Shown here: positions 1-64,000 of the stretch, piece by piece
Layout of the letters: the number at the start of each line of letters is the position of its first letter
Numbering within the stretch: the stretch's first letter is position 1
Origin: an uncultured Heliomicrobium sp.
GTDB taxonomy: Bacteria; Acidobacteriota; Blastocatellia; RBC074
DNA: 64,000 bases
Reading direction: 5' to 3'
Assembly: GCA_964470555.1 (NCBI GenBank)
Contig: CAYYDG010000004.1
Location: 33,053-97,052, forward strand
The notes under the pieces: generated by a model
What the model was told of the DNA's origin: nothing
The model's database searches: none
The model's input: only the letters and a program-made list of their open reading frames with translations
Position numbers and translations under genes: made by a program

Positions 1-914
1 ACCAACCCGTCTTCGGCGCTCATGCGGGCGTTTTGAACGATCAGATGTCCGGTGAAGCGCGTCGCATCGTCTTCGGTTGCTGTGCCTACCAAAGCTCGTT
101 GGAAAATCGCTTCGGCTTCGGAGTCGCTCAATTCGCAAGTGAACGGCGTCAATGCGGCGTGATCGGTTGCCGTCGCGCCCATTGTTTTGAAAAAAGCGCG
201 GCGGCTTTCCAGCGCTTCGATCAATTTTTTGTAGCTGCCGATTTCGTAGCCGCAGGTTTTGCCCAACTCCTCAATGTTCGCGCGCCAGTCCGGGCGGTCA
301 ATGTTGACGACTCCGTCTGGGCGGAACGTCGGCACAATGCGGCCTTTCCAGCCCGAAGCCTTGATCGCTTTGTGATGTTCCAGCGTGTCGGCGGCGGCGT
401 CGGTCGTCGCCAGAATTTCTATGTTGAAGCGTTCGAACAATTGACGCGGACGAAACTCCGGTTGGGTCAGACAGTCGGCAATTTGATCGTAAATCTTTTG
501 CGCGTTCGCGCCGTTCAGTTTATCGGTCACGCCAAACACATCGTGCAGTTCATGCGCCAGCCACATTCCGGTCGGAGTCCCGCGAAACAGGAAAAAGTTA
601 TCGGCAAAGGTTTGCCAGATTTTGCGATGATCGCTTTCGACTTCGCCGCCGTCCGTGCGCGGCACGCCCAATGATTCCAGCGCGATGCCTTGCGAATAAA
701 GCATGCGGAAAATGTAATGGTCGGGAATCAGCAGAAGTTCCGTAGGCGTGCCGAATTGGTAATCGGGATCGGCAAACATGCGCGGGTCAACGTGACCGTG
801 CGGACACACCAACGGTTTGTCGGCAACCTGGCGATACAAATGCAGAGCGATTTCTTTCTGTTTCGGGTCTGGATCGAAATAACGATCTTCGGGCAAAAGC
901 AGTTTGTCGGTCAC
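1..914 (-). CDS. uxaC: Glucuronate isomerase (uronate isomerase), 3'-truncated by window edge
   Basis: Minus-strand frame open from pos 1 (no stop in window). Translation shows the UxaC-like N-terminal HxH metal motif (PLVCPHGHVDPR), then DHYIFRMLYSQG and AQKIYDQIADCLTQPEFRPRQLFERFNIEILATTD. I did not find an ATG; GTG at 914 aligns with the UxaC N-terminus (TDKLLLPEDRYF). Confidence 0.7.
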   Translation of the reverse strand, partial: MTDKLLLPEDRYFDPDPKQKEIALHLYRQVADKPLVCPHGHVDPRMFADPDYQFGTPTELLLIPDHYIFRMLYSQGIALESLGVPRTDGGEVESDHRKIWQTFADNFFLFRGTPTGMWLAHELHDVFGVTDKLNGANAQKIYDQIADCLTQPEFRPRQLFERFNIEILATTDAAADTLEHHKAIKASGWKGRIVPTFRPDGVVNIDRPDWRANIEELGKTCGYEIGSYKKLIEALESRRAFFKTMGATATDHAALTPFTCELSDSEAEAIFQRALVGTATEDDATRFTGHLIVQNARMSAEDGL

Positions 915-991
915 GATGTGCTCCTGATGTTGAAGAATGGAATGGTCTTTACCAAGTGGAGATGGATGATAGCCGAAGCCCTGCGCCGCGC

Positions 992-1348
992 TCAATCCTG
1001 CAAAGACGAATGCAGTTTTGCGGGCGCGATCATCAACCAGGCCTGGCGAATGTGCGACGCCAATTCCTTGTCTTTGACCCGATTTAGATTGATGCCGATC
1101 CATCCGCGAACGCCGACGTATGGCGGTTTGAAAAACTTGTTCGGTTCGGCTTCGATCAATGCCTGCTGCACTTCGCTGGTGGCGGCGCTCCAGATGGCGA
1201 TGCGCCCATCGTTGTGATGATTGTTGGCGAACATGACGAAAACCTTTTTCTTGACGAAAAACGTCGGTTCGCCATGCGAAAGTTTTTCTTCGACTTCGGG
1301 CAGCGCCAGACAAAACTTCCTGACCCGCACTAGATGATCTTTGGCCAT
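992..1348 (-). CDS. MmcQ/YjbR family DNA-binding protein
   Basis: 118-aa ORF; length and composition resemble the YjbR/MmcQ family as I recall it; sits between lactate permease and uxaC. Confidence 0.55.
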
Positions 1349-1431
1349 AAAATTTTTGAGGAAAAAGCTCAGAGTTCAAGCATTTGCTTGCTGAAATCAA
1401 CCAAGCTGAAGCTTGAACTCTGAACGAAGAA

Positions 1432-3054
1432 TTACGGCACGATGCCGGGAAAAACGTACGCTTGCAGCATCACCAGCAAACCGACCAGAACCGCCAACGC
1501 CACGCTGTGAAAAAACACGTAACGCAAAATCGTGCCTTCCTGACCGTGTTGGTTGGTGGCCATGCTGGCGACGACGATGGATTGCGCATCAATCATTTTG
1601 CCCATCACGCCGCCGGAACTGTTCGACGCTGCCGCCAGCACCGGCGAAAAACCAAGTTGCTGCGCCGTCACTTGCTGCAAATTGCCGAACAAAACGTTGG
1701 ACGAAGTGTCGCTGCCGGTCAAGGCTACGCCCAACCAACCGAGCAAAGGCGAAAAGAAAGGAAACAACGGACCCGTGGCGGCGAATGCCAATCCCATTGT
1801 CGAATCCAAACCGCCAAATCGCGTGGTGAACCCCAACGCCAGCATGGCCGAAATCGTCAACAACGAAAGCCGCGCGCGTTTGAAAGTGCCGATGAAAATC
1901 TTAACCAATTGCAGCAGCGACAACCGCAATATCAAACCGGAAAGAATTCCGGCAAACAGCAATGCTGTTCCGGTTGCCGACAACCAGTTGAAGGCAAATC
2001 GCGCTTCTTCGGCTTTTTCCAGCAAGACGACAGGCGGAGCGCGCAACACGGCTTTGTCTAAAAATGGAACCGGGAATTCCAGCAGTGAAATGCCATTCAA
2101 CAGCGTTTTGATTTGCGGCAAGCCCCACAAAAACACCAGCACGGACAAGATCACCCAGGGCATCCAGGCGCGAACAGCTTCGGAGGTCGAAGGTTTTTGG
2201 ACTACTTCCGCCTCGGCTTCGCCGTCGAATCGCCAGACATTTTTCGGTTGCCAGAATTTCAACAAGACGACCAGCGTCAAAATCGAAACGATGGCTCCGG
2301 CAATGTCCACGACCCAGGGGCCGTGATAATTGCTGACCAGAAATTGCACGATGCCGAAGCTCAAACCAGAAGCCAGACACGCCGGCCAGACTTCGCGCAT
2401 GCCTTTGAATCCAGCCATCGCCCACACCAGCCAGAACGGAACGATCACCGAAAAGAAGGGAAGTTGTCGTCCGGTCATGGCGCTCAATTGTTCCAGCGGC
2501 AACCCCGTGACTTTGGCCAGCGTGATAATCGGAGTCCCCAGCGCGCCGTAAGCCACAGGCGCAGTGTTGCCGATCAAAGCCAACCCGGCGGCTTGCAGCG
2601 GTTTGAATCCCAGTCCGATCAACATCGCGGCGGAAACCGCGACAGGCGTTCCGAATCCGGCGGCTCCTTCGATAAACGCGCCAAAGCTGAAAGCAATCAG
2701 CAACGCCTGAATGCGGCGGTCGTCAGCCAATCCGGCGATGGTTTTTTTGACGACTTCAAACTGGCCGGTTGCTACCGTGATGTCGTAGACAAAAATCGCT
2801 GCCAGCACTATCCAGCCAATCGGGAACAATCCGAAAGCGGCTCCGTTGGCAGCGGCAGCCAGCGCCAGTTTAGTTGGCATGCCGTAAATCAAAATGGCGA
2901 CCAGCAATGCCGAAGCCAGTCCGATCAACGCCGCAATGTGCGCGCGGACGTGAAAAAACGCCAGCAATCCGAGCAGCACGACGACGGGAATGGAAGCGAT
3001 CAACGCCGACAACAGCAAATTCCCGGCAGGGGTATAAACTTGTGTCCAGTTCAT
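1432..3054 (-). CDS. lctP: L-lactate permease (LctP/LldP family)
   Basis: 540 aa, about 12+ TM segments, conserved lactate-permease blocks ([57 protein letters not shown]). AGGAGA sits 12 nt upstream of the ATG. Confidence 0.85.
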
Positions 3055-3526
3055 GGGGGCGATGTGTCTCCTGAATGTGTTTGTGATGAAAATCGGTTGG
3101 CGCAGTCTACCGCTTGCGAGCGGAACTACAAACGCAGACGCGAAAATTTTGCCGGGCGAAGTTGTGAAAAGCTGGCAGGCCTGAGCTAAACCAGAACAAA
3201 CAACATTGAGGCACTGTCTTCAAAGCAGTATGAACGAGATTTTCAACAGGATTTACAAGACCATCAACGTTTGAAGCAATCCAGTCAGGTCTTGATTCTG
3301 ATCGTCCTGAAAAAATCATGTCAATCCTGTTTCAAAGTTTTTTGCTTCGATTTAGAATCCGCGCGTCGAAACAAATTGCTGCCGAAGTTTCGTGAATGAA
3401 TTGCCCCAAATCACAACAAGCACGGCTTCGGCGTTCAACTTTTTCCTCACAATCCAAACCTTCAACATCGCTGACAGGCTCCGCGTGGCGGCAGCGTGTC
3501 TTCATCAACTCAAGAGGTATGTGCCC

Positions 3527-3931
3527 ATGACCCCCGAAGCGCCCTTTTCCCGCGCGCACCGAAAACTCGCGCCTGTTTCTTCTTTGGATGAATTGCTGGT
3601 TTTGCCGGTTCCGATTTCCGAACCGGTCAAACGTTCTGTCTGGATGGATTGTCTGAACGATCTGACGTTTTTGCTTCCGACGTTTGGAATTGTGTTCGGG
3701 TTGTTGTTGCTGGGGCAATCGCCTTTTCTAGGCGCGGCTGCGGTGACGTTGTGCCCGATCATTCTGGCTGTGCGAATCCGGCTGGCTTTGAAATCGCGCC
3801 GCGAACGGCGTCAGGTTTCCGAACTGGTGAACTGGCATCAACGGAATCGTCTTGAAAATCTGCATCGCCACCGCCGGCTCGCCGAAGAATCGCCGGATGT
3901 CATGTATTGTCCGGTTCCGCCAGTGAAGTAA
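3527..3931 (+). CDS. Hypothetical small membrane protein (2 predicted TM)
   Basis: Internal ATG of ORF 3392..3931, with AGAGG 8 nt upstream. Hydrophobic segments LLPTFGIVFGLLLLG and AAAVTLCPIILAV. No family recognised. Confidence 0.35.
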   Translation: MTPEAPFSRAHRKLAPVSSLDELLVLPVPISEPVKRSVWMDCLNDLTFLLPTFGIVFGLLLLGQSPFLGAAAVTLCPIILAVRIRLALKSRRERRQVSELVNWHQRNRLENLHRHRRLAEESPDVMYCPVPPVK

Positions 3932-4006
3932 CGAAAAGGTGAAGAGGGAGAAGGAGTGAAGAGGTGAAAGGGATTTCATCGCCCCATCACCCACTCACCC
4001 CATCAC

Positions 4007-5311
4007 TCACCTCTTCTTCGCTTCTTCAATCCGCTCGCTCAATTCCGCTGTGAAATCAGTGCGCGGATTGTAACCGGCTTGCCGAAACGCGACTTCGCCT
4101 TTGCGGTCGAGAATGATCGTCGTTGGAATGGAGTTGACCTTGAAAAAATCGTTCAGGTAATCGGCATACGCCACTGGCAGATTGAATTTGTGCTGCTTCA
4201 AAAACGGCGCCACCAGTTCGCGGTCTTCGTCAGTGGTGATGGCCAGAAAGGCGACTTCTTTGTCGTCTTTGTATCTGGCCATGGTTTTTTCAAACAGCGG
4301 CAATTCGGTCAGACACGGCCCGCACCAAGTCGCCCAGAAATTAATGACGATGATTTTGCCGCTGAGCGTCGCCAGATCGAGTTTGGAACCGTCCAGTTTG
4401 GTCAGCTTGAAATCGAGCGCACTGTTCGCGCCTTCGTTGATGTTCGGCTGTTCCAGTTTGGCCAATCGTTCATCGCGCTCTTTGATGTAAGCGTCATAAG
4501 TTTTGAGCAATCGGTCGCCCAGTCCGGTTTCAGAGCCTTTTATCGCGGTTTGAAGCTGGCTGAGTTTCTGGCGAATCGCTTTCAGATCAATCTCTTCGTT
4601 GGTGACCAGCGCAATGACAAATCCTTTTGTGTAAAACTCGATCGCTTCGTCCAGAGCCTTGCGCTTTTCCGCCAACTCACCCATCACCAGGGCGGCTCCC
4701 GCTGTGCGCGACGCTCCCATACTTTTCGTCAAATCCGCTTTTGCCTTTTCGTCATTTCCAAGATCGGCGTAAACGCGACCGCGCAACAGATACACAGACG
4801 CCAGTCCCTGCTGTTTGCGTTCTTCCCATTGGGCGGCGCTGATGCGTTTGGGTTTGATGCTTGAAGCGATGATTCCTTCAAACTGGCGGACTAATTGATT
4901 GGCGTAAGTCAGAGCGACATTCAAATCATCCTGGCCTTTTCGTTGTTGTAGCATCGTCACCAAATTGGTCAGCGCATCAATGTTGCCTTCGTTGGCATCC
5001 AGCAGCTTTTCCGCGTAAGAAATCACGCGATCTCGGTCGCGCAATTTGACCGCCAGCTTGTAGACCTCATTTTCGATTTCCTGCCGATGTTCGCTCTTCG
5101 GAAATTTCTTCAGGTAATTTTCCAGATTGATGATGATCTGTGTTTCACTGCCGCCGCTGGATTCAATCGCCTTGCGAAGCTCTGTGTCGGAATCCAACTG
5201 CTGAGCCGGGGCTGTGGCCTGAGCCGATTGGTCCGAGGCTGTTTGCGCTGAAACCGTAACAGTCATAGCGAAACAGATCAGCAAGAGAAAAAGACAGGTT
5301 ATTGATTTCAC
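4007..5311 (-). CDS. TlpA-like thiol:disulfide oxidoreductase with N-terminal TPR region and signal peptide
   Basis: N-terminal signal peptide. C-terminal thioredoxin fold with a WCGPC active site (INFWATWCGPCLTELP). TPR-like helical repeats in the middle. Confidence 0.85.
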   Translation of the reverse strand: MKSITCLFLLLICFAMTVTVSAQTASDQSAQATAPAQQLDSDTELRKAIESSGGSETQIIINLENYLKKFPKSEHRQEIENEVYKLAVKLRDRDRVISYAEKLLDANEGNIDALTNLVTMLQQRKGQDDLNVALTYANQLVRQFEGIIASSIKPKRISAAQWEERKQQGLASVYLLRGRVYADLGNDEKAKADLTKSMGASRTAGAALVMGELAEKRKALDEAIEFYTKGFVIALVTNEEIDLKAIRQKLSQLQTAIKGSETGLGDRLLKTYDAYIKERDERLAKLEQPNINEGANSALDFKLTKLDGSKLDLATLSGKIIVINFWATWCGPCLTELPLFEKTMARYKDDKEVAFLAITTDEDRELVAPFLKQHKFNLPVAYADYLNDFFKVNSIPTTIILDRKGEVAFRQAGYNPRTDFTAELSERIEEAKKR

Positions 5312-5474
5312 TACTTACTCCCCACCGGACAACGCCGGAACGAAATTATCGGCACAACTTCGATTAGCAGTTCCAACGTCATCAACCCCTCATCGCGCTT
5401 GATGCGGCGCTAATCGAATGTGCGCGGATATGATTGCAGAGATGTCGCAGAAAAAAAACAAAGCCGGAAAAAAT

Positions 5475-6332
5475 TCATTGGCGAAGCGCGATGGTTCGGG
5501 GAATGCCTTGCAAATCGTCAAGCAGTCGAACTTCACTCCAACCCAAGGACGCAGCCATCGCCCAAACAGCTTCGGACTGTCCGAAGCCAAGTTCACAAAT
5601 CAGATGTCCGCCGGGGTTCAAACAGGCAGGCGCGTCGGCAAGCAAACGACGATAAAAACTCAGCCCATCGCCGTGGTCGGTCAAGGCCGTGTTCGGTTCC
5701 CAGTCGCGGACTTCGCGTTGCAATGTCGGCAGTTCGTGTGCGGCGATGTAAGGCGGATTGGACAGAATGAAATCGGCAAATGGCGCTTGCGGAAACGCCG
5801 CAAGCAAATCGGATTCGATAAATTCAATGCGGTTTTGCAATTCGTGGCGAGCAGCGTTTTTGCGAGCGACATTCAATGCCGCGGTTGAAATGTCGCAAGC
5901 GAAAATTCTGGCGTTCAACAGTTCGCGTGCCAGCGTGACGGCAATGCAGCCCGAACCTGTGCCGACATCCACGATCGTGGGCGCATTGAGTTTTTGTTCT
6001 TCAACCAGGCGAATGGTTTCTTCGACAATCAGTTCGGTTTCAGGGCGAGGAATCAGCACATCCGATGTGACTTCAAATTCAAGGCCGAAAAATTGCTGGT
6101 GGCCGGTGATGTATTGCAGCGGTTCGCCTGCTGAGCGGCGTTCGATCAAATTGAAGTAAGCCGCCAGCAAATCTTCGCCGAGTTGTTCATTGAAATTGAC
6201 GATCAGGTATGTGCGGTCTTTGCCCAGCGCTTCGGCCAGCAAGGTTTGCGCATCCAGCACATCGTTGGAAACGGATGCCACGCGCAATCGTTCGCTGGCC
6301 AGTTTCAAAGTTTCGGCAATCGTCGCTGGCAT
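5475..6332 (-). CDS. prmC: Release factor glutamine N5-methyltransferase PrmC/HemK
   Basis: SAM-binding motif [12 protein letters not shown] and the NPPY catalytic motif (ILSNPPYI). Immediately downstream of prfA with a 3-nt gap. Confidence 0.9.
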
Positions 6333-6335
6333 CGG

Positions 6336-7424
6336 CTAAGCTCCGGCGACTTGTTTTTCAGTTTCGGCTTTCAGTTTTTCGGCCTGGAAATGCGTGACCG
6401 TGGCTTCGATCAATTCATCCAGGTTGCCTTCCATGATTTGATCGAGTTGGTGAATCGTCAGACCTATGCGGTGATCGGTGACACGGTTTTCCTTGAAGTT
6501 GTAGGTGCGAATTTTTTCCGACCGGTCGCCGGTTCCAACCTGATCGCGACGCTCTTTGGCCAGAGCGTCATGCTGTTTCTGCTGCTCGATTTCATACAAA
6601 CGCGAACGCAACACGCGCATGGCTTTTTCACGGTTTTTGATCTGCGACTTTTCGTCCTGCATCGAAACGACCAGGCCGCTGGGCATGTGCGTCAATCGCA
6701 CAGCCGAATAAGTTGTGTTGACCGATTGGCCACCAGGGCCTGAAGAACAAAACGTGTCTACGCGAATGTCTTTGGGATCAATTTTCACGTCTACTTCTTC
6801 AGCTTCGGGCAACACGGCAACCGTCACCGCTGAAGTATGAATGCGTCCGCTGGTTTCAGTCTGCGGCACACGTTGGACGCGATGTCCGCCGGATTCATAT
6901 TTCAGTTTAGAGTAAACGCGGTCCCCTTCAATGATGGCTTCGGCCTTTTGAATGCCGCCCAAACCGGTTTCGGCGGATTCCGTCACCTGGAATTTCCAGC
7001 CTTGCCGTTCGGCGTAACGCGCATACATTCGCAAAACTTCGGCAGCAAATAAACAAGCTTCTTCGCCTCCGGTTCCGGCGCGAACTTCGAAAACGACGTT
7101 CTTTTCGTCGTTCGGGTCTTTGGGCAGGAGCAGGATTTTCAACTCTTCTTCGGCTCGTTGACGGCGCTCTTCCAGTTCAGGCAGTTCGGCTTCGGCCAGT
7201 TCGCGCATTTCGGCGTCATCCACGTCGCGCAAAATTTCCTTGTTGCCTTGAATATCGCTGTCCAGTTTTTTGATCTCGCGGAATTTGACGACGATTGGTT
7301 CCAGTTCACGATGCTGTTTGGCGATCTTGGTGTACCGCGACTGATCGCTGATGACTTCGTTGTCGGTCATCTGCTCGGTCAGTTCTTCGTAAGTTTTTTC
7401 AATGGCTTCAAGTTTCTCAAGCAT
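6336..7424 (-). CDS. prfA: Peptide chain release factor 1
   Basis: GGQ motif ([27 protein letters not shown]); PxT-type RF1 domain. 362 aa. Confidence 0.95.
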
Positions 7425-7482
7425 AAATCAAAGTAGTCAGTGGTCGGTGGTTCGTTGCGCGAGTTTCAAGCAGTCCCTGATT

Positions 7483-8634
7483 TCAAGCCGGTTGGGCTTG
7501 TTCTTTGGGTTCGAGCTTGAGGGATTCTTTCAGCGCGTAAATGGCGACTTCGAGTTGATCGTCAGATGGTTCGCGCGTCGTCAGGTTTTGCAGCCAGATT
7601 CCAGGCAAGGTCATCAGCCTGAAAATCGCGCCGGATTCTTTTTTGCCTGCGGCGCGGATCACTTCATACGAAATACCCGCGATCAGTGGAATCAGCGCAA
7701 TGCGCGACAGCATGTTCAACAACAGCGAATCGAACTTGATGATCGAAAACAACACGACCGAAACCAGCATGACCACCATCAGAAAGCTGGTTCCGCAGCG
7801 AGGATGTTGGCGCGGGTGGCGACGCGCATTGGCGACCGTCAGTTCTTCGCCCATTTCCCAAGTGAAGACGGTTTTATGTTCTGCGCCGTGATATTCAAAC
7901 ACTCGCTTGATGTCGTTCAGCCGCGAAAACGTATAAATCATCGTGATGAAGAAAATCATGCGTATGACGCCATCCACAAGGTTGAATGAAAACGATGGAC
8001 GAACCGGTTTCATATAAGCTTGTGTCCACGCCCAGGCGGATTGGTACCACGTTTGTCCGGCGGTTTGTTCCACAGCAGCTTGTGGCGCATCGCCCCATCC
8101 GAAGTAAATGAACATTATGTTGGTCAGCAACAATGGCAAAACGATAAACAACATGACATTGAATACCAACGCAAACAGCAGCGATCCTGCGGCTGTTGCC
8201 GTCGCACTGGCGCTTGATGATTTTTCTTTGGATTCATCAGTTTTCATGTTTTTCAATTCTTCTTCAGGCAGATACTCGCCACGCGAATCAAAAACATGAG
8301 CAGTTGTCGCCAATGCGCCGGTTGACGCTGCTGCTTTGATTCCTGTCGAAGCTTTTGCGTCTTCTGCTTCGGCGTCTTCAAAAGCAACAGTGGCCGAAAA
8401 ATTCAGCGCTTTAACTCCGAGAATCATGGAATGAATCAGAACTGCGCTGCCGCGCAGAATCGGGATTTTCAAAATCGGATATTTGTCGCTGAGCTTTGGC
8501 AATGGTTCGGCTTTGTAAACAATGCTGCCGTCCATTTTGCGAACCGCAACGGCGTACGAATTGGGCGCACGCATCATCACACCTTCGATGACAGCCTGAC
8601 CGCCTACAATAATTTCTTTTTCCTGACTCATCAC
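7483..8634 (-). CDS. DUF1385 domain protein with internal Ala/Ser-rich low-complexity insertion
   Basis: N-terminal [12 protein letters not shown] signature of the DUF1385 (YqhQ-like) family. Extra ~60 aa low-complexity segment ([20 protein letters not shown]...[13 protein letters not shown]) plus hydrophobic helices. Confidence 0.75.
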
Positions 8635-8649
8635 AAACCTGCCTTCATA

Positions 8650-8743
8650 ATGAAAAAAACTAAAGCCACAACGACATTACGAACTTGGCAAGCCTGACCA
8701 CTGGCGGACAGGTAGCCAACGCCGTATAGCGTTGTGGCTCTTA
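8650..8743 (-). terminator. Putative rho-independent terminator/attenuator downstream of rpmE
   Basis: 10-bp perfect inverted repeat AGCCACAACG...CGTTGTGGCT (8664-8673 / 8734-8743). On the minus strand it is followed by UUAGUUUUUUUCAUU. The loop is unusually long (~60 nt). Confidence 0.35.
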
Positions 8744-8875
8744 TTTTTGGAAGCTAACGGTGACCGCAAATGAATGCGGAATGCGTGAGATGGGACACGG
8801 AATTGTCCGCGTTCCCCAGGTTCGACCATATATAAATGGTTGTCCTCATCATCAAATCCGCAATCCGCAATTACA

Positions 8876-9091
8876 TCAAGCCGCCGCCGGAGCTTTTTTA
8901 GCGTATTTCTTCTGGAAACGCTCAACACGCCCGGCAGTATCCACCAACTTCTGCTTGCCGGTGAAAAACGGATGACACGCGGAACAGATTTCCACATTCA
9001 ATTCTTTCTTGGTTGAGCGCGTCGTCCAGGTGTTGCCACAAGCGCAATGGACTTTGCATTCCTGATAATTTGGATGGATTCCTTCTTTCAC
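8876..9091 (-). CDS. rpmE: 50S ribosomal protein L31
   Basis: [48 protein letters not shown] matches L31. GTG start with AAGGAG 7 nt upstream; the ORF-track ATG 42 nt further up is probably an extension. Confidence 0.9.
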
Positions 9092-9583
9092 TTTCGTTCT
9101 CCTTTGCTTATTAAAGTTGCCTTTTGGCCGCAATCAGCGGCTACGGTCATATTCAGCAAGAAAATCATTGCCAGCGGGAAACAGGGAAAGTAGCCGAAGC
9201 CTTTTGGCCATGTCAAGCCGCAGGCAATTCAGCGCAAACTATGATGAGCACAGCTTTCACTGTCTAAATTTGCTTTGGCTGTCAAAGCATAAGATAGACG
9301 GTTCTCATCTTTGCGAGCTTCTTCGTAATTCGCGGTGCATTTAGAGTTGATGACGATGATGGAATGGTTGTGCTGGGAGCGATGTGTTTGACGTTGCGCA
9401 GAACAGGGCGATGTTGTAAGCGAGACCTTTCTTATAGCCGCAGAGCAAGATTTAAAGGTCTTCGCATTTGCCGTTGTGTAGCAGTGAACAGGTTCGACGA
9501 GAAGCCGGAGCATTATGCAAGCTGTCATAACTTGAAAGCGACAACATTCGACGTTCAATCTTTTCTCAGCCATGAATTTTTTC

Positions 9584-9612
9584 TTGACACACATGATAAA
9601 CGAGTTTATAAC
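9584..9612 (+). promoter_or_regulatory. Near-consensus sigma70-type promoter (TTGACA - 17 nt - TATAAC)
   Basis: -35 TTGACA at 9584-9589 and -10 TATAAC at 9607-9612 with an exact 17-nt spacer. Lies ~90 nt upstream of the small K/A-rich ORF in an AT-richer intergenic region. Confidence 0.45.
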
Positions 9613-9704
9613 CATATCTAGTGTGTTATTTGCTATAGACTACAAGAGATAAATCAACACTTCATCTTGTGGTTAGGCTATCACGAAGAGAAAGGAGAGA
9701 CATT

Positions 9705-9785
9705 ATGGCAGCCAAGAAAGCAGCGAAAAAGGCACCGGCCAAAAAAGCCGCGAAACCGGCGAAGAAAGCCGCCAAGAAGAAATAA
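9705..9785 (+). CDS. 26-aa Lys/Ala-rich small basic protein (MAAKKAAKKAPAKKAAKPAKKAAKKK)
   Basis: Strong SD (AAAGGAGAGA, GGAG 7 nt before the ATG). Consensus-like promoter upstream and a hairpin plus T-run downstream. Too short for the ORF track; composition resembles histone-H1-like/AlgP-type KAAKK repeats. Confidence 0.45.
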   Translation: MAAKKAAKKAPAKKAAKPAKKAAKKK

Positions 9786-9844
9786 GCTTCTTTAATGCGC
9801 CTTGTTTGCGCAACCTAAACTTATTGTCGAGATTTGATTCATAT

Positions 9845-9882
9845 AGGGAACGGTATTCATACCGCTCCCTATTTTACTTTGG
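9845..9882 (+). terminator. Rho-independent terminator after small K/A-rich ORF
   Basis: Stem AGGGAACGGTAT/ATACCGCTCCCT (11/12 pairs), followed by ATTTTACTTT. Confidence 0.45.
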
Positions 9883-9979
9883 CCGATAGGTAGACTCTGG
9901 AGTGAGCAATAAAACGTTGGCTACGCAGGGTAGCCAGAAAAGGTAAAGCTGATCAGAGAACTTACTGCATCAAATGTGT

Positions 9980-10831
9980 CTATAACCATCCAAGGTCACC
10001 ATGTCGCTCGCCGACCAGGTGCAGGAACAGTGACTCCAGCGTGTCGAACTGTTCTCCTGAGTTTTCGAGTTTGCCGCCTGTCATCAACTGCGATACATCT
10101 CCACGCCAGGCGACTTTCCCATGATTGATGATTGCCACATCGTCACATAGTCGTTCGACTGTTTCCAAGACATGAGTTGTCATAAAAACTGTTCGTCCAC
10201 CAGAGACAAACCGCCGAAGCCAGTCTTTCAGCATTGCCACGCCTGCCGGGTCAATGCTTTCAAATGGCTCGTCGAGAAACAGGATGTCTGGACGATGAAT
10301 GATCGAAGCAGCAAAGGCGACTTTTTTACGCATGCCGGTGCTGAAATCCGCCAACCGTTTATTCGTTGCTGAAGCCAGGTCCATTGCTTCGAGCAATTCT
10401 TCCACGCGGTTGCGAATCGTGGATTCTTCCAAACCGTAGATTCGCGCATTGAATGCCAGAAATTCATGAGCATACAAATGGTCAAACAGCCCCAAGCCTT
10501 CTGGCATGACACCAATTCGCCGTTTAAGAGTGATTGAGTTGCTGTTGAATTCCTGTCCAAGCAATTCGATCATGCCGGAAGTTGGGTCAATCAATCCCGT
10601 CAAACAGCCTATGGTTGTGCTTTTACCGGCGCCGTTTGGGCCAAGGAAGCCAAACATCTTTCCGGTCGGGACAGTTAAAGACAAATCGTTCACAGCCGTC
10701 AGGTTCCCATAACGTTTGGTCAGATTTGAAATACGAACGGCGGTTGCAAAATTAGTTGTCGAATTTGGATTGATGGTTTCAGTTTCAACAGATGCAATCA
10801 TCATTTCAGTTCTAGTCTCTGGCTCCGGCAA
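9980..10831 (-). CDS. ABC transporter ATP-binding protein (ABC-2 type)
   Basis: Walker [13 protein letters not shown] signature FSTGMRKKV, Walker B ILFLDEP, H-loop TTHVLE. Overlaps the upstream permease gene by 20 nt. Confidence 0.9.
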
Positions 10832-12410
10832 TCAAATTGATTAAACGTTCACGGCGTGAGTTCAGTGAAGTTTCTATCGCGAAAAAGGAAAAAATGTAAA
10901 GACAGGCGCAGGCCATCATCAATAACAATGGAACCCACCAGAATCGCAAAAGAGTCGTAAGTCCCAGGCGGTTTACCGCTGTTATCAAACCCCAAAATGG
11001 AATCAGGACTCCGCCGATGATGACAGCATTGGCCCCAAAGGAAAGGCGATTATTCCACATGGCATCGAAGTCCATACTTTTAGGCGAAAAAACGGAAGTC
11101 CAGAATCCCAATGCGTTATAAAGAAACAGGCTGGCCAGAGCAGTCGAAAGCATCATCGCCAGCATGCGCAAGGAAAGCACCTGGCTGCTGTAAAAAACCA
11201 GCCATAGTGCAAACGAAATGAACACGGCGAAGGCTCTCAGCAGCAAAGAAGAGAGATTCATGGCTCGTAGCGCATCTACAAAGCGGATCGGCAAAAATGC
11301 GTAGCGACGAATGCCGGCATTGTCGTAACCGAAAGCATTGAGCATCATTGCGGCTGCTGTGGCGCCACTCATGATGAAAAACATCGCCAGCGAAACGGCG
11401 AAATATCCTTGTCCGTCTTTGTGTGGAATCAGATACTTTCCCGCCAGAACGATGACCGGCGCAGTAATCAGGCTGAAACGAATCATGTTGCAGCGCAAAT
11501 GGTAGCGCAGAGATTTGTTGACCAGTGGCGCATAACGATGGCCGAACAGTTTGCTGAGCTGATCGGTGTAATCTTCCCAGACGATACTGGCGGCAGCGGT
11601 TTGATTGGTCGAATGTGGACGAGCTTCCAGTTTTTCCAGCGCCCACAACAGCGCCAGGCACCAGACCAGCAGCAGAATGAAATTGCCAATTACATTAGCG
11701 GCAGTGTCGCCCAGCAGCGCTCCGGCAGCGGCTCCGGGTGGAGTCATCTTCAAAAGAATATCCAACGCGTTCCAGACAGCGGCCTTTCGTGAGTTGATGA
11801 GTAACGCGATAGCCAGTGGGCCGAAAGAAACGACCAGCAAGACGACTGTGCCGATCAGGCCAGAGCCTCGCCGTGTTTCCATCACCAGGCCGACGACCGT
11901 CAGCAAAACAATTGTCGCCAGATAGTTGGCGACGATAAAGACCGTGGTTGTCAGAAGAGTCCTGAAGATAGATCCGCCGCCCAACCACCAAAATCCAATC
12001 GCTAATCCGTAAGTGCAGGCAATCAGCAGCAACCAGACCGGGTCCAGGATTCCAATCAGTTGTCGAACTAAAAATCGTTCGCGGTCGTCAAGTGGATAAC
12101 GTCGCAAAGCTTCTTCTGAAAATGCGGCGCGCGGGCCGGTTCCGAACAGCAAACTCAGTCCAATGCCATTGACGAACAAACCAAACAGCATCCAACGAGC
12201 GAAGTATTCGGCTCGTTCCGGTTCGATGGAAGTAATCGCAAAACCGATTCCGACTCCGCCTAGCGCGAAAAAGAGCGCAACGAAACCACCAATCAAATAC
12301 AGCGCAAAAAGCATGGCGATTTTGCCGTTGCCGGTTCGCGCGTGCGCCCAGATCAGCTTGTAACGAAGCCGAACCAGCGCCAAAAAACGTTTGAGAAAGT
12401 CATTGTTCAT
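10812..12410 (-). CDS. Putative ABC-2 family transporter permease (polytopic membrane protein)
   Basis: 532 aa, more than 10 hydrophobic TM segments. Translationally coupled to the downstream ABC ATPase. Confidence 0.6.
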
Positions 12411-12422
12411 AATTCCAAGCTT

Positions 12423-13730
12423 CTAACAGTGAAATTGCGAACGGGAGAGTTTGAAGCCTTTCAGATTGCCAAGAACTGTTACTGCGAATTTTTCGGTTTG
12501 AAAAATCTGTCGAGCCATTTGCTGAATGCCTTTGGTCGTGACGGCTTCGATTTCGGCAATCACCTCGTCAGGCGAGATGAAGCGTCCAAAGTTCATCTCA
12601 TGTTGAGCCAGCGCGCTCATGCGTGAAGACGCCGATTCCAAATTCAATCGCACAGACGCTTTCAACTGGTCTTTGTTGCGTTGTAATTCTTCGTCGCTGA
12701 CCGGTTCGGATTTAATGCGTCGCAGTTCGGCCATTGTGGCGGCGATGGTTTTTTCCATTTGTTCGGTCGAAGTCCCGGCATAAATCGTCAGATAGCCGCA
12801 ATCGCGGAATGGATTGATTCCGGCGAACACCGTATAGGCCAATCCCAGTTCTTCACGTATGGATTGGAACAAACGCGAACTCATTCCGCCGCCGAGAATC
12901 ACAGATAGCAGATTGGCCGTATGAAGTTTGTCGCTGACCAGTGAAGGACTCGGCACGCCGATCACAATATGAGCCTGTTCAAGCTCGGCTTTGTGACGAC
13001 GCACAATCGAAGCAGTCGGTTTCGGCCTGGAGGATTTCAGCGGCGATTGGCGGCGTTTCAACTTGCCGAAATAGCTTCGTGCCAGATCAAGAATCTGTTT
13101 GTGTTCTATGTTGCCCGCGGCGGCGATGACGAAATTGTCCGGGCGATAAATGTCGTTGTAATAACTTTCGACCGCGCCATTTTTGAACTTCGCCAGAGTT
13201 TTGGGCGTGCCCAGAATCGGACGGCCAAGCGAATGTTGCGGATAAAAGTTTTCGCAAAACAAATCGAAGATCAGATCGTCGGGTGTGTCTTCGACCATTT
13301 TGATTTCTTCCAGAATGACATTCCGTTCCTTTTTCAATTCTGTCGGGTCAAAGGTCGGGGAGGTGACGACATCGGCAATCAGATCAAAGGCGCGCGGCAG
13401 ATGTTCGTCCAGAACGGAGTTGTAAAAGCCTACTACTTCGCGTCCGGTGAAAGCGTCCAGATGGCCACCGAGCCTGTCGCCTTCAGCGGCAATCTGAGCG
13501 ACCGAACGATTGCGAGTTCCCTTAAACAATGCATGTTCAATGAAGTGTGTCAGCCCATGCCGTTCTGCCGTTTCGTGGCGCGAACCGCTTCGCAAGAAAA
13601 CTCCGAAGCTGACAGACCGTAGATACGGCATTTTTTCCGAGAGCACGACCAGCCCATTGCTGAGCGTCGTTTTGCGAACATCAAATTTCAATTTGGTTGT
13701 CATTTCTTGTCTAACTGCTTTGGATTTCAT
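12423..13730 (-). CDS. M16 family zinc peptidase (insulinase/pitrilysin-like)
   Basis: Inverted zinc-binding motif HxxEH (GLTHFIEHALFKGT) in the N-terminal domain, plus an M16 C-terminal domain. Start trimmed to the internal ATG (MKSKAV...). Confidence 0.8.
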   Translation of the reverse strand: MKSKAVRQEMTTKLKFDVRKTTLSNGLVVLSEKMPYLRSVSFGVFLRSGSRHETAERHGLTHFIEHALFKGTRNRSVAQIAAEGDRLGGHLDAFTGREVVGFYNSVLDEHLPRAFDLIADVVTSPTFDPTELKKERNVILEEIKMVEDTPDDLIFDLFCENFYPQHSLGRPILGTPKTLAKFKNGAVESYYNDIYRPDNFVIAAAGNIEHKQILDLARSYFGKLKRRQSPLKSSRPKPTASIVRRHKAELEQAHIVIGVPSPSLVSDKLHTANLLSVILGGGMSSRLFQSIREELGLAYTVFAGINPFRDCGYLTIYAGTSTEQMEKTIAATMAELRRIKSEPVSDEELQRNKDQLKASVRLNLESASSRMSALAQHEMNFGRFISPDEVIAEIEAVTTKGIQQMARQIFQTEKFAVTVLGNLKGFKLSRSQFHC

Positions 13731-13851
13731 TGTTATCTCTAAAGACGCGACATCATAAGCCAGTAACTCTGCCTGTCTCAAACGTCAAGCAAAGAAATCT
13801 TGTCCCAAACCGTTTACTGTCATCATCTGTTGTCATCAATCGTGGACAAGC

Positions 13852-13873
13852 AAGGCCTGCCTTTGTCTACGAT
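13852..13873. promoter_or_regulatory. 8-6-8 perfect inverted repeat TTTGTCTAcgatcaTAGACAAA (candidate operator)
   Basis: Perfect palindrome ~120 nt upstream of the M16 peptidase start, in the intergenic region between that operon and the repeat array. Confidence 0.25.
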
Positions 13874-14163
13874 CATAGACAAAATCAGATTTTGGGTCTC
13901 AAAACTCCACCGATGATTTTGTTTTGAAATGAATAAGTCTTTCTATTTCTGTGTTTAATAAATTTTCTGCTCGCCTGGATTTCAGTGGCACAGTCGTTGC
14001 TCTAGGGATATGCGTAACGAGATGAGAACGAAAGTTCTTGAAGGTGTTTGAAGCACAAGCGGGTAAGTAGCAAGAAGCAATCAGTGAACCAGATACAAAG
14101 CCCGCGAAAAGTTTTCAGGAGCGCGGCTCCTCACGGGAATGTAGTTGCCGATTAAAGCAAAGG

Positions 14164-14265
14164 ACACGGGGTCGGATTTAGTCGGCAATTACAGCTTCGG
14201 CTCGCGCGCCTTACGTCACATAAAGAACGGGGCACATTGTGTGGCGTAAGGAGCGCGAGTCGGCC
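14164..14265 (+). repeat. Repeat unit 1 core
   Basis: ACACGGGGTCGGATTT...CGGCTCGCGC[CCTTACGTCACA-taaaGAACGGGGCACAT-TGTGTGGCGTAAGG]GCGCGAGTCG; nested helices P1/P2. Confidence 0.7.
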
Positions 14266-14367
14266 TTCAAAAAAAACGTGAGTCGAGCGCGAAATAGTGA
14301 GTTTGAATTTTTGACAACAAGTTTTGGAGCAAGACTCCTCTCGACTTTGTAGTCTGCGATCCGGAGA

Positions 14368-14464
14368 ACACGGGGGTCGGATTCGGATTGTTGGCTGCAC
14401 CTTCGATTCGTAAATCGCGTCGTATGTAGTACGGGGCACAATGTGCGGCGCGATTTACGGATCG
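14368..14464 (+). repeat. Repeat unit 2 core (divergent)
   Basis: ACACGGGGGTCGGATT; 16-bp closing helix CGATTCGTAAATCGCG/CGCGATTTACGGATCG (one G.U) around ...GTACGGGGCACAATG. Confidence 0.65.
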
Positions 14465-14522
14465 GTTCAAGGAGTAAGCCGAAGGGCAAGCGCCTTACGG
14501 TTTTCAAGTCTTGTGATTGATG

Positions 14523-14620
<98 letters not shown>

Positions 14621-14710
14621 TCGGCGGGCCGGATTCCTGAAACCGATGAGTTGAGTCGAAGCTGAAGAGATTGAAAGTTCGAGTTTTGTAGTCACCGGTT
14701 AAAGCAAAGG

Positions 14711-14811
14711 ACACGGGGGTCGGATTTAGTCGGTGATTACAATCTTCGGTTCGCGCGCCTTACGTGACGTAGGGAACGGGGCACACTGCGTTGCGTAAGA
14801 CGCGCGGACCG
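14711..14811 (+). repeat. Repeat unit 4 core
   Basis: ACACGGGGGTCGGATTT; P1 GGTTCGCGCG/CGCGCGGACC, P2 CTTACGTGACG/CGTTGCGTAAG around GGGAACGGGGCACACT. Compensatory relative to unit 1. Confidence 0.7.
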
Positions 14812-14894
14812 AAAACCAAAAGTTACGATTTGAAAACAGATTGAATTTGGAGCGCAGCTCCTCACGGGAATGTAGTTGCCGGTTAAAGCAAAGG

Positions 14895-14997
14895 ACACGG
14901 GGGTCGGATTTAGTCGGCAATTACAGCTTCGGCTCGCGCGCCTTACATCAAACAAAGAACGGGGCACATTGTGTGGTGTAAGGAGCGCGAGTCGGCC
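14895..14997 (+). repeat. Repeat unit 5 core (near-identical to unit 1)
   Basis: Differs from unit 1 by a P2 compensatory pair (CTTACG..CGTAAG becomes CTTACA..TGTAAG) and a loop change. Confidence 0.7.
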
Positions 14998-15234
14998 TTC
15001 AAAAAAAACGTGAGTCGAGCGCGATCAGCGATTTCTTGAGCGCAGCCCCAAACTGCGCTGGTTGTTCGGACGATTGACACCCTGTCAATGCGAAAGGCAG
15101 CCTTTGGAGCCTTCAAAACACGACTGCAACACATCTTTTTCCCGCTAATCAGGACTTCTCCCACTTGAAGTCCGAAGGCTCCCAAATTTTTACGGCTGCA
15201 CGAGAGTGCGAATCGGGTCCTCACCCCAGCAACA

Positions 15235-15283
15235 GACAGGCTGTCGGATGCTTTTTTGAATCCGACAGCCTGTCGCTGTTTTT
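15235..15283 (+). terminator. Strong rho-independent terminator
   Basis: Perfect 15-bp stem GACAGGCTGTCGGAT/ATCCGACAGCCTGTC with a 10-nt loop, then GCTGTTTTT. Confidence 0.6.
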
Positions 15284-15359
15284 ACCGCCAGCGAAGCCGT
15301 TGTCTTGCTCATAAACTCAAGCACATGGTTGAATAGTCGCCGAAAAGGGGATTTTCTGT

Positions 15360-15884
15360 TTGCCAAGAAAACTGATTGAATCGGAGCACATCTTCAAAGG
15401 CGTTGTGTTTACTGTCGAGCGCGACCGGTTGCGCGAAGAAAACGGATTCGAGATCGTTCGCGAAATCGTTCGCCATACAGGCGGAGCCGGTTGTTTGCCG
15501 CTGTTTGCCGATGGCAAAGTCGCGCTGGTCAAACAGTACCGCCATCCGGCTCGGCAGGAGTTGCTGGAAATTCCCGCCGGAAAAATTGAAGCAGGCGAAT
15601 CGCCGATGGAATGTGCCGCGCGGGAAGTCGAACAGGAAATCGGGTTTCGCGCTGGCCGAATCGAATTGCTGGCGGATTTCTATTCGACGCCGGGTTTTTG
15701 CGAAGAGCGATTGTATGTTTATCTGGCGACCGATTTGACGCCTTCCGAACAGAACCTGGATCACGATGAATTCGTTGAAGTCGTTTACCTGCCGTTGGCC
15801 GATGCCGTAACGATGGCCGAACGGAACGAAATTGAAGATTCCAAAACCATTATTGCGCTTTTGTTGGCGCAGCGGCGAATCTGA
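15360..15884 (+). CDS. nudF: ADP-ribose pyrophosphatase (Nudix hydrolase)
   Basis: Nudix box GKIEAGESPMECAAREVEQEIG (GX5EX7REUXEEXGU) and an ADP-ribose pyrophosphatase-like N-terminus. Confidence 0.8.
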   Translation: MPRKLIESEHIFKGVVFTVERDRLREENGFEIVREIVRHTGGAGCLPLFADGKVALVKQYRHPARQELLEIPAGKIEAGESPMECAAREVEQEIGFRAGRIELLADFYSTPGFCEERLYVYLATDLTPSEQNLDHDEFVEVVYLPLADAVTMAERNEIEDSKTIIALLLAQRRI

Positions 15885-15895
15885 GTGTGTAGCTT

Positions 15896-16843
15896 ATGTC
15901 AATCACAACCGCGTATTGCCCTTCGTGTGGACAAACAATTCAAACCGCCCCCGGCACTCTTTGCGCTCAATGCCAGGCAAATCTGCCAACTATTGACCCG
16001 GTTCAGCCTGCTCAGGAAATAAATTGGGCGACTGGCGCGCCAGCGCTTTCTTACACTGAGGAAGAAAAACCAGGCTCGCCCTGGCTGGATTTGCTCTGGG
16101 CGTTTTTGATCTGGGGAGTGAGCGGCGCGTTTTTGATCGCTTTGGACGGAGCCTTGCGGTTGGTTATTTACATGCTCGGCCAGGAAATTCCCAAAGTCGA
16201 AATCACTCGTGGAGTGGCAATTTTCACGCTGGTGATTACGCTGGTTTTGCAACTGATCGCGCTCGGTTCAAGCTGGCTGGTGGTGACTAGAGTTGGAAAA
16301 AGGCCGTTTTGGCGAACCTTGGGCTGGCATTGGCATCCACAATTTCGCTGGGTTCATGCCGTCGGAGGAGCCGTCTTGATGTTTGGAGTGGCGATCGCTG
16401 TTTCCCAATTGTTGCCACACCGCGAAACCGACATGGAGAAGATACTCAAACTGGGGACTTCAATAAGGTTGCTGGTGGTGGCGCTGGCAGTGTTGACGGC
16501 TCCATTGGTTGAAGAAGTGGTCTACCGCGGCGTCGTTTACTCCAGCGTCGAACGGTTGTGGGGAAAAGTCGCGGGAGTTCTTGTCGTCACAGTGATTTTT
16601 GCTCTGGTTCATGTGCCGCAATACTGGGGAAGCGTGGCTGCCATCACCGCCATCGTTTTGCTGAGTCTGGTGCTGACCATGTTAAGAGCCTGGACAGGTT
16701 CGTTATTGCCCTGTGTGGTGATGCATCTGGTTTACAACGGAATTCAAGCCGGGTTTTTAATTGTCGCCCCGGATGCGGCGCTCAACACGCCGACTGAAAA
16801 AACGGCGATGGCTTTGATGGGTTACTTGTTAGGTGGAAATTAA
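15896..16843 (+). CDS. CPBP family intramembrane glutamic endopeptidase (CAAX protease-like) with N-terminal zinc ribbon
   Basis: N-terminal CPSCG...CAQC zinc ribbon. Conserved CPBP motifs EEVVYRG and FALVH...H in a polytopic membrane domain. Confidence 0.75.
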   Translation: MSITTAYCPSCGQTIQTAPGTLCAQCQANLPTIDPVQPAQEINWATGAPALSYTEEEKPGSPWLDLLWAFLIWGVSGAFLIALDGALRLVIYMLGQEIPKVEITRGVAIFTLVITLVLQLIALGSSWLVVTRVGKRPFWRTLGWHWHPQFRWVHAVGGAVLMFGVAIAVSQLLPHRETDMEKILKLGTSIRLLVVALAVLTAPLVEEVVYRGVVYSSVERLWGKVAGVLVVTVIFALVHVPQYWGSVAAITAIVLLSLVLTMLRAWTGSLLPCVVMHLVYNGIQAGFLIVAPDAALNTPTEKTAMALMGYLLGGN

Positions 16844-16935
16844 ATTCGCAATCTGAAGAAAATTGCCTGATCGTATCTTTCGACGCTGGTTGATTCTGAA
16901 AACAGCGCTTCAAGGTTAGGAGGAAACTACAAGCC

Positions 16936-17160
16936 GTGAATGATTTTTTTTCGATGATGGAAAAGCTGCAAGGAATGTTCGACAGTGAAGACGTGGAAAT
17001 TGTCACGAACGACGGGCGCAGTGTTCGCGGGAAAATTGACAACTTGCGCAGCACCATGCCGTTCAGCAAACCTGCCGTCAAAATTCTGGGAGCCGATGGC
17101 AAGATCACCAAAATCCTGTTTGCTGACATTAAAGATATGATTGACCACCGAGGGCAGTGA
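16936..17160 (+). CDS. Hypothetical small protein (74 aa), possibly Sm-like fold
   Basis: GTG start with AGGAGG upstream. Beta-rich pattern VEIVTNDGRSVRGKIDNL...ILGADGKITKILFADIKD. No family recognised with confidence. Confidence 0.35.
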   Translation: MNDFFSMMEKLQGMFDSEDVEIVTNDGRSVRGKIDNLRSTMPFSKPAVKILGADGKITKILFADIKDMIDHRGQ

Positions 17161-17234
17161 TATTTCAGGTATTGGGAGATTGGGCAACCAGGATAATCTC
17201 ATTGCCCAATCCTCAATTCTTCAATATCTGCTGC

Positions 17235-17477
17235 TTATTCCGTCGCAGGCCGCTTGAAGGTGTATTTGACATAGCGGCTGCTGGAAAGCAGTTCTTCGCC
17301 TTTGTTGGTACGATGCATGGCATAACCGTCAACGTAAACGTTGACCAGTTCCCACTCTTCCTGTCCCAGCGAATTCAAGCCGGCGTCAACGTTCGCGTCA
17401 ATGAAATCTTCACCCGTGATGCGCGCGCCAATCTTACGAATTTCGCCCCAATCCACTGTTCTATATTCCCACTTCAT
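17235..17477 (-). CDS. DUF4177-like small protein
   Basis: 80 aa starting MKWEYRT..., pattern typical of DUF4177 as I recall it. Confidence 0.5.
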   Translation of the reverse strand: MKWEYRTVDWGEIRKIGARITGEDFIDANVDAGLNSLGQEEWELVNVYVDGYAMHRTNKGEELLSSSRYVKYTFKRPATE

Positions 17478-17761
17478 CGTCTTACCTCATCTCTCTTGTA
17501 AGGGTTAAGAAAAACACGACAACCTGGCAAATCCGACCGATTTGATGATTTGGCAAGGGGCACGCAGGGACACAACATCGCTACGTGGCATTTCCGAAAC
17601 CTGGCCGTGCTGCCTCGTTTGTCGCAGTGTCGAAAAGAACTATTTTTAGGGGAGACTGATGTAACCGCGTCGCATTCTACTACAAAACCATAAACATGCC
17701 TTGTTGACGCGAATTTTTACAGATTAAATCCAGCGGCCAAATTGGCCAAGTTCAGTTGTCG

Positions 17762-18757
17762 CTAGCGAATCTGCGCTTCGATTTTCGGCAAACTCAGCAA
17801 AATGACATCGCCGACGATTTTCAAACTCTGTGGGCTGATTTTGTCCAATGTATCTTCTGCCGTATGCCAATACTGATTGTCTTCCGGGCCGTCACCGTAT
17901 TCGAAATCAATCACGTCAACCGCTGGAATGCCAGCTCGCAAAAACGGCATGTGGTCGTCGTCGCCGATGGAAAACGGGCGGTTGGGAAATTGTTTCTTGT
18001 AACCCAGTTCTTGAGCGGTTCCCCAAATCGCACTGACCAGCCACGGCGAAGACGTTTCTTCGCGCGGAATGGTCAAATCCTTGTCGCCAACCATATCCAG
18101 CAGAATCATGGCTTTGATGCGGTCTGTCTGTTTTTCCTTTTTCAATTTTTCGACGTAATGGCGGCTGCCGTAAGTATTGTCCTTGCCGTTCAGGCATTGG
18201 CTCCATTCGGCGCAAAAGGCTTCTTCGCCATCGAAGAACACGAATTGATAGGTGAATTTCCGCTTCTGTTTGTCGGCGGCCATCACGCGCGCGATTTCCA
18301 GCACAACGCCTGTGCTCGAACCGCCGTCGTTGGCGCCGACGAATTTGAACTCTTTGAAATACTTGGTGTCGTAATGACTGCTGATGATGATCGTTCCCGT
18401 CGTTTCGCCTGGAATTTCCGCAATCACGTTTTTGAATCTTACCTTTCCGCGCGGAGTCGTTTCGGTGAATTCATCCAGCGTGGGTGTCAAACCATAACTT
18501 TTCAATTCCTTGATCAGATAGTCGCGTGTTTTTTCGATGGCAGCCGAACCCGCCGGACGAGGGCCGAAATCCACCTGAGCTTTGACGTGAGCAAAAGCGC
18601 GTTCGGCATCAAAAGAAGTCGTCCTTGGCGTCTGGTTTGAATTGGCGCTGATTGTCGCCGCCGGAATCGCTTCGACAGAAGGTTTGCTTGCCGAACCGTT
18701 CTGGCAGGCGAATAAAATCGTCGCCGCAAAAAGCATTGCTGTGGAACGAAACATCAT
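17762..18757 (-). CDS. M28 family zinc peptidase (aminopeptidase/glutaminyl-cyclase-like), secreted
   Basis: Signal peptide. M28 metal-ligand blocks (SSHYDT, ANDGGSSTGVVLEIAR, FVFFDGEEA, DDDHMPF). 4-nt overlap with accD. Confidence 0.85.
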   Translation of the reverse strand: MMFRSTAMLFAATILFACQNGSASKPSVEAIPAATISANSNQTPRTTSFDAERAFAHVKAQVDFGPRPAGSAAIEKTRDYLIKELKSYGLTPTLDEFTETTPRGKVRFKNVIAEIPGETTGTIIISSHYDTKYFKEFKFVGANDGGSSTGVVLEIARVMAADKQKRKFTYQFVFFDGEEAFCAEWSQCLNGKDNTYGSRHYVEKLKKEKQTDRIKAMILLDMVGDKDLTIPREETSSPWLVSAIWGTAQELGYKKQFPNRPFSIGDDDHMPFLRAGIPAVDVIDFEYGDGPEDNQYWHTAEDTLDKISPQSLKIVGDVILLSLPKIEAQIR

Positions 18758-19623
18758 TTTGATTTTTCCGGGCCGGTGAAATTCAACAGTTTGGCCAACA
18801 CATCACGCAATTCGCGGCGATCAACCACCGCATCCAGCATTCCATGTTCGAGCACGAATTCCGAGCGTTGGAACCCTTTGGGCAATTTTTGCCGGATGGT
18901 TTGCTCAATCACGCGCGCTCCGGCAAAGCCTATGATCGCGTCCGGTTCGGCGATGTTGAAATCGCCAAGCATGGCGTAACTGGCTGTTACTCCACCGGTC
19001 GTCGGATTGGTCAGCAGCGAAATGTATGGCAACCCCGCATCGTCCAGGCGAGCCAGCGCCGCCGAAATTTTCGCCATTTGCATCAGGGAAATGGCGCCTT
19101 CCTGCATGCGCGCGCCGCCCGAACAGGAAACGACGATCAACGGCAATCGCTGTTTGACGCAGTATTCAATCGCGCGAGTGATCTTTTCGCCGACGACCGA
19201 TCCCATGCTGCCGCCGATGAACTTGAACTCCATCGCGCAAATCACGACATCGTGACCGCCAAGCTTGCCTTCGCCTGTGACCAGAGCGTCACGCAATCCG
19301 GTGTCTTTCTGCGCTTTTCGCAATCGTTCTGAATAAGGGGCTTTGTCAACGAACTTGAGCGGGTCTGTGGGCGAAACGCTGGCGTCGCGCTCTTCATATT
19401 GACCATCGTCAAAGAGCATTTGCAGTCGTTCGCGTGCGCCGAGTCTGAAGTGGTAACCGCAGGTCGGGCAGACGTTCGAACTGTTTTTCAGGTCTTTGCG
19501 GTAAATAGTGACGCCGCAATCTTCATTTTCGCATTTGACGAAGATGCCTTCGGTTTTCACCGTGCGCTCTTCGGGTAGGGCAACCTCGCCGAGCTTGTCG
19601 GTCTGGCGTTTGAACCAAGCCAT
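18754..19623 (-). CDS. accD: Acetyl-CoA carboxylase carboxyltransferase subunit beta
   Basis: N-terminal C4 zinc finger (CENEDCG...CPTCGYHFRL) and the carboxyltransferase domain (GGSMGSVVGEKI, SGGARMQEG). Confidence 0.95.
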   Translation of the reverse strand: MAWFKRQTDKLGEVALPEERTVKTEGIFVKCENEDCGVTIYRKDLKNSSNVCPTCGYHFRLGARERLQMLFDDGQYEERDASVSPTDPLKFVDKAPYSERLRKAQKDTGLRDALVTGEGKLGGHDVVICAMEFKFIGGSMGSVVGEKITRAIEYCVKQRLPLIVVSCSGGARMQEGAISLMQMAKISAALARLDDAGLPYISLLTNPTTGGVTASYAMLGDFNIAEPDAIIGFAGARVIEQTIRQKLPKGFQRSEFVLEHGMLDAVVDRRELRDVLAKLLNFTGPEKSK

Positions 19624-19821
19624 AGTGTTTTCTCTTGGATATAAATTATTTCAATGTGTTGATTAAGATTGGCGGATTCTACGCGGCAGGTTGTGGAGTG
19701 TCAAAGAATCAAATGCGCACAACTATTCGAGAACGGCGCGTTCCCGAAAGCTGTGTTACATTGCATTGGCGCTCCGATTTTGACCCGGCGCGCATCTGGA
19801 ATGGTTCTCTCTGGTTGAAGG

Positions 19822-20808
19822 ATGATGAAACGAAAAACTTTTTCCTCAGTGATCAAAAACCTGGCGCTGTCACTGCTTCTGAAAATTCCCAAAGCCGCAT
19901 TTCTTTACGTCCCGATTCTCACCCTCACGTCGTTTTTAGGCGACGTGTACTGGTTATTGGAACTGACGACTCATTTCCGGCTTCAGTATTTGCTGATTGC
20001 AGGTTTCTTTTTGCTGATCTTTGTGCCGCTGAAAATGTGGCGCTGGGCGGGCGTGGCATTGCTTTGTCTGGCGATCAACGCGGCGTATGTCGTGCCATGG
20101 TATTGGCCAACGAATTCGGTTCACCCAGACGCCAAAGGGCAACGGCTGCGTCTGGCTTTGTCGAATGTGTTGTGGGACAACAAACATCACGCCGACGTGA
20201 TTCAGTTCGTTCAATCCGAAAATCCCGATTTGGTGTTTTTTCAGGAAGTCACGCCACGCTGGGCGAAGGAATTTGAAATCTTGCACGCGGAGTTTCCACA
20301 TTCGCGGCTCGATCCGGCGGACGATGCGGGCGGAATGGCCTTGTTCAGCCGGTTGCCTTTCGAGCGAGCAGACTTGGCTCCGCTGGCGGATTACAACGGC
20401 CCGGCGATCATTGCTCAGATCAGTGTCGGCGGCAGATTGCTGTCCCTGGTTTCGGTGCATGCGCCGCCGCCCGGCGGGAAAAAGAATTTCGATCATCGAA
20501 CCGAAATCTTCGATCAGACCGCTGCGTATTTGAACACCTTGCCGGAGCCGAAAATCCTCGTCGGCGATTTGAACACCACCATGTGGTCGCCGTATTACAA
20601 ACGCCTGGTCGAAAAAATCGGCTTGAAAAACGTCCGCGAAGGATTTGGCGTTTTGCCTTCGTGGCCGACTTATTTGCCGCCGCTGTTTATTCCGATTGAC
20701 CATTGTCTGGTCAGCAGAGAGATTGAGGTGGTCAATGTTCGCACGGGGAGCCGGGTCGGTTCGGATCATTTGCCGCTGATCGTGGATTTGCTGGTTCCGC
20801 AAAACTGA
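19822..20808 (+). CDS. Endonuclease/exonuclease/phosphatase (EEP) family membrane protein
   Basis: N-terminal TM helices; EEP catalytic motifs (LVFFQEV, SVHAPPP, GDLNTT, SDHLPL). Confidence 0.8.
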   Translation: MMKRKTFSSVIKNLALSLLLKIPKAAFLYVPILTLTSFLGDVYWLLELTTHFRLQYLLIAGFFLLIFVPLKMWRWAGVALLCLAINAAYVVPWYWPTNSVHPDAKGQRLRLALSNVLWDNKHHADVIQFVQSENPDLVFFQEVTPRWAKEFEILHAEFPHSRLDPADDAGGMALFSRLPFERADLAPLADYNGPAIIAQISVGGRLLSLVSVHAPPPGGKKNFDHRTEIFDQTAAYLNTLPEPKILVGDLNTTMWSPYYKRLVEKIGLKNVREGFGVLPSWPTYLPPLFIPIDHCLVSREIEVVNVRTGSRVGSDHLPLIVDLLVPQN

Positions 20809-20912
20809 TGCTTGCAATGGTTGTCAGTCGCGCGTTCGGATGTGAGAATAGCCGCAGTTTCCGAGCCGTCATCGGAACAAGCAATCATTCCAATTAATTC
20901 GAGGTTATAAAG

Positions 20913-22154
20913 ATGAACAAGAAGCCGGGCGCTTATGCGCGAATGGCCGTTTCGTTGCTCGTTGTGTTGCTGATGTCTTCCACAGTGGTTCAAACTCAAA
21001 CTCCCAGAAATTTCGCCCAGGTGCGGCGCGAATTCAAAACCTTTTACGAACAGGGAATGCGAAAGAACGGAATCGTCGGCAGCAGTTTCATGTTGATTCA
21101 GGACGGTCAGGTCATTGCGCAGGAGTTTTTCGGACTCGCCAATCAGGAAAAACAGCAACCCGTGAACGAAAACACGATTTACCACTGGGCTTCGATCACT
21201 AAGACCTTCACCGGCATTGCCATCATGCAGTTGCGGGATCGCGGATTGCTGAAACTGGATGACCCTATCATCAAATATGTGCCCGAATTGAAAGCCGTAC
21301 ACAATCCGTTTGGCCAGATGAGCGACATCACGATCAAACATCTGATGACGCATTCTGCCGGATTTCGCGCAGCGACCTGGCCCTGGGGAGGCGACAAAGC
21401 CTGGCAACCGCACGAGCCTGCGGAATGGTCGCAGTTGGTGGCAATGATGCCGTACACCGAAATCCTGTTTAAGCCGGGCAGCAAATTCAGCTACTCGAAT
21501 CCGGGAATCATCTTTCTGGGTCGCGTGATTGAACAATTGTCCGGCGACAATTACGAAGTGTACGTGGATAAAAACATCTTCAAGCCGTTGGAGATGTACC
21601 GCAGCTATTTCGACACAACGCCGCAACATTTGCTCAAAAATCGTTCGGCCAGTTATTGGTTGAAGGAAGGCAAGCTTTCACCGGCGCGGTTTGACGTGGA
21701 CACTGGCGTCACCGTTTCCAACGGCGGCTTGAACGCTCCGTTGCCGGATATGGTCAAGTACATTGGCTTTTTGTCAGGCGACGTCAGGCGTCAGGCGATT
21801 TACGATCAGGTGCTGAAACGCAGTTCGCTGGAAGAAATGTTCCAGCCACAAATTGCCGTCCCCCAGACTGAAGTGATCGAACCATCAGGGCAGAACCGTA
21901 AGGATTCGATGGGACTGACGTTTTTCATCGAAGACAATTTCAACCAGCATTTCATCGGTCACAGCGGTTCGCAAAACGGATTTATCTCTCACTTTTATCT
22001 GCGACCGGACACGCGAATGGCCTACATCGTCGCCTTCAACACGCACGCGACGGCGACTGAAAAAGACCAGAATCAGGATACGCGCCGTCTGGACAGGGAA
22101 ATCAAAGATTACGTGTTCCAAAACATCTTTCCGCTGTTCGTCAAAAAAACATAG
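20913..22154 (+). CDS. Serine hydrolase, beta-lactamase/transpeptidase-like family (class C/esterase-like), secreted
   Basis: Signal peptide and an SxxK active-site motif (ASITK); YSN-like motif FSYSNPG. Confidence 0.85.
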   Translation: MNKKPGAYARMAVSLLVVLLMSSTVVQTQTPRNFAQVRREFKTFYEQGMRKNGIVGSSFMLIQDGQVIAQEFFGLANQEKQQPVNENTIYHWASITKTFTGIAIMQLRDRGLLKLDDPIIKYVPELKAVHNPFGQMSDITIKHLMTHSAGFRAATWPWGGDKAWQPHEPAEWSQLVAMMPYTEILFKPGSKFSYSNPGIIFLGRVIEQLSGDNYEVYVDKNIFKPLEMYRSYFDTTPQHLLKNRSASYWLKEGKLSPARFDVDTGVTVSNGGLNAPLPDMVKYIGFLSGDVRRQAIYDQVLKRSSLEEMFQPQIAVPQTEVIEPSGQNRKDSMGLTFFIEDNFNQHFIGHSGSQNGFISHFYLRPDTRMAYIVAFNTHATATEKDQNQDTRRLDREIKDYVFQNIFPLFVKKT

Positions 22155-22157
22155 CCC

Positions 22158-22186
22158 TCAAGGTCTGATGAGCTTGAGGGCGAGCA
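22158..22186 (+). terminator. Putative terminator hairpin after beta-lactamase-like gene
   Basis: GCCCTCAAG gtctgatga CTTGAGGGC 9-bp stem; weak U-tract. Confidence 0.3.
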
Positions 22187-22317
22187 GCAATTCTTCATAA
22201 CAATCGTGCCGGTTGGCGATTCTCACTTTTACTGCGCCAATTCGGCATTGATGTTTGGCGTCAACTTGTAACCGTTCACTCGCCGCACACAGCGGTTATT
22301 ACAGCGAGGTGTCCCCA

Positions 22318-24162
22318 ATGAACTCTTCACCAAATAACGTTAACGGAACTTCCACTAACGGCTCTCATACAGAACAAGCAACAACAGCGCCCGCAGATGG
22401 AGGCAAATTGATTGTCCTGACCGCGCCATTAACGGAAACCATTGACCACGCCGGATACTTCATTCAGATGGGAATGGCTTCGATGCCGATCTGGATGGAA
22501 GGCGTGATGAACAGCAAATACCCGAACTGGCGTAAAGTCGAATACAACGACGACGGTTCGGCGCGGTATATGCCCGCCGGAGTCCGCCTGGTCGAAGCCG
22601 CTCTGCTCCGCGAATACAAACCCGAAGACATTGCCTGTTGTTACCCGGACGACCTGGAAAAATTCGTCGGCCCGAACACGCGCGTCATCGCCGTTTCCAC
22701 GCACAACCCGCTGGGCGTGACCTTTGCGGCGGGCGTTTACACTTCTATTTTCGGCACGTCCAAGATGCCGATCAATTCGCATTACGCGAGATTGATGTTT
22801 GAAAAAATCAAAACTTCGCCGTATCGCCAGAACTTCAAAGTGCTGGTCGGAGGTTCCGGCGGCTGGCAGATCACGCAAAACCAGATGTTTGACGAACTCG
22901 GCGTGGATTGCGTCGTCGAAGGCCGCGCTGAATCCGAAGACACCATGGCGCTGTTTCGCAAAGCCATTGCTGGCGAAGAAGTGCCGCGCGAAATGGAAGT
23001 CGCTCACCCCAAAGACCGCGACGCCTTTCTGGTTCCCAACAAACGTACGACGTTCGGCGTCGTCGAAATGACCACCGGTTGTGGACGCCGTTGTCAGTTT
23101 TGCGTGCCCGATCTGAACCCGCAAATTGACATGCCCAAAGACAACATCATGACCGCAGTTCATGCCAACGTCGTTGGCGGCAACAAGCAAATTAGCCTGG
23201 CCACCGAAGACATGTTCATCTGGGGACAGGTTCACACAGATACGCCGTTTTACTTTCCCAACCGCGAAGCCTTGCTCGATTTGTATTCATCGGTCGTCAA
23301 CACGCCGGGCGTCGAACAACACGTGCTGAGCCATTGCACCATGGCTCCGGCGGTGGTTGACCCGGTGTTGATTCAAAAGCTGTCGGAACTGCTGCTGGAT
23401 AAAAGCCCGCTGCATTTGCCTACGCTCAGCTCGCATCCGAAAAAGAAAATCCTGGCTCCATTGATTGGCCTGGAAACCGGTTCGGTTCGTCTGGGCAAAA
23501 AAATCATGCCCAGCAAAGGCGTTCCGTTCCCGATTGACGAATGGCCGAGCGTTATTTTGGAAGGTTTGCGCGTGTTGAACCAAAACAACTGGTTTCCGGT
23601 CATGACGCTGATTGTCGGCGCTCCTGAAGAACAGGACGAAGACGTGATGGCGACGCTCGATCTGGTTTACGAAATGGAACGACGCGGTTTGTTTGCGTTC
23701 CTGGTTCCTTCGATCTTCACGCCACTGCACGACACGCGCATGCAAGACAAACAAGGCGTCGAAGAAACGAACAAGCTGTCTCCGCTGCAATGGCAATTGC
23801 TGATGAAGTGCTGGAAGTTCAATCTGCGTCACGGGCTGTACAGTTGGTGGGGGCCGATTGCCTGGCGCACCGGAGCCATGGCGTTGTGGGCGTGGAAGCT
23901 TCGAAAAATCAACGGCCCGAACTTCACCTGGCCGCTGTTCAATTTCGCAGGCGCGCTGCCCGAAAGCTTGATGGCCAAGATGGGCAAGATTTATCCCGGC
24001 AAACCGCTGAAAACCAAATCGCGCAAGGAACTGCTGGAAACCATTCGCCCGAATCAGCAACAGTATTTGCGCGAAGATTGCGGCGATTTGCCCGAAGGCT
24101 GGAAAGCCGCCAAACCGCTGAGCGTGTTGAAAGCCGAAGTGTTATCCACCGCAGCCGATTAA
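22318..24162 (+). CDS. B12-binding domain / radical SAM protein (class B rSAM)
   Basis: N-terminal cobalamin-binding-like region. CxxxCxxC motif TTGCGRRCQFCVP. ATG at 22318 with a GAGGTG SD; the ORF-track start 22255 is probably an extension. Confidence 0.8.
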   Translation: MNSSPNNVNGTSTNGSHTEQATTAPADGGKLIVLTAPLTETIDHAGYFIQMGMASMPIWMEGVMNSKYPNWRKVEYNDDGSARYMPAGVRLVEAALLREYKPEDIACCYPDDLEKFVGPNTRVIAVSTHNPLGVTFAAGVYTSIFGTSKMPINSHYARLMFEKIKTSPYRQNFKVLVGGSGGWQITQNQMFDELGVDCVVEGRAESEDTMALFRKAIAGEEVPREMEVAHPKDRDAFLVPNKRTTFGVVEMTTGCGRRCQFCVPDLNPQIDMPKDNIMTAVHANVVGGNKQISLATEDMFIWGQVHTDTPFYFPNREALLDLYSSVVNTPGVEQHVLSHCTMAPAVVDPVLIQKLSELLLDKSPLHLPTLSSHPKKKILAPLIGLETGSVRLGKKIMPSKGVPFPIDEWPSVILEGLRVLNQNNWFPVMTLIVGAPEEQDEDVMATLDLVYEMERRGLFAFLVPSIFTPLHDTRMQDKQGVEETNKLSPLQWQLLMKCWKFNLRHGLYSWWGPIAWRTGAMALWAWKLRKINGPNFTWPLFNFAGALPESLMAKMGKIYPGKPLKTKSRKELLETIRPNQQQYLREDCGDLPEGWKAAKPLSVLKAEVLSTAAD

Positions 24163-24177
24163 CGATTTGGCGACGGT

Positions 24178-24648
24178 ATGAAGTACCAATTCACCGCGAC
24201 AATTTACAAATTCAGCAGCAATCCCAGTTTCTGTTGCGTGGATGTGCCCGACGAAGTCAGCGCCAAGTGGGGCAGGCGAGTGATGATTCCGGTGGCGGGA
24301 ACGGTCAACGGTCACGAATGGCGTGGCACGTTGTTACCCAATGGCAACGACGGTCATCGGATGGTGCTCAATGGGCAAATCCGCAAACGGGCGCGGATTG
24401 GTTTGGGCAACAGCGTTGAAATCAGTTTGCATCGGGATGAAGTTTCGCGCGATGCCGTCATGCCGCCTGAGCTGGAAGAAGCCTTGCGCGAAAATGAATT
24501 GCTCGATGTTTTCAACGCAATGTCACTGGCCAAACGGAACGCCGCATTAAAGTGGCTGGAAAGCGCCAAGACCACTGCCACGTGGGAACGGCGCGTGGAA
24601 TCGTTGGTCATGAACCTGCTGCACAACAATCTGAAAGGTATCTGGTGA
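24178..24648 (+). CDS. DUF1905/YdeI-like domain protein
   Basis: 156 aa; N-terminal DUF1905-like beta domain and a C-terminal helical YdeI/OmpD-associated-like region (SLAKRNAALKWLESAKT). Confidence 0.5.
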   Translation: MKYQFTATIYKFSSNPSFCCVDVPDEVSAKWGRRVMIPVAGTVNGHEWRGTLLPNGNDGHRMVLNGQIRKRARIGLGNSVEISLHRDEVSRDAVMPPELEEALRENELLDVFNAMSLAKRNAALKWLESAKTTATWERRVESLVMNLLHNNLKGIW

Positions 24649-24673
24649 GCGAAAGAAGCCAGCAACTGTTTGG

Positions 24674-25693
24674 ATGACGGAAGCTGGCGCTCTTTTGCTG
24701 GAGAAAGTCTTGATTTCCACCAAAGACGTTTCGCTGGAAAACATTCGCGCCGCGCGCGACATCGTGTATCGCACCTTGAACCCTACGCCGACAATGGCGT
24801 ATCCGCTGCTGGATGCCGAACTCGGCGCGCGCGTGTGGTTGAAGCATGAAAATCATCTGCCGACCGGAGCCTTCAAAGTTCGCGGCGGATTGAATTTCAT
24901 GCATCACTTTGCGTCGGAAGGAACTCACAACGGCGTCATCACCGCTACGCGAGGCAATCACGGACAATCTGTAGCGCTGGCGGCGCAACTGCATTCCATT
25001 CCGGCAACCATCGTCGTTCCTTTTGGAAACAACCCGGAAAAGAACCAAGCGATGAAAGCTTATGGCGCTCGGTTGGTGGAATACGGCCGCGATTTTGACG
25101 AAGCCCGCGTGGAAGTCGCCCGATTGGCCGAAGCCGAAAATTTGCGCTTCATTCATTCGGCCAACGAACCGCACCTCATCAATGGCGTAGGCACGTATGC
25201 GATGGAAATCATCGAGACGTTGCAGGAGCGTGGCCAACAAGCCGACGCCGTGTTCGTTCCCATCGGCATGGGCAGTGGATTGTGCGGCGTGATTACTGCG
25301 TTTCGCGCTTTGTCGCCGCAAACAAAAATTTTCGGTGTCCAGGCCGAAACTGCGCCGAGTTATTACCTGTCGTGGAAAGCGGGCAAAGTCATCAATACAG
25401 AAACTGCCGACACTTTTGCCGATGGCGTGGCAACGCGGCAGCCTTCGGATTTCACACTGGAAATCATCTTGAATGGCGTGGATGAAATCGTGTTGGTCAG
25501 CGACGACGAAATCCGCGATGCGATTCGATTGCTGTGGCGCACGACTCACAATCTGGTCGAAGGCGCGGGCGCAGCGGCTACGGCGGCGACGATCAAGTTG
25601 CGCGAGCAATTGGCGGGAAAGACCGTCGTCAACGTCATCAGCGGCGGCAATCTGGATTCCGCGACCGTCGCACAGATTTTCAATCAGCAGTAA
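24674..25693 (+). CDS. PLP-dependent threonine/serine dehydratase-like enzyme (tryptophan-synthase-beta fold)
   Basis: Lysine-PLP motif (PTGAFKVRGGLN) and a glycine-rich PLP phosphate loop (GMGSGLCGV). Threonine ammonia-lyase catalytic domain only, ~339 aa. Confidence 0.8.
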   Translation: MTEAGALLLEKVLISTKDVSLENIRAARDIVYRTLNPTPTMAYPLLDAELGARVWLKHENHLPTGAFKVRGGLNFMHHFASEGTHNGVITATRGNHGQSVALAAQLHSIPATIVVPFGNNPEKNQAMKAYGARLVEYGRDFDEARVEVARLAEAENLRFIHSANEPHLINGVGTYAMEIIETLQERGQQADAVFVPIGMGSGLCGVITAFRALSPQTKIFGVQAETAPSYYLSWKAGKVINTETADTFADGVATRQPSDFTLEIILNGVDEIVLVSDDEIRDAIRLLWRTTHNLVEGAGAAATAATIKLREQLAGKTVVNVISGGNLDSATVAQIFNQQ

Positions 25694-25887
25694 CTTCACG
25701 AACCAATCCGGCTGCTCACAAAAGCGGCAAGAACAGATAACGGAACAAGCGGAAATAACGGAATGAACGGAAATTTTGCTTTTCCGTTTTCTTCAGTGAA
25801 TTCCGTTTGTTCTGTCCTTTCTTCCTCGTTACCGCAATCGGAGCAGTAACCAACAACTGCAACTCCTTCACGAAAAGCTACAACACA

Positions 25888-26751
25888 ATGACCATCAAAA
25901 CTCTCCTCTTACTGGCGCTGATTGGGTTCACGGTGTTTTTCGTCGTCACGCTGGCATCGGCAATCAAAAAAGCGCGCGACGGCGGCTCCACTCCTTCGTT
26001 ATTGGGAACGGCCATCGGCTTTGTCACGAATTTCTTCGACACGTTGGGCATCGGATCGTTTGCGCCGACGACGGCGATTTTCAAGCTGAAAAAACTGGTT
26101 CCAGACGAACTGATTCCCGGCACGTTGAACGTAGGCCACACGCTGCCGACGATCACGCAGGCGTTGATTTTCATCACCATCGTCGAAGTCGAGCCAATCA
26201 CGTTGTCGCTGTTGATTCTGGCGGCAGTGCTGGGCACTTGGTTGGGCGCAGGTGTAGTTTCCAAATGGCCGCGCCGCAACATTCAAATCGGGATGGGAAT
26301 TGCGTTGCTGGTCGCGGCGGCACTGACCTTGCAAGCGATCTATGACCAAAAAGTCGCAGGGGGAACCGCGTTGCAATTGACAGGCGTCAAGCTGGCTCTT
26401 GGTTTTGCCGGCAATTTTGCGCTCGGAGCATTGATGTCTTTAGGGATCGGTCTTTATGGCCCTTGTTTGATTTTGATAAGCCTGCTGGGAATGGACCCGA
26501 AAGCTGCCTTTCCGATCATGATGGGATCGTGCGCCTTCCTGATGCCGGTGGGCAGCGCACGCTTTGTGCGTGAAGGAAGTTTTCAATTGCGTTCGGCTCT
26601 GGGATTGGCGCTTGGTGGAATTCCAGCCGTGTTGCTGGCGGTTTATATCGTCAAATCAATGCCGCTCAAATATGTGCGGTGGCTGGTCGTAATTGTCGTC
26701 GTGTACACAGCGGTGATGATGTTGCGTTCGGCTTTTACGGAAAAGAAATGA
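25888..26751 (+). CDS. TauE/SafE (DUF81) family membrane transporter
   Basis: Polytopic protein with internal duplication typical of sulfite-exporter TauE/SafE. Start set at MTIKTLLLLAL. Stop overlaps the next gene (ATGA). Confidence 0.7.
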   Translation: MTIKTLLLLALIGFTVFFVVTLASAIKKARDGGSTPSLLGTAIGFVTNFFDTLGIGSFAPTTAIFKLKKLVPDELIPGTLNVGHTLPTITQALIFITIVEVEPITLSLLILAAVLGTWLGAGVVSKWPRRNIQIGMGIALLVAAALTLQAIYDQKVAGGTALQLTGVKLALGFAGNFALGALMSLGIGLYGPCLILISLLGMDPKAAFPIMMGSCAFLMPVGSARFVREGSFQLRSALGLALGGIPAVLLAVYIVKSMPLKYVRWLVVIVVVYTAVMMLRSAFTEKK

Positions 26752-28013
26752 AGCTCAACCTTACCGAAGAAGATCGCGCGCAGCTTGCGGGCGAACGCGG
26801 CGAAGCCAATCGGCTGGCGATGTCGGTCATCGTTCGCATGGCGCAGGTCAGCGGAGCCGATTCGCTACTCGACATTGTCGGCGCGCACATTGACAGCACC
26901 GTCTTTCAAGGTGACGCGACGATGGAATTCGCTGAACGATTGGCTGCGCACGGAGCCAAAGTCGCTGTTCCGAGTTCGCTAAACGTCAGCGGCGTGGATG
27001 AGCACGGCTGGCGCGAATGGGCTACGCCGCCCGAATGGGCGCAAAAAGCGCATCGGCAAATGATCGCTTACCAAAGCATGGGCACCGAACCGACTTGGAC
27101 ATGCGCGCCGTATCAAACTGCGTTTCGCCCGAAGTTCGGCCAGCAAATCGCGTGGGGAGAATCGAACGCGATTGCCTTTGCCAACTCGGTCATTGGCGCT
27201 CGGTCGGAGCGCTACCCCGATTTGATGGATGTGTGCGCCGCCATCACAGGCCGAGTTCCCGCGACGGGCTTGCACCTGACCGAAAACCGCGCCGGGCAGG
27301 TGTTGTTTCGATTGGTTGGTGTGCCGCGAAAAATTCAGGAAGACGATTCGTTTTACCCAGTGCTCGGTCATTTGATTGGCCGCATCGCCCAGGAACGAAT
27401 CCCCGTTGTCGAAGGTTTGAAAGTCACTCCTGCCGAAGATCAATTGAAAGCCTTGTGCGCGGCGGTCGCTTCATCCGGCGCAGTCGCGTTGATGCATCTG
27501 GTCGGCATCACGCCCGAAGCCGCGACAACCGAAGCGGCCTTTCAAAACAAAACGCCTCAACAAATCATCACGGTGACAATGGAACAGTTGCGCGCGGCTC
27601 GACGCGAATTGACAACTGCCGACGGAGAAAAGCTGGATATGGTGGTGCTGGGCAGTCCGCATTTTTCGCTGGCGGAATTCAAACAGCTTGCGCCGCTGCT
27701 GATTGGCAAACGCCGCAATCCAGACGTTCAGTTTCTGGTCACATCCAGCCGGTTGATGTGCAATTTGGCCGAGCAAGCCGGCTACATCGAACCGCTGAAA
27801 GAATTCGGCGGCAAGCTGACCGTGGACACCTGCATTTTGACGACGCCGATGCTGCACCCGGAAATCAAAACCTTGATGACCAATTCGGCAAAGTACGCCT
27901 ATTACTCGCCGGGATTGCTCGGCACGCAAGTCGTATTTGGCCGCTTGGAAGATTGTGTGCGGTCGGCGGTCGAAGGCCGTGTTGTTCGAGACGAATCGTT
28001 ATGGCAAGAATGA
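26748..28013 (+). CDS. Aconitase X large (catalytic, DUF521) subunit
   Basis: AcnX type II large-subunit blocks (VGAHIDSTVF, WGESNAIAFANSVIGARSERYPD). Start at MKLNLTEED overlapping the TauE stop. Confidence 0.75.
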   Translation: MKLNLTEEDRAQLAGERGEANRLAMSVIVRMAQVSGADSLLDIVGAHIDSTVFQGDATMEFAERLAAHGAKVAVPSSLNVSGVDEHGWREWATPPEWAQKAHRQMIAYQSMGTEPTWTCAPYQTAFRPKFGQQIAWGESNAIAFANSVIGARSERYPDLMDVCAAITGRVPATGLHLTENRAGQVLFRLVGVPRKIQEDDSFYPVLGHLIGRIAQERIPVVEGLKVTPAEDQLKALCAAVASSGAVALMHLVGITPEAATTEAAFQNKTPQQIITVTMEQLRAARRELTTADGEKLDMVVLGSPHFSLAEFKQLAPLLIGKRRNPDVQFLVTSSRLMCNLAEQAGYIEPLKEFGGKLTVDTCILTTPMLHPEIKTLMTNSAKYAYYSPGLLGTQVVFGRLEDCVRSAVEGRVVRDESLWQE

Positions 28014-28426
28014 TCGAAGGCAAAGCCCTGGTTCCGGGCGAGGCGAAAGGCCTGGCGTTGGTCACCAACGAACCGCTGAGCTTTTGGGGCGGATACGATC
28101 AATGGACTGGCGAAATCATTGATCGCCGCCATCCGCTTTCCGGCGAAAACGCCAAAGGCAAAGTGCTGGTCGTTCCGGCTTCGCGCGGATCAAGCACGAC
28201 GACGGCTGTCTTGCTGGAAGCGATTCGCAATGGCAATGCCCCGGTGGCAATTGTTGTCAGTTGCGTGGATCGGTTTTTTGCGCTGGCTTCGATTGTGGCC
28301 GATGAAATGTACGCAAAGCCGATTCCCGTCATCGCACTTTCCGAAAAGGATTTCGCCAGTCTGCAAACCGGCGAACAGATCGAAATTTTCAGCGATGGCT
28401 GGTTGAGCGTTGAAAGCCCGGACTGA
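28001..28426 (+). CDS. Aconitase X small (swivel, DUF126) subunit
   Basis: Begins MARMIEGKALVPGEAKGLALVTNEPLSFWGGYD, with the VLVVPASRGSSTTTAVLLEAIRNGNAPVAIV block. It is the 3' part of the artefactual long ORF 27017..28426. Start overlaps the large-subunit stop. Confidence 0.75.
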   Translation: MARMIEGKALVPGEAKGLALVTNEPLSFWGGYDQWTGEIIDRRHPLSGENAKGKVLVVPASRGSSTTTAVLLEAIRNGNAPVAIVVSCVDRFFALASIVADEMYAKPIPVIALSEKDFASLQTGEQIEIFSDGWLSVESPD

Positions 28427-28427
28427 A

Positions 28428-30014
28428 TCAGGAGTCACTCTTCAGCATCAACGCCAGTGTTTTCAGCAATTTTTCCGCCGTGTAAGGTTTGTTCAGAAAT
28501 GTCGTCACGCCCAGTTGCGCCGCTTCGGCTGTCTTGGCATCGGATTTCAATCCGCTGGTGGCGATGATTTTGATTTTTGGATCGAGCTTGCGAATGGCGC
28601 GGATTGTCGCCGGGCCGTCCATGTACGGCATCAGCATGTCAGTGATGATGCAGCGGATTTCTTCTTTGCGCGAAGCAAAAATAGCCAGCGCTTCCGTGCC
28701 GTCGCTGGCCGTGACCGCACGATACCCAAATGCCTGCAAGGTTTCTTTGGCAATTTCCCGCACTGCCAATTCGTCGTCCACCACCAGAATCAGTTCGCCA
28801 TTGCCGATGGGCAGATCGCGCCGCACGGGTTGAACCTGTTGCGTCTGGCCGGAATCAATCGCCGGAACATAGACCTTGAACTGAGCGCCTTTGCCAAGTT
28901 CGCTGTACACGTTGACGAAACCGCCGTGGCTGCGAAGGATTCCGGCAACGGTCGAAAGCCCAAGCCCTGTGCCTTGTCCCGGTTCTTTGGTCGTGAAAAA
29001 CGGATCGAAGATTTTGATCTGGTTTTTGTCGGGAATGCCTACGCCGGTGTCAATCACGGAAATGCGTATGTATCTGCCGGGACGAGCTTCGACATTCATG
29101 CGAGCGTAATGTTCGTCAATGTCCACGTTTTCGACTTCTATGCGCAATTTGCCGCCGTTGGGCATGGCGTCGCGCGCGTTTACGCACAAATTCATCAACA
29201 CCTGGTGAAGCTGCGTCGCGTCGCCTTTGACGCTCCACAAATTCGTTGCAATGGAAAATGTGATTTCGATGTTTTTGGGCAAGGTGTCGGCCAGGATTTT
29301 GACGATTTCCTTGATCAGATGGGCCGGTTGCAACGTGGCGTATTCGCCTTCGACGCCGCGCGCGAACGACAGCACCTGACGAATCATCTCGCTGCCCCGA
29401 ATGGCGTTGGTGTGCAGTATGTTCAGCAACCGCTGGCTGCTTTCGTCGGTGAAGCGCATTTGCAGCAATTCGACCGCCGTCAAAATCGGCGACAACACAT
29501 TGTTCAAGTCGTGAGCGATGCCGCCCGCCAACGCGCCTATGCTTTCCATACGCTGGGCGCGCAAGAATTGAGATTCCAGCCGTTTTTTCTCAGTCAGGTC
29601 GCGGATGATGACCGTAAATAATTTATGGCCATCGGCTTCGACCTGGGAAATAGTGGCTTCGATTGGAAACTCCTCGCCATTGCCACGTAATCCATAAAGT
29701 GGTTGCAGTCTTCCCATCGAACGTTGGGTCGTTTTGGTTTCGCTGAATGTGTGAACGTGGTTCTGATGCGCGGTACGATATCTTTCCGGGATCAAACGAT
29801 CCAATCCTTTTCCCAGCGCATCGGATGCCGAACGTCGAAACATCTTTTCCGCCGCCGCGTTGAACAACACCACCTGCTGGTTTTCGTCCACGGTGATGAT
29901 TGCGTCCATCGCCGATGCCAGAATGCCCGCCAACATGGCTTCGTTCAGCCGCAGCGAGGCCGCAATCTGCGATCTCGTCTGGGTCTCAATTGCCGAATTG
30001 GAATCGCTCATGGA
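28428..30014 (-). CDS. Hybrid sensor histidine kinase/response regulator (PAS-HisKA-HATPase-REC)
   Basis: H-box [14 protein letters not shown] boxes, and a C-terminal receiver ([16 protein letters not shown]...ITDMLMP). Start at MSDSN... with AGGAAA upstream. Confidence 0.85.
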
Positions 30015-30042
30015 GTTTCCTGAATTTGAAGTGTGATTTTCG

Positions 30043-30477
30043 TCAGCCAGTATACCAAAGCCGCAGCCGTCTTTCGTCGCCGCCAAGATCGTGGATGGTG
30101 ACCTGCACCGCGCCCGGAATGCCAAACGTGCCCAACCGCTCCGGCCATTCGATCAGCACGACGGCGTTTGGTTCGTTGAGCATTTCTTCCAATCCAAGCT
30201 CGCGCAATTCGTCAGCACCACCTTCAATGCGGTACAGGTCAAGATGATAAAGCCGCATTCGCCCTTCGTGTTCGTTGACCAGGGTGAACGTCGGGCTGTT
30301 GACCTCCGCCGGATCAATGTCGAGTCCAGCGGCGATACCTTTGGCAAAAACCGTTTTGCCCGCGCCCAAATCGCCTTCGAGCAAAAAGACCGTCGGCTCG
30401 GTGATTGCTTCGCCGATGCTATAGGCCAGTTCAAAGGTTTCTTCGGCAGATTTTGTCAGGAACGTTTTTGTCAGCAT
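30043..30477 (-). CDS. tsaE: tRNA t6A37 threonylcarbamoyladenosine biosynthesis protein TsaE
   Basis: P-loop GDLGAGKT and TsaE C-terminal motifs ([16 protein letters not shown]). The 17-codon F/L-rich N-terminal extension in the ORF track is encoded by an A/T palindrome and was rejected. Confidence 0.8.
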
Positions 30478-30478
30478 C

Positions 30479-30575
30479 AAAATCAAAAGGCAAAAGGCAA
30501 ATATCAAAAAGCAAAAGTGAAGAAGCAAGTTCCGCCTTTTTGCTTTTACATTTTTGATATTTGCCTTTTGATTTC
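30479..30575. repeat. A/T-rich extended imperfect palindrome (~35-bp arms) at nnr stop / tsaE start
   Basis: Arms AATCAAAAGGCAAA(AGGCAA)ATATCAAAAAGCAAAAG and CTTTTGCTTTTACATTTTTGATATTTGCCTTTTGATT. The right arm encodes the last 10 aa of Nnr. Confidence 0.5.
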
Positions 30576-32210
30576 TCCTCGCTCTGCGTCGCCGCCGATT
30601 TGCAGAATCGCTTCGCTCAAATTGGCGATGATGTCTGAAGCTATCATCGAACGCATCCCCAACTTACCGGCGGCCAGGTCTCCGGCCAATCCGTGCAGAT
30701 AAACTCCGGCGATGGTTGCGCCGAGCGCATCTTTTCGCCCAAGCCAATCTGGCGGCGATTGAGCCAGCAAACCTGCGATCAATCCGGTCAGCACATCGCC
30801 CGAACCCGCAGTCGCCATTCCGGCGTTGCCGGTTGGGTTCACATAAACATTTCCGTCAGGAGCGGCGATCAAACTTCGACTGCCTTTCAGGACAGTGATG
30901 AGGTGATGTTGGGTGGCGAATTCACGCGCGACGCCGATGCGGTCGGTTTGCACGTCAGCATTCGTCTTGCCAATCAGCCGCGCCATTTCGCCCGGATGCG
31001 GTGTGACGATGATCGGCAATTCGTCCGAGCCTTTCAGTTCCTCTGGCCACGGAGCCAGCGCGTTCAATCCATCGGCATCAATGACCATCGGAGCCGTTCG
31101 CCGTTCGACCAATTCGCGGACAAAGGCTCTCGAGCTTTCTTCGTTGGAAGAAAGCCCCGGCCCAATGGCGATGACCGTTTTCTTTTCTGCAAGCTGCAAG
31201 GCGTGGCCGGTGGCTTCCTGAGCAATCGCGCCGTCAAAGGTTTCCGCCAACGCTTCGGTCATCACTTCGGGATTGGCTTGCGTGACCAACAAACTCAGAG
31301 CCGATTTTGCCGTCGCCACTGTTACCAACCCGGCTCCGGCGCGCAACACGCTTTCAGCAGAAAGCGCTGCTGCGCCGGTCTTTCCGCGCGAGCCAGCAAT
31401 CAACAACACATCACCGACAGAGTTTTTGTGAGCGTAAGATGTTCGGCGCGAATTGTTGAGCCACCTTTTAATTTCCAGTTCTTCGACAAGTTCAAGCTGC
31501 GAACCAATTTCGTGAATCAACCAGCCCGGCGTTCCGATAGGCGCAACCACAAGTTTTCCGTTCGATTCGCAAACTGGCGAAAGTACGTTGCCAAGCTTCG
31601 GCGCCGTGAAGGAAACAGTTAAATCTGCGTGGACGTGCAAATTGGCAGAATCGCCGCTGTCCGACGAAATTCCTGAAGGAATGTCCACAGCGATGACTGC
31701 CGCAAATCGAGAGTCATCTTCGACATTCCTGTTCAGAGTTCTGATGGCTTGAGCGTATAACCCTTCTGCTTGTCTGGTCAGACCTGTACCCAATAACGCA
31801 TCAATGAAAAAATTCGGTGTGTAAGTAAACCAAGCTTTTTCTTCTGTTGTAATCTCCTCGAAAAAGAGTTTGCCACTTCCAAAGCCGACTATTGGTTCAC
31901 CAAATAACTTCACGGCTTCAAAATTTGCTCTCGCCTCACCTTTTGTGTCTTCGACTTTTCCAAACAAAAAAACTCTGACCGTTGCCCCGCGCAAAAAAAG
32001 AAGCCGAGCAATGACGGCTCCGTCTCCACCATTATTTCCCTTGCCGCAGAAAACTGCGAATGATTTGTTTTCGACCGAGCCGTAATTTTCAATGATTGCT
32101 TCAACCACGCGGCTGCCCGCCGTTTCCATCAGCGTCGCATACGGAATGCCGCAGCGTTCGACAGTCAGCCGGTCAAGCTCTCGCATTTGTTGGGCGGTCA
32201 GAATTTTCAT
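30546..32210 (-). CDS. nnr: Bifunctional NAD(P)H-hydrate epimerase / ADP-dependent dehydratase (YjeF N+C)
   Basis: YjeF-N domain with FCGKGNNGGDG; YjeF-C carbohydrate-kinase-like domain with GSRGKTGAA and GSGDVLTG. Confidence 0.9.
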   Translation of the reverse strand: MKILTAQQMRELDRLTVERCGIPYATLMETAGSRVVEAIIENYGSVENKSFAVFCGKGNNGGDGAVIARLLFLRGATVRVFLFGKVEDTKGEARANFEAVKLFGEPIVGFGSGKLFFEEITTEEKAWFTYTPNFFIDALLGTGLTRQAEGLYAQAIRTLNRNVEDDSRFAAVIAVDIPSGISSDSGDSANLHVHADLTVSFTAPKLGNVLSPVCESNGKLVVAPIGTPGWLIHEIGSQLELVEELEIKRWLNNSRRTSYAHKNSVGDVLLIAGSRGKTGAAALSAESVLRAGAGLVTVATAKSALSLLVTQANPEVMTEALAETFDGAIAQEATGHALQLAEKKTVIAIGPGLSSNEESSRAFVRELVERRTAPMVIDADGLNALAPWPEELKGSDELPIIVTPHPGEMARLIGKTNADVQTDRIGVAREFATQHHLITVLKGSRSLIAAPDGNVYVNPTGNAGMATAGSGDVLTGLIAGLLAQSPPDWLGRKDALGATIAGVYLHGLAGDLAAGKLGMRSMIASDIIANLSEAILQIGGDAERGEIKRQISKM

Positions 32211-32328
32211 GGTTATACGTTTTTGGATTCGATGGCGGTGATGCTTGAGAATCGTTTGAAGTCGGGTTTGTTGGAAGCCAGGTTGGCGCTGAAGACCAAA
32301 ATGTTCGAATCAACGAGAAAGGTCATCG

Positions 32329-32610
32329 CTAACGATCCTCGTAGATGCTTTCTCGTCTGACATCGTCAATTGTCAGGCCGGGAGTGTCTGCGCTGTGACT
32401 GTTCGCCCAATCCAGGTAAGCCTGGGCCAATTCCTCCGGCGTAGCGGTTTCATAAAGCGGCCTTTCCTCTTTCAGGTGGCTGCCATTTTCAACCAGCGGG
32501 CGGATCAACGAATCAACCGTCACGCCTTGCAAAGCAGCTTTCTCTTTCAGCCGTTCCAGCGTCAAGGCTGTGTTTTGATCTACTTCGACCGTAACCATTT
32601 GTGGAGTCAT
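32329..32610 (-). CDS. Hypothetical small protein, possible ribbon-helix-helix (antitoxin-like) fold
   Basis: 93 aa; VTVEVDQNTALTLERLKEKAALQGVTVDSLIR resembles an RHH beta-alpha-alpha pattern. No partner toxin ORF adjacent. Confidence 0.3.
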   Translation of the reverse strand: MTPQMVTVEVDQNTALTLERLKEKAALQGVTVDSLIRPLVENGSHLKEERPLYETATPEELAQAYLDWANSHSADTPGLTIDDVRRESIYEDR

Positions 32611-32666
32611 AACAACCTCTCTTTCCGATTCGGAAGGTACTCCGTTTCCAGTCCGTAGGCAAAAGC

Positions 32667-32702
32667 AACGGCCTGGTCATCGTTTTGCGAAGCCAGGCCG
32701 TT
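32667..32702 (-). terminator. Putative terminator after Gfo/Idh/MocA gene
   Basis: 10-bp stem AACGGCCTGG/CCAGGCCGTT; on the minus strand followed by GCUUUUGCC. Confidence 0.4.
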
Positions 32703-32724
32703 TGAAGTTGAAACAAAACTCGGA

Positions 32725-33996
32725 CTAATCCGCCTTCGGTTCAGGTTTGAAGCCGAGCTTTTTGGTTTCGTTCCACAGCTCGTTCCAGGTCAGCGTGGTT
32801 TTGCGATACGCCGATTCGCGTCCGAGGATGGCCATGAAAGTGCTTTCGACGCCGTACTTGGTGTCGTTGCGATATTTGTCTTCGCCTTCGCCTTTGCCCA
32901 AAACGCTGGCGACAAAAGTCGCGGCTTCCTGGTCGTAATGTTTGTCGTCGCCGCCTTCATATTTGTAAATCGGCGCGGGATTCGGCTCTTTGCGCGTCGG
33001 AACGGCTTCGATGCGAACGCCGCCCGTGCCGCCTCTGCCTGCTGTCGTGGTGAACACGCCTTTGGTGCCGCGAATGGTTTCCGATACATCGCCGCGCACG
33101 CCGTCCACTTGGACGCAGGTGTTGGTCAGCAGAACTCCGTTGTCGTATTCGTAATTGACGGCGAAATGATCGTGAATGTCACCGAGTCCGTCGCGTTTGT
33201 CGAAGACTGCGCTGATGCCTGCTGCGCGCACTGGCGTCTTGTTCAAAAACCAGTTGATGACGTCAATGTTGTGAATGTTCTGTTCGACGATGTGATCGCC
33301 CGACAGCCATTTGAAGAAGTACCAGTACTGAATTTCGAAATCCAGTTGCGATTTCCAATCGGCGCGTTTGCCGCGACGTTCGCCCCAGATTTTGGCTTGA
33401 TCCCAGGCCGAATGCGCCATCACGGCTTGTCCCATGGCGCCTTCATCAAACAGTTTTTTGGCTGCGCGATAAGCTTTGGAATAGTGTCGCTGCAACCCGA
33501 CGACGACGCTCAGGTTCAGCTTTTTGGCTTTTTCGCCCGCTTCCATCACAGTGTGGCAACCGGGAACGTCCACAGCCAGCGGTTTTTCGGCGAAGATGTG
33601 TTTTTTGGCGGCGACGGCGGCTTTGAAATGTTCGGGACGGAATCCCGGAGGGGTGACGAGCAACACGGCGTCCACGTTCGAACCGATGACTTCTTTGTAA
33701 GCATCAATGCCGACGTGCGCACGTTTGGCATCCACGTTGAAGCGCGTGGCGGCTTTATCAGTCTGGGTTTTGAAATAATCGGCGACGGCAACGATCTTGG
33801 CTTCCTTGGTCTGTTCCAGAAGTTGTGCGTCGCGGGTTCCTTGTCCGCCGCAGCCGATGAACCCGACTTCAACCATTGAATTGGCCGCCGAACCACGAAC
33901 GGATTCCGCTTTGACGATGGTGAATGTAGAGGCGGCAGCGGTCACAGCCGCGCCTTTGACGATAGTCCTGCGTGATACGAGATCTTGCTTGTTCAT
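32725..33996 (-). CDS. Gfo/Idh/MocA family NAD-binding oxidoreductase with Tat signal (GH109-like)
   Basis: Twin-arginine motif SRRTIVKGAAV; Rossmann motif VGFIGCGGQG. Start at MNKQDL... Confidence 0.85.
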   Translation of the reverse strand: MNKQDLVSRRTIVKGAAVTAAASTFTIVKAESVRGSAANSMVEVGFIGCGGQGTRDAQLLEQTKEAKIVAVADYFKTQTDKAATRFNVDAKRAHVGIDAYKEVIGSNVDAVLLVTPPGFRPEHFKAAVAAKKHIFAEKPLAVDVPGCHTVMEAGEKAKKLNLSVVVGLQRHYSKAYRAAKKLFDEGAMGQAVMAHSAWDQAKIWGERRGKRADWKSQLDFEIQYWYFFKWLSGDHIVEQNIHNIDVINWFLNKTPVRAAGISAVFDKRDGLGDIHDHFAVNYEYDNGVLLTNTCVQVDGVRGDVSETIRGTKGVFTTTAGRGGTGGVRIEAVPTRKEPNPAPIYKYEGGDDKHYDQEAATFVASVLGKGEGEDKYRNDTKYGVESTFMAILGRESAYRKTTLTWNELWNETKKLGFKPEPKAD

Positions 33997-34494
33997 AATC
34001 TCCCCTTGCGATGGTGTTGGCAAAGCGTTGAAGCTTCGTTTCAAAACGATTTCACGATTGAATTTAGTTTGAGGTGCGATTGAGCGCCCTGAGTGCGGTG
34101 TCATTGACCGGCAACGACGCGCGGATTGTAGTCAAAGCGCCTTCGTTTGGCAAAACTTTGGGGTTTATTGCCGCCAAGTTTTTCTTGCAAATGCAAGAAT
34201 CCAGAAATGATAAATTGACAAGGCAAAGATGAGAAAAGATAATTAGCCGCCTTTGAAGCAGATAGCACAGGCCTCGCTAAAGATCATTGCCCCTTCATAA
34301 GCATAACTACAAGATAGACGGCGGTGTCAGGATTTCCCGTCCGAACTCAAAACTTATGGCCTTGAGCGAAAGCTGCAAAGCAATTCACGTGAAGTGGTCA
34401 GTCCTCCCCAAGGCTGATAAATTCATCACCCAAACATTCCGCAGCGAAGCGCTGCAAGCCGGAACATTGCCCGTTGTTTAGCGGAGGTAGAACA

Positions 34495-36336
34495 GTGTCC
34501 GAAGAGAAGATCAATTCATCAAATCAACCAGATACATCAAGCTGGGAAGCCCAGCTTCAGGCGCGCGCAAATGAATTCGTCAACCACCGCGTTGGCGCGC
34601 TCAAAGCCGAAATCGAACGTTTACAAACAACCATCGCCGAACTTGGTTCCAAACTGTCCGAACAGACCCAGCCGGTTGTCACGCCGGAAGAATCTTCGGG
34701 TTTGTTGGATTATGTTCGCCAGTTGTTCACCGACGCGACCGCCAAAGCCGAACAAGGAGTTGAACAACGTCTTGCCGATGCTCGCGCCGAATGGGAAACC
34801 GCCTATAGGGAAACCAACGAAGCCGAGTTTCAGAAACGCTTGGAAACGGCTTGCGCGGAAGCTGCCGCCATCGCTCGCCGCGAAGCGGAAAGTCAGATCG
34901 AAGATTTGCGCGAACAACTGGACGCCAGCCGCAAAGCGTTGACGCTGGCTGTTTCGGCTTCGCAGTCTGCGGCTTCTCAGGCATCGAGTCTGGATGGGTT
35001 GAAAGCCGCCGTCGAAGAGATTGATTCTCAGCGCACGCAATCGGACACCTTGGCGACTCTGGTTCGTCGCGCGTCGCAGTTTTCGCCGCGCATTGTCTTT
35101 TTCGTCGTCAAGGGCAACGAAGCCGTCGGCTGGAAAGCATCCGGGTTTGATAATGGATTGAATGACGAAACCGTGCGGTTGTTGTCGGTTTCGACGCAGA
35201 ATCAAACCTTGTTGCGCGAAGCTCTGACGACGTTCAACGTGGCCAAGGCGCGTTCGTCCTCGCCCGGAGAAAATTCCGCCGTCTTGGGACTTTACGGATC
35301 GCCCGCGCCAGAAACCGCGCTGGCGATTCCGCTGGTCGTTCGCGGAAAAGCGGCTGCGGTGTTGTATGCCGATTCCGGCACGCAATCGGAAAACGACATT
35401 GCCGCCGCCGCGCTCGAAACTCTGGTGCGAGTGGCGAGCATGGGCATTGAACTGTTGCCATCGCGTCGCGGTGTCGAGCCGGTTCGCCCCAGTGGACCGC
35501 CTCCGCAATTGAGCGCCACTGCTGCACAGGCTCCTGCTGTGGCTGCCGCGTTGGCCCCGGAACCGGTTGCTGCGCCGCCCAGCCCGGAACCTGTCGCTCC
35601 GCCGCCTCCACCGGTAGAAATTTCTGCGCCAGTGGTTGAAACTGCGGTTGCCAATGAACTGGCAGAACCGAAACGAATTACGGAAGAATTGCCGCCTCCT
35701 GAATTTACTCCGCAATTGAGCAGCACGGTCGAACCGGAAGAATCGTTGCATTCGGCCAAGACGCAACCTGCGATTGAAATCGCCGAAGAAGCGCCTGAGC
35801 CGGAATCAACCGAACCTGTCGCCCCGGAGCCGACCTTCGAAGCTCCGCGTTTGGAACCAATCGTGCCGCCACCGCCGCCTGCGCCGCCGTTGTATGTCAA
35901 TTCGCCTGCGCAACCTGATTATTCGTTGCCGGTGGCCGCCGAAGCTCCTAAATTCGAGCCGCCGACCATCGAACCGCCTGTGTTTACATCGCCTGTGATC
36001 GAAACTCCGCGTCCGGCTCAACCGGTGATGGCGATTCCGACCGCAGCCAGCGAAACCGAACAGCGCGCTCACAACGACGCACGGCGATTTGCGCGGTTGC
36101 TGGTTTCGGAAATCAAACTTTACAATGCCGCCAAGGTCACTGAAGGCCGACGCAGTCTGGATTTGTACGACAGACTGCGCGATGAAATTGATCGCAGCCG
36201 CAAGGTCTACGACAAGCGAGTTTCACCTGCTGTTGCTACACGGTTCGATTACTTTTACGATGAACTGGTGCAGACGCTGGCCGAAGGCGATGACGCCAAG
36301 TTAGGGCCGAATTGTCCAGGGCCTGTGGTGCAGTGA
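34495..36336 (+). CDS. Hypothetical Pro-rich protein (coiled-coil N-term, central domain, PAPE-rich linker, conserved C-terminal domain)
   Basis: GTG start with a GGAGGT SD 6 nt upstream. ~150-aa Pro/Ala/Glu-rich low-complexity region (PPPPAPPLY etc.). Confidence 0.6.
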   Translation: MSEEKINSSNQPDTSSWEAQLQARANEFVNHRVGALKAEIERLQTTIAELGSKLSEQTQPVVTPEESSGLLDYVRQLFTDATAKAEQGVEQRLADARAEWETAYRETNEAEFQKRLETACAEAAAIARREAESQIEDLREQLDASRKALTLAVSASQSAASQASSLDGLKAAVEEIDSQRTQSDTLATLVRRASQFSPRIVFFVVKGNEAVGWKASGFDNGLNDETVRLLSVSTQNQTLLREALTTFNVAKARSSSPGENSAVLGLYGSPAPETALAIPLVVRGKAAAVLYADSGTQSENDIAAAALETLVRVASMGIELLPSRRGVEPVRPSGPPPQLSATAAQAPAVAAALAPEPVAAPPSPEPVAPPPPPVEISAPVVETAVANELAEPKRITEELPPPEFTPQLSSTVEPEESLHSAKTQPAIEIAEEAPEPESTEPVAPEPTFEAPRLEPIVPPPPPAPPLYVNSPAQPDYSLPVAAEAPKFEPPTIEPPVFTSPVIETPRPAQPVMAIPTAASETEQRAHNDARRFARLLVSEIKLYNAAKVTEGRRSLDLYDRLRDEIDRSRKVYDKRVSPAVATRFDYFYDELVQTLAEGDDAKLGPNCPGPVVQ

Positions 36337-36498
36337 ACTGGTAAAAGGGGACGGAGTGAAGGAGCGATAGAGAGCCAGAGTGAACGCGAGTAATAAAGTT
36401 CAATCTTGCTCCACCCCTCCTTCTTTCTTTCCCTCTATCTATCAATCCAGCAGTCGTCGAAGAGCCCCCTTTGGCTGAAGCATTTCAAAGGAGTAAGC

Positions 36499-38721
36499 AT
36501 GAAGGCCTTCCCCAAAGTTATTTTCCCGCCAAACCACAGCAAATTTCTGATCCAGATTTTGATTATGGTGTTTGCGCTGATTGCGCCGGACAAAATCGTT
36601 GCGCAATCGCGTAACAGCGACGCACAACTGCGTTCCGCCGTCGCCGCCAATTCCGAAGCTGAATTACAAAAAGTCGAAAGCGCAATGGCCGGAACCGAAT
36701 CCGCCGGGTTGGCGCGGTTGCTGCGCGGGTATTTGCGTTTGCAGGCCAGAGATTACGCAACGGCAATCACTCTGCTCGGCGATTCATCCATACAGCGTTT
36801 GACCGGATTGGGAGATTACGCGGCGTATTTCCGCGCGCAGGCTTTGCAGCAAGCCGGTCGCGCCGAAGACGCCGAACGCGAATTTCGTATGCTGGCGCAA
36901 AGCCAGCCGACTTCATTGATGGCGCGCGAAGCGACATTGCAGGCGGCCAACCTGGCGATGACACGCGGTGATTATCAAATGGCGGCGGAAACTGTGGAGC
37001 TGTTGGCGGAAAAAGACGACGGGGCTGCCTTGAAGCTTCGCGCCGATTGTCTGGAAAAACTTGGCCGCACAAACGAAGCCGTCTTGACGTTGCGGAAGCT
37101 CTTTTTCGACGCGCCGCAATCGCCCGAAGCTGACAAGATCGGCGACCGGTTGGCGGCGCTGGGCGGTTCGACGGCGGCAGGCGATGTTTCGATGCTGCGC
37201 CGTCGCGCTGACAAACTTTACGATGCGCGGTTGTACGCTCTGGCCGGAGCGGCTTACGAACAAATCGTTCGCCAGTTTCCGAATGCCGCAAGTGACGAGG
37301 CGTGGTTGCGAGCGGGCATCAGCTATTACAAAGCCGATTCGTTCAAACAATCCGCAGACGCCTTGATGAAGGTTCGCGCGCGCACGCCGAAAATGGCGGC
37401 AGAAGCGCTTTATCATCTGGGCTTGGCGCAGCTTTCATTGAAAACGGACACGGCGGCGATTACCACGCTTGCCGATCTGCGCAAAGCGTCGCCGTCCAGC
37501 GAGCGTGTTGGCGATTTGCTGTTTGCAATTGGCCGTTATTACGAAAAGCGCGAACGCGGCGATCAGGCTTTGGCGTTTTACACCCAATTGATTCGCCAGT
37601 TTCCGCAATCGCCCAACGCCGACGACGCGCATTTCTGGATGGCCTGGCGCGCTCACGAAGCGAAAGATTATGCCAGCGCTGCGCGGCTGCTGACCGAACA
37701 TCTGGCCAATTACGGAACCGTCACGGACAATCGGGGCAAGGCTGCTTTCTGGGCGGCGGTGAACACCGAGCGTTCAGGCGACAAAGCGCGCGCGATGACG
37801 TTGTACCAGGCAATGTTGAAAAGATACGGCGCGGGATGGTTCGGACTGAACGCCGAACGGCGCATCGAACGATTGACGCGCGAAGGCATTCGACCTCGAT
37901 CCGTTGATGCCGATCTGATGTTGCGCCGAGCCGTCGAAGGATTGCAACCAATCAATCTGCCGCAGGAAACGTTGAAGGACACAGACCGCGAACGAATTCG
38001 CAAAGCCGAACAATTGATGGCGATTGCGCTTTACCAGCAAGCGAATGTCGAATTGGAATCCACGCGGGCGACTTCGCCGAATTCGCCATTGGTCAATTTG
38101 CGCATTGCGCAAATCTTCCGCGCGCAGGGCGAAAATGTGGCGGCGATCAACGTGCTCAAACGGTCGTATCCGGATTACGGTCAGGCGCTGCCCGAAGAAA
38201 TGTCGCGCGACGTGTGGGACGTGTTTTATCCGCTCAAATGGTGGTCGAACATCAAGGAAGAAGCTCGACGCCACAATCTCGATCCATATCAAATCGCCGG
38301 TTTGATTCGGCAGGAAACCGTGTTCAACCACACGGCGCGCAGCCGCGCCAATGCTCTGGGCGTGATGCAATTGCTGCCGTCAACGGCCAAAGCCGTCGCC
38401 CGGTCGAGCAATGCCGGCGCGATTTCCACGAATGATCTGTTCAATCCAGCGCTGAACATTCAGCTTGGCGTGGCTTACCTCAAACAGTTGCAAAACGATT
38501 TCAAACGTTTTGAGTATGTCGCCGCAGCTTACAACGGTGGCGAAACGCGCGTTCGTCGCTGGCTTCGCGAACGTCCGGGAATGGACATTGAAGATTGGGT
38601 GGAAGCTATTCCATTGAGCGAAACCCGATTGTACGTGCAAGGCGTTTATCGCAACACGCGCATTTACCAGCGGCTTTATGACGAACAAGGCCGGTTCCGC
38701 GCCAACGTGCCGGAACGGTAA
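36499..38721 (+). CDS. Soluble lytic murein transglycosylase (SLT domain with TPR/superhelical N-terminal region), secreted
   Basis: Signal peptide; C-terminal SLT catalytic motifs (GLIRQETVFNH, ALGVMQLLPSTA, AYNGG). AAGGAG SD before the ATG. Confidence 0.85.
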   Translation: MKAFPKVIFPPNHSKFLIQILIMVFALIAPDKIVAQSRNSDAQLRSAVAANSEAELQKVESAMAGTESAGLARLLRGYLRLQARDYATAITLLGDSSIQRLTGLGDYAAYFRAQALQQAGRAEDAEREFRMLAQSQPTSLMAREATLQAANLAMTRGDYQMAAETVELLAEKDDGAALKLRADCLEKLGRTNEAVLTLRKLFFDAPQSPEADKIGDRLAALGGSTAAGDVSMLRRRADKLYDARLYALAGAAYEQIVRQFPNAASDEAWLRAGISYYKADSFKQSADALMKVRARTPKMAAEALYHLGLAQLSLKTDTAAITTLADLRKASPSSERVGDLLFAIGRYYEKRERGDQALAFYTQLIRQFPQSPNADDAHFWMAWRAHEAKDYASAARLLTEHLANYGTVTDNRGKAAFWAAVNTERSGDKARAMTLYQAMLKRYGAGWFGLNAERRIERLTREGIRPRSVDADLMLRRAVEGLQPINLPQETLKDTDRERIRKAEQLMAIALYQQANVELESTRATSPNSPLVNLRIAQIFRAQGENVAAINVLKRSYPDYGQALPEEMSRDVWDVFYPLKWWSNIKEEARRHNLDPYQIAGLIRQETVFNHTARSRANALGVMQLLPSTAKAVARSSNAGAISTNDLFNPALNIQLGVAYLKQLQNDFKRFEYVAAAYNGGETRVRRWLRERPGMDIEDWVEAIPLSETRLYVQGVYRNTRIYQRLYDEQGRFRANVPER

Positions 38722-38756
38722 GCTCGACTGGCGAATCTGAAGCAGGGAATTCGATG

Positions 38757-38797
38757 GCGAAAAGCGGCAAGACTGAAGAGGTCTCGCCGCTTTTTGC
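38757..38797 (+). terminator. Rho-independent terminator after lytic transglycosylase gene
   Basis: GCGGCAAGAC-tgaagag-GTCTCGCCGC stem, then TTTTTGCG. Confidence 0.5.
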
Positions 38798-38880
38798 GTG
38801 TTGGACTGGTAGATTACAGGCCGTTCGCAGGCTCTGCCGGATTGGTGAATACATCGGTCTGGTTTTAAGATGCCTGCACC

Positions 38881-40050
38881 ATGTTGAACATCCAACCGAA
38901 TTCAAATTATTACACGGCTGAACACGAACAGTTTCGCCAGACGATGCGCGAATTTGTCGCGCGCGAAATCGCTCCATTCGTCAATGAATGGGATGAGGCC
39001 GAAGAGTTTCCGCGCGAGTTGTATCGCAAAGCCGCTGCCATAGGTTTGTTGGGATTGAATTACCCCGAAGAATACGGCGGCACGCCAGCCGACGGGTTTT
39101 ATTCGATCATCGCTTCGGTGGAACTGGCTGCCGCGGGCAGTGGAGGCGTGTCGGCTTCGCTGATGTCGCATTCGATAGGTTCGCCGCCGATTCTGCATGC
39201 CGGAAGCCGCGAAATGAAAGCGCGTGTTTTGCCGCAGGTCTTGGCCGGAGAAAAAATTTCGGCGCTGGCCATCACCGAACCTTCGGGCGGTTCGGATGTC
39301 GCAGCCATCAAAACAACAGCCATTCGCAACGGAGATCATTACATCGTCAACGGCGAAAAGACGTTTATCACTTCCGGCATTCGGGGCGATTACTTCACGG
39401 TTGCCGTTCGCACCAATCCCGACGACAAATCCGCTGGCGGAGTTTCGCTGCTGCTCATCGAACGCGACATGCCGGGGTTCATCCGCACGCCGCTCAAAAA
39501 AATGGGTTGGTGGGCTTCGGACACCGCGCATTTGTATTTCGACAATTGCCGAGTTCCGGTCAGCAATCTGATTGGCGAAGAAAATCAGGGCTTCAAGATC
39601 ATCATGCGGAATTTCAATTCCGAACGGTTGGGGATGTCCGCCGGAGCTTACGGCTTTGCCAAAGTCTGTTTTGAAGATGCGCTGGCGTGGGCAAGGCAGC
39701 GAAAGACATTTGGCCAGCCACTGATTGAACGGCAGGTGATTCGCCACAAGCTGGTGGATATGGCGATGAAGCTCGATGCAACGCGCGCGACGTTGGAAGA
39801 CCTGACCTGGCGGGTTCAGCATCGCATTGGCGATCCCAATTTGCTGGTCGCGCAAACCTGCATGTTGAAAAATCAGGCGACTCAGACGATGCAGTTTTGC
39901 GCCGATCAAGCCGTGCAGATTCTGGGTGGGATGGGTTACATGCGGGGCGAGCGGGGCGAGCGCATTTACCGCGAAGTGAAGGTCAATATGATCGGCGGCG
40001 GCGCAGAAGAAATCATGAAAGACCTGGCCGCTCGACAAATGAAGTTCTGA
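38881..40050 (+). CDS. Acyl-CoA dehydrogenase
   Basis: ACAD N-terminal, middle (ALAITEPSGGSDVAAIKTTA) and C-terminal domains; 389 aa. Confidence 0.9.
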   Translation: MLNIQPNSNYYTAEHEQFRQTMREFVAREIAPFVNEWDEAEEFPRELYRKAAAIGLLGLNYPEEYGGTPADGFYSIIASVELAAAGSGGVSASLMSHSIGSPPILHAGSREMKARVLPQVLAGEKISALAITEPSGGSDVAAIKTTAIRNGDHYIVNGEKTFITSGIRGDYFTVAVRTNPDDKSAGGVSLLLIERDMPGFIRTPLKKMGWWASDTAHLYFDNCRVPVSNLIGEENQGFKIIMRNFNSERLGMSAGAYGFAKVCFEDALAWARQRKTFGQPLIERQVIRHKLVDMAMKLDATRATLEDLTWRVQHRIGDPNLLVAQTCMLKNQATQTMQFCADQAVQILGGMGYMRGERGERIYREVKVNMIGGGAEEIMKDLAARQMKF

Positions 40051-40149
40051 TGGCTGGCTTGAATCGTGTTCGGCGGGCGCATACTATCTCGCCCGACATA
40101 AGTCAGAATTCAATCCAACAAAATTTATCGAAGAAGGAGATTGTAGAAA

Positions 40150-40595
40150 TGCCATATTCAGAGTTGATGATTAAACCCATGCGCGAGGAATTGACCCGGC
40201 TAGGGTTTGAGGAAACCAGAACAGTCGAAGCCGTAGACGCGGCGATCAAAAACACGACCGGAACGGTCATTGTGGTGGTCAATTCCGTCTGCGGATGCGC
40301 CGCCGGAAAAGCGCGTCCCGGCATTGCCCAGGCGTTGCAACACAAAGTGCAACCGGACAAGAAAATCACCGTCTTTGCCGGAGCCGACATTGACGCGACG
40401 GCTCAGGCGCGAAACTATTTCACTGGCTATCCGCCTTCGTCGCCTTCCATCGGGCTGCTCAAAGACGGCAAGCTGATTTACATGATGGAACGTTACCAGA
40501 TCGAAGGTCGCAGCGCCGAACAGATCGCTGCCGAGTTGACTGCGGCGTTCGACAAATTCTGCACACCGTTGCAGCAAGCCGCCGCAACCAATTGA
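40150..40595 (+). CDS. Bacilliredoxin-like protein (BrxA/BrxB, DUF1094/YphP-YqiW family)
   Basis: Thioredoxin-like CGC active site (NSVCGCAAGKARPG). ~148 aa; SD AAGGAGATTG before the ATG. Confidence 0.65.
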
Positions 40596-40614
40596 ACCGG
40601 TTGTAATGCAAAGC

Positions 40615-40651
40615 CGCTGCGGCAAAGCTTGAAAAAAGTTTTGCCGCAGCG
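40615..40651 (+). terminator. Putative terminator hairpin after bacilliredoxin-like gene
   Basis: 12-bp perfect stem CGCTGCGGCAAA/TTTGCCGCAGCG; weak U-tract. Confidence 0.35.
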
Positions 40652-40844
40652 TTGCCGAAGAATGCGCCTACGCGATTGGCTTTTTTATTTTCTTGGCCTT
40701 TTTCTGTAATTCGAGCTTTCCCCAATCGCTTAACGCCAGCAAGGCACTATAACAGCCAATCAACCACCGCTTGGGCTTGATAAGAAGGTCGGGACGGGGG
40801 GTGGAAAGCCTGAGCCACTCGGCGACAGGAGGCGCCATTCACAC

Positions 40845-42233
40845 ATGAAAACCCATTCAGGGCATTCGTTTCGATCAAAGACAATCGGCATAACACTGGT
40901 TGTCATTGTTATTGCAGGCTGGGTCGTAATGGAAGTCAGCGATCCGGTTTCGTCCCAAACCCCACAATCCCAAAGCCAGTTAATCGCTCGTGGCCGATAC
41001 CTTTTTTTCAACGAAACCTTCAATGGCAATGGCCGCACTTGCGGCACTTGCCATCCGGCAAACAACAACTTCACGATTGATCCGGCATTCATTGCCAAAT
41101 TGCCGCCGAATGATCCGTTGTTTGTTGCTGAGTTCGTCCCGGCGCTGAAGGAGAATTTCGAAAAACCGGAATTGATGCGGAAGTTCGGCTTGATTCTGGA
41201 AAACCTGGACGGATTCGACGACTTGCCGAACAAATTCACGATGCGCGGTGTGCCTCATACCTTGGGCATGCGCTTGTCGGTCAACAGTCAGGCCGGGCCG
41301 CGAACAGGTTGGTCAGGCGATGGCGCACCGGGCGATGGTTCGTTGCGGTCGTTTGCTACCGGAGCGGTGATTCAACATTTCACCAAAACGCTAAACCGAG
41401 TGGCCGGCGTTGATTTTCGGCTCCCGACCGAAGAGGAGCTGGACGCAATGGAAGCCTTCCAACTTTCGTTGGGACGACAGACCGAATTGGCCTTGCCCTT
41501 GCCGTTAAAAGGTGAGGTCATACGACGCGGCCAGGAAATCTTTCTGGATAACACGCTGGGCAAATGCAACATTTGCCATGCCAACGCCGGAGCAAATGCT
41601 AATCTGGGCGGTCCTCCGGTTGGCAATTTCAACTTCAACACCGGGGTTGCAGATTTGCCCGACCAACCAGGACGTTTGGTCAATCCCAGTATTCCGCGTG
41701 ACGATGGGTTTGGCAGACCCGGCGACGGAACATTCAACACGCCATCGCTGGTTGAAGCCGCCGACACGAGCGCGTTTTTCCACAACAATGCTGTCGAAAC
41801 CATCGAAGGCGCGGTGGCCTTTTACAACGGCGATGCATTCAAGAATTCGCCTTCGGGACAGTTTCTGGCTAATGCCGACCCAAATCGTGTGGCAATCAAA
41901 CTGGATGCGACGCAGGTCGTGGCTGTTGCTGCTTTTCTGCGAGCGATCAATTCGCTGGAAAACATTCGACAATCAATCGAACTGCTGGAATTCGCTCTGA
42001 ACAAAAATTCTCCTGATGGGCGAAATCCGAATCAGTTGTTGGATCAGGCGATTCGGGAAACATTCGACAGCTTCCGTGTGTTGGAAGGCGGGGGATTACA
42101 ACCTGCTGCCGTCATTCATTTGCAGGAAGCTAATCGGTTGACGGTGAAAGCACGAGGCAGTTGGTTTTCCAAAAAACGGCTGATGCGCGAAGCCATCGAA
42201 GCCTTGAAGCGTGGGCGAGAACAACTGATCTGA
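40845..42233 (+). CDS. Di-heme cytochrome c peroxidase family protein (CCP/MauG-like)
   Basis: Two CxxCH heme-binding motifs (CGTCH, CNICH). N-terminal TM/signal segment. Confidence 0.85.
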   Translation: MKTHSGHSFRSKTIGITLVVIVIAGWVVMEVSDPVSSQTPQSQSQLIARGRYLFFNETFNGNGRTCGTCHPANNNFTIDPAFIAKLPPNDPLFVAEFVPALKENFEKPELMRKFGLILENLDGFDDLPNKFTMRGVPHTLGMRLSVNSQAGPRTGWSGDGAPGDGSLRSFATGAVIQHFTKTLNRVAGVDFRLPTEEELDAMEAFQLSLGRQTELALPLPLKGEVIRRGQEIFLDNTLGKCNICHANAGANANLGGPPVGNFNFNTGVADLPDQPGRLVNPSIPRDDGFGRPGDGTFNTPSLVEAADTSAFFHNNAVETIEGAVAFYNGDAFKNSPSGQFLANADPNRVAIKLDATQVVAVAAFLRAINSLENIRQSIELLEFALNKNSPDGRNPNQLLDQAIRETFDSFRVLEGGGLQPAAVIHLQEANRLTVKARGSWFSKKRLMREAIEALKRGREQLI

Positions 42234-42249
42234 ACAAGGAGGAAAACAA

Positions 42250-42639
42250 ATGCGAAAGATTTTGTCGGCAATTTTCGTGACAGCCGTTTGTTGGTCAGCC
42301 TTCTGGCTTGGCGGCGGGGCTGTTAGTTACGGACAACAAACAACTGAACAGTTTATCCCGATGGGCAAATCTCCGGGCGTGTCAGGCAAATCCGCCTGGA
42401 TGGGAGAGATCGAACAGGTTGACGAGCCGAATCGCTCGATCACAGTCAAAATGGATTCGGCCAGCAAAACCATCAAGCTGACCGACAAAACACGAATCTG
42501 GCTGGATCGGTCGAAACTAAGGTCGAGCAGCCTCAAAGGTAGCTTCGCCGACTTGAAAAAAGGCAGCAAAGTCGAGGTCAAATACGTCAAAGACCACGAA
42601 TCTGAAGCTGAGTGGATCAAGATCGAAGTCGCCCAATAA
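42250..42639 (+). CDS. Hypothetical small secreted protein (129 aa)
   Basis: Signal peptide (MRKILSAIFVTAVCWSAFWLGGGA). Lies 17 nt downstream of the peroxidase gene and upstream of a strong terminator. Confidence 0.5.
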   Translation: MRKILSAIFVTAVCWSAFWLGGGAVSYGQQTTEQFIPMGKSPGVSGKSAWMGEIEQVDEPNRSITVKMDSASKTIKLTDKTRIWLDRSKLRSSSLKGSFADLKKGSKVEVKYVKDHESEAEWIKIEVAQ

Positions 42640-42641
42640 GC

Positions 42642-42689
42642 AAACGAAAAGCCGATAGAGTTGTTGAAGACTCTTTCGGCTTTTCGTTT
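42642..42689. terminator. Bidirectional rho-independent terminator between convergent genes
   Basis: 14-bp perfect stem AAACGAAAAGCCGA/TCGGCTTTTCGTTT, which gives U-tracts on both strands. Confidence 0.55.
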
Positions 42690-42713
42690 GGTGATGTTTA
42701 TTGATCGTTTGTC

Positions 42714-43730
42714 TCAGCTTAAGCCGCGAATTGAAATCAGCATGTTTTTCAGGCTGCTGGTCGCGTCAATCGCCGCCGTCGGTTCGTGTCCGCAGTGCAT
42801 CATGCAATCCTGGCATTTGGGATTGCCGCTTTTGCGCCCGTATTTTTCCCAGTCAGTGGTTTCCATGTATTCGCGGAACGTCTGCGCGTATCCGTCGCTG
42901 AACATATAGCAGGGTTTTTGCCAGCCAAAGATGTTGTAATTCGGACTGCCCCACGGAGTGCATTCGTAATCAATCTCGCCCATCAAAAACTTCAGGTACA
43001 ACGGCGATTGATTGAAGACCCATTTCTTGCCGCGCTTTGTCGAAAGCGGAGCCAGCACCTGGCGAAACAGTTGGTTGGTTTTTTGCCGCGATAGAAAATG
43101 ATCCTGGTCGGGCGCTTTTTCATAAGCGTAACCCGGCGCAATCGTCATCCCGTCCACGCCCAATTCCGAAAGCATGTCGAACATTTCGTGTAGCCCTTCC
43201 GCCGTTTCGCCTTCAAAAACGGTTGTGTTGGTGTTGACGCGAAACCCGGCAGCTTTGGTTTTTTTGATGGCTTCGATGGCAATGTCGAAAATGCCTTCGC
43301 GATCCACCGAATGATCGTGGCGTTCACGCATGCCGTCCAGATGTACGTTGAAGGTCAGATAAGGCGAAGGTTCGAAGCGGTACAGATTCTTTTCCAGCAG
43401 AATGGCGTTCGTGCAAAGGTAGACGAACTTTTTGCGTTCGATCATGCCTTTGGTGATGATTTCAATTTCGGGATGCAGCAGTGGTTCGCCGCCCGCAATG
43501 GTGACAACCGGTGCGCCGCATTCGTCCACAGCTTTGAACGCCTGCTCGGGCGTCATGTTCTTTTTCAGAATCTCGCCCGGATACTGAATCTTGCCGCATC
43601 CGATGCAGGCCAGATTGCAGCGAAAGAGCGGTTCCAGCATCAGCACCAGCGGATATTGCCGATTGCCTTTGAGTTTCTGTTTGAAAATATAACCGCCAAC
43701 GCGCACGGCTTGGCGTAGCGAGATAGCCAT
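42714..43730 (-). CDS. hpnH: Hopanoid biosynthesis-associated radical SAM protein HpnH (adenosylhopane synthase)
   Basis: [11 protein letters not shown] radical-SAM cluster motif and HpnH-specific blocks ([58 protein letters not shown]). Confidence 0.9.
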
Positions 43731-43843
43731 ACGTTCCTCTTTCTCCGGCTTTTCAATTGGAAACTAAATGGTTTGCAAACTTGGGGAGGATGCTAGCACA
43801 GGAATCGGCAAAATGGCCAAAGCCGAACCCGCTTGGCAACAGA

Positions 43844-44203
43844 TCAGCGATCGCGCGAATGAATCAGACGGCGAATACGATCCGAAAAGAGGACGTCAAT
43901 CTTTTTGGGTTCGATGACTGCTGTGACCTCGCCCTCGCCGAATTTTGGATGCAGCATGGATTGCCCCTTGCGATAAGTGCGTGTCCAGTCGTATGGAGCG
44001 CTTTCTGCGGAAAGACCCCGCTTCCTTGTCGCTGTTTTTATGCTTTTGAACCTGCCGCTCGTGCCACATTGAGGGCAGTTGACTCGCGTGATCTGACCTC
44101 GTTTACCGACCGATAACACAACGTGGCCTTTTTCTTCTCCGCAAACAACGCACAGTTGCTCGACGCGATCACCCAAAGCGTTTTGATGTTGTTCCTGTTC
44201 CAT
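43844..44203 (-). CDS. Hypothetical zinc-ribbon protein
   Basis: CVVCG...CPQCG zinc ribbon; 119 aa. Last gene of a three-gene minus-strand operon. Confidence 0.4.
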   Translation of the reverse strand: MEQEQHQNALGDRVEQLCVVCGEEKGHVVLSVGKRGQITRVNCPQCGTSGRFKSIKTATRKRGLSAESAPYDWTRTYRKGQSMLHPKFGEGEVTAVIEPKKIDVLFSDRIRRLIHSRDR

Positions 44204-44244
44204 GATCTTTATTTAGCCTCAGAAGAGTATGACGACAGACGCCT

Positions 44245-44718
44245 TCAGATTGTCAGTCCGCGGCGAAGCATTTCTTGGTGTGCCAATTGCCTGACTCTGG
44301 AACAGTCCATGATCCAGGGTCTTCCGCTTCTTGTTTTAGAAAACCAGGCAATACCTTGCCGGTGTTCGTAGTAAATTCCGTTCACATCACCAAGGATTGC
44401 CGCTGCCAGAATATCTTCAGGAATGGCGATGTCTGCGGCTCGATCCAGCACGCGTTCCAAAGCGCCAACCGCAGTTCTTGCCATGGCGTAATGGAAGCTC
44501 TCTTCGATCAGGTTAAGCAGCGGCGCGACAACCCGGGCATCTCCGATGTCGCCGAGCGCCTGAGCCGCTTCTTTCCTGACCAGATAAGATCGATCGGCCA
44601 GAGCCATAAGTAACGCTTCCTGCGCGCGCGGGTCGTTCGACCTGGTCAGCGACTTTACAATGCGCCGTCTGGTCAGGTCGTTACCAAACCTCAACAATGC
44701 CAGTCTCAGCCACATCAT
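44245..44718 (-). CDS. HEAT-repeat (PBS-lyase-like) protein
   Basis: Repeated ~30-aa units (ALLMALADRSYLVRKEAAQALGDIGDARVVAPL). ATGA overlap with the upstream gene. Confidence 0.55.
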   Translation of the reverse strand: MMWLRLALLRFGNDLTRRRIVKSLTRSNDPRAQEALLMALADRSYLVRKEAAQALGDIGDARVVAPLLNLIEESFHYAMARTAVGALERVLDRAADIAIPEDILAAAILGDVNGIYYEHRQGIAWFSKTRSGRPWIMDCSRVRQLAHQEMLRRGLTI

Positions 44719-44966
44719 GACTTTAATGCCTCATGTCTTTTATCTGCATCAGTCAGCGATAACACCCGGTTGAGTTCTTTTCCGGCAAGGCCAAAAAACT
44801 GTGCCATCTGTTTCAATTGCTCCTGGCCTGCATAATCCGCCGGTGTGGCACAAAACTTTTCAATGCCCGGAGTAAAGCTTACGCAGCGCATCTTTTTAGG
44901 AATCGAAAGACCATCGGAACAACGGCCATCCGACTGCTGAAGAATGCAAAACTCGCACAATGTCAT
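44715..44966 (-). CDS. Hypothetical Cys-rich small protein
   Basis: MTLCEFCILQQSDGRCSDGL...CVSF...FCATP; start trimmed to MTLCEF. First gene of the operon. Confidence 0.35.
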   Translation of the reverse strand: MTLCEFCILQQSDGRCSDGLSIPKKMRCVSFTPGIEKFCATPADYAGQEQLKQMAQFFGLAGKELNRVLSLTDADKRHEALKS

Positions 44967-45080
44967 GAACGCGCCTCCGTCAGAATCGCTCCCCAATTCG
45001 AAAGACTAGGCGCTCTTGACCAAAAAACTCGATGGCCAAGAGCGCCACGCTCGAAAAATCAGACCATTTCAGGTCAAGGT

Positions 45081-45377
45081 TTAGTAGCGCGACCGCCCCC
45101 CGCCGAATCCGCGTCCGCCGCCATTGTTTTCACGCGGCTTGGCTTCGTTGACGGTCAGACTGCGTCCACCGATTTCGGAGCCGTTGAATTTGGAAATGGC
45201 GGCTTCGCCTTCGGTTCTCGATCCCATTTCAATGAAACCGAAACCGCGTGGGCGACCGGTGTCACGATCAGTCACCAGAGAAATTGATTCGACACTGCCG
45301 ACCTGCGAAAACAGGTCTTGCAATTCTTCGTTGGTTGTTTGAAATGCCAAGTTGCCGACATAAAGTTTCATTGACAT
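45081..45377 (-). CDS. Glycine-rich RNA-binding protein (RRM domain)
   Basis: RNP2 LYVGNL and RNP1 RGFGFIEM. C-terminal GGGRGFGGGR tail. GAGGAAAGG SD. Confidence 0.85.
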   Translation of the reverse strand: MSMKLYVGNLAFQTTNEELQDLFSQVGSVESISLVTDRDTGRPRGFGFIEMGSRTEGEAAISKFNGSEIGGRSLTVNEAKPRENNGGGRGFGGGRSRY

Positions 45378-45913
45378 AAAATAGATACCTTTCCTCATCA
45401 AGGAGGATTGAGAGAAGCTTCGAATTGAAGTGGCTTCGGAGTACGGTAGCAGCGAAGGCTTGATTTCGGATGCTCTGTCGAGCAGCTTCTAAAGTTTGTG
45501 GTTTACCGACTCCCGGACTAAATCATTACGCTGCTACGTACATTGAAAGGTAGAAACGCGTCACCGTTCGAAACGAGAGAAGGAGTGAACTCTGTGGAGG
45601 ATGCGCCAGATTCAGATAAGTTGCAAGCGATTTGGGATTTTCGCCTGTTGTTCGATTGAACTCATTGCGTTTTGGCAGAGCGTGATTCTGGTTTTGAGGT
45701 CTGTCGAATAATTCGCTGCGGTTTGGGCAAATACGCAAACGGCAGGCGATTGATCCGGTTTCCAGCATTCTTTTTCCCAATGATTGCAATACCCATTTGG
45801 CAGGTTAAAAGCAGCAGGTTGGATATGATGAGAGAGTTGTTGGGTAAATAAACGGATTGCACCCCAATGCATTGCTTCAAAAAAAAGGTATTAATGTCGC
45901 GTGGTGACTGCTT

Positions 45914-45942
45914 GTTGACTATGCCATCTGCTGAGCGTATGG
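45914..45942 (+). promoter_or_regulatory. Putative sigma70-like promoter (TTGACT - 17 nt - TATGGT)
   Basis: Lies ~95 nt upstream of the first small gene of the plus-strand small-gene cluster. Confidence 0.3.
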
Positions 45943-46039
45943 TGAATTTGAACTGAGCTTGGCTCACTCTCTTCGTCAGCTCCTCTGGGATCATCCAGAC
46001 TATCTGAATCGCATAGCTCACCTTCCCAAGGAGCAAATC

Positions 46040-46321
46040 ATGTTTGTCCAAGATAATCTGCGAAAACTCAAAGAAGTTTTTGACGCGAACTTTCCCAAAA
46101 CCAAATTCTTTACGATGTTTACCGGAGCGGTAATCGTTTCTTCCTGCTTGCTTGCGATTGGCAGCCGCGCGGCAGACGCTTCCGAGAAAGCTGATTTCGT
46201 TTGGATTTTATTGGCGACTGGATTGCAAATAGGTATTGGCGCTGGCATCGGTTTTCGCATGTTCATCAACGGTAGAATTTTTTTGAATCCCCCTCCTTCC
46301 ATCGGGCCAAATTTCGCTTAA
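46040..46321 (+). CDS. Hypothetical small membrane protein (93 aa)
   Basis: Internal ATG with an AAGGAG SD; two hydrophobic segments. Confidence 0.4.
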   Translation: MFVQDNLRKLKEVFDANFPKTKFFTMFTGAVIVSSCLLAIGSRAADASEKADFVWILLATGLQIGIGAGIGFRMFINGRIFLNPPPSIGPNFA

Positions 46322-46356
46322 GCCCCAGACCTTCATTGAGTGAGGAGTAAGTGGCA

Positions 46357-46848
46357 ATGATCAACATCGGTTGCAAGGTGAATTACCCAAATCAAGGCCC
46401 ATGTCTGATTGACTCTGTTGTAAAAAAAGAAGTCGCGGGCAATTCCATGAGCTTCTATTGCCTGGCACTGCTGGATGACCGTGGCGGTGAATTGTTCGTC
46501 CCAGTGGAAAAAGCCGAAGACTTGGGTTTGCGACCCCTGCTGAAAAAGTCTGAAATCCCAAGACTGCTAGGCCAATTAGCGAAGGATAGTCAGGTGGCCA
46601 AAGATTGGAAACAGCGCACAAAAGACAATTTGAAATTGCTGGCGTCCGGATCGGCATTTGATCTGGCAGATGTTGTCGAATCGCTGACAACTTTGAACAA
46701 GAGCAAATTGCTCTCTACCCGTGAAAGCAGTTTGCTGGAAAAGGCAAAGCGACTTTTGGTTTGCGAAATTTCCGAAGTGCTGGGCGAGACAAAGGCTGTG
46801 GTCGAAGAAAAGGTAAACCTCGCGCTCAGAGTGCGAAACGAACTTTAA
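46357..46848 (+). CDS. CarD/CdnL family RNA polymerase-binding transcription factor
   Basis: N-terminal CarD_TRCF-like RNAP-interacting domain pattern (INIGCKVNYPNQGPCLIDSVVKKEVAGNSMSFYCLALLD...LFVPVEKAEDLGLRPL) plus a C-terminal helical domain. Confidence 0.65.
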   Translation: MINIGCKVNYPNQGPCLIDSVVKKEVAGNSMSFYCLALLDDRGGELFVPVEKAEDLGLRPLLKKSEIPRLLGQLAKDSQVAKDWKQRTKDNLKLLASGSAFDLADVVESLTTLNKSKLLSTRESSLLEKAKRLLVCEISEVLGETKAVVEEKVNLALRVRNEL

Positions 46849-46882
46849 GCTTGTGGCGATCCATTGGCCTCAAGGAGCAAAG

Positions 46883-47092
46883 ATGGCCAAATTCGAAATC
46901 TATCAAGATAACTCTGGCGATTACCGGTGGCGGTTTCAGTCGAACAGCGGAAAAATTCTGGCTGTTTCGGCTGAAGGTTACCTCAATCGAGCGAATTGCG
47001 AGCACGCAATCATTTTGCTGAAGCGTGAAAACTCGAACGCCCCCATCGCAGACGCTCCCAAGCCGTTACTTTCAGAATCGCTGCTTGGATAA
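46883..47092 (+). CDS. DUF1508 (YegP-like) domain protein
   Basis: MAKFEIYQDNSGDYRWRFQSNSGKILAVSAEGY matches the YegP/DUF1508 repeat. AAGGAG SD. Confidence 0.65.
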   Translation: MAKFEIYQDNSGDYRWRFQSNSGKILAVSAEGYLNRANCEHAIILLKRENSNAPIADAPKPLLSESLLG

Positions 47093-47113
47093 AAAAGTCA
47101 GAGAGGAAATGAA

Positions 47114-47425
47114 GTGCTCGTTATTCTCGTGGATATTGTTGACGCCCTGGAACGGCTGGCTGCCGGCGAGCAACCTTACGAGTATAAGACCGAAGATTCG
47201 AAGTTTCGTCTTCTCGGCCCAGCTTGTGGATTCGGAACCGACAGTTTGCGAATTTATCGAGAACAGGGCACTTATGCTGAAAACATTGTCGAAGCGCAAG
47301 GTTTGGCCAGTGCCAGGAATCTGACCATAACGGGAATCTGGTTTGTAAAACATTCACAAGAGCGTTTGGCAACCCAGGCTGAGTGCGATAAGGTGAATTC
47401 GATGGTAAAGAGCCGCAAGCTTTGA
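47114..47425 (+). CDS. Hypothetical protein (103 aa)
   Basis: GTG start with GAGAGGAA upstream; no family recognised. Confidence 0.35.
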   Translation: MLVILVDIVDALERLAAGEQPYEYKTEDSKFRLLGPACGFGTDSLRIYREQGTYAENIVEAQGLASARNLTITGIWFVKHSQERLATQAECDKVNSMVKSRKL

Positions 47426-47549
47426 ATTTGAAGAAAAGTTTGTAAGTTTGGCGCAGACTCACTGACTTTTAATCCCGCCTCTTCTTCTCTTAACAACTTC
47501 AATGTCTCGAAAATCAAACTGAAGGCCGCGAAATAGTGGCGAGATAAAA

Positions 47550-47594
47550 CCGGTCAAAGTGAAACAAGCTGGCAGCTCGTTTCACTTTGACCGG
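47550..47594. terminator. Rho-independent terminator (16-bp perfect stem), mainly for the minus-strand M28 gene
   Basis: CCGGTCAAAGTGAAAC/GTTTCACTTTGACCGG; on the minus strand followed by UUUUAUCUC. Sits 7 nt after the M28 stop. Confidence 0.55.
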
Positions 47595-47600
47595 GAAGTT

Positions 47601-49289
47601 TTATCGTCCGGCTTGCTGGCTTCCCGGCGCGGGTTTGCGCGGGAATTTTTCGTCGCGCATAGCGGCGTTGTATACAAACGCAGCCATAATCGTCGCAGCC
47701 TGTTTCATATCGTCCGCTTGCAAACGTTCGTAAACGTCCATGTTGGAATGGTGCGTGCGAGAATCGTATTCGACTTCATCCTGAATGAACTGGAACCCCG
47801 GCAAGCCAATGGCGTCGAACGCCAGGTGATCGGTTCCGCTCGTGTTGCGAATCGTGATGGTCGAAGCTCCCAGGTCGGCGAACGGAGCCAGCCAGGTGCG
47901 AAACACCGAACGCGCGGCTTCGTTGCCTTGCAGATACACGCCGCGAATTTTTCCTGTGCCGTTGTCCAGATTGAAATACACCGAAAACTTGTCGTAATCC
48001 GGTTTGGTCGCCAATGGGCCTTGAGGACCGCCGAAACCTCCTCCTCCGCCACCCGGCCTGCCGCCGCCCGCGGCTGCGGGTTGGCCTTGCGCGGCTTGGC
48101 GAGCACCGAAGTGTTTGGCGACATACGCGCGCGAACCGAGCAGTCCTTGTTCTTCGCCGCTCCACAATGCGACGCGTATCGTCCGGCGCGGTTGCACGCC
48201 GAGAGCTTTCAGAATGCGAACGGCTTCGATGGCCACAGCGCAGCCAGAAGCGTTATCGGTGGCTCCGGTTCCGCCGTGCCAGGAATCCAGGTGGCCGCCC
48301 AACATGACAATCTCGTCTTTTTTGTCCGTGCCGGGAATTTCGGCGACGGTGTTGTAGGCCATCAGATCGTCGTCGTGGAATTGCGCTTTCACGTCAATTT
48401 CCATTTTGACCTTCACGCCTTTTTGAAGCGTGCGGACAATGCGTCCGTAATGTTCTATGGCCAGCGTGACGGACGGCAACGATTGCGGAGCGTCTTTGTC
48501 GCGCGGGCCGCCGCCTTGCACGAACACCGTTCCGCCGTGAACGTTGTCGCCGACGCGGTCAATGTCCAACACCACGGCGACGCCTTCGGATTTGAAGAAG
48601 GCCGTTTTTTGTGTGGCCATACGCTGCGCCTGCAACATCTGCTGGCGTTGTTCGTCTGTGAAATTTCCGCCGCCGCGTGGTTCAGGCTGATCGTTGGCCA
48701 TTCTGAGCAATTCTTCGTCGGTGAACCGAACCGCCGGAGCTTTGAACTGGGCCAGAACAGGGCGCAACGGCGAAGCCAGCACAATCGCTCCTTTCAGCTT
48801 GCCTTTGTATTTTTCAAAATCGGCTTCACTGTTGATTTCGGGAAAGATGGCTTCGGCGACGACCGGGCCGTTGGTTCCCGGCGTCCAGGCCTTGGGGTAA
48901 CCAATCACCGGATACGGCGTCGGTTCAAGGACGTGAATCGAGACTTTGTCGAACGACCAGCCGCGACCGAATTTGCCCCACTCTTCGACGTTGGCGTTGA
49001 CCAGGCCGTATTCGGCCATACGTTTTTTTGCCCATTCGTTGGCGGCTTTCATGCCGGGCGAACCGGTCAGCCGATGGCCGTTGACGTCGGTCAACCAACT
49101 CAGCGTATCCATCACCTGGGAACGTTCCAGACCTTCCGCGCGAATTTTCTTCATCATTTCCAGGTCTACTTTTTCGGCTGGAGCCATTTGCGCGCCGACC
49201 GGCGTCAAGACAACCTGGCAGATCAACAGAAGTGCGATGACTGATGCCATGGCCCATTTGAAACTATGCTTGGTGGCAAGCTTGTACAT
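47601..49289 (-). CDS. M28 family peptidase with PA (protease-associated) domain, secreted
   Basis: Signal peptide; M28 metal ligands ([21 protein letters not shown]); glycine-rich insert. Start at MYKLATK with a GGAGGA SD. Confidence 0.85.
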
Positions 49290-49498
49290 AAGGTTTTCCT
49301 CCGAAGGGTTATTGGCAGCCACGAGCCGCCAAAGCTTCGTATTTGAAGTTTGAATTTGTTACTGAATGTTGATGACGATCAGGATTGGCAGTTTAAGCGT
49401 CTGTGTCTTGTTGTCACAAGCAATCGCCGACTGCGTAAGTAAAAACGTTCGAGCTTGCCAACTGGTTTCGGCTGATTGTTCGTGGGCGCAAAATGAAA

Positions 49499-49534
49499 AA
49501 ACGCAGCCAACAGTTTGTCCTGTTTGCTGCGTTT
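49499..49534 (-). terminator. Putative terminator after small secreted protein gene
   Basis: AACGCAGC...GCTGCGTT stem; on the minus strand followed by UUUUUCAUUUU. Confidence 0.4.
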
Positions 49535-49557
49535 GTATTCGGACGACCGGTTTTCGG

Positions 49558-49947
49558 CTATTTGCTGGCGACCAGATTGGTTGCCAACGGCATGACCTGA
49601 TCGGCTTTGATGACGACCCGATTGTTTTTGATTTCGATCCGGCCAAACACCGAAACGCGAAGCACTGGTTCATGAATCAGCGCCTGTCGTTGCGATTTGG
49701 ACAACTGTTCCAGCGAAACGGCGACAAAAGCCTTGCTGGTCTGGTCGAACACATTCATCGAACGGAAATCCGCATTGACCGATACGATTTCTGCGGTGAC
49801 AACCACGCGGCGGCCTTCGAGTTCCGAAGCTCGACCGGCGATATTTTTCAACTCAACGGGTGCATACCCGCCGTCAGCGACTTTGCCCTGAGCCAAAGCC
49901 GTCAATGTCAAACAACAAATGAAAAGAAAGGTGCGAACTAAAAACAT
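49558..49947 (-). CDS. Hypothetical small secreted protein (129 aa)
   Basis: Signal peptide MFLVRTFLFICCLTLTALAQG; no family recognised. Confidence 0.45.
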   Translation of the reverse strand: MFLVRTFLFICCLTLTALAQGKVADGGYAPVELKNIAGRASELEGRRVVVTAEIVSVNADFRSMNVFDQTSKAFVAVSLEQLSKSQRQALIHEPVLRVSVFGRIEIKNNRVVIKADQVMPLATNLVASK

Positions 49948-50322
49948 TCAATCTCCTGGAAAAAATGAAAAAGAATAAGGGTTATGAATCTTTGCTTGAT
50001 GATCCGATTCGGCGACAGAACATCAGGTCGCTGAGTTTCTTGCGCGAACGGCTGCAAACAAAGGCGCGGAGTGTAGCCGAGCTTTCCAGGACAGGCAAGT
50101 CGCGGGAAAAGATTTTCGGAATTTGGGAAATTGGTTTGCTGTCAAATCGCCGCGCCAAAATTTTCCTTTTCGCATTCGGCGACGAAGTGTTAAATTACGG
50201 CTTCGCCGTTGGAGGTTTCTCCGCATCTCGTTCCCGCAATTTTGAACCACGTTTGAGTAATTGATCTTCGATCCACTTGCCGGCCCCGCAAACGCAAAAG
50301 TTATCAGGTAAGGAGAATTTCA

Positions 50323-50991
50323 ATGTTAGTCTGTCCGTCTTGTGGAAGTTCCAGAATACGTAATGGGTATAAACCCTCGATGTTTTTTCTGCGCATCGTC
50401 GGCATCAGAGCTTTGTTGTGTGACAACTGCAATTTTCCGTTTCAAGCCTTTTCACCATTTCCGCCGAAAACCAGACGACCCAAACAATTTGCCAAAGCGG
50501 ACGTGTATCCGGTTGCTCCTGCGGTTGATCTGGAGCAGTTGAAACCGTCTTTGCCTGTTGCCGAACCGCAAGGGGTGAAGCTGGCTTTGCCCGTTTCTGC
50601 GAAACCGGTTCAAACACTACAACCGGAATCACGACCCGCGCCAGTTGCAGCGGCAGTGAAGGCTTCTGCGGAACCTGCCGTCAAAGTTAAGGTTGACCGC
50701 CTGGCTCCTGCGCGACAGGGATTGCGAACGGAAATCACCAAACTGCACGCGCAAAGAGCACAGGAGCAGCCGGATGAATTGCCGCAAGCAATTCATCAAA
50801 CTTCGCTGGCTTGCCCGGAATGCCAATCGCGCAACGTCAAACGGCGTCGGAGAAATTTCCTGGAACGTGCCTTTCTGGCATTCAGCGATCACAAACCGTT
50901 CATCTGCCGAAACTGCGATGCCGTGTTTTATTCCAAATCCAGCGAACAGGAAGACGGGGCGCACCGCGTCGGTCGGGCAGAAGCGGCCTGA
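50323..50991 (+). CDS. Hypothetical double zinc-ribbon protein with Pro-rich linker
   Basis: N-terminal CPSCG...CDNC and C-terminal CPECQ...CRNC CxxC pairs, separated by a PAVxxP-rich region. Confidence 0.45.
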   Translation: MLVCPSCGSSRIRNGYKPSMFFLRIVGIRALLCDNCNFPFQAFSPFPPKTRRPKQFAKADVYPVAPAVDLEQLKPSLPVAEPQGVKLALPVSAKPVQTLQPESRPAPVAAAVKASAEPAVKVKVDRLAPARQGLRTEITKLHAQRAQEQPDELPQAIHQTSLACPECQSRNVKRRRRNFLERAFLAFSDHKPFICRNCDAVFYSKSSEQEDGAHRVGRAEAA

Positions 50992-51010
50992 AGTCATTTT
51001 GGGTTGATTC

Positions 51011-51556
51011 TTATTTTTCTTGTGACGGCTGTGGCTGGCTGATGATAAACGGCAGGCTTTTTCCTGCGTAAACCAGCATCCCTATTCGCACTTCTTCTTT
51101 TACCCGGTGAAAGCTGAAAATCGTTTCAAACGATTGGCCGGGATTGAGCCGGACAATGCCATCCGGCGGAAAATCCTTTCCATTGACCGAGCGTCTGTCT
51201 CGCAATCGGTATTCGCGGCATTTTTCGTCGAGCAAAAACGCACGGTCTTTTTCGCCTATCAACCATCGTCCGGCGCTCAATCTGTAAGCGGGAAGCTGAA
51301 ATTCGACCGGCGAATCGGTTGCATAAATCACCACGCGCACGGCGGTTTCGTTTGGAGCATTGGTGACGGATACGATTGCAAGTTGAGGCACTCCGTCTCC
51401 GTCGCTGGCCTGTTTGCATTTTGCCAAACCGCTGACGGTTTCCTGCATTGCGGCGACGCGAACCGATTCAGGGTCTTTTGAGCATCGGCCCGCCAACAGC
51501 GACAAACTTGCCGCAACAATCAACAACAAATTGCCGCCTGGTTTCCACACGTCCAT
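51011..51556 (-). CDS. Hypothetical lipoprotein/secreted protein
   Basis: Start at MDVWKPGG...LLAGRCS (lipobox-like) with a GGAGAA SD. The upstream part of the ORF-track ORF overlaps tilS and was rejected. Confidence 0.4.
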   Translation of the reverse strand: MDVWKPGGNLLLIVAASLSLLAGRCSKDPESVRVAAMQETVSGLAKCKQASDGDGVPQLAIVSVTNAPNETAVRVVIYATDSPVEFQLPAYRLSAGRWLIGEKDRAFLLDEKCREYRLRDRRSVNGKDFPPDGIVRLNPGQSFETIFSFHRVKEEVRIGMLVYAGKSLPFIISQPQPSQEK

Positions 51557-51662
51557 TTCTGTTCTCCGGTCGTAAGGTTTGAAAAATTCCTGCCCGCGTT
51601 TCAAAGTGAAGGCGATTTCTTTCGGCGGAGAATTTACCTTTTGACGATGGAACTGCAAAGAA

Positions 51663-52700
51663 GTGACGAAGCTTGAGCAAAAATTGAAACCGGCAATTCG
51701 GCGATTGGGCATTGGCGAAAACGGTTCGCTTGTTGTGGCCGTTTCCGGCGGAATGGATTCGGTGGCGTTGCTGGACGCGCTGGTTCGACTGCGCCAGCAA
51801 GGCAAATTGGCGGTCAAACTGGTGGTCGCCCATTTGAATCACAGGCTTCGCGGTGAAGAATCCGATGGTGACGAAGCATTTGTGCGCAGTCTGGCCACCG
51901 AGCTTGAATTGGATTGTCTGACGGAACAGATTGCTGTCGCTGAAATTGCGCTTCAGGAAAAACAAAATCTGGAAGCGGTAGCGCGGCGGCTGCGTTATGA
52001 ATTTCTGGCGCGAACGGCTGAGAAAGTCGGCGCAACGTTTGTTTGCACGGCTCACACGCTGGACGATCAAGCCGAAACCGTGCTGATGCGATTGTTGCGC
52101 GGCGCTGGCGCGGAAGGTCTGGCGGGCATTCAACCGGTCAGGCCGCTATGCCAATACGTCACGCTGATTCGCCCTTTGCTGGCCGTCACGCGTGAAGAAG
52201 TGGCAGCACATTGCGATCAGTATCAATTGGAATTTCGCCACGACAGTTCCAACGATTCGACGTTCTTTACACGCAATCGCATCCGGCAAGAACTGTTGCC
52301 ATTGCTCAAAAGTTTCAATCCGCGTGTGGCTCAAACGCTGGCTCGGTTGGCGAATTTGCTGGCTGACGACGAAGGTTTTTTGCAATCAACAACGACCGAA
52401 GCGCTGGCTGAAACCCGGCAAGGCAAAGGGCTGAGCATCAAACGGTTGATGATGTTGCACGTGGCAATTCGTCGCCGTTTGTTGCGAATGTGGATCAAGG
52501 AAGTTCGCGGCGGTTTGCAACGCATCGAAGCGGTTCATCTGGCTGCAATCGAGCGATTGATCGTCGCCGGAAAAAGCGGGCGTATCATTGAATTGCCTGG
52601 AGGATGGCAAGTCCGACGCAAATCCGGCGTTCTGGAACTTGCGCAGGCTGAAACCAGAGCGGATTATGCGGAAAACGCCGTCGAAGACAGCGCGGATTGA
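51663..52700 (+). CDS. tilS: tRNA(Ile)-lysidine synthetase
   Basis: PP-loop SGGMDS; TilS N-terminal ATP-pyrophosphatase domain. GTG start. Confidence 0.85.
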   Translation: MTKLEQKLKPAIRRLGIGENGSLVVAVSGGMDSVALLDALVRLRQQGKLAVKLVVAHLNHRLRGEESDGDEAFVRSLATELELDCLTEQIAVAEIALQEKQNLEAVARRLRYEFLARTAEKVGATFVCTAHTLDDQAETVLMRLLRGAGAEGLAGIQPVRPLCQYVTLIRPLLAVTREEVAAHCDQYQLEFRHDSSNDSTFFTRNRIRQELLPLLKSFNPRVAQTLARLANLLADDEGFLQSTTTEALAETRQGKGLSIKRLMMLHVAIRRRLLRMWIKEVRGGLQRIEAVHLAAIERLIVAGKSGRIIELPGGWQVRRKSGVLELAQAETRADYAENAVEDSAD

Positions 52701-52855
52701 AACAGTTTTGGAAATTGCAGCCGTACACAAAGTCGAAACCTTGCAGATGAGTGGGGCGTCTAAAACTTTGTTGCGCATTTGCGGGCAAAATGGCGAGCGA
52801 AATTCGCCGCGATAAGCTAGAATGCCTGCCAGGATTTCAACGGAGGTAACTGATT

Positions 52856-54772
<1,917 letters not shown>

Positions 54773-54802
54773 TGACGTGAACGTGGGATTCAATGAAAAG
54801 GT

Positions 54803-54836
54803 GAAGGGGCGATCAATCGCCTCTTCGCCTTTTTTG
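54803..54836 (+). terminator. Rho-independent terminator after ftsH
   Basis: GAAGGGGCGAT/ATCGCCTCTTC stem, then GCCTTTTTTG. Confidence 0.5.
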
Positions 54837-54855
54837 TTATGCGGAGAAAAAAAAC

Positions 54856-56526
54856 GTGCGATTGTTCAACACCGCAATTATCTGCTTTTCGATGGCGCTG
54901 ATCGTTGGCGCTTCAATCCAGAAAACCTCATCTTCAATCAAATTCGCCGATGTGACGAAAGCAGCCGGTATCAACTTCGTTCACGATTCCGCAAAGGAAA
55001 AGAAATACATCGTCGAAAGCATGGGCGGTGGCGTGGCTGTGTTTGATTTTGACGGCGATGGGCGATTGGACATTTACCTGCTCAATTCGTATTCGGTCGA
55101 AGCCGCATTGGCCAAAAAGCCTCGTCCGGCGGCGGCGCTGTATCGAAATCTGGGCAACGGCAAATTTGAAGAGGTCGCGGCCAAAGTCGGTCTGGCCGAT
55201 CCGGGCTGGGCGATGGGCGTTTCCGTCGCTGATTTCGATAACGACGGCGACGATGATCTGTACATCACCTGTTTTGGCGCAAACAAACTCTATCGAAACT
55301 CCGGCGGCAAATTTGAAGACGTCACCGCCAAAGCGGGCGTCGGCGACACGCGCTTTTCCACTGGCGCGGCGTGGGGCGATTATGACCGCGATGGTGACCT
55401 TGATTTGTTCGTCGCCAATTACGTCGAATTTTCGCTCGACAAATTGCCGCAATTTGGCAAAGGCGAAACCTGCCGCTATCGCAATGTCGAAGTCCAATGC
55501 GGGCCGCGCGGTTTGCCCGGCGCAGGCGATACGCTTTATCGCAACAACGGCGACGGTACGTTCACAGATGTCAGCAAACAAGCCAAGGTCGAAGACGCCG
55601 AGGGGCATTACGGATTGGGCGTGGTCTGGACGGATTTCGATGACGACGGCTGGCCGGATATTTTCGTCGCCAACGATGCGACGCCGAATTACGCCTATCG
55701 CAACAATCACGACGGAACATTCACCGAAATGGGATTGATGCTCGGTGTGGCCGTGGATGAAAACGGCGTCGAGCAAGGTTCGATGGGAATTTCCGTTGCC
55801 GATTATGACCGCGATGGAAAGCTGGATTTGATCGTCACTAACTTTGCCGAACAGTACAACACCATTTATCGCAAAAACGCCGATGGAACATTCAGCGATG
55901 TGACGCGCGCGACCAAAACTGCTGAACCGGCCTTGCCTCTGGTTGGTTGGGGCGTGAAGTTTTTCGATGCCGACCACGACGGTTGGCCGGATTTGCTGGC
56001 GGTCAATGGGCATGTTTACCCGCAAATCGAAGGCGCGTTTTCCGGCGGGCAATATCCTCAACGAAAATTGTTTTACCGAAATTTGGGCAACGGAACCTTT
56101 GCCGACTTGTCGAACGAGGTCGGCGAAGCGTTGATGATTCGCAGAGCTTCGCGCGGCGCAGCATTCGGCGATTACGACGAAGACGGCGACGTGGATGTGA
56201 TCGTCAACGAACTGGACGGCGCGCCTGTGCTGTTGCGCAATGAAACCGGATCGAAATCCGGCAACTGGATCAGCCTGAAATTGACCGGTACGAAATCCAA
56301 CCGCAACGCCGTTGGCGCGCGCGTCGAAGTGAAAGCTGGCAGTTTGACGCAGATAGACGAAGTTCGCGCGGGCGACAGTTACATTTCGCATTCCGATTGG
56401 CGATTGCATTTCGGCTTGGGTGAAGCAAAGGTTGTGGATGAAATCAGCATTCGCTGGCCGAGCGGAAAGACGGAAAAGCGGACAAAAGTCGCCGTGAATC
56501 AAGTACTGAAAATCGCCGAGAAATAA
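54856..56526 (+). CDS. FG-GAP repeat / ASPIC-UnbV (CRTAC1-like) protein, secreted
   Basis: Multiple FG-GAP-like repeats (FDFDGDGRLDIY, DFDNDGDDDLY, DYDRDGDLDLFV) and a C-terminal ASPIC/UnbV-like region. Confidence 0.8.
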   Translation: MRLFNTAIICFSMALIVGASIQKTSSSIKFADVTKAAGINFVHDSAKEKKYIVESMGGGVAVFDFDGDGRLDIYLLNSYSVEAALAKKPRPAAALYRNLGNGKFEEVAAKVGLADPGWAMGVSVADFDNDGDDDLYITCFGANKLYRNSGGKFEDVTAKAGVGDTRFSTGAAWGDYDRDGDLDLFVANYVEFSLDKLPQFGKGETCRYRNVEVQCGPRGLPGAGDTLYRNNGDGTFTDVSKQAKVEDAEGHYGLGVVWTDFDDDGWPDIFVANDATPNYAYRNNHDGTFTEMGLMLGVAVDENGVEQGSMGISVADYDRDGKLDLIVTNFAEQYNTIYRKNADGTFSDVTRATKTAEPALPLVGWGVKFFDADHDGWPDLLAVNGHVYPQIEGAFSGGQYPQRKLFYRNLGNGTFADLSNEVGEALMIRRASRGAAFGDYDEDGDVDVIVNELDGAPVLLRNETGSKSGNWISLKLTGTKSNRNAVGARVEVKAGSLTQIDEVRAGDSYISHSDWRLHFGLGEAKVVDEISIRWPSGKTEKRTKVAVNQVLKIAEK

Positions 56527-57645
56527 TCAGGGCTTGGGTGTGTTGGCGCGGTCTTTTTTGAGCTGTTCGGCTTTCAGGCGCTGGACTTCGGCGAATTCGC
56601 GGGCAGCATCTTCTTTGCGCCCAAGTTGCTGATAAGTTCGAGCCAAAGCGTAGCGCAATTCGTGGTCGTCGGATTTTTTCTTCGCGGCGAATTCCAGCAA
56701 TTTGACCGCTTCTGCCGGTTGGCCTTGTTTGAACAGAATTTTGCCGAGCAAGCCGTTGGCTTCGGGCAATTGCGAATCGAGTTTAAGTGCGGCCTCTACC
56801 CAATGTCGCGCCTCAGTCAGGTTGCCATCTTTTTCATAAGCTTCGGCCAGGTAATACAGCGAAGGCGTGTCCAGTGGATTGCGTTTGGTTTCGACTTCAA
56901 ATGCTGCGATGGCCTCTTTGTGTTTGCCCAGCATGAAATTCGCCAGACCGAGCGAAAAATGCAATCGCGGCAAGTCGGCATTGAGTTTGGCGGCGGTCTG
57001 CAACTCTTCCAGCGCGTGATCGTAATCGCGGTCGCGCAGAAACGCCTGACCTTGCAATAAATGCAGCGCAGGCAATCCGGCGGGGAACGCCGCCAACCGT
57101 TCCAACGTCGCGCGCAACCCGGATTTTCCCAGCCGCAAATACGCCAATCCAGCCGCATACAAAACCGCCGGATCAGGCTGCGTAGCGTCCAGTGTCGGTT
57201 CCAATTGCCGCAGCGCTTCTTCGTCGCGTCCCAGCGCCGACAACGAAAGCCCGTACAGTTGCCGCGCCTGCGCCAGATCGGGTTTTTGCTCCAACAATTT
57301 TTCAAAGCTTTCGATGGCTTTGGCGAATTGTCCGGCGCGGTAATGCGCGATTCCAAGATTGAACAGAATCGGCGTCATCTGCGGCGCGAGTTTCAATGCC
57401 GCCGTGTACGCGGCAACAGATTCTTCGTATCGTCCCAGTCGCGCCAGCACGACGCCCAGATTGGCCTGAGCTTCAACGTAATCGGGTTTGCGTTTGAGCA
57501 GCGCGCGATATTCATCGGCGGCTTCAGCCAGTTTGCCCTCTTGTTGCAAGGTGACTGCGCGCTGAAATTGCGCGACAACATCTTCTGTTGGTTGTTGCGG
57601 CAGAAACGCGAAAGCAAAAAGAAATGTCAGAACCAAATGCATCAT
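56527..57645 (-). CDS. TPR repeat protein, secreted
   Basis: Signal peptide plus about 9 TPR units (AEAADEYRALLKRKPDY...). Confidence 0.7.
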   Translation of the reverse strand: MMHLVLTFLFAFAFLPQQPTEDVVAQFQRAVTLQQEGKLAEAADEYRALLKRKPDYVEAQANLGVVLARLGRYEESVAAYTAALKLAPQMTPILFNLGIAHYRAGQFAKAIESFEKLLEQKPDLAQARQLYGLSLSALGRDEEALRQLEPTLDATQPDPAVLYAAGLAYLRLGKSGLRATLERLAAFPAGLPALHLLQGQAFLRDRDYDHALEELQTAAKLNADLPRLHFSLGLANFMLGKHKEAIAAFEVETKRNPLDTPSLYYLAEAYEKDGNLTEARHWVEAALKLDSQLPEANGLLGKILFKQGQPAEAVKLLEFAAKKKSDDHELRYALARTYQQLGRKEDAAREFAEVQRLKAEQLKKDRANTPKP

Positions 57646-57688
57646 GGCGATGAAACTTTACCGCGAAATCAAATGAGACAGAACCGGG

Positions 57689-58699
57689 TCAGGGCTTTTT
57701 GCCAGTGGATGTGCTGCGTTCGCGCCAATCGGCTTCAATCTTTCGCAAATTGGCGGCATCGGCGGCATTGGGGTTGAATTTCAGATAAGTCGCAATGGAA
57801 TCCGCCGCTTCCTTGAATTTTTGTTCGTGCGCGTAAATTTCCGCCAGATAGACGTGCGCGCGCGCGGCGCTGCTGGCTCCCAGTTTCAGCGCCTGCTGAA
57901 AACATTGCCGGGCTTCTTCGTAACGGTTGAGCGACAGATTGGCGTATCCAAGCAGCAACAAAGTCATCGGCGCATTCGGATCGAGCACGAATGATTTTTC
58001 CAGGTTACTGACCGCCGCTTGAAAATTCTTCTGTTGAATCTGGCAATGCCCTATGCCGCGATACGCCGGAGCGTATTTGTCGTTGAGTTGCAGGGCACGA
58101 ACGAAATCCGTTTCGGCTTCGGCCAGTTTGTTGTGCTGCGTCAGCAAGTTGCCGCGTTCGGCCAGCGCCTGAAAGTAATCGGGAAACAAATCAATCGCCT
58201 TGTTGAATTGTTCCAGCGCCTGTTGCGGGCGATTTTCTTTTTGAAACTTCACGCCCTGTTCATAAGCTTTGCGAGCGTCTTTGGGAATGTTTTGCGCGGC
58301 TTCAATGGCGCTGATTGTGCCGGGTTTGGCTTCTTTTTTATCGCTGTGCATCGGCAATCGCAGATAGACATTGATTTGCAGCCGATTGGCATACGCGCGC
58401 GTCGTGTCGGATTCCGCCGGTTCTGAAAATTGTTCCGGCACGTCCGGGTTGGTGGCGTAAACGCGATACCGTCCGGCGGCCATTCCGCGAAAATCATAAT
58501 TGCCTTCCTGGTCGGTCAGCACGTCGCGTTTCAATCCGTTGAATGTTTCGATGAAGACCCTGACCCGCGCTGCCGGTTGGCCATCCGGCAAACTGACTCG
58601 TCCGAAAATCGTGAATCCACCTTGCCACGCTGCCGAACTGAAAACTACAAGACAAGGCAGAACCAAAGAAAGCGTGCGAAGAAAAAAAGGCTTTTGCAT
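57689..58699 (-). CDS. Carboxypeptidase-regulatory-like domain + TPR repeat protein, secreted
   Basis: Cna-B/CarbopepD_reg-like beta domain (GRVSLPDGQPAARVRVFIE...TDQEGNYDFRGMAAGRYRVYA) followed by TPRs. Confidence 0.6.
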   Translation of the reverse strand: MQKPFFLRTLSLVLPCLVVFSSAAWQGGFTIFGRVSLPDGQPAARVRVFIETFNGLKRDVLTDQEGNYDFRGMAAGRYRVYATNPDVPEQFSEPAESDTTRAYANRLQINVYLRLPMHSDKKEAKPGTISAIEAAQNIPKDARKAYEQGVKFQKENRPQQALEQFNKAIDLFPDYFQALAERGNLLTQHNKLAEAETDFVRALQLNDKYAPAYRGIGHCQIQQKNFQAAVSNLEKSFVLDPNAPMTLLLLGYANLSLNRYEEARQCFQQALKLGASSAARAHVYLAEIYAHEQKFKEAADSIATYLKFNPNAADAANLRKIEADWRERSTSTGKKP

Positions 58700-58769
58700 A
58701 AGCTCAAAGGAAAAACGGGGACTGCAAAAAATTTGCAATCCCCGTGAAAGTGTCAAAGTTCAGATTGGC

Positions 58770-62528
<3,759 letters not shown>

Positions 62529-62849
62529 GGTTTCCTCCAAGGAGATGGACAGGCGACCAGACGGACGCCTTATGATTGGGTGGTTAGGCGAATGACTGAT
62601 GGCAGTCCTTCACCTGCTTTAATCAAAAAAGAAGGATTCGAGCTTAATTTATGAAACCGGAAATGGTTCGGAGATGAATCTTGCTTTCAGCAAGTCCTGC
62701 GTAATGCTGATGCGTTTTTGTGAGTGTCCAGCAAAGCTATTTGATTTGGTTTTTGAGCTTCATCGAAATCATGGAAGCTGCATCAGCGGCGCGGATTATC
62801 TGCCTGACTGAAAGAACCTGTCAAGGAAGGTAAGACCAAATAGGTTTTT

Positions 62850-64000
62850 TTATTGTTCATACGCAAATGCCGCATTCAGCAATCGCGCCTCATCAAAGTG
62901 ATTGCCGATCAATTGCAACCCAATGGGCAAGCCTGCTGCTGATGCGCCGCAGGGAATACTGATCGCGGGAACTCCGGCCAGATTGATCGTCACTGTGTAA
63001 ATGTCGCCCAGATACATCGCCAAAGGGTCATCGGATTTTTCGCCGATTTTGAACGCAGGCGTCGGCGCCGTTGGCGTAGCAATCACATCGCATTTCTGGA
63101 ACGCTTCGGCAAAATCGTTGGCCAGCATGGCGCGCACGCGCTGCGCCTTTTCGTAATAAGCGTCGTAATACCCCGATGACAACGCAAACGTGCCAAGCAT
63201 AATGCGGCGTTTGACTTCGGCGCCGAAACCTTCGTCGCGCGTGCGGCGATACAGATCGGACAAGGAGCGTGCGTCTTCGGTTCGATAACCGTACCGAACG
63301 CCGTCAAACCGCGCCAGATTCGACGAAGCCTCAGCCGTCGCAATCAGGTAATACACGGCGACGACGTATTTGGTGTGTGGCAAATGAATTTCGACGATTT
63401 CCGCGCCACGCTCTTTCAGCTTGGCGATGGCAGCTTTGACACTCGCTTTGACTTCACCATCCAGGCCTTCGCCGAAACATTCAGGCGGCACGCCTACGCG
63501 CAAACCTTTGATGTCGCCGGTCAGCGCCGACAAATAATCCGGCACAGGTTCATTGGCCGAAGTCGAATCGTGGCGGTCGTGGCCGGAAATCGCCGTCAAT
63601 ACGCGCGCAGCATCTTTGACAGAAGTCGCAAACGGCCCGATTTGATCCAGCGACGACGCATACGCCACCAAACCGAAACGCGAAACTCGTCCATACGTTG
63701 GCTTCAATCCGACGATTCCACAAAACGAAGCCGGTTGGCGAATCGAACCTCCGGTGTCCGAACCGAGCGAAACCGGTACGTGACCGGCGGCGACAGCCAC
63801 TGCCGAACCGCCAGAACTGCCGCCGGGAACATAATCGTTGTTGACAGGATTTCGCACCGCGCCGAAGGCAGAATTTTCCGTTGAACTGCCCATCGCAAAT
63901 TCATCCATGTTGGCTTTGGCGACCAAAATGGCTCCGGCTTCTTCCAGTTTTTTGACGGCGGTTGCCGTGTATGGAGGCAGATAATTTCCCAGAATCTGCG
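62850..64000 (-). CDS. gatA: Asp-tRNA(Asn)/Glu-tRNA(Gln) amidotransferase subunit A (amidase signature), 5'-truncated by window edge
   Basis: Amidase signature [49 protein letters not shown] and a GatA C-terminus. The N-terminus lies beyond position 64000. Confidence 0.85.

Follow-up and report, generated by a model that had tools for sequence, protein, structure and literature searches.

The C-terminal domain of eukaryotic histone H1 and the protamines are polycationic, disordered chains that neutralise the charge of DNA, and three bacterial peptides of only 24-33 aa (bTHX, bL37 and bS22) are strongly basic and highly expressed from ORFs that are easily missed. ScvA, from the small-cell variant of Coxiella burnetii, is rich in arginine and glutamine. 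A passage in PMC13568565 (citing Heinzen et al. 1996) gives its proposed role as chromatin condensation, and an excerpt of PMC2848022 describes the chlamydial histone-like protein Hc2 as variable in repeat number, as is the peptide family considered here. The lysine-rich repeats of PAKKA type in mycobacterial Ku and Hlp contact DNA and promote end joining or apposition (PMC3553676).

The window, by which we mean the whole 64,000-nucleotide (64-kb) stretch of DNA analysed here, comes from a Blastocatellia acidobacterium and encodes a free-standing peptide made up of 12 K, 11 A, 2 P and 1 M. Judging from sequence and conservation, its locus at 9584-9880 is very probably a genuine monocistronic, separately transcribed and translated micro-gene. 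A preliminary description had proposed a complete free-standing mini-gene, and every element that it described is present at 9584-9880. The features are as follows.

9584-9880, + strand: the micro-gene from promoter to terminator (TTGACA-17-TATAAC, leader hairpin, Shine-Dalgarno sequence, ORF, post-stop hairpin, terminator)
9572-9583, + strand: A/T-rich tract ATGAATTTTTTC, UP-element-like, adjoining the −35 hexamer upstream; conservation with locus L002 begins here
9584-9589, + strand: −35 hexamer TTGACA (CTTGACAC family-wide), invariant in 10 window-group members
9607-9612, + strand: −10 hexamer TATAAC, after a 17-nt spacer; TATAAG in other window-group members, TATACA in the MATKK clade
9618-9704, + strand: 5′ UTR of ~87 nt, its start placed from the position of the −10 hexamer
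9632-9678, + strand: predicted 14-bp leader hairpin (GC.AU.GACUACAAGA / UCUUGUGGUUAGGC) that leaves the Shine-Dalgarno sequence unpaired (RNAfold; RNAalifold on 9 lineages)
9691-9698, + strand: Shine-Dalgarno sequence AAAGGAGA, with its GGAG core at 9694-9697, 7 nt before the ATG
9705-9785, + strand: ORF of 26 codons plus TAA, encoding MAAKKAAKKAPAKKAAKPAKKAAKKK (synonymous-dominated divergence, family alignment)
9796-9812, + strand: predicted post-stop hairpin UGCGC-CUUGUUU-GCGCA (RNAfold)
9823-9831, + strand: 3′-UTR motif ATTGTCGAG, recurring as (G)ATTGTCGA(G/A) in L002, L151, L177 and L218, with the variant CTATCGAG in L133
9843-9880, + strand: predicted intrinsic terminator, stem AUAGGGA-A-CGGUA UUCA UACCG-C-UCCCUAU followed by UAUUUUACUUU (RNAfold)

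The expression signals had been called unusually canonical, and the distance of 7 nt between the Shine-Dalgarno sequence and the ATG had been given correctly. For the −10 hexamer the term is too strong, and a sigma-70 scan did not list this promoter because the hexamer ends in C and not in the highly conserved T. In the 64-kb window the combination TTGACA-N17-TATAA has a single occurrence, where chance would give 0.01, and CTTGACA has only 4 copies there, another of which belongs to the rpmE promoter. The −35 sequence CTTGACAC was found in 81 of 94 unique family units examined, the −35/−10 spacing is invariant across the relatives compared, and an A/T run in the same position upstream of −35 is shared by all window-group relatives. 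In the window group AGAGAAAGGAGA and the ATG are invariant as well; the MATKK clade has GGGAGAA as its Shine-Dalgarno equivalent, and most of the at least 120 loci recovered by our scan have GGGAGAA together with ATG. On this architecture a sigma-70-type promoter (A/T tract, CTTGACAC, 17 nt, TATAAC) would produce a transcript of ~260 nt, from about 9618 to about 9878, in place of the ~180 nt given earlier. Removal of Met1 is expected where residue 2 is Ala or Pro, as it is throughout the family, and the des-Met product would be 25 residues long with 12 Lys, acidic and bulky hydrophobic residues being absent.

Among 80 Blastocatellia loci around DUF1385/rpmE, the block is carried by L002 only. 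The two loci share ~93% identity from just upstream of the −35 hexamer to the T-run of the terminator and zero outside these limits, the alignment being impossible upstream of the A/T tract and near-identical from ATGAA onward. In L001 and L003, the closest relatives by flanking gene, the block is absent at this locus and unrelated sequence lies upstream of the rpmE promoter. With the block missing from these two and present in 1 of the 80 loci, the locus is therefore variable and its position offers no functional clue. The micro-gene of the window is divergent to rpmE-DUF1385-prfA-prmC, and its next gene, an ABC ATPase (9980-10831), is convergent, as the next gene also is in L002 and L221. 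Export by this adjacent ABC transporter was rejected, the pairing being confined to the window and L002, and across lineages we found no conserved neighbour gene that would separate a DNA from an RNA, ribosome or polyphosphate role. The 64-kb window contains no further K/A-rich segments.

Evidence for translation comes from how the ORF diverges. L002 is the sole unbiased orthologue, and its ORF differs from that of the window by 4 substitutions, of which 4 are synonymous and 0 non-synonymous. The other relatives had been found by protein similarity or by means of a back-translated pattern, for which reason the codon-position test was restricted to the part of the ORF left free by the search; the scan pattern fixed the first 15 codons of the peptide. 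Between the window and L220, the most distant relative of the same length, 13 of the 17 nucleotide differences fall at third positions (11 synonymous and 4 non-synonymous codons). From codon 16 onward, outside the search pattern, 9 of 13 same-length pairs have identical tails and differ at third positions only, while pairs with L217, whose tail differs, give counts of 4/2/7-8 by codon position. In the MATKK clade, where the stop codon is TAA or TAG, minor-allele counts by codon position at unconstrained codons were 15/3/59, 3/2/27, 10/5/22 and 0/0/12. The Shine-Dalgarno sequence, ATG, frame and stop are kept in more than 100 related loci, which were ascertained through the first 15 codons of the peptide, and length differences within the family all correspond to whole AAKK, APAKK or AVKK modules with the frame kept. 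Third-position variation, whole-codon length changes and the kept ATG, Shine-Dalgarno sequence and stop thus indicate a translated gene and not an sRNA only; as for the choice between frame and sRNA posed in the preliminary description, homologous loci keep the reading frame, as the 4/0 and 11/4 counts for L002 and L220 illustrate. From these patterns we read the peptide sequence itself, beyond its composition, as being under purifying selection, and an sRNA-only reading as excluded.

Several other frames overlap the ORF. The ATG at 9705 is taken as the true start because upstream frames are not preserved, 1-nt indels occurring between the hairpin and the Shine-Dalgarno sequence. A GTG-extended ORF of 38 aa (9669-9785) was rejected on account of these indels, which break upstream frames in relatives, and of the N-terminal extensions in database entries of relatives, which are unrelated to one another. 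An Arg-rich ORF of 42 aa in the +1 frame (9667-9795) was likewise set aside, since the variable sites would be its first or second codon positions. Period-3 variation alone cannot fix the strand, as the antisense frame has the same wobble positions; the gene was assigned to the + strand because promoter, Shine-Dalgarno sequence, terminator and G·U pairs are all found on that strand only. The G·U pairs of the leader hairpin point to a + strand RNA, since G·U pairing works there only.

A metagenome scan with the back-translated pattern recovered at least 120 loci. Among the matches listed, 103 of 116 complete ORFs are free-standing, 19-40 aa long and end in KK(K)-stop, and peptide lengths have modes at 23 and 27-29. 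The scan shows a large family of predicted 19-40-aa peptides of the form M-[AP]-[AT]-KKAAKKAPAKKAAKK...KKK in soil Acidobacteriota that is absent from annotation. Look-alike peptides were also seen in further lineages, some of them on contigs whose neighbouring genes are of Planctomycetes type; because the peptide is of low complexity, homology is uncertain for the lineages with unrelated UTRs (L093/L094 and L221). Viral contigs gave 0 matches to the back-translated pattern. The expectation that gene callers would miss the gene was borne out, the exact 26-aa and 38-aa versions being absent from a collection of 15 billion proteins and relatives appearing in protein databases only as N-terminally mis-extended ORFs. 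Neither the 26-aa peptide nor the MATKK peptides matched Pfam at E≤0.01, and the 26-aa peptide had no NCBIfam match at E≤10, the 38-aa GTG-extended version giving a single weak, unrelated one (Rv3852 family, E=1.7). Searches of the PDB by phmmer with the peptide and with a 17-member profile gave 0 matches at E≤10, a negative weakened by low-complexity filtering. In the literature on small lysine-rich proteins of Acidobacteria, PAKKA, H1-like small proteins and sORFs, we found comparators only and no description of the family.

The untranslated regions are also conserved. Across 9 lineages the leader alignment, which runs 20 nt into the ORF, has a mean column identity of 89%, and 98.4% of cells are paired in the leader hairpin, compared with 26-49% after sliding of the partner columns. 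Compensatory changes occur at 2 pairs together with several G·U variants, a covariation that is statistically weak (36 of 500 shuffles were as good). In MATKK-clade leaders, hairpin 1 folds in 68 of 68 (25 stem variants) and hairpin 2 in 59 of 68. A candidate leader pseudoknot joining AGUGU to the loop ACACU is paired in 87% of cells, with 2 of its 5 pairs each broken in 3 of 9 lineages. The stable 14-bp hairpin would leave the strong Shine-Dalgarno sequence exposed and may stabilise the 5′ end. Both this hairpin (9632-9678) and the one after the stop codon (9796-9812) had been overlooked in the earlier reading. Conservation of the UTRs equals that of the ORF, and a simple 'peptide only' model leaves the UTRs unexplained.

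On the 3′ side, a post-stop hairpin of differing sequence is predicted in 8 of 10 window-group 3′ UTRs; the exceptions are L081, which has a different fold, and L133, where a stem seen by eye is not the minimum-energy fold. A stretch of 57 nt separates the stop codon from the stem of the terminator, a hairpin at 9843-9872 followed by TATTTTACTTT to 9880, after which conservation with L002 stops. The hairpin and T-run reported earlier are thus present, and they are kept in relatives, TAGGGG..CCCCTATTTT-type terminators ending 10 of 10 window-group members; the stem contains one A·C mismatch and a simple terminator scan did not list it, although RNAfold predicts the stem. A C-to-U change in L002 mends the mismatch. 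The post-stop hairpin and the intrinsic terminator would together close the transcript. No alternative antiterminator pairing was predicted in the 3′ UTR folds of the window and window group, and neither the window nor 13 family loci had an Rfam match at the gathering score, with only generic hairpins appearing at E≤10.

A micro-gene for a free-standing polycationic peptide of nucleoid type is, as a whole, the best explanation of the locus, and our confidence in it is evenly balanced. That the peptide binds a polyanion is likely, and nucleic-acid binding is probably its likeliest role because the same heads precede HU and SWIB domains. On other contigs, HU-domain proteins (PF00216, E=4.7e-12) begin with the same 16 residues (MATKKAAKKAPAKKAA), and a near-identical K/A-rich head, the first 15 residues being MATKKAAKKAPAKKA, precedes a SWIB domain (PF02201, E=2.3e-22). 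DNA or the nucleoid is a plausible main target, at somewhat below even likelihood. The peptide would be a free-standing counterpart of the lysine-rich AAKK/PAKKA tails of nucleoid proteins; through electrostatic attraction it would associate with nucleic acid as a polyanion, nucleoid DNA being the likeliest partner, and once bound would neutralise charge and promote compaction or bridging.

Other polyanionic partners have to be weighed against the nucleoid. The peptide could be ribosome- or rRNA-associated, an accessory ribosomal peptide or a biogenesis or hibernation factor that binds rRNA and not DNA, and for this the strong expression signals, the divergent position relative to rpmE-DUF1385-prfA-prmC, the CTTGACA −35 in common with the rpmE promoter and the general precedent of bTHX, bL37 and bS22, ribosomal peptides that are likewise tiny and basic, all speak. 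So does the MATKK clade: in at least 76 of its loci rsmE, which encodes a 16S rRNA methyltransferase, follows the gene in the same orientation at a distance of 56-198 nt, and RsmE identity among these loci is only 56-100%. We nonetheless regard this role as unlikely: rsmE is absent from the 64-kb window and from beside the other window-group copies, neighbouring genes differ by lineage, the peptides range freely in length (19-40 aa) and in number of repeats, unlike those that fill a fixed rRNA pocket, and neither the models of bTHX, bL37 and bS22 nor any PDB chain is matched, a negative that low-complexity filtering weakens. Binding to another polyanion in place of nucleic acid, such as polyphosphate granules or anionic envelope polymers, would draw on the same chemistry, and a part of PMC9239181 ties the lysine-rich, H1-like AlgP to the organisation of polyphosphate granules. 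The fusions found join DNA-binding domains, however, while ppk, ppx and other polyphosphate genes are not conserved neighbours and the peptide has no export signal peptide, which makes such a target improbable.

The remaining alternatives concern whether the peptide is the functional product at all. As a Lys/Ala-rich leader peptide (uORF), the ORF would act in attenuation of a downstream terminator and gene; its strong skew to two amino acids and the hairpins after it have that appearance, and in the MATKK clade rsmE does lie downstream on the same strand, past a hairpin with a poor T-run. This clade is the only one with a co-oriented gene past the terminator. In the window, L002 and L221 a convergent gene comes next and leaves no target for regulation, and the 57-nt gap between stop and terminator stem, the lack of a predicted antiterminator pairing and the purifying selection on the peptide sequence, beyond composition, leave attenuation with very little probability. 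A non-coding or dual-function sRNA with an incidental or untranslated ORF would account for UTR conservation on a par with the ORF, for the conserved hairpins and the 3′ motif ATTGTCGAG, and for the size and architecture of the transcript, which are sRNA-like; against third-position-dominated variation, whole-codon indels, the kept Shine-Dalgarno sequence, ATG and stop, and the lack of a match to Rfam families, we consider it highly improbable. Least credible of all would be a hydrophobic, type-I-toxin-like peptide encoded antisense (9662-9775, minus strand, MAAFFAGFAAFLAGAFFAAFLAAI...), with the + transcript as its antisense RNA. Its frame, the mirror of the K/A frame, is open in every case and fits the period-3 pattern equally well through the shared wobble positions, yet among 94 relatives its start is unconserved (TTG 57, GTG 24, ATG 12, none 1) and its length spans 10-118 aa, the upstream sequences inspected, from 25 relatives, show no consistent Shine-Dalgarno sequence, and the conserved promoter, Shine-Dalgarno and terminator signals and the G·U pairs belong to the + strand only. 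With start, length and Shine-Dalgarno sequence unconserved, the antisense ORF was rejected.

Taking the nucleoid-type reading further, Acidobacteriota and possibly other soil phyla may contain a highly expressed, free-standing 'minimal histone-H1 tail' of 19-40 aa that would act on the nucleoid, and possibly on rRNA, as a general counter-ion and compacting agent; its structured, unusually conserved leader and 3′ UTR would regulate its production by feedback, for instance if the peptide bound the mRNA that encodes it. Such an unrecognised class of chromatin/RNA micro-protein absent from annotations is speculative and, taken as a whole, rather doubtful. Provided that expression is what the signals imply, practically every annotation would lack an abundant component of a major soil phylum that binds nucleic acid. 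The family's ORFs are skipped or wrongly extended by Prodigal-type callers, and trypsin-based proteomics would miss the peptide because of cleavage after every Lys, so a small-ORF model of the family in annotation pipelines would be justified. More than 100 aligned acidobacterial loci with strong promoters, structured leaders and terminators could also help in modelling promoters and UTRs for a phylum in which genetics hardly exists. The peptide would be, if the reading is true, the smallest free-standing lysine-rich nucleoid-type protein known and a simple system for what H1-like tails do alone.

Compared with known systems, the AKKA/PKK motifs of the peptide are H1-like, and its likeness to the H1 C-terminal domain and to protamines is compositional, without an evolutionary link; protamines are moreover Arg-rich. 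The resemblance to the tails of H1, AlgP and Hc1 that had been pointed out before is correct by composition (12 K, 11 A and 2 P of 26). Peptides bTHX, bL37 and bS22 have fixed lengths, specific Arg/Lys-rich sequences and curated models, whereas the peptide matches none of these and varies in repeat number across its family. ScvA is, like the window peptide, free-standing, very small, basic and encoded by its own gene, but it is unrelated in sequence, restricted to Coxiella and developmentally regulated, in contrast to a family that is Lys/Ala-only and widespread in soil Acidobacteriota. Hc1 and Hc2 of Chlamydia and AlgP of Pseudomonas are low-complexity polycations rich in K, A and P, again like the window peptide, and ~5-14 times longer; the peptide has no significant match to the Hc1 (PF07432), HC2 (PF07382) or linker histone models (Pfam E≤0.01), and a 132-aa relative from the scan has a sub-threshold match to Pfam HC2 (21 bits against a cutoff of 40). 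Closest in chemistry are the PAKKA/AAKK tails of mycobacterial Hlp/HupB and Ku and of HU and SWIB proteins, whose AAKK and APAKK repeats are identical to those of the peptide. In those proteins the tail accompanies a folded domain giving specificity, which the window peptide does not have; here the tail is the product of its own 26-aa gene, with its own promoter, leader and terminator.

Each element that the preliminary description had named for the mini-gene was found when we read the window directly between 9300 and 10200 and listed its ORFs.

Elements of the mini-gene, in window coordinates
9584-9589, + strand: -35 element TTGACA, from sequence reading
9607-9612, + strand: -10 element TATAAC, 17 nt from TTGACA
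9691-9698, + strand: SD AAAGGAGA, with its GGAG core 7 nt ahead of the ATG at 9705
9705-9785, + strand: ORF with product MAAKKAAKKAPAKKAAKPAKKAAKKK
9843-9872, + strand: terminator hairpin predicted by RNAfold, followed by TATTTTACTTT

The 64-kb window has a single TTGACA-N17-TATAA, versus 0.01 expected. While the -35 hexamer and the spacing were borne out as canonical, the -10 ends in C in place of the usually invariant T, and for this reason has no entry in a sigma-70 scan of the window. The strong SD was found at the spacing proposed, and the translated ORF has the 26-residue Lys/Ala-rich composition described (12 K, 11 A, 2 P and 1 M), with no other K/A-rich coding segment in the window (53% G+C). 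One A.C mismatch interrupts the terminator stem, which a simple terminator scan misses but RNAfold predicts, along with two further hairpins, a strong one in the leader and a small one past the stop. With transcription probably starting at about 9616-9620, the transcript would be about 260 nt long instead of the roughly 180 nt first suggested.

To the left of the mini-gene lie rpmE (L31), a DUF1385 gene, prfA and prmC, and to the right an ABC ATPase, a permease and an M16 peptidase, all on the minus strand, the latter convergent to it. In GTDB genomes, the DUF1385 protein has relatives in MAGs labelled Blastocatellia, Pyrinomonadaceae or Acidobacteriota, with identities up to 93%. Of 80 loci fetched by synteny, L002 (DUF1385 identity 90%) alone carries the mini-gene, again between rpmE and the convergent ABC operon. 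The pairwise alignment of the two is the most informative single result: the flanks are unalignable, identity begins at ATGAA-TTTTTTCTTGACA, about 10 nt 5′ of the -35, continues at about 93% across leader, ORF and 3′ UTR, and ends directly past the terminator T-run. All four ORF substitutions are third-position and synonymous, and a C-to-U change in the L002 terminator restores pairing at the window's A.C mismatch. In the closest relatives, L001 and L003, the DNA upstream of the rpmE promoter is unrelated to the mini-gene block; thus, as judged from these alignments, the intergenic region is variable and the mini-gene within it a conserved, self-contained unit.

Neither the exact 26-aa peptide nor a 38-aa GTG-extended version was present in a collection of 15 billion proteins, in line with the expectation that gene callers would miss it. 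When the region was searched as a 40-aa translation, 17 proteins matched, every one of which has an unrelated N-terminal extension, translated SD residues, and then M-[APTV]-KKAAKKAPAKKAAKK...KKK to the stop; by this arrangement they are gene-caller mis-extensions of the same tiny ORF. Scanning metagenomes with the back-translated pattern of M-x-x-KKAAKKAPAKKA yielded at least 120 loci, and the same scan of viral contigs yielded none. Among the matches listed, complete ORFs of at most 40 aa made up 103 of 116, 98 ORFs were 19-29 aa long (modes at 23 and 27-29), and the short ORFs ended in KK(K)-stop. In a few contigs among these matches, the motif M-A/P-T/A/V-KKAAKKAPAKKA forms the N-terminal tail of larger proteins with an HU domain (L100, L171), a SWIB domain (L111), a Cys-rich 70-aa sequence (L160) or long K/A repeats (L115/L193, L167); two DNA-binding-type domains, HU (PF00216) and SWIB (PF02201), were confirmed with Pfam. 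Three look-alike K/A peptide genes (L093, MAKKKAAKKAPAKKGAKK...; L094, VAKKAAKKAPVKK...; L221, MAKAAAKKAPAKK...) may be homologous or convergent; they have unrelated leaders and terminate in a strong GC-rich hairpin with a T-run, with an extra hairpin right past the stop in L094 and L221.

Translation was assessed from variation by codon position, limited to codons past 15 because the scan pattern fixes positions 1 and 2 of codons 1-15. Among the matches listed, minor-allele counts at positions 1/2/3 were 15/3/59 for the 23-aa class (33 unique sequences), 3/2/27 for the 27-aa class, 10/5/22 for the 28-aa class and 0/0/12 for the 29-aa class, with TAA or TAG as the stop. Same-length pairs within the window group show this third-position pattern as well: the window and L220, the most distant pair, differ at 17 of 81 nt, 13 of them third positions (11 synonymous and 4 non-synonymous codons), and from codon 16 onward the counts are 0/0/7. 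Differences in ORF length across the family are whole AAKK, APAKK or AVKK modules. The reading frame is lost upstream of the ATG, where relatives have 1-nt indels in the stretch from hairpin to SD; these indels, and database extensions unrelated to one another, led us to reject the 38-aa GTG ORF. An Arg-rich 42-aa ORF in the +1 frame was rejected because the variable sites fall on its first or second codon positions. Period-3 variation alone does not fix the strand, since the mirror frame on the antisense strand (K to F/L, A to A, P to G) shares the wobble positions of the K/A frame; there lies a hydrophobic 37-aa ORF (MAAFFAGFAAFLAG... / MAAFFAGFAAFLAGAFFAAFLAAI..., 9662-9775, minus strand). 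Among 94 relatives in the matches listed, its start is not conserved (TTG 57, GTG 24, ATG 12) and its length varies between 10 and 118 aa, and no consistent SD was seen in a sample with upstream sequence inspected. The conserved signals of the mini-gene are all on the plus strand, and we rejected this ORF, also as an antisense toxin, as a by-product; K/A-rich genes in general will create such a toxin-like shadow. The coding signature likewise rejects an sRNA-only reading, so that the proposed conservation check came out for an ORF, and the claim of a complete mini-gene is supported.

Two leader types exist in the family. The window group (the window, L002, L081/82, L104/128, L133, L141, L151, L177, L215, L217, L218 and L220) has an A/T tract, CTTGACAC, exactly 17 nt and TATAA[CG], then about 87 nt of leader built around a 14-bp hairpin (window 9632-9678), with AGAGAAAGGAGA unpaired upstream of the ATG. 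Across nine lineages the hairpin is 98.4% paired, versus 26-49% with partner columns slid; two pairs have compensatory changes and several have G.U variants, most pairs are invariant, and 36 of 500 shuffles were equally good. The structure is conserved, with weak covariation support, and AGUGU may possibly form a pseudoknot with the hairpin loop. A post-stop hairpin of differing sequence is predicted in 8 of 10 window-group 3′ UTRs (the exceptions are L081, with another fold, and L133, where the stem visible by eye is not the minimum-energy structure); ATTGTCGAG is common to several, and all 10 close with a terminator of the GGGGTGGG..CCACCCC-TATTTT type. The MATKK group, which contig series labels suggest is mostly from peat and soil metagenomes, has TTTTTTCTTGACAC-17-TATACA followed by two hairpins, the first folding in 68 of 68 unique leaders among the matches listed (25 stems, including U-A/C-G/G-C exchanges) and the second in 59 of 68 (12 stems), and ends in AAGGGAGAAUAGGCAA-AUG. 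MATKK loci such as L165 and L098 have an extra conserved motif, TTGTTGACCATTTTTCCAC, about 30 nt 5′ of the -35, a candidate regulator site, distal UP element or second promoter. No Rfam family matches the leaders or 3′ ends.

No neighbouring gene is conserved beside the mini-gene across lineages. In L081 it lies between M28 peptidase and histidine-phosphatase genes, and in each of L081-L086 a 52-aa ORF without a Pfam match is called about 120 nt downstream, just past the terminator. L093 and L094 have the order LpxB-M50-mini (the L093 contig with Planctomycetes-type domains), and L221 has unrelated flanking genes, the downstream one convergent. Synteny is stable in the MATKK clade (L087-L092, L095-L214 and L222), in the order sdaA, mini-gene, rsmE: among the matches listed, 76 loci have the mini-gene on the strand of rsmE and 56-198 nt ahead of it, 53 have an L-serine dehydratase gene upstream of the mini-gene, and RsmE identity falls to 56%. 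Neither the window nor the other window-group loci have an rsmE. Three loci read (L087, L088, L222) have a GGGGGACGC..GCGTCCCCC hairpin between mini-gene and rsmE; because its T-run is poor, read-through into rsmE is possible. For the window, leader-peptide attenuation was rejected since the gene that follows runs convergently.

The rpmE promoter, 370 nt from the mini-gene, has the CTTGACA-17 design in common with it. CTTGACA occurs four times in the window versus 7.7 expected (9211, minus; 9583, plus; 60371, plus; 62819, minus), two copies being the rpmE and mini-gene promoters; this scarcity and usage favour its being a mark of true strong promoters in this lineage. The copy at 62819, just 5′ of a 560-aa minus-strand ORF (60858-62540), may be another. 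The rpmE promoter/leader block (9146-9246, minus strand; CTTGACA at 9211-9217, CTTGACA-17-CTACTT plus downstream sequence) is common to L001, L002, L003, L014, L015, L006 and L007; it matches no Rfam L31-leader family, and RNAalifold gives a small stem with some compensatory changes. The L31 ORF (8876-9133, minus strand) has a short C-terminal K/A tail and a 15-residue N-terminal extension outside the Pfam model and relatives' matches, so its true start is probably later than listed.

Overall, the comparisons establish the locus, at the level of sequence, as a conserved, self-contained, protein-coding micro-gene with strong-expression signals, in a large, conserved and apparently strongly expressed family that is invisible to standard annotation and tryptic proteomics. 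Since all family members have Ala or Pro as residue 2, Met1 would be cleaved off, leaving 25 residues with 12 positive charges and no acidic or bulky hydrophobic residues. This make-up would rule out a membrane or amphipathic antimicrobial peptide, and there is no export signal; we infer that electrostatic polyanion binding is the sole plausible activity. Which polyanion is bound separates the readings. A role on the ribosome or rRNA is suggested by the rsmE (MATKK clade) and rpmE (window) neighbourhoods and by the precedents bTHX, bL37 and bS22, but repeat number varies freely and gene context is inconsistent among lineages. Polyphosphate binding is a rival by analogy with AlgP, for which it has been proposed (PMC9239181). 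In other contigs, HU-domain proteins (PF00216) begin with the peptide's first 16 residues as an N-terminal tail and a SWIB-domain protein (PF02201) begins with the first 15, and the lysine-rich PAKKA/AAKK repeats of mycobacterial Ku and Hlp contact DNA and promote end joining (PMC3553676). Because these point to DNA, we favour, by analogy, a free-standing H1/PAKKA-type tail that would neutralise charge on the nucleoid, bridge it or compact it. A probable role of the leader hairpins is to make the 5′ end of the mRNA more stable while the SD stays open. Conservation of the UTRs is very high, more than is fully accounted for, and autoregulation or a further role at the RNA level may also be involved.

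The predicted product would thus be a lysine-rich polycation of the nucleoid type, pared down to a free-standing micro-protein, and no such K/A family in Acidobacteria was found described in the literature. The likeness to H1/AlgP/Hc1 tails noted earlier holds for composition, which resembles H1-like and PAKKA-type proteins, but not for model matches: by these and by size, the peptide falls outside the Hc1, HC2 and linker-histone families. It matches neither bTHX, bL37 and bS22 nor any solved structure chain. The nearest functional analogue known to us is ScvA of Coxiella, unrelated in sequence. According to PMC13568565 (citing Heinzen 1996), ScvA is an unusually small basic peptide with a proposed role in chromatin condensation.

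Follow-up and report, generated by a model that had tools for sequence, protein, structure and literature searches.

The nnr–tsaE junction and its palindrome

The window, by which we mean the whole 64-kb stretch of DNA analyzed, contains the genes nnr and tsaE in succession, both on the minus strand. The former (30546–32210) encodes a bifunctional NAD(P)H-hydrate repair enzyme of 554 amino acids with the Pfam domains YjeF_N and Carb_kinase and ends in a TAA stop codon at 30546–30548; the latter (30043–30477) encodes a protein of 144 amino acids with the Pfam domain TsaE and starts with the ATG at 30475–30477, leaving 68 nt between the nnr stop and the tsaE ATG. The initial annotation, which did not give the strand of the genes, had placed an extended A/T-rich palindrome at this junction. 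We recovered it at the same position, with arms of 37 nt each at 30480–30516 and 30538–30574 that are 84% complementary and lie 21 nt apart, and a scan of the window found no longer short-range inverted repeat. The GC content is 0.35–0.40 over the palindrome versus 0.55–0.63 in its flanks.

As a unit, the palindromic element extends over 30479–30575 and is a short-form copy of about 95 bp with the ends AAAATCAAAAGG ... CCTTTTGATTTC. Its long arm (30479–30516) consists of AAAT followed by the heptads CAAAAGG, CAAAAGG, CAAATAT and CAAAAAG and a final CAAAA, so that CAAATAT is preceded by two CAAAAGG units; read on the gene-sense (minus) strand, the long arm becomes the U-rich 3′ arm, the outer end of which is 3 nt upstream of the tsaE ATG. 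The short arm (30538–30574) contains one CAAAAGG unit and is, on the sense strand, the A-rich 5′ arm that is translated as the end of Nnr. Between the arms, positions 30517–30537 form a shortened version of the family center, as judged from the 21 nt separating the arms and from comparison with long-form copies (L050, L020, and L026): GGCGGAAC and TTGCTTCTTC are retained (sense strand); missing are the A/T-rich loop and, from the GC clamp, its CCGCCC half. A tandem repeat search (TRF) reported one arm as a period-7 array (CAAAAGG, 4.9 copies, 30484–30517), the sole heptad array in the window, and an HMM of the arm matched this copy at 30474–30521 (+) and 30576–30547 (−). The two arms have in common the 19-mer AAAAGGCAAATATCAAAAA, which occurs once in each, against a chance expectation of 0.05 matches.

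Both strands of the palindrome are predicted to fold stably, the gene-sense strand at −39.7 kcal/mol (z −5.1) and the opposite strand at −36.3 kcal/mol (z −5.3), and in neither case was any of 200 dinucleotide shuffles as stable. The palindrome had no Rfam match at the gathering threshold, and at relaxed thresholds it matched only generic miRNA-precursor hairpin models, with 15–29 bits against thresholds of 45–211. A scan detected no promoter-like or terminator-like site inside 30479–30575.

Assemblers can create palindromes, so that an assembly or chimeric artefact was considered, and several contigs do end inside the element. However, the junction has the same sequence in three independent Logan contigs as in an ENA contig and is therefore not a product of assembly. 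Two other lineages moreover have near-identical elements in contigs from JGI, ENA, and Logan, where the flanking genes are intact on both sides, so that we give practically no weight to this explanation. Four Logan contigs break off in the final few nucleotides of the long arm, as is expected because a repeat shared within a sample breaks the de Bruijn graph.

The overlap of the element with nnr covers 30546–30575, which reads as the codons E-I-K-R-Q-I-S-K-M and the TAA stop, in agreement with the earlier proposal that one arm encodes the C terminus of the protein. These are residues 546–554 of Nnr and fall beyond the Carb_kinase domain, the last residue of which is number 530 (of 554). On the other side, a 161-amino-acid tsaE ORF can be opened from a TTG at 30528, and its additional 17 codons had been suspected to be nothing but the palindrome in translation. 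This is borne out: the gene callers place the start at the ATG at 30477, the N termini of orthologous TsaE proteins align to the same ATG, and we rejected the longer ORF as read-through of the palindrome. No Shine–Dalgarno-like sequence was found upstream of the tsaE AUG in the window or at junctions devoid of the element. A GGAG beside the short arm was considered as a part of the element or as one half of a split Shine–Dalgarno sequence and dismissed, as only a few copies have it; at nnr, the GGAG traces to conserved E-R-G codons and not to the element.

Copies, anatomy and genomic setting of the repeat family

No further copy is present in the 64-kb window according to searches with the 19-mer (up to three mismatches), the arm HMM, the inverted-repeat scan, and TRF. 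Elsewhere, copies are many and lie at unrelated loci of Blastocatellia/Acidobacteriota MAGs, answering the question of the initial annotation about copies in other places. A scan for the 19-mer of the arm, with one genome per species, returned more than 108 loci. About half of the matches listed belong to Blastocatellia/Acidobacteriota MAGs, several per genome and always in the same sequence context, and the remaining half come from unrelated organisms, as single matches in DNA that is A/T-rich or coding. Among the matches listed, the arm HMM placed an inverted partner arm within 170 nt of the 19-mer in about 49 cases, giving full elements of 85–155 bp. The family is spread over at least 15 Blastocatellia/Acidobacteriota MAGs with 3–10 or more elements per genome; again among the matches listed, there were at least 10 elements in CADECP01, at least 7 in JAYSTY01, at least 5 each in JAYTCQ01 and JANRKX01, at least 4 each in JAEUQN01, CAZXZU01, and CAYXVZ01, and at least 3 each in OY969418 and JAYVRW01. 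As the window holds no other copy and the arm HMM found essentially no additional one in 340 kb of DNA flanking the seeded copies, the density is about one per 100 kb or less and corresponds to tens of copies per genome. We found no published description of such elements by topic or by sequence string, and the family is apparently undescribed.

The remaining matches were set aside. Those in Clostridium, Bacillales, Bacteroidota, and other groups are single coding or chance matches, and nine 19-mer matches in viral contigs all lacked the family context and are likewise due to chance or to coding sequence. Separately, MAGs labeled Heliobacteriaceae or Heliomicrobium hold loci orthologous to Blastocatellia loci, with a flank identity of 84–89% and a GC content of 52–59%; by these sequences, the labels look wrong.

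The elements have the ends (R)AAATCAAAAGG ... CCTTTTGATTT(Y) and arms of about 35 nt. Each arm is an array of 7-nt units, with one to three copies of CAAAAGG followed by CAAATAT, CAAAAAG/T, and CAAAAGK. In 21 of the 26 elements that could be scored, the two arms differ by exactly one CAAAAGG unit, and this n versus n+1 asymmetry gives the element a polarity. The center of the full form is variable and comprises GGKCGGCACTT, an A/T-rich stretch, and CTTCCG(CCC/AAT); the shorter copies, including that of the window with its GGCGGAAC and TTGCTTCTTC, look like internal deletions of the full center. All elements fold stably on both strands (median ΔG −36 kcal/mol, z about −7).

The copies sit tightly between ordinary chromosomal and housekeeping genes in either orientation, neighbors including meaB/mce, an ABC permease and its ATPase, acrB, purQ, sodA, HDAC, and Ser/Thr kinases. 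Where both neighbors were called, 31 junctions were codirectional, 6 convergent, and 3 divergent. A typical element fills its junction, 0–12 nt from the upstream stop and 3–20 nt from the downstream start; the window copy, which overlaps coding sequence by about 30 nt, is the sole such site among about 45 copies examined. The polarity of the elements showed no bias relative to transcription (7 versus 8).

One explanation of the shared sequence would be that the copies are bidirectional intrinsic terminators, alike only through the common design of an A-tract, a GC stem, and a U-tract. Long-form copies do carry a GGGCGG...CCGCCC clamp between the A-rich 5′ arm and the T-rich 3′ arm, and six copies lie between convergent genes. 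However, the copies have in common some 35 nt of specific arm sequence as well as end sequences and center motifs, which points to common descent and not to convergence, and most of them are inside apparent operons (for instance, ABC permease/ATPase, meaB/mce, nnr/tsaE). Loops of 20–60 nt, moreover, make for poor terminator geometry. The window copy lacks the GC-rich stem followed by a U-tract that defines an intrinsic terminator. Convergent design is thus a very improbable source of the family, and a terminator role is unlikely for the window copy because it has no GC clamp and the scan called no terminator-like site.

Signs of the transposition machinery were sought around the copies. In 33 elements, we found no target-site duplication (TSD) for k = 2–9 at offsets of 0–9 nt at both ends, the best tallies of the scan being 6 of 33 for k = 2 and 3 of 33 for k = 3, and TSDs were likewise absent in the two comparisons of filled and empty sites described below (nnr–tsaE and meaB–mce). 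Clustering of the ORFs around 54 family loci revealed no transposase-like gene and no recurrent neighbor besides orthologous loci and the Ser/Thr kinase family. The 340 kb of flanking DNA contained no RAYT (Y1 transposase) gene, and near the copies examined there was no IS whose ends matched. Given that TSDs and an adjoining transposase are both lacking, mobility is inferred only from the dispersal of the copies and from their presence or absence at orthologous sites. The centers differ greatly among the copies of one genome, and there is therefore no sign of recent transposition.

Replacement of native junctions and conservation of the arms

The C-terminal peptide GEIKRQISKM is found in only 3 of the 120 closest homologs of Nnr, namely the window protein, P0009, and P0035, and the remaining homologs have tails of equal length, for instance GRTNTISTI, GQRLAISRL, or GEINTISKI. 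The element occupies the same position between nnr and tsaE in the corresponding three lineages (the window, L113/L114 for P0009, and L115/L116 for P0035) and is missing in L117–L121. Among the latter, L117 and L118 have a spacer of 6–42 nt between the genes, and in L119–L121 the nnr stop overlaps the tsaE start (ATC TGATG TCA). A scan of metagenomic tsaE loci based on TsaE alignment found the element in 1 of 80, which is the L115 contig again; the other 79 are empty, and the TGATG stop/start overlap is the usual state, seen in most of the relatives examined. With the junction empty in nearly all relatives, the element is a derived acquisition in a narrow clade; we considered its ancestral presence followed by losses elsewhere and rejected it as unparsimonious, 79 of the 80 metagenomic relatives being empty.

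In the ancestor of this narrow clade, consisting of the window and two other lineages, a copy of the element replaced the native TGATG boundary of nnr and tsaE. The filled junctions have lost the native nnr tail of about nine codons and the first codons of tsaE (MSSIPTGQF... versus MLTKTF/MHKEEF...) and show no duplication, and the sequence replaced comprises the TGATG overlap together with the last approximately nine codons of nnr and the first few of tsaE. The tail now encoded by the arm is as long as the native one and has kept the I-S-(K/T)-(I/L/M) ending. At the DNA level, the native nnr tail of L119, which we picked for this comparison because its peptide looked similar, matches the arm at 21 of 27 nt, a score reached by 0 of about 540 in-frame gene windows and by 0.15% of shuffles; with L121 and L120, about 2% of shuffles reach the score. 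This resemblance is suggestive only: the insertion may have occurred at a sequence resembling the end of the element, or only an event that preserved the tail may have survived.

These data bear on the primary reading of the initial annotation, by which the palindrome arose at nnr–tsaE itself as a regulatory hairpin, be it an attenuator, a terminator, or a sequestrator of the start codon. The fold is indeed stable, it covers the region upstream of the tsaE AUG, and it has been kept in three lineages. However, dozens of unrelated junctions contain this sequence as well, the orthologous junction is palindrome-free as a rule (L117–L121 and 79 of the 80 metagenomic tsaE loci), and the window copy has no terminator-like site, no GC clamp, and no Rfam family match. 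Palindrome-free orthologous junctions and multiple copies elsewhere are the two findings that the initial annotation itself had named as refuting, and its main reading fails on both. The distribution of the family has already refuted an origin in place, and we consider a locus-specific hairpin of this kind exceedingly improbable. The alternative of the same annotation, a miniature inserted element, was essentially right, with about 50 dispersed copies and both filled and empty orthologous sites. The explanation that we favor, at a probability of roughly 0.8, is that the palindrome is one copy of a small Blastocatellia repeat family, a tolerated or co-opted repeat of the mobile type that replaced a native coupled junction. 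The element would then be nonautonomous mobile-type DNA, the arms of which are probably read as sequence by a protein, either a mobilizing enzyme or a DNA- or RNA-binding factor of the host.

At a second site, meaB–mce, the element is present in L064, L088, and L131 and absent in L132 and L133. Where present, it directly abuts the mce ATG without a TSD, and mce begins with other codons than at the empty sites, which have GAAAATC...GATTTT shortly before the ATG. In other Acidobacteria, unrelated palindromic or heptad repeats, one of them nested, are found at the very same nnr–tsaE junction. On account of these meaB–mce motifs, the repeats at the nnr–tsaE junction in other Acidobacteria, and the likeness of the native nnr tail DNA of L119 to the arm (21/27 nt), one may go further and posit a distinct type of repeat: a class-wide "junction element" with heptad arms that would enter tight operon junctions or hairpin apices without a TSD by replacing end-like sequence, would afterward come under constraint at the sequence level with a dedicated protein partner, and could donate a working C-terminal peptide and re-create stop/start coupling. 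The partner might be an HUH- or RAYT-like enzyme, a recombinase, or a host factor reading 7-bp repeats. We regard this extended proposal as rather unlikely.

Among the three filled nnr–tsaE lineages, the element is 91–98% identical, compared with 57% at third codon positions of nnr and 74–82% at those of tsaE; this set was the only one retrieved by protein, with its coding arm chosen by way of the Nnr tail, which is identical. For five further orthologous sets, identity is 83–100% in the arms, 71–97% in the coding flanks, and 47–100% in the centers, such that the arms are mostly at or above the level of the coding flanks and the centers are lowest, with the conservation of the arms inflated by the ascertainment of the copies and of these five sets via a perfectly conserved 19-mer. 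In a sliding-window comparison around the element, tsaE was closer to L113 and nnr closer to L117, and some of the high identity may come from a recombination tract or mosaic. The arms showed no covariation: the mean complementarity score of arms of the same element was 20.0 and that of arms of different elements 21.4 (permutation P value 0.995), the slightly lower value being due to the n/n+1 asymmetry. As an element's own arms are no more complementary than those of different elements, what is conserved is the sequence and not the pairing. This pattern speaks for a protein that recognizes the arms and less for selection acting on an RNA helix.

Such conservation at the sequence level can also be taken to mean that the element is functional for the host in the manner of REP/BIME or ERIC, the arms being putative sites for a DNA- or RNA-binding protein of the host or the hairpin a signal for processing or stabilizing intercistronic mRNA. 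The copies would then be under purifying selection, and that at nnr–tsaE would tune the ratio of the two products. Consistent with this, the arms surpass synonymous sites and mostly equal or exceed coding flanks at orthologous sites as the centers drift, the same sites are occupied in species with coding flanks 71–93% identical, and the copies are mostly codirectional or convergent and seldom divergent (31:6:3). On the other hand, a strand-specific RNA signal is hard to reconcile with their random orientation relative to transcription (7 versus 8), the element is absent from most relatives at the two junctions compared, and the 19-mer ascertainment biases the conservation estimates. We consider a host function a credible reading, if somewhat short of probable; it is compatible with a mobile origin and therefore does not exclude the explanation favored above.

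For the expression of nnr and tsaE, mRNA folding predicts that the element forms a hairpin of about −36 to −40 kcal/mol over the region upstream of the tsaE AUG. The predicted probability of being unpaired at positions −20 to −1 of tsaE is 0.19–0.29 at filled junctions versus 0.49–0.77 at empty ones, and the AUG itself is largely free in the predicted fold. The element belongs to the nnr–tsaE unit, with the nnr stop located 30 nt into the 5′ arm and the end of the 3′ arm 3 nt before the AUG; because of this position of the stop, a ribosome finishing nnr would have to melt the 5′ arm, and the melting would free the U-rich 3′ arm for reinitiation or for fresh binding of a 30S subunit at tsaE. 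Translation of tsaE would thereby stay dependent on that of nnr, roughly as in the ancestral overlap, and this preserved coupling may explain why the insertion was tolerated. Attenuation, sequestration, and stabilization, as envisaged initially, are possible side effects of such a hairpin.

Relation to known repeats and significance

The closest counterpart in lifestyle is ERIC/IRU, which is likewise an intercistronic palindrome of about 100–130 bp found in either orientation, in long and short variants, and conserved across species. According to Hulton in 1991 and Wilson and Sharp in 2006, ERIC reportedly occurs at low to moderate copy number, with shorter and longer variants arising via internal deletion or insertion. 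It is described as an imperfect palindrome of about 127 bp that is confined to transcribed intergenic regions, often within operons, and occurs in either orientation; it is highly conserved between species that differ in the occupancy of sites, can be cotranscribed with neighboring genes, and may affect the fate of the mRNA (PMC2229807). ERIC is, however, listed with a TSD and 5′-TA-3′ termini (PMC2229807, Table 1), whereas the Blastocatellia element has neither, and its heptad arms with n and n+1 units are without a counterpart in ERIC. Homology of the two is unlikely, given that the host phylum and the heptad arms speak against it.

Bacterial MITEs are recognized by a TSD and, usually, TA termini (PMC2229807). 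The Blastocatellia elements resemble them in their size of 85–155 bp (<200 bp), GC content of about 35%, approximately 50 dispersed copies, and terminal inverted repeats, but differ in having no TSD and in their termini, which are AAATC...GATTT and not 5′-TA-3′. Moreover, in both pairs of filled and empty sites the element replaces native sequence and does not simply interrupt it. Correia/NEMIS of Neisseria and RUP of S. pneumoniae are A+T-rich, noncoding elements of less than 200 bp with terminal inverted repeats and long stem-loop transcripts, and Correia, too, occurs in a long and a short form, distinguished by an internal segment (PMC2229807). Our family is like these in being small, A+T-rich, and dispersed between genes, in its inverted-repeat ends, and in sites that are filled or empty depending on the strain or species.

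In the window, the short arm is coding sequence in frame and provides the last nine Nnr residues and the stop in three lineages, outside the catalytic domain. A likeness can be drawn to the RPEs of Rickettsia, palindromes of 105–146 bp that are fused in frame to conserved genes and translated, apparently neutrally (PMC2229807). The RPEs are, however, internal in ORFs and translated whole, whereas the nnr copy contributes one arm as a C-terminal tail at a single site, and sequence and host are unrelated.

With REP, BIME, and REPIN, the family has in common that it is an extragenic palindrome without a TSD, long retained at orthologous sites, and conserved in sequence, in REPs through protein recognition. 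A REPIN is about 100 bp long and contains two inverted units, and a REP located close to a stop codon can influence how the upstream gene is translated. The REP unit is a hairpin of 20–40 bp tagged with GTAG or CGTC (PMC3733652). By comparison, the arms of the Blastocatellia element are direct heptad arrays that are not self-complementary, its ends bear no GTAG or CGTC, and the copies number tens, not hundreds. Tandem 7-nt units are also known from intergenic DNA of cyanobacteria as STRR. The STRR are plain tandem arrays, whereas the Blastocatellia element has paired inverted arrays around a conserved center, and the sequences and hosts are unrelated.

In our classification, the element represents a new family of a broad kind that is already known, namely the small palindromic repeats covered in the review by Delihas (PMC2229807). 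Its unusual features are the heptad-array arms, their n/n+1 asymmetry, the absence of a TSD, and insertion by replacement.

What seemed to be a special regulatory hairpin thus becomes a generic feature of the genome, which removes a false lead, and a repeat family is placed in a major but poorly studied soil phylum. In practical terms, the elements break short-read contigs and create spurious N-terminal extensions of ORFs, as in tsaE, and they could serve as lineage markers. The conservation of the arm sequence raises the concrete question of what protein reads CAAAAGG heptads, and the family as a whole that of its mode of spread. The nnr–tsaE junction itself provides a clean natural case of a palindromic repeat that replaces an overlapping stop and start and supplies a substitute protein tail.

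Identity around the nnr–tsaE junction

When positions 30043-32210 of the window were compared with two syntenic loci from other genomes that carry the element (L113 and L115) and with one that lacks it (L117), the identity was found to be mosaic. The window nnr was closer to that of the empty locus L117 (80% nucleotide identity, and 85% amino acid identity to the L117-type protein P0003), and tsaE and the element were closer to L113/L115 (86% and 84% nucleotide identity). On this comparison of sequences, the mosaic suggests a recombination breakpoint close to the 3′ end of nnr.

The native nnr tail, GAAATAAACACAATCTCAAAGATCTGA, was located in two further empty loci (L119:4620-4647 and L121:11620-11647). 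In both, it was the in-frame window of the gene that best resembled the short arm of the element, exceeding all others; the likeness may reflect a resemblance of the target to the element or an effect of survivorship.

Upstream of nnr, between it and the GFO_IDH oxidoreductase gene, the minus strand holds two small ORFs of 93 and 37 amino acids (32213-32610), neither with a Pfam match. As both are missing from the syntenic loci L113 and L115, the segment looks like a small lineage-specific insertion. Elsewhere in the window are a palindrome (CCGGTCAAAGTGAAACAAGCTG/...; 47550-47594) with 22-nt arms, 95% complementary, and a 1-nt spacer, and another at 42636-42695 with 26-nt arms (88%) and an 8-nt loop, which looks like a terminator.

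Other repeats and empty junctions

The nnr–tsaE junction of other Acidobacteria holds palindromic repeats that differ from the window family. In L154 (1100-1200), a palindrome of ~62 nt built of CGCAAAG-type units lies between the TAA of nnr and the GTG of tsaE. L153 (1010-1200) has nested palindromes, the outer one as in L154 and a second at its apex, with TAAAATC-heptad arms flanking a GC hairpin, CCGGAGTCGC...CTCCGG. No obvious duplication was seen at the junction palindromes of either locus. In L163 (520-600) and L166 (1115-1200), the tsaE reading frame contains, at its 5′ end, a tandem array of four to five CCCGAAA heptads that, if translated, would give TsaE an N-terminal extension rich in P, E, and T.

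At meaB–mce, the empty spacers of L132 (2449-2535) and L133 (2458-2575) have CTGAAAATCCTGTC in common, and in L132 ...GATTTT stands immediately 5′ of the mce ATG. Judged by sequence, this arrangement resembles the GAAAATC/GATTTT termini of the element; the L132 spacer also contains short CAGGATT/AATCCTG inverted repeats. MeaB and methylmalonyl-CoA epimerase (glyoxalase fold) form a single protein of ~460 amino acids in some relatives (P0152, P0174, P0205, P0218, and P0232), and the junction is thus naturally very tight.

Genomes matching the arm 19-mer

Among the matches listed for the 19-mer from the arm, those in Clostridium MAGs (L025, L034, L056, L065, L070, L081, L084, L091, L094, L098, and L109) lie inside a conserved permease gene and encode ...GKRQISKI..., which is also the peptide Nnr receives from the arm. 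They were rejected as members of the repeat family and attributed to chance.

Ten of the listed loci (L010, L014, L021, L033, L052, L062, L067, L082, L101, and L111) come from binchicken TPA assemblies of MAGs titled uncultured Heliobacteriaceae or Heliomicrobium. These MAGs have a GC content of 52-59% and carry the Blastocatellia repeat, and have loci orthologous to those of Blastocatellia/Acidobacteria MAGs (L082 to L043, L111 to L058). Their taxonomic labels look wrong.

Partly family-like palindromes also appear, among the listed matches, in MAGs assigned to Proteobacteria (L073:1640-1790, on a 3.6-kb contig of a Thiobacillus UBA2186 MAG, and L110:3480-3600). They could stem from contigs that are contaminants, belong to distant subfamilies, or have spread horizontally.
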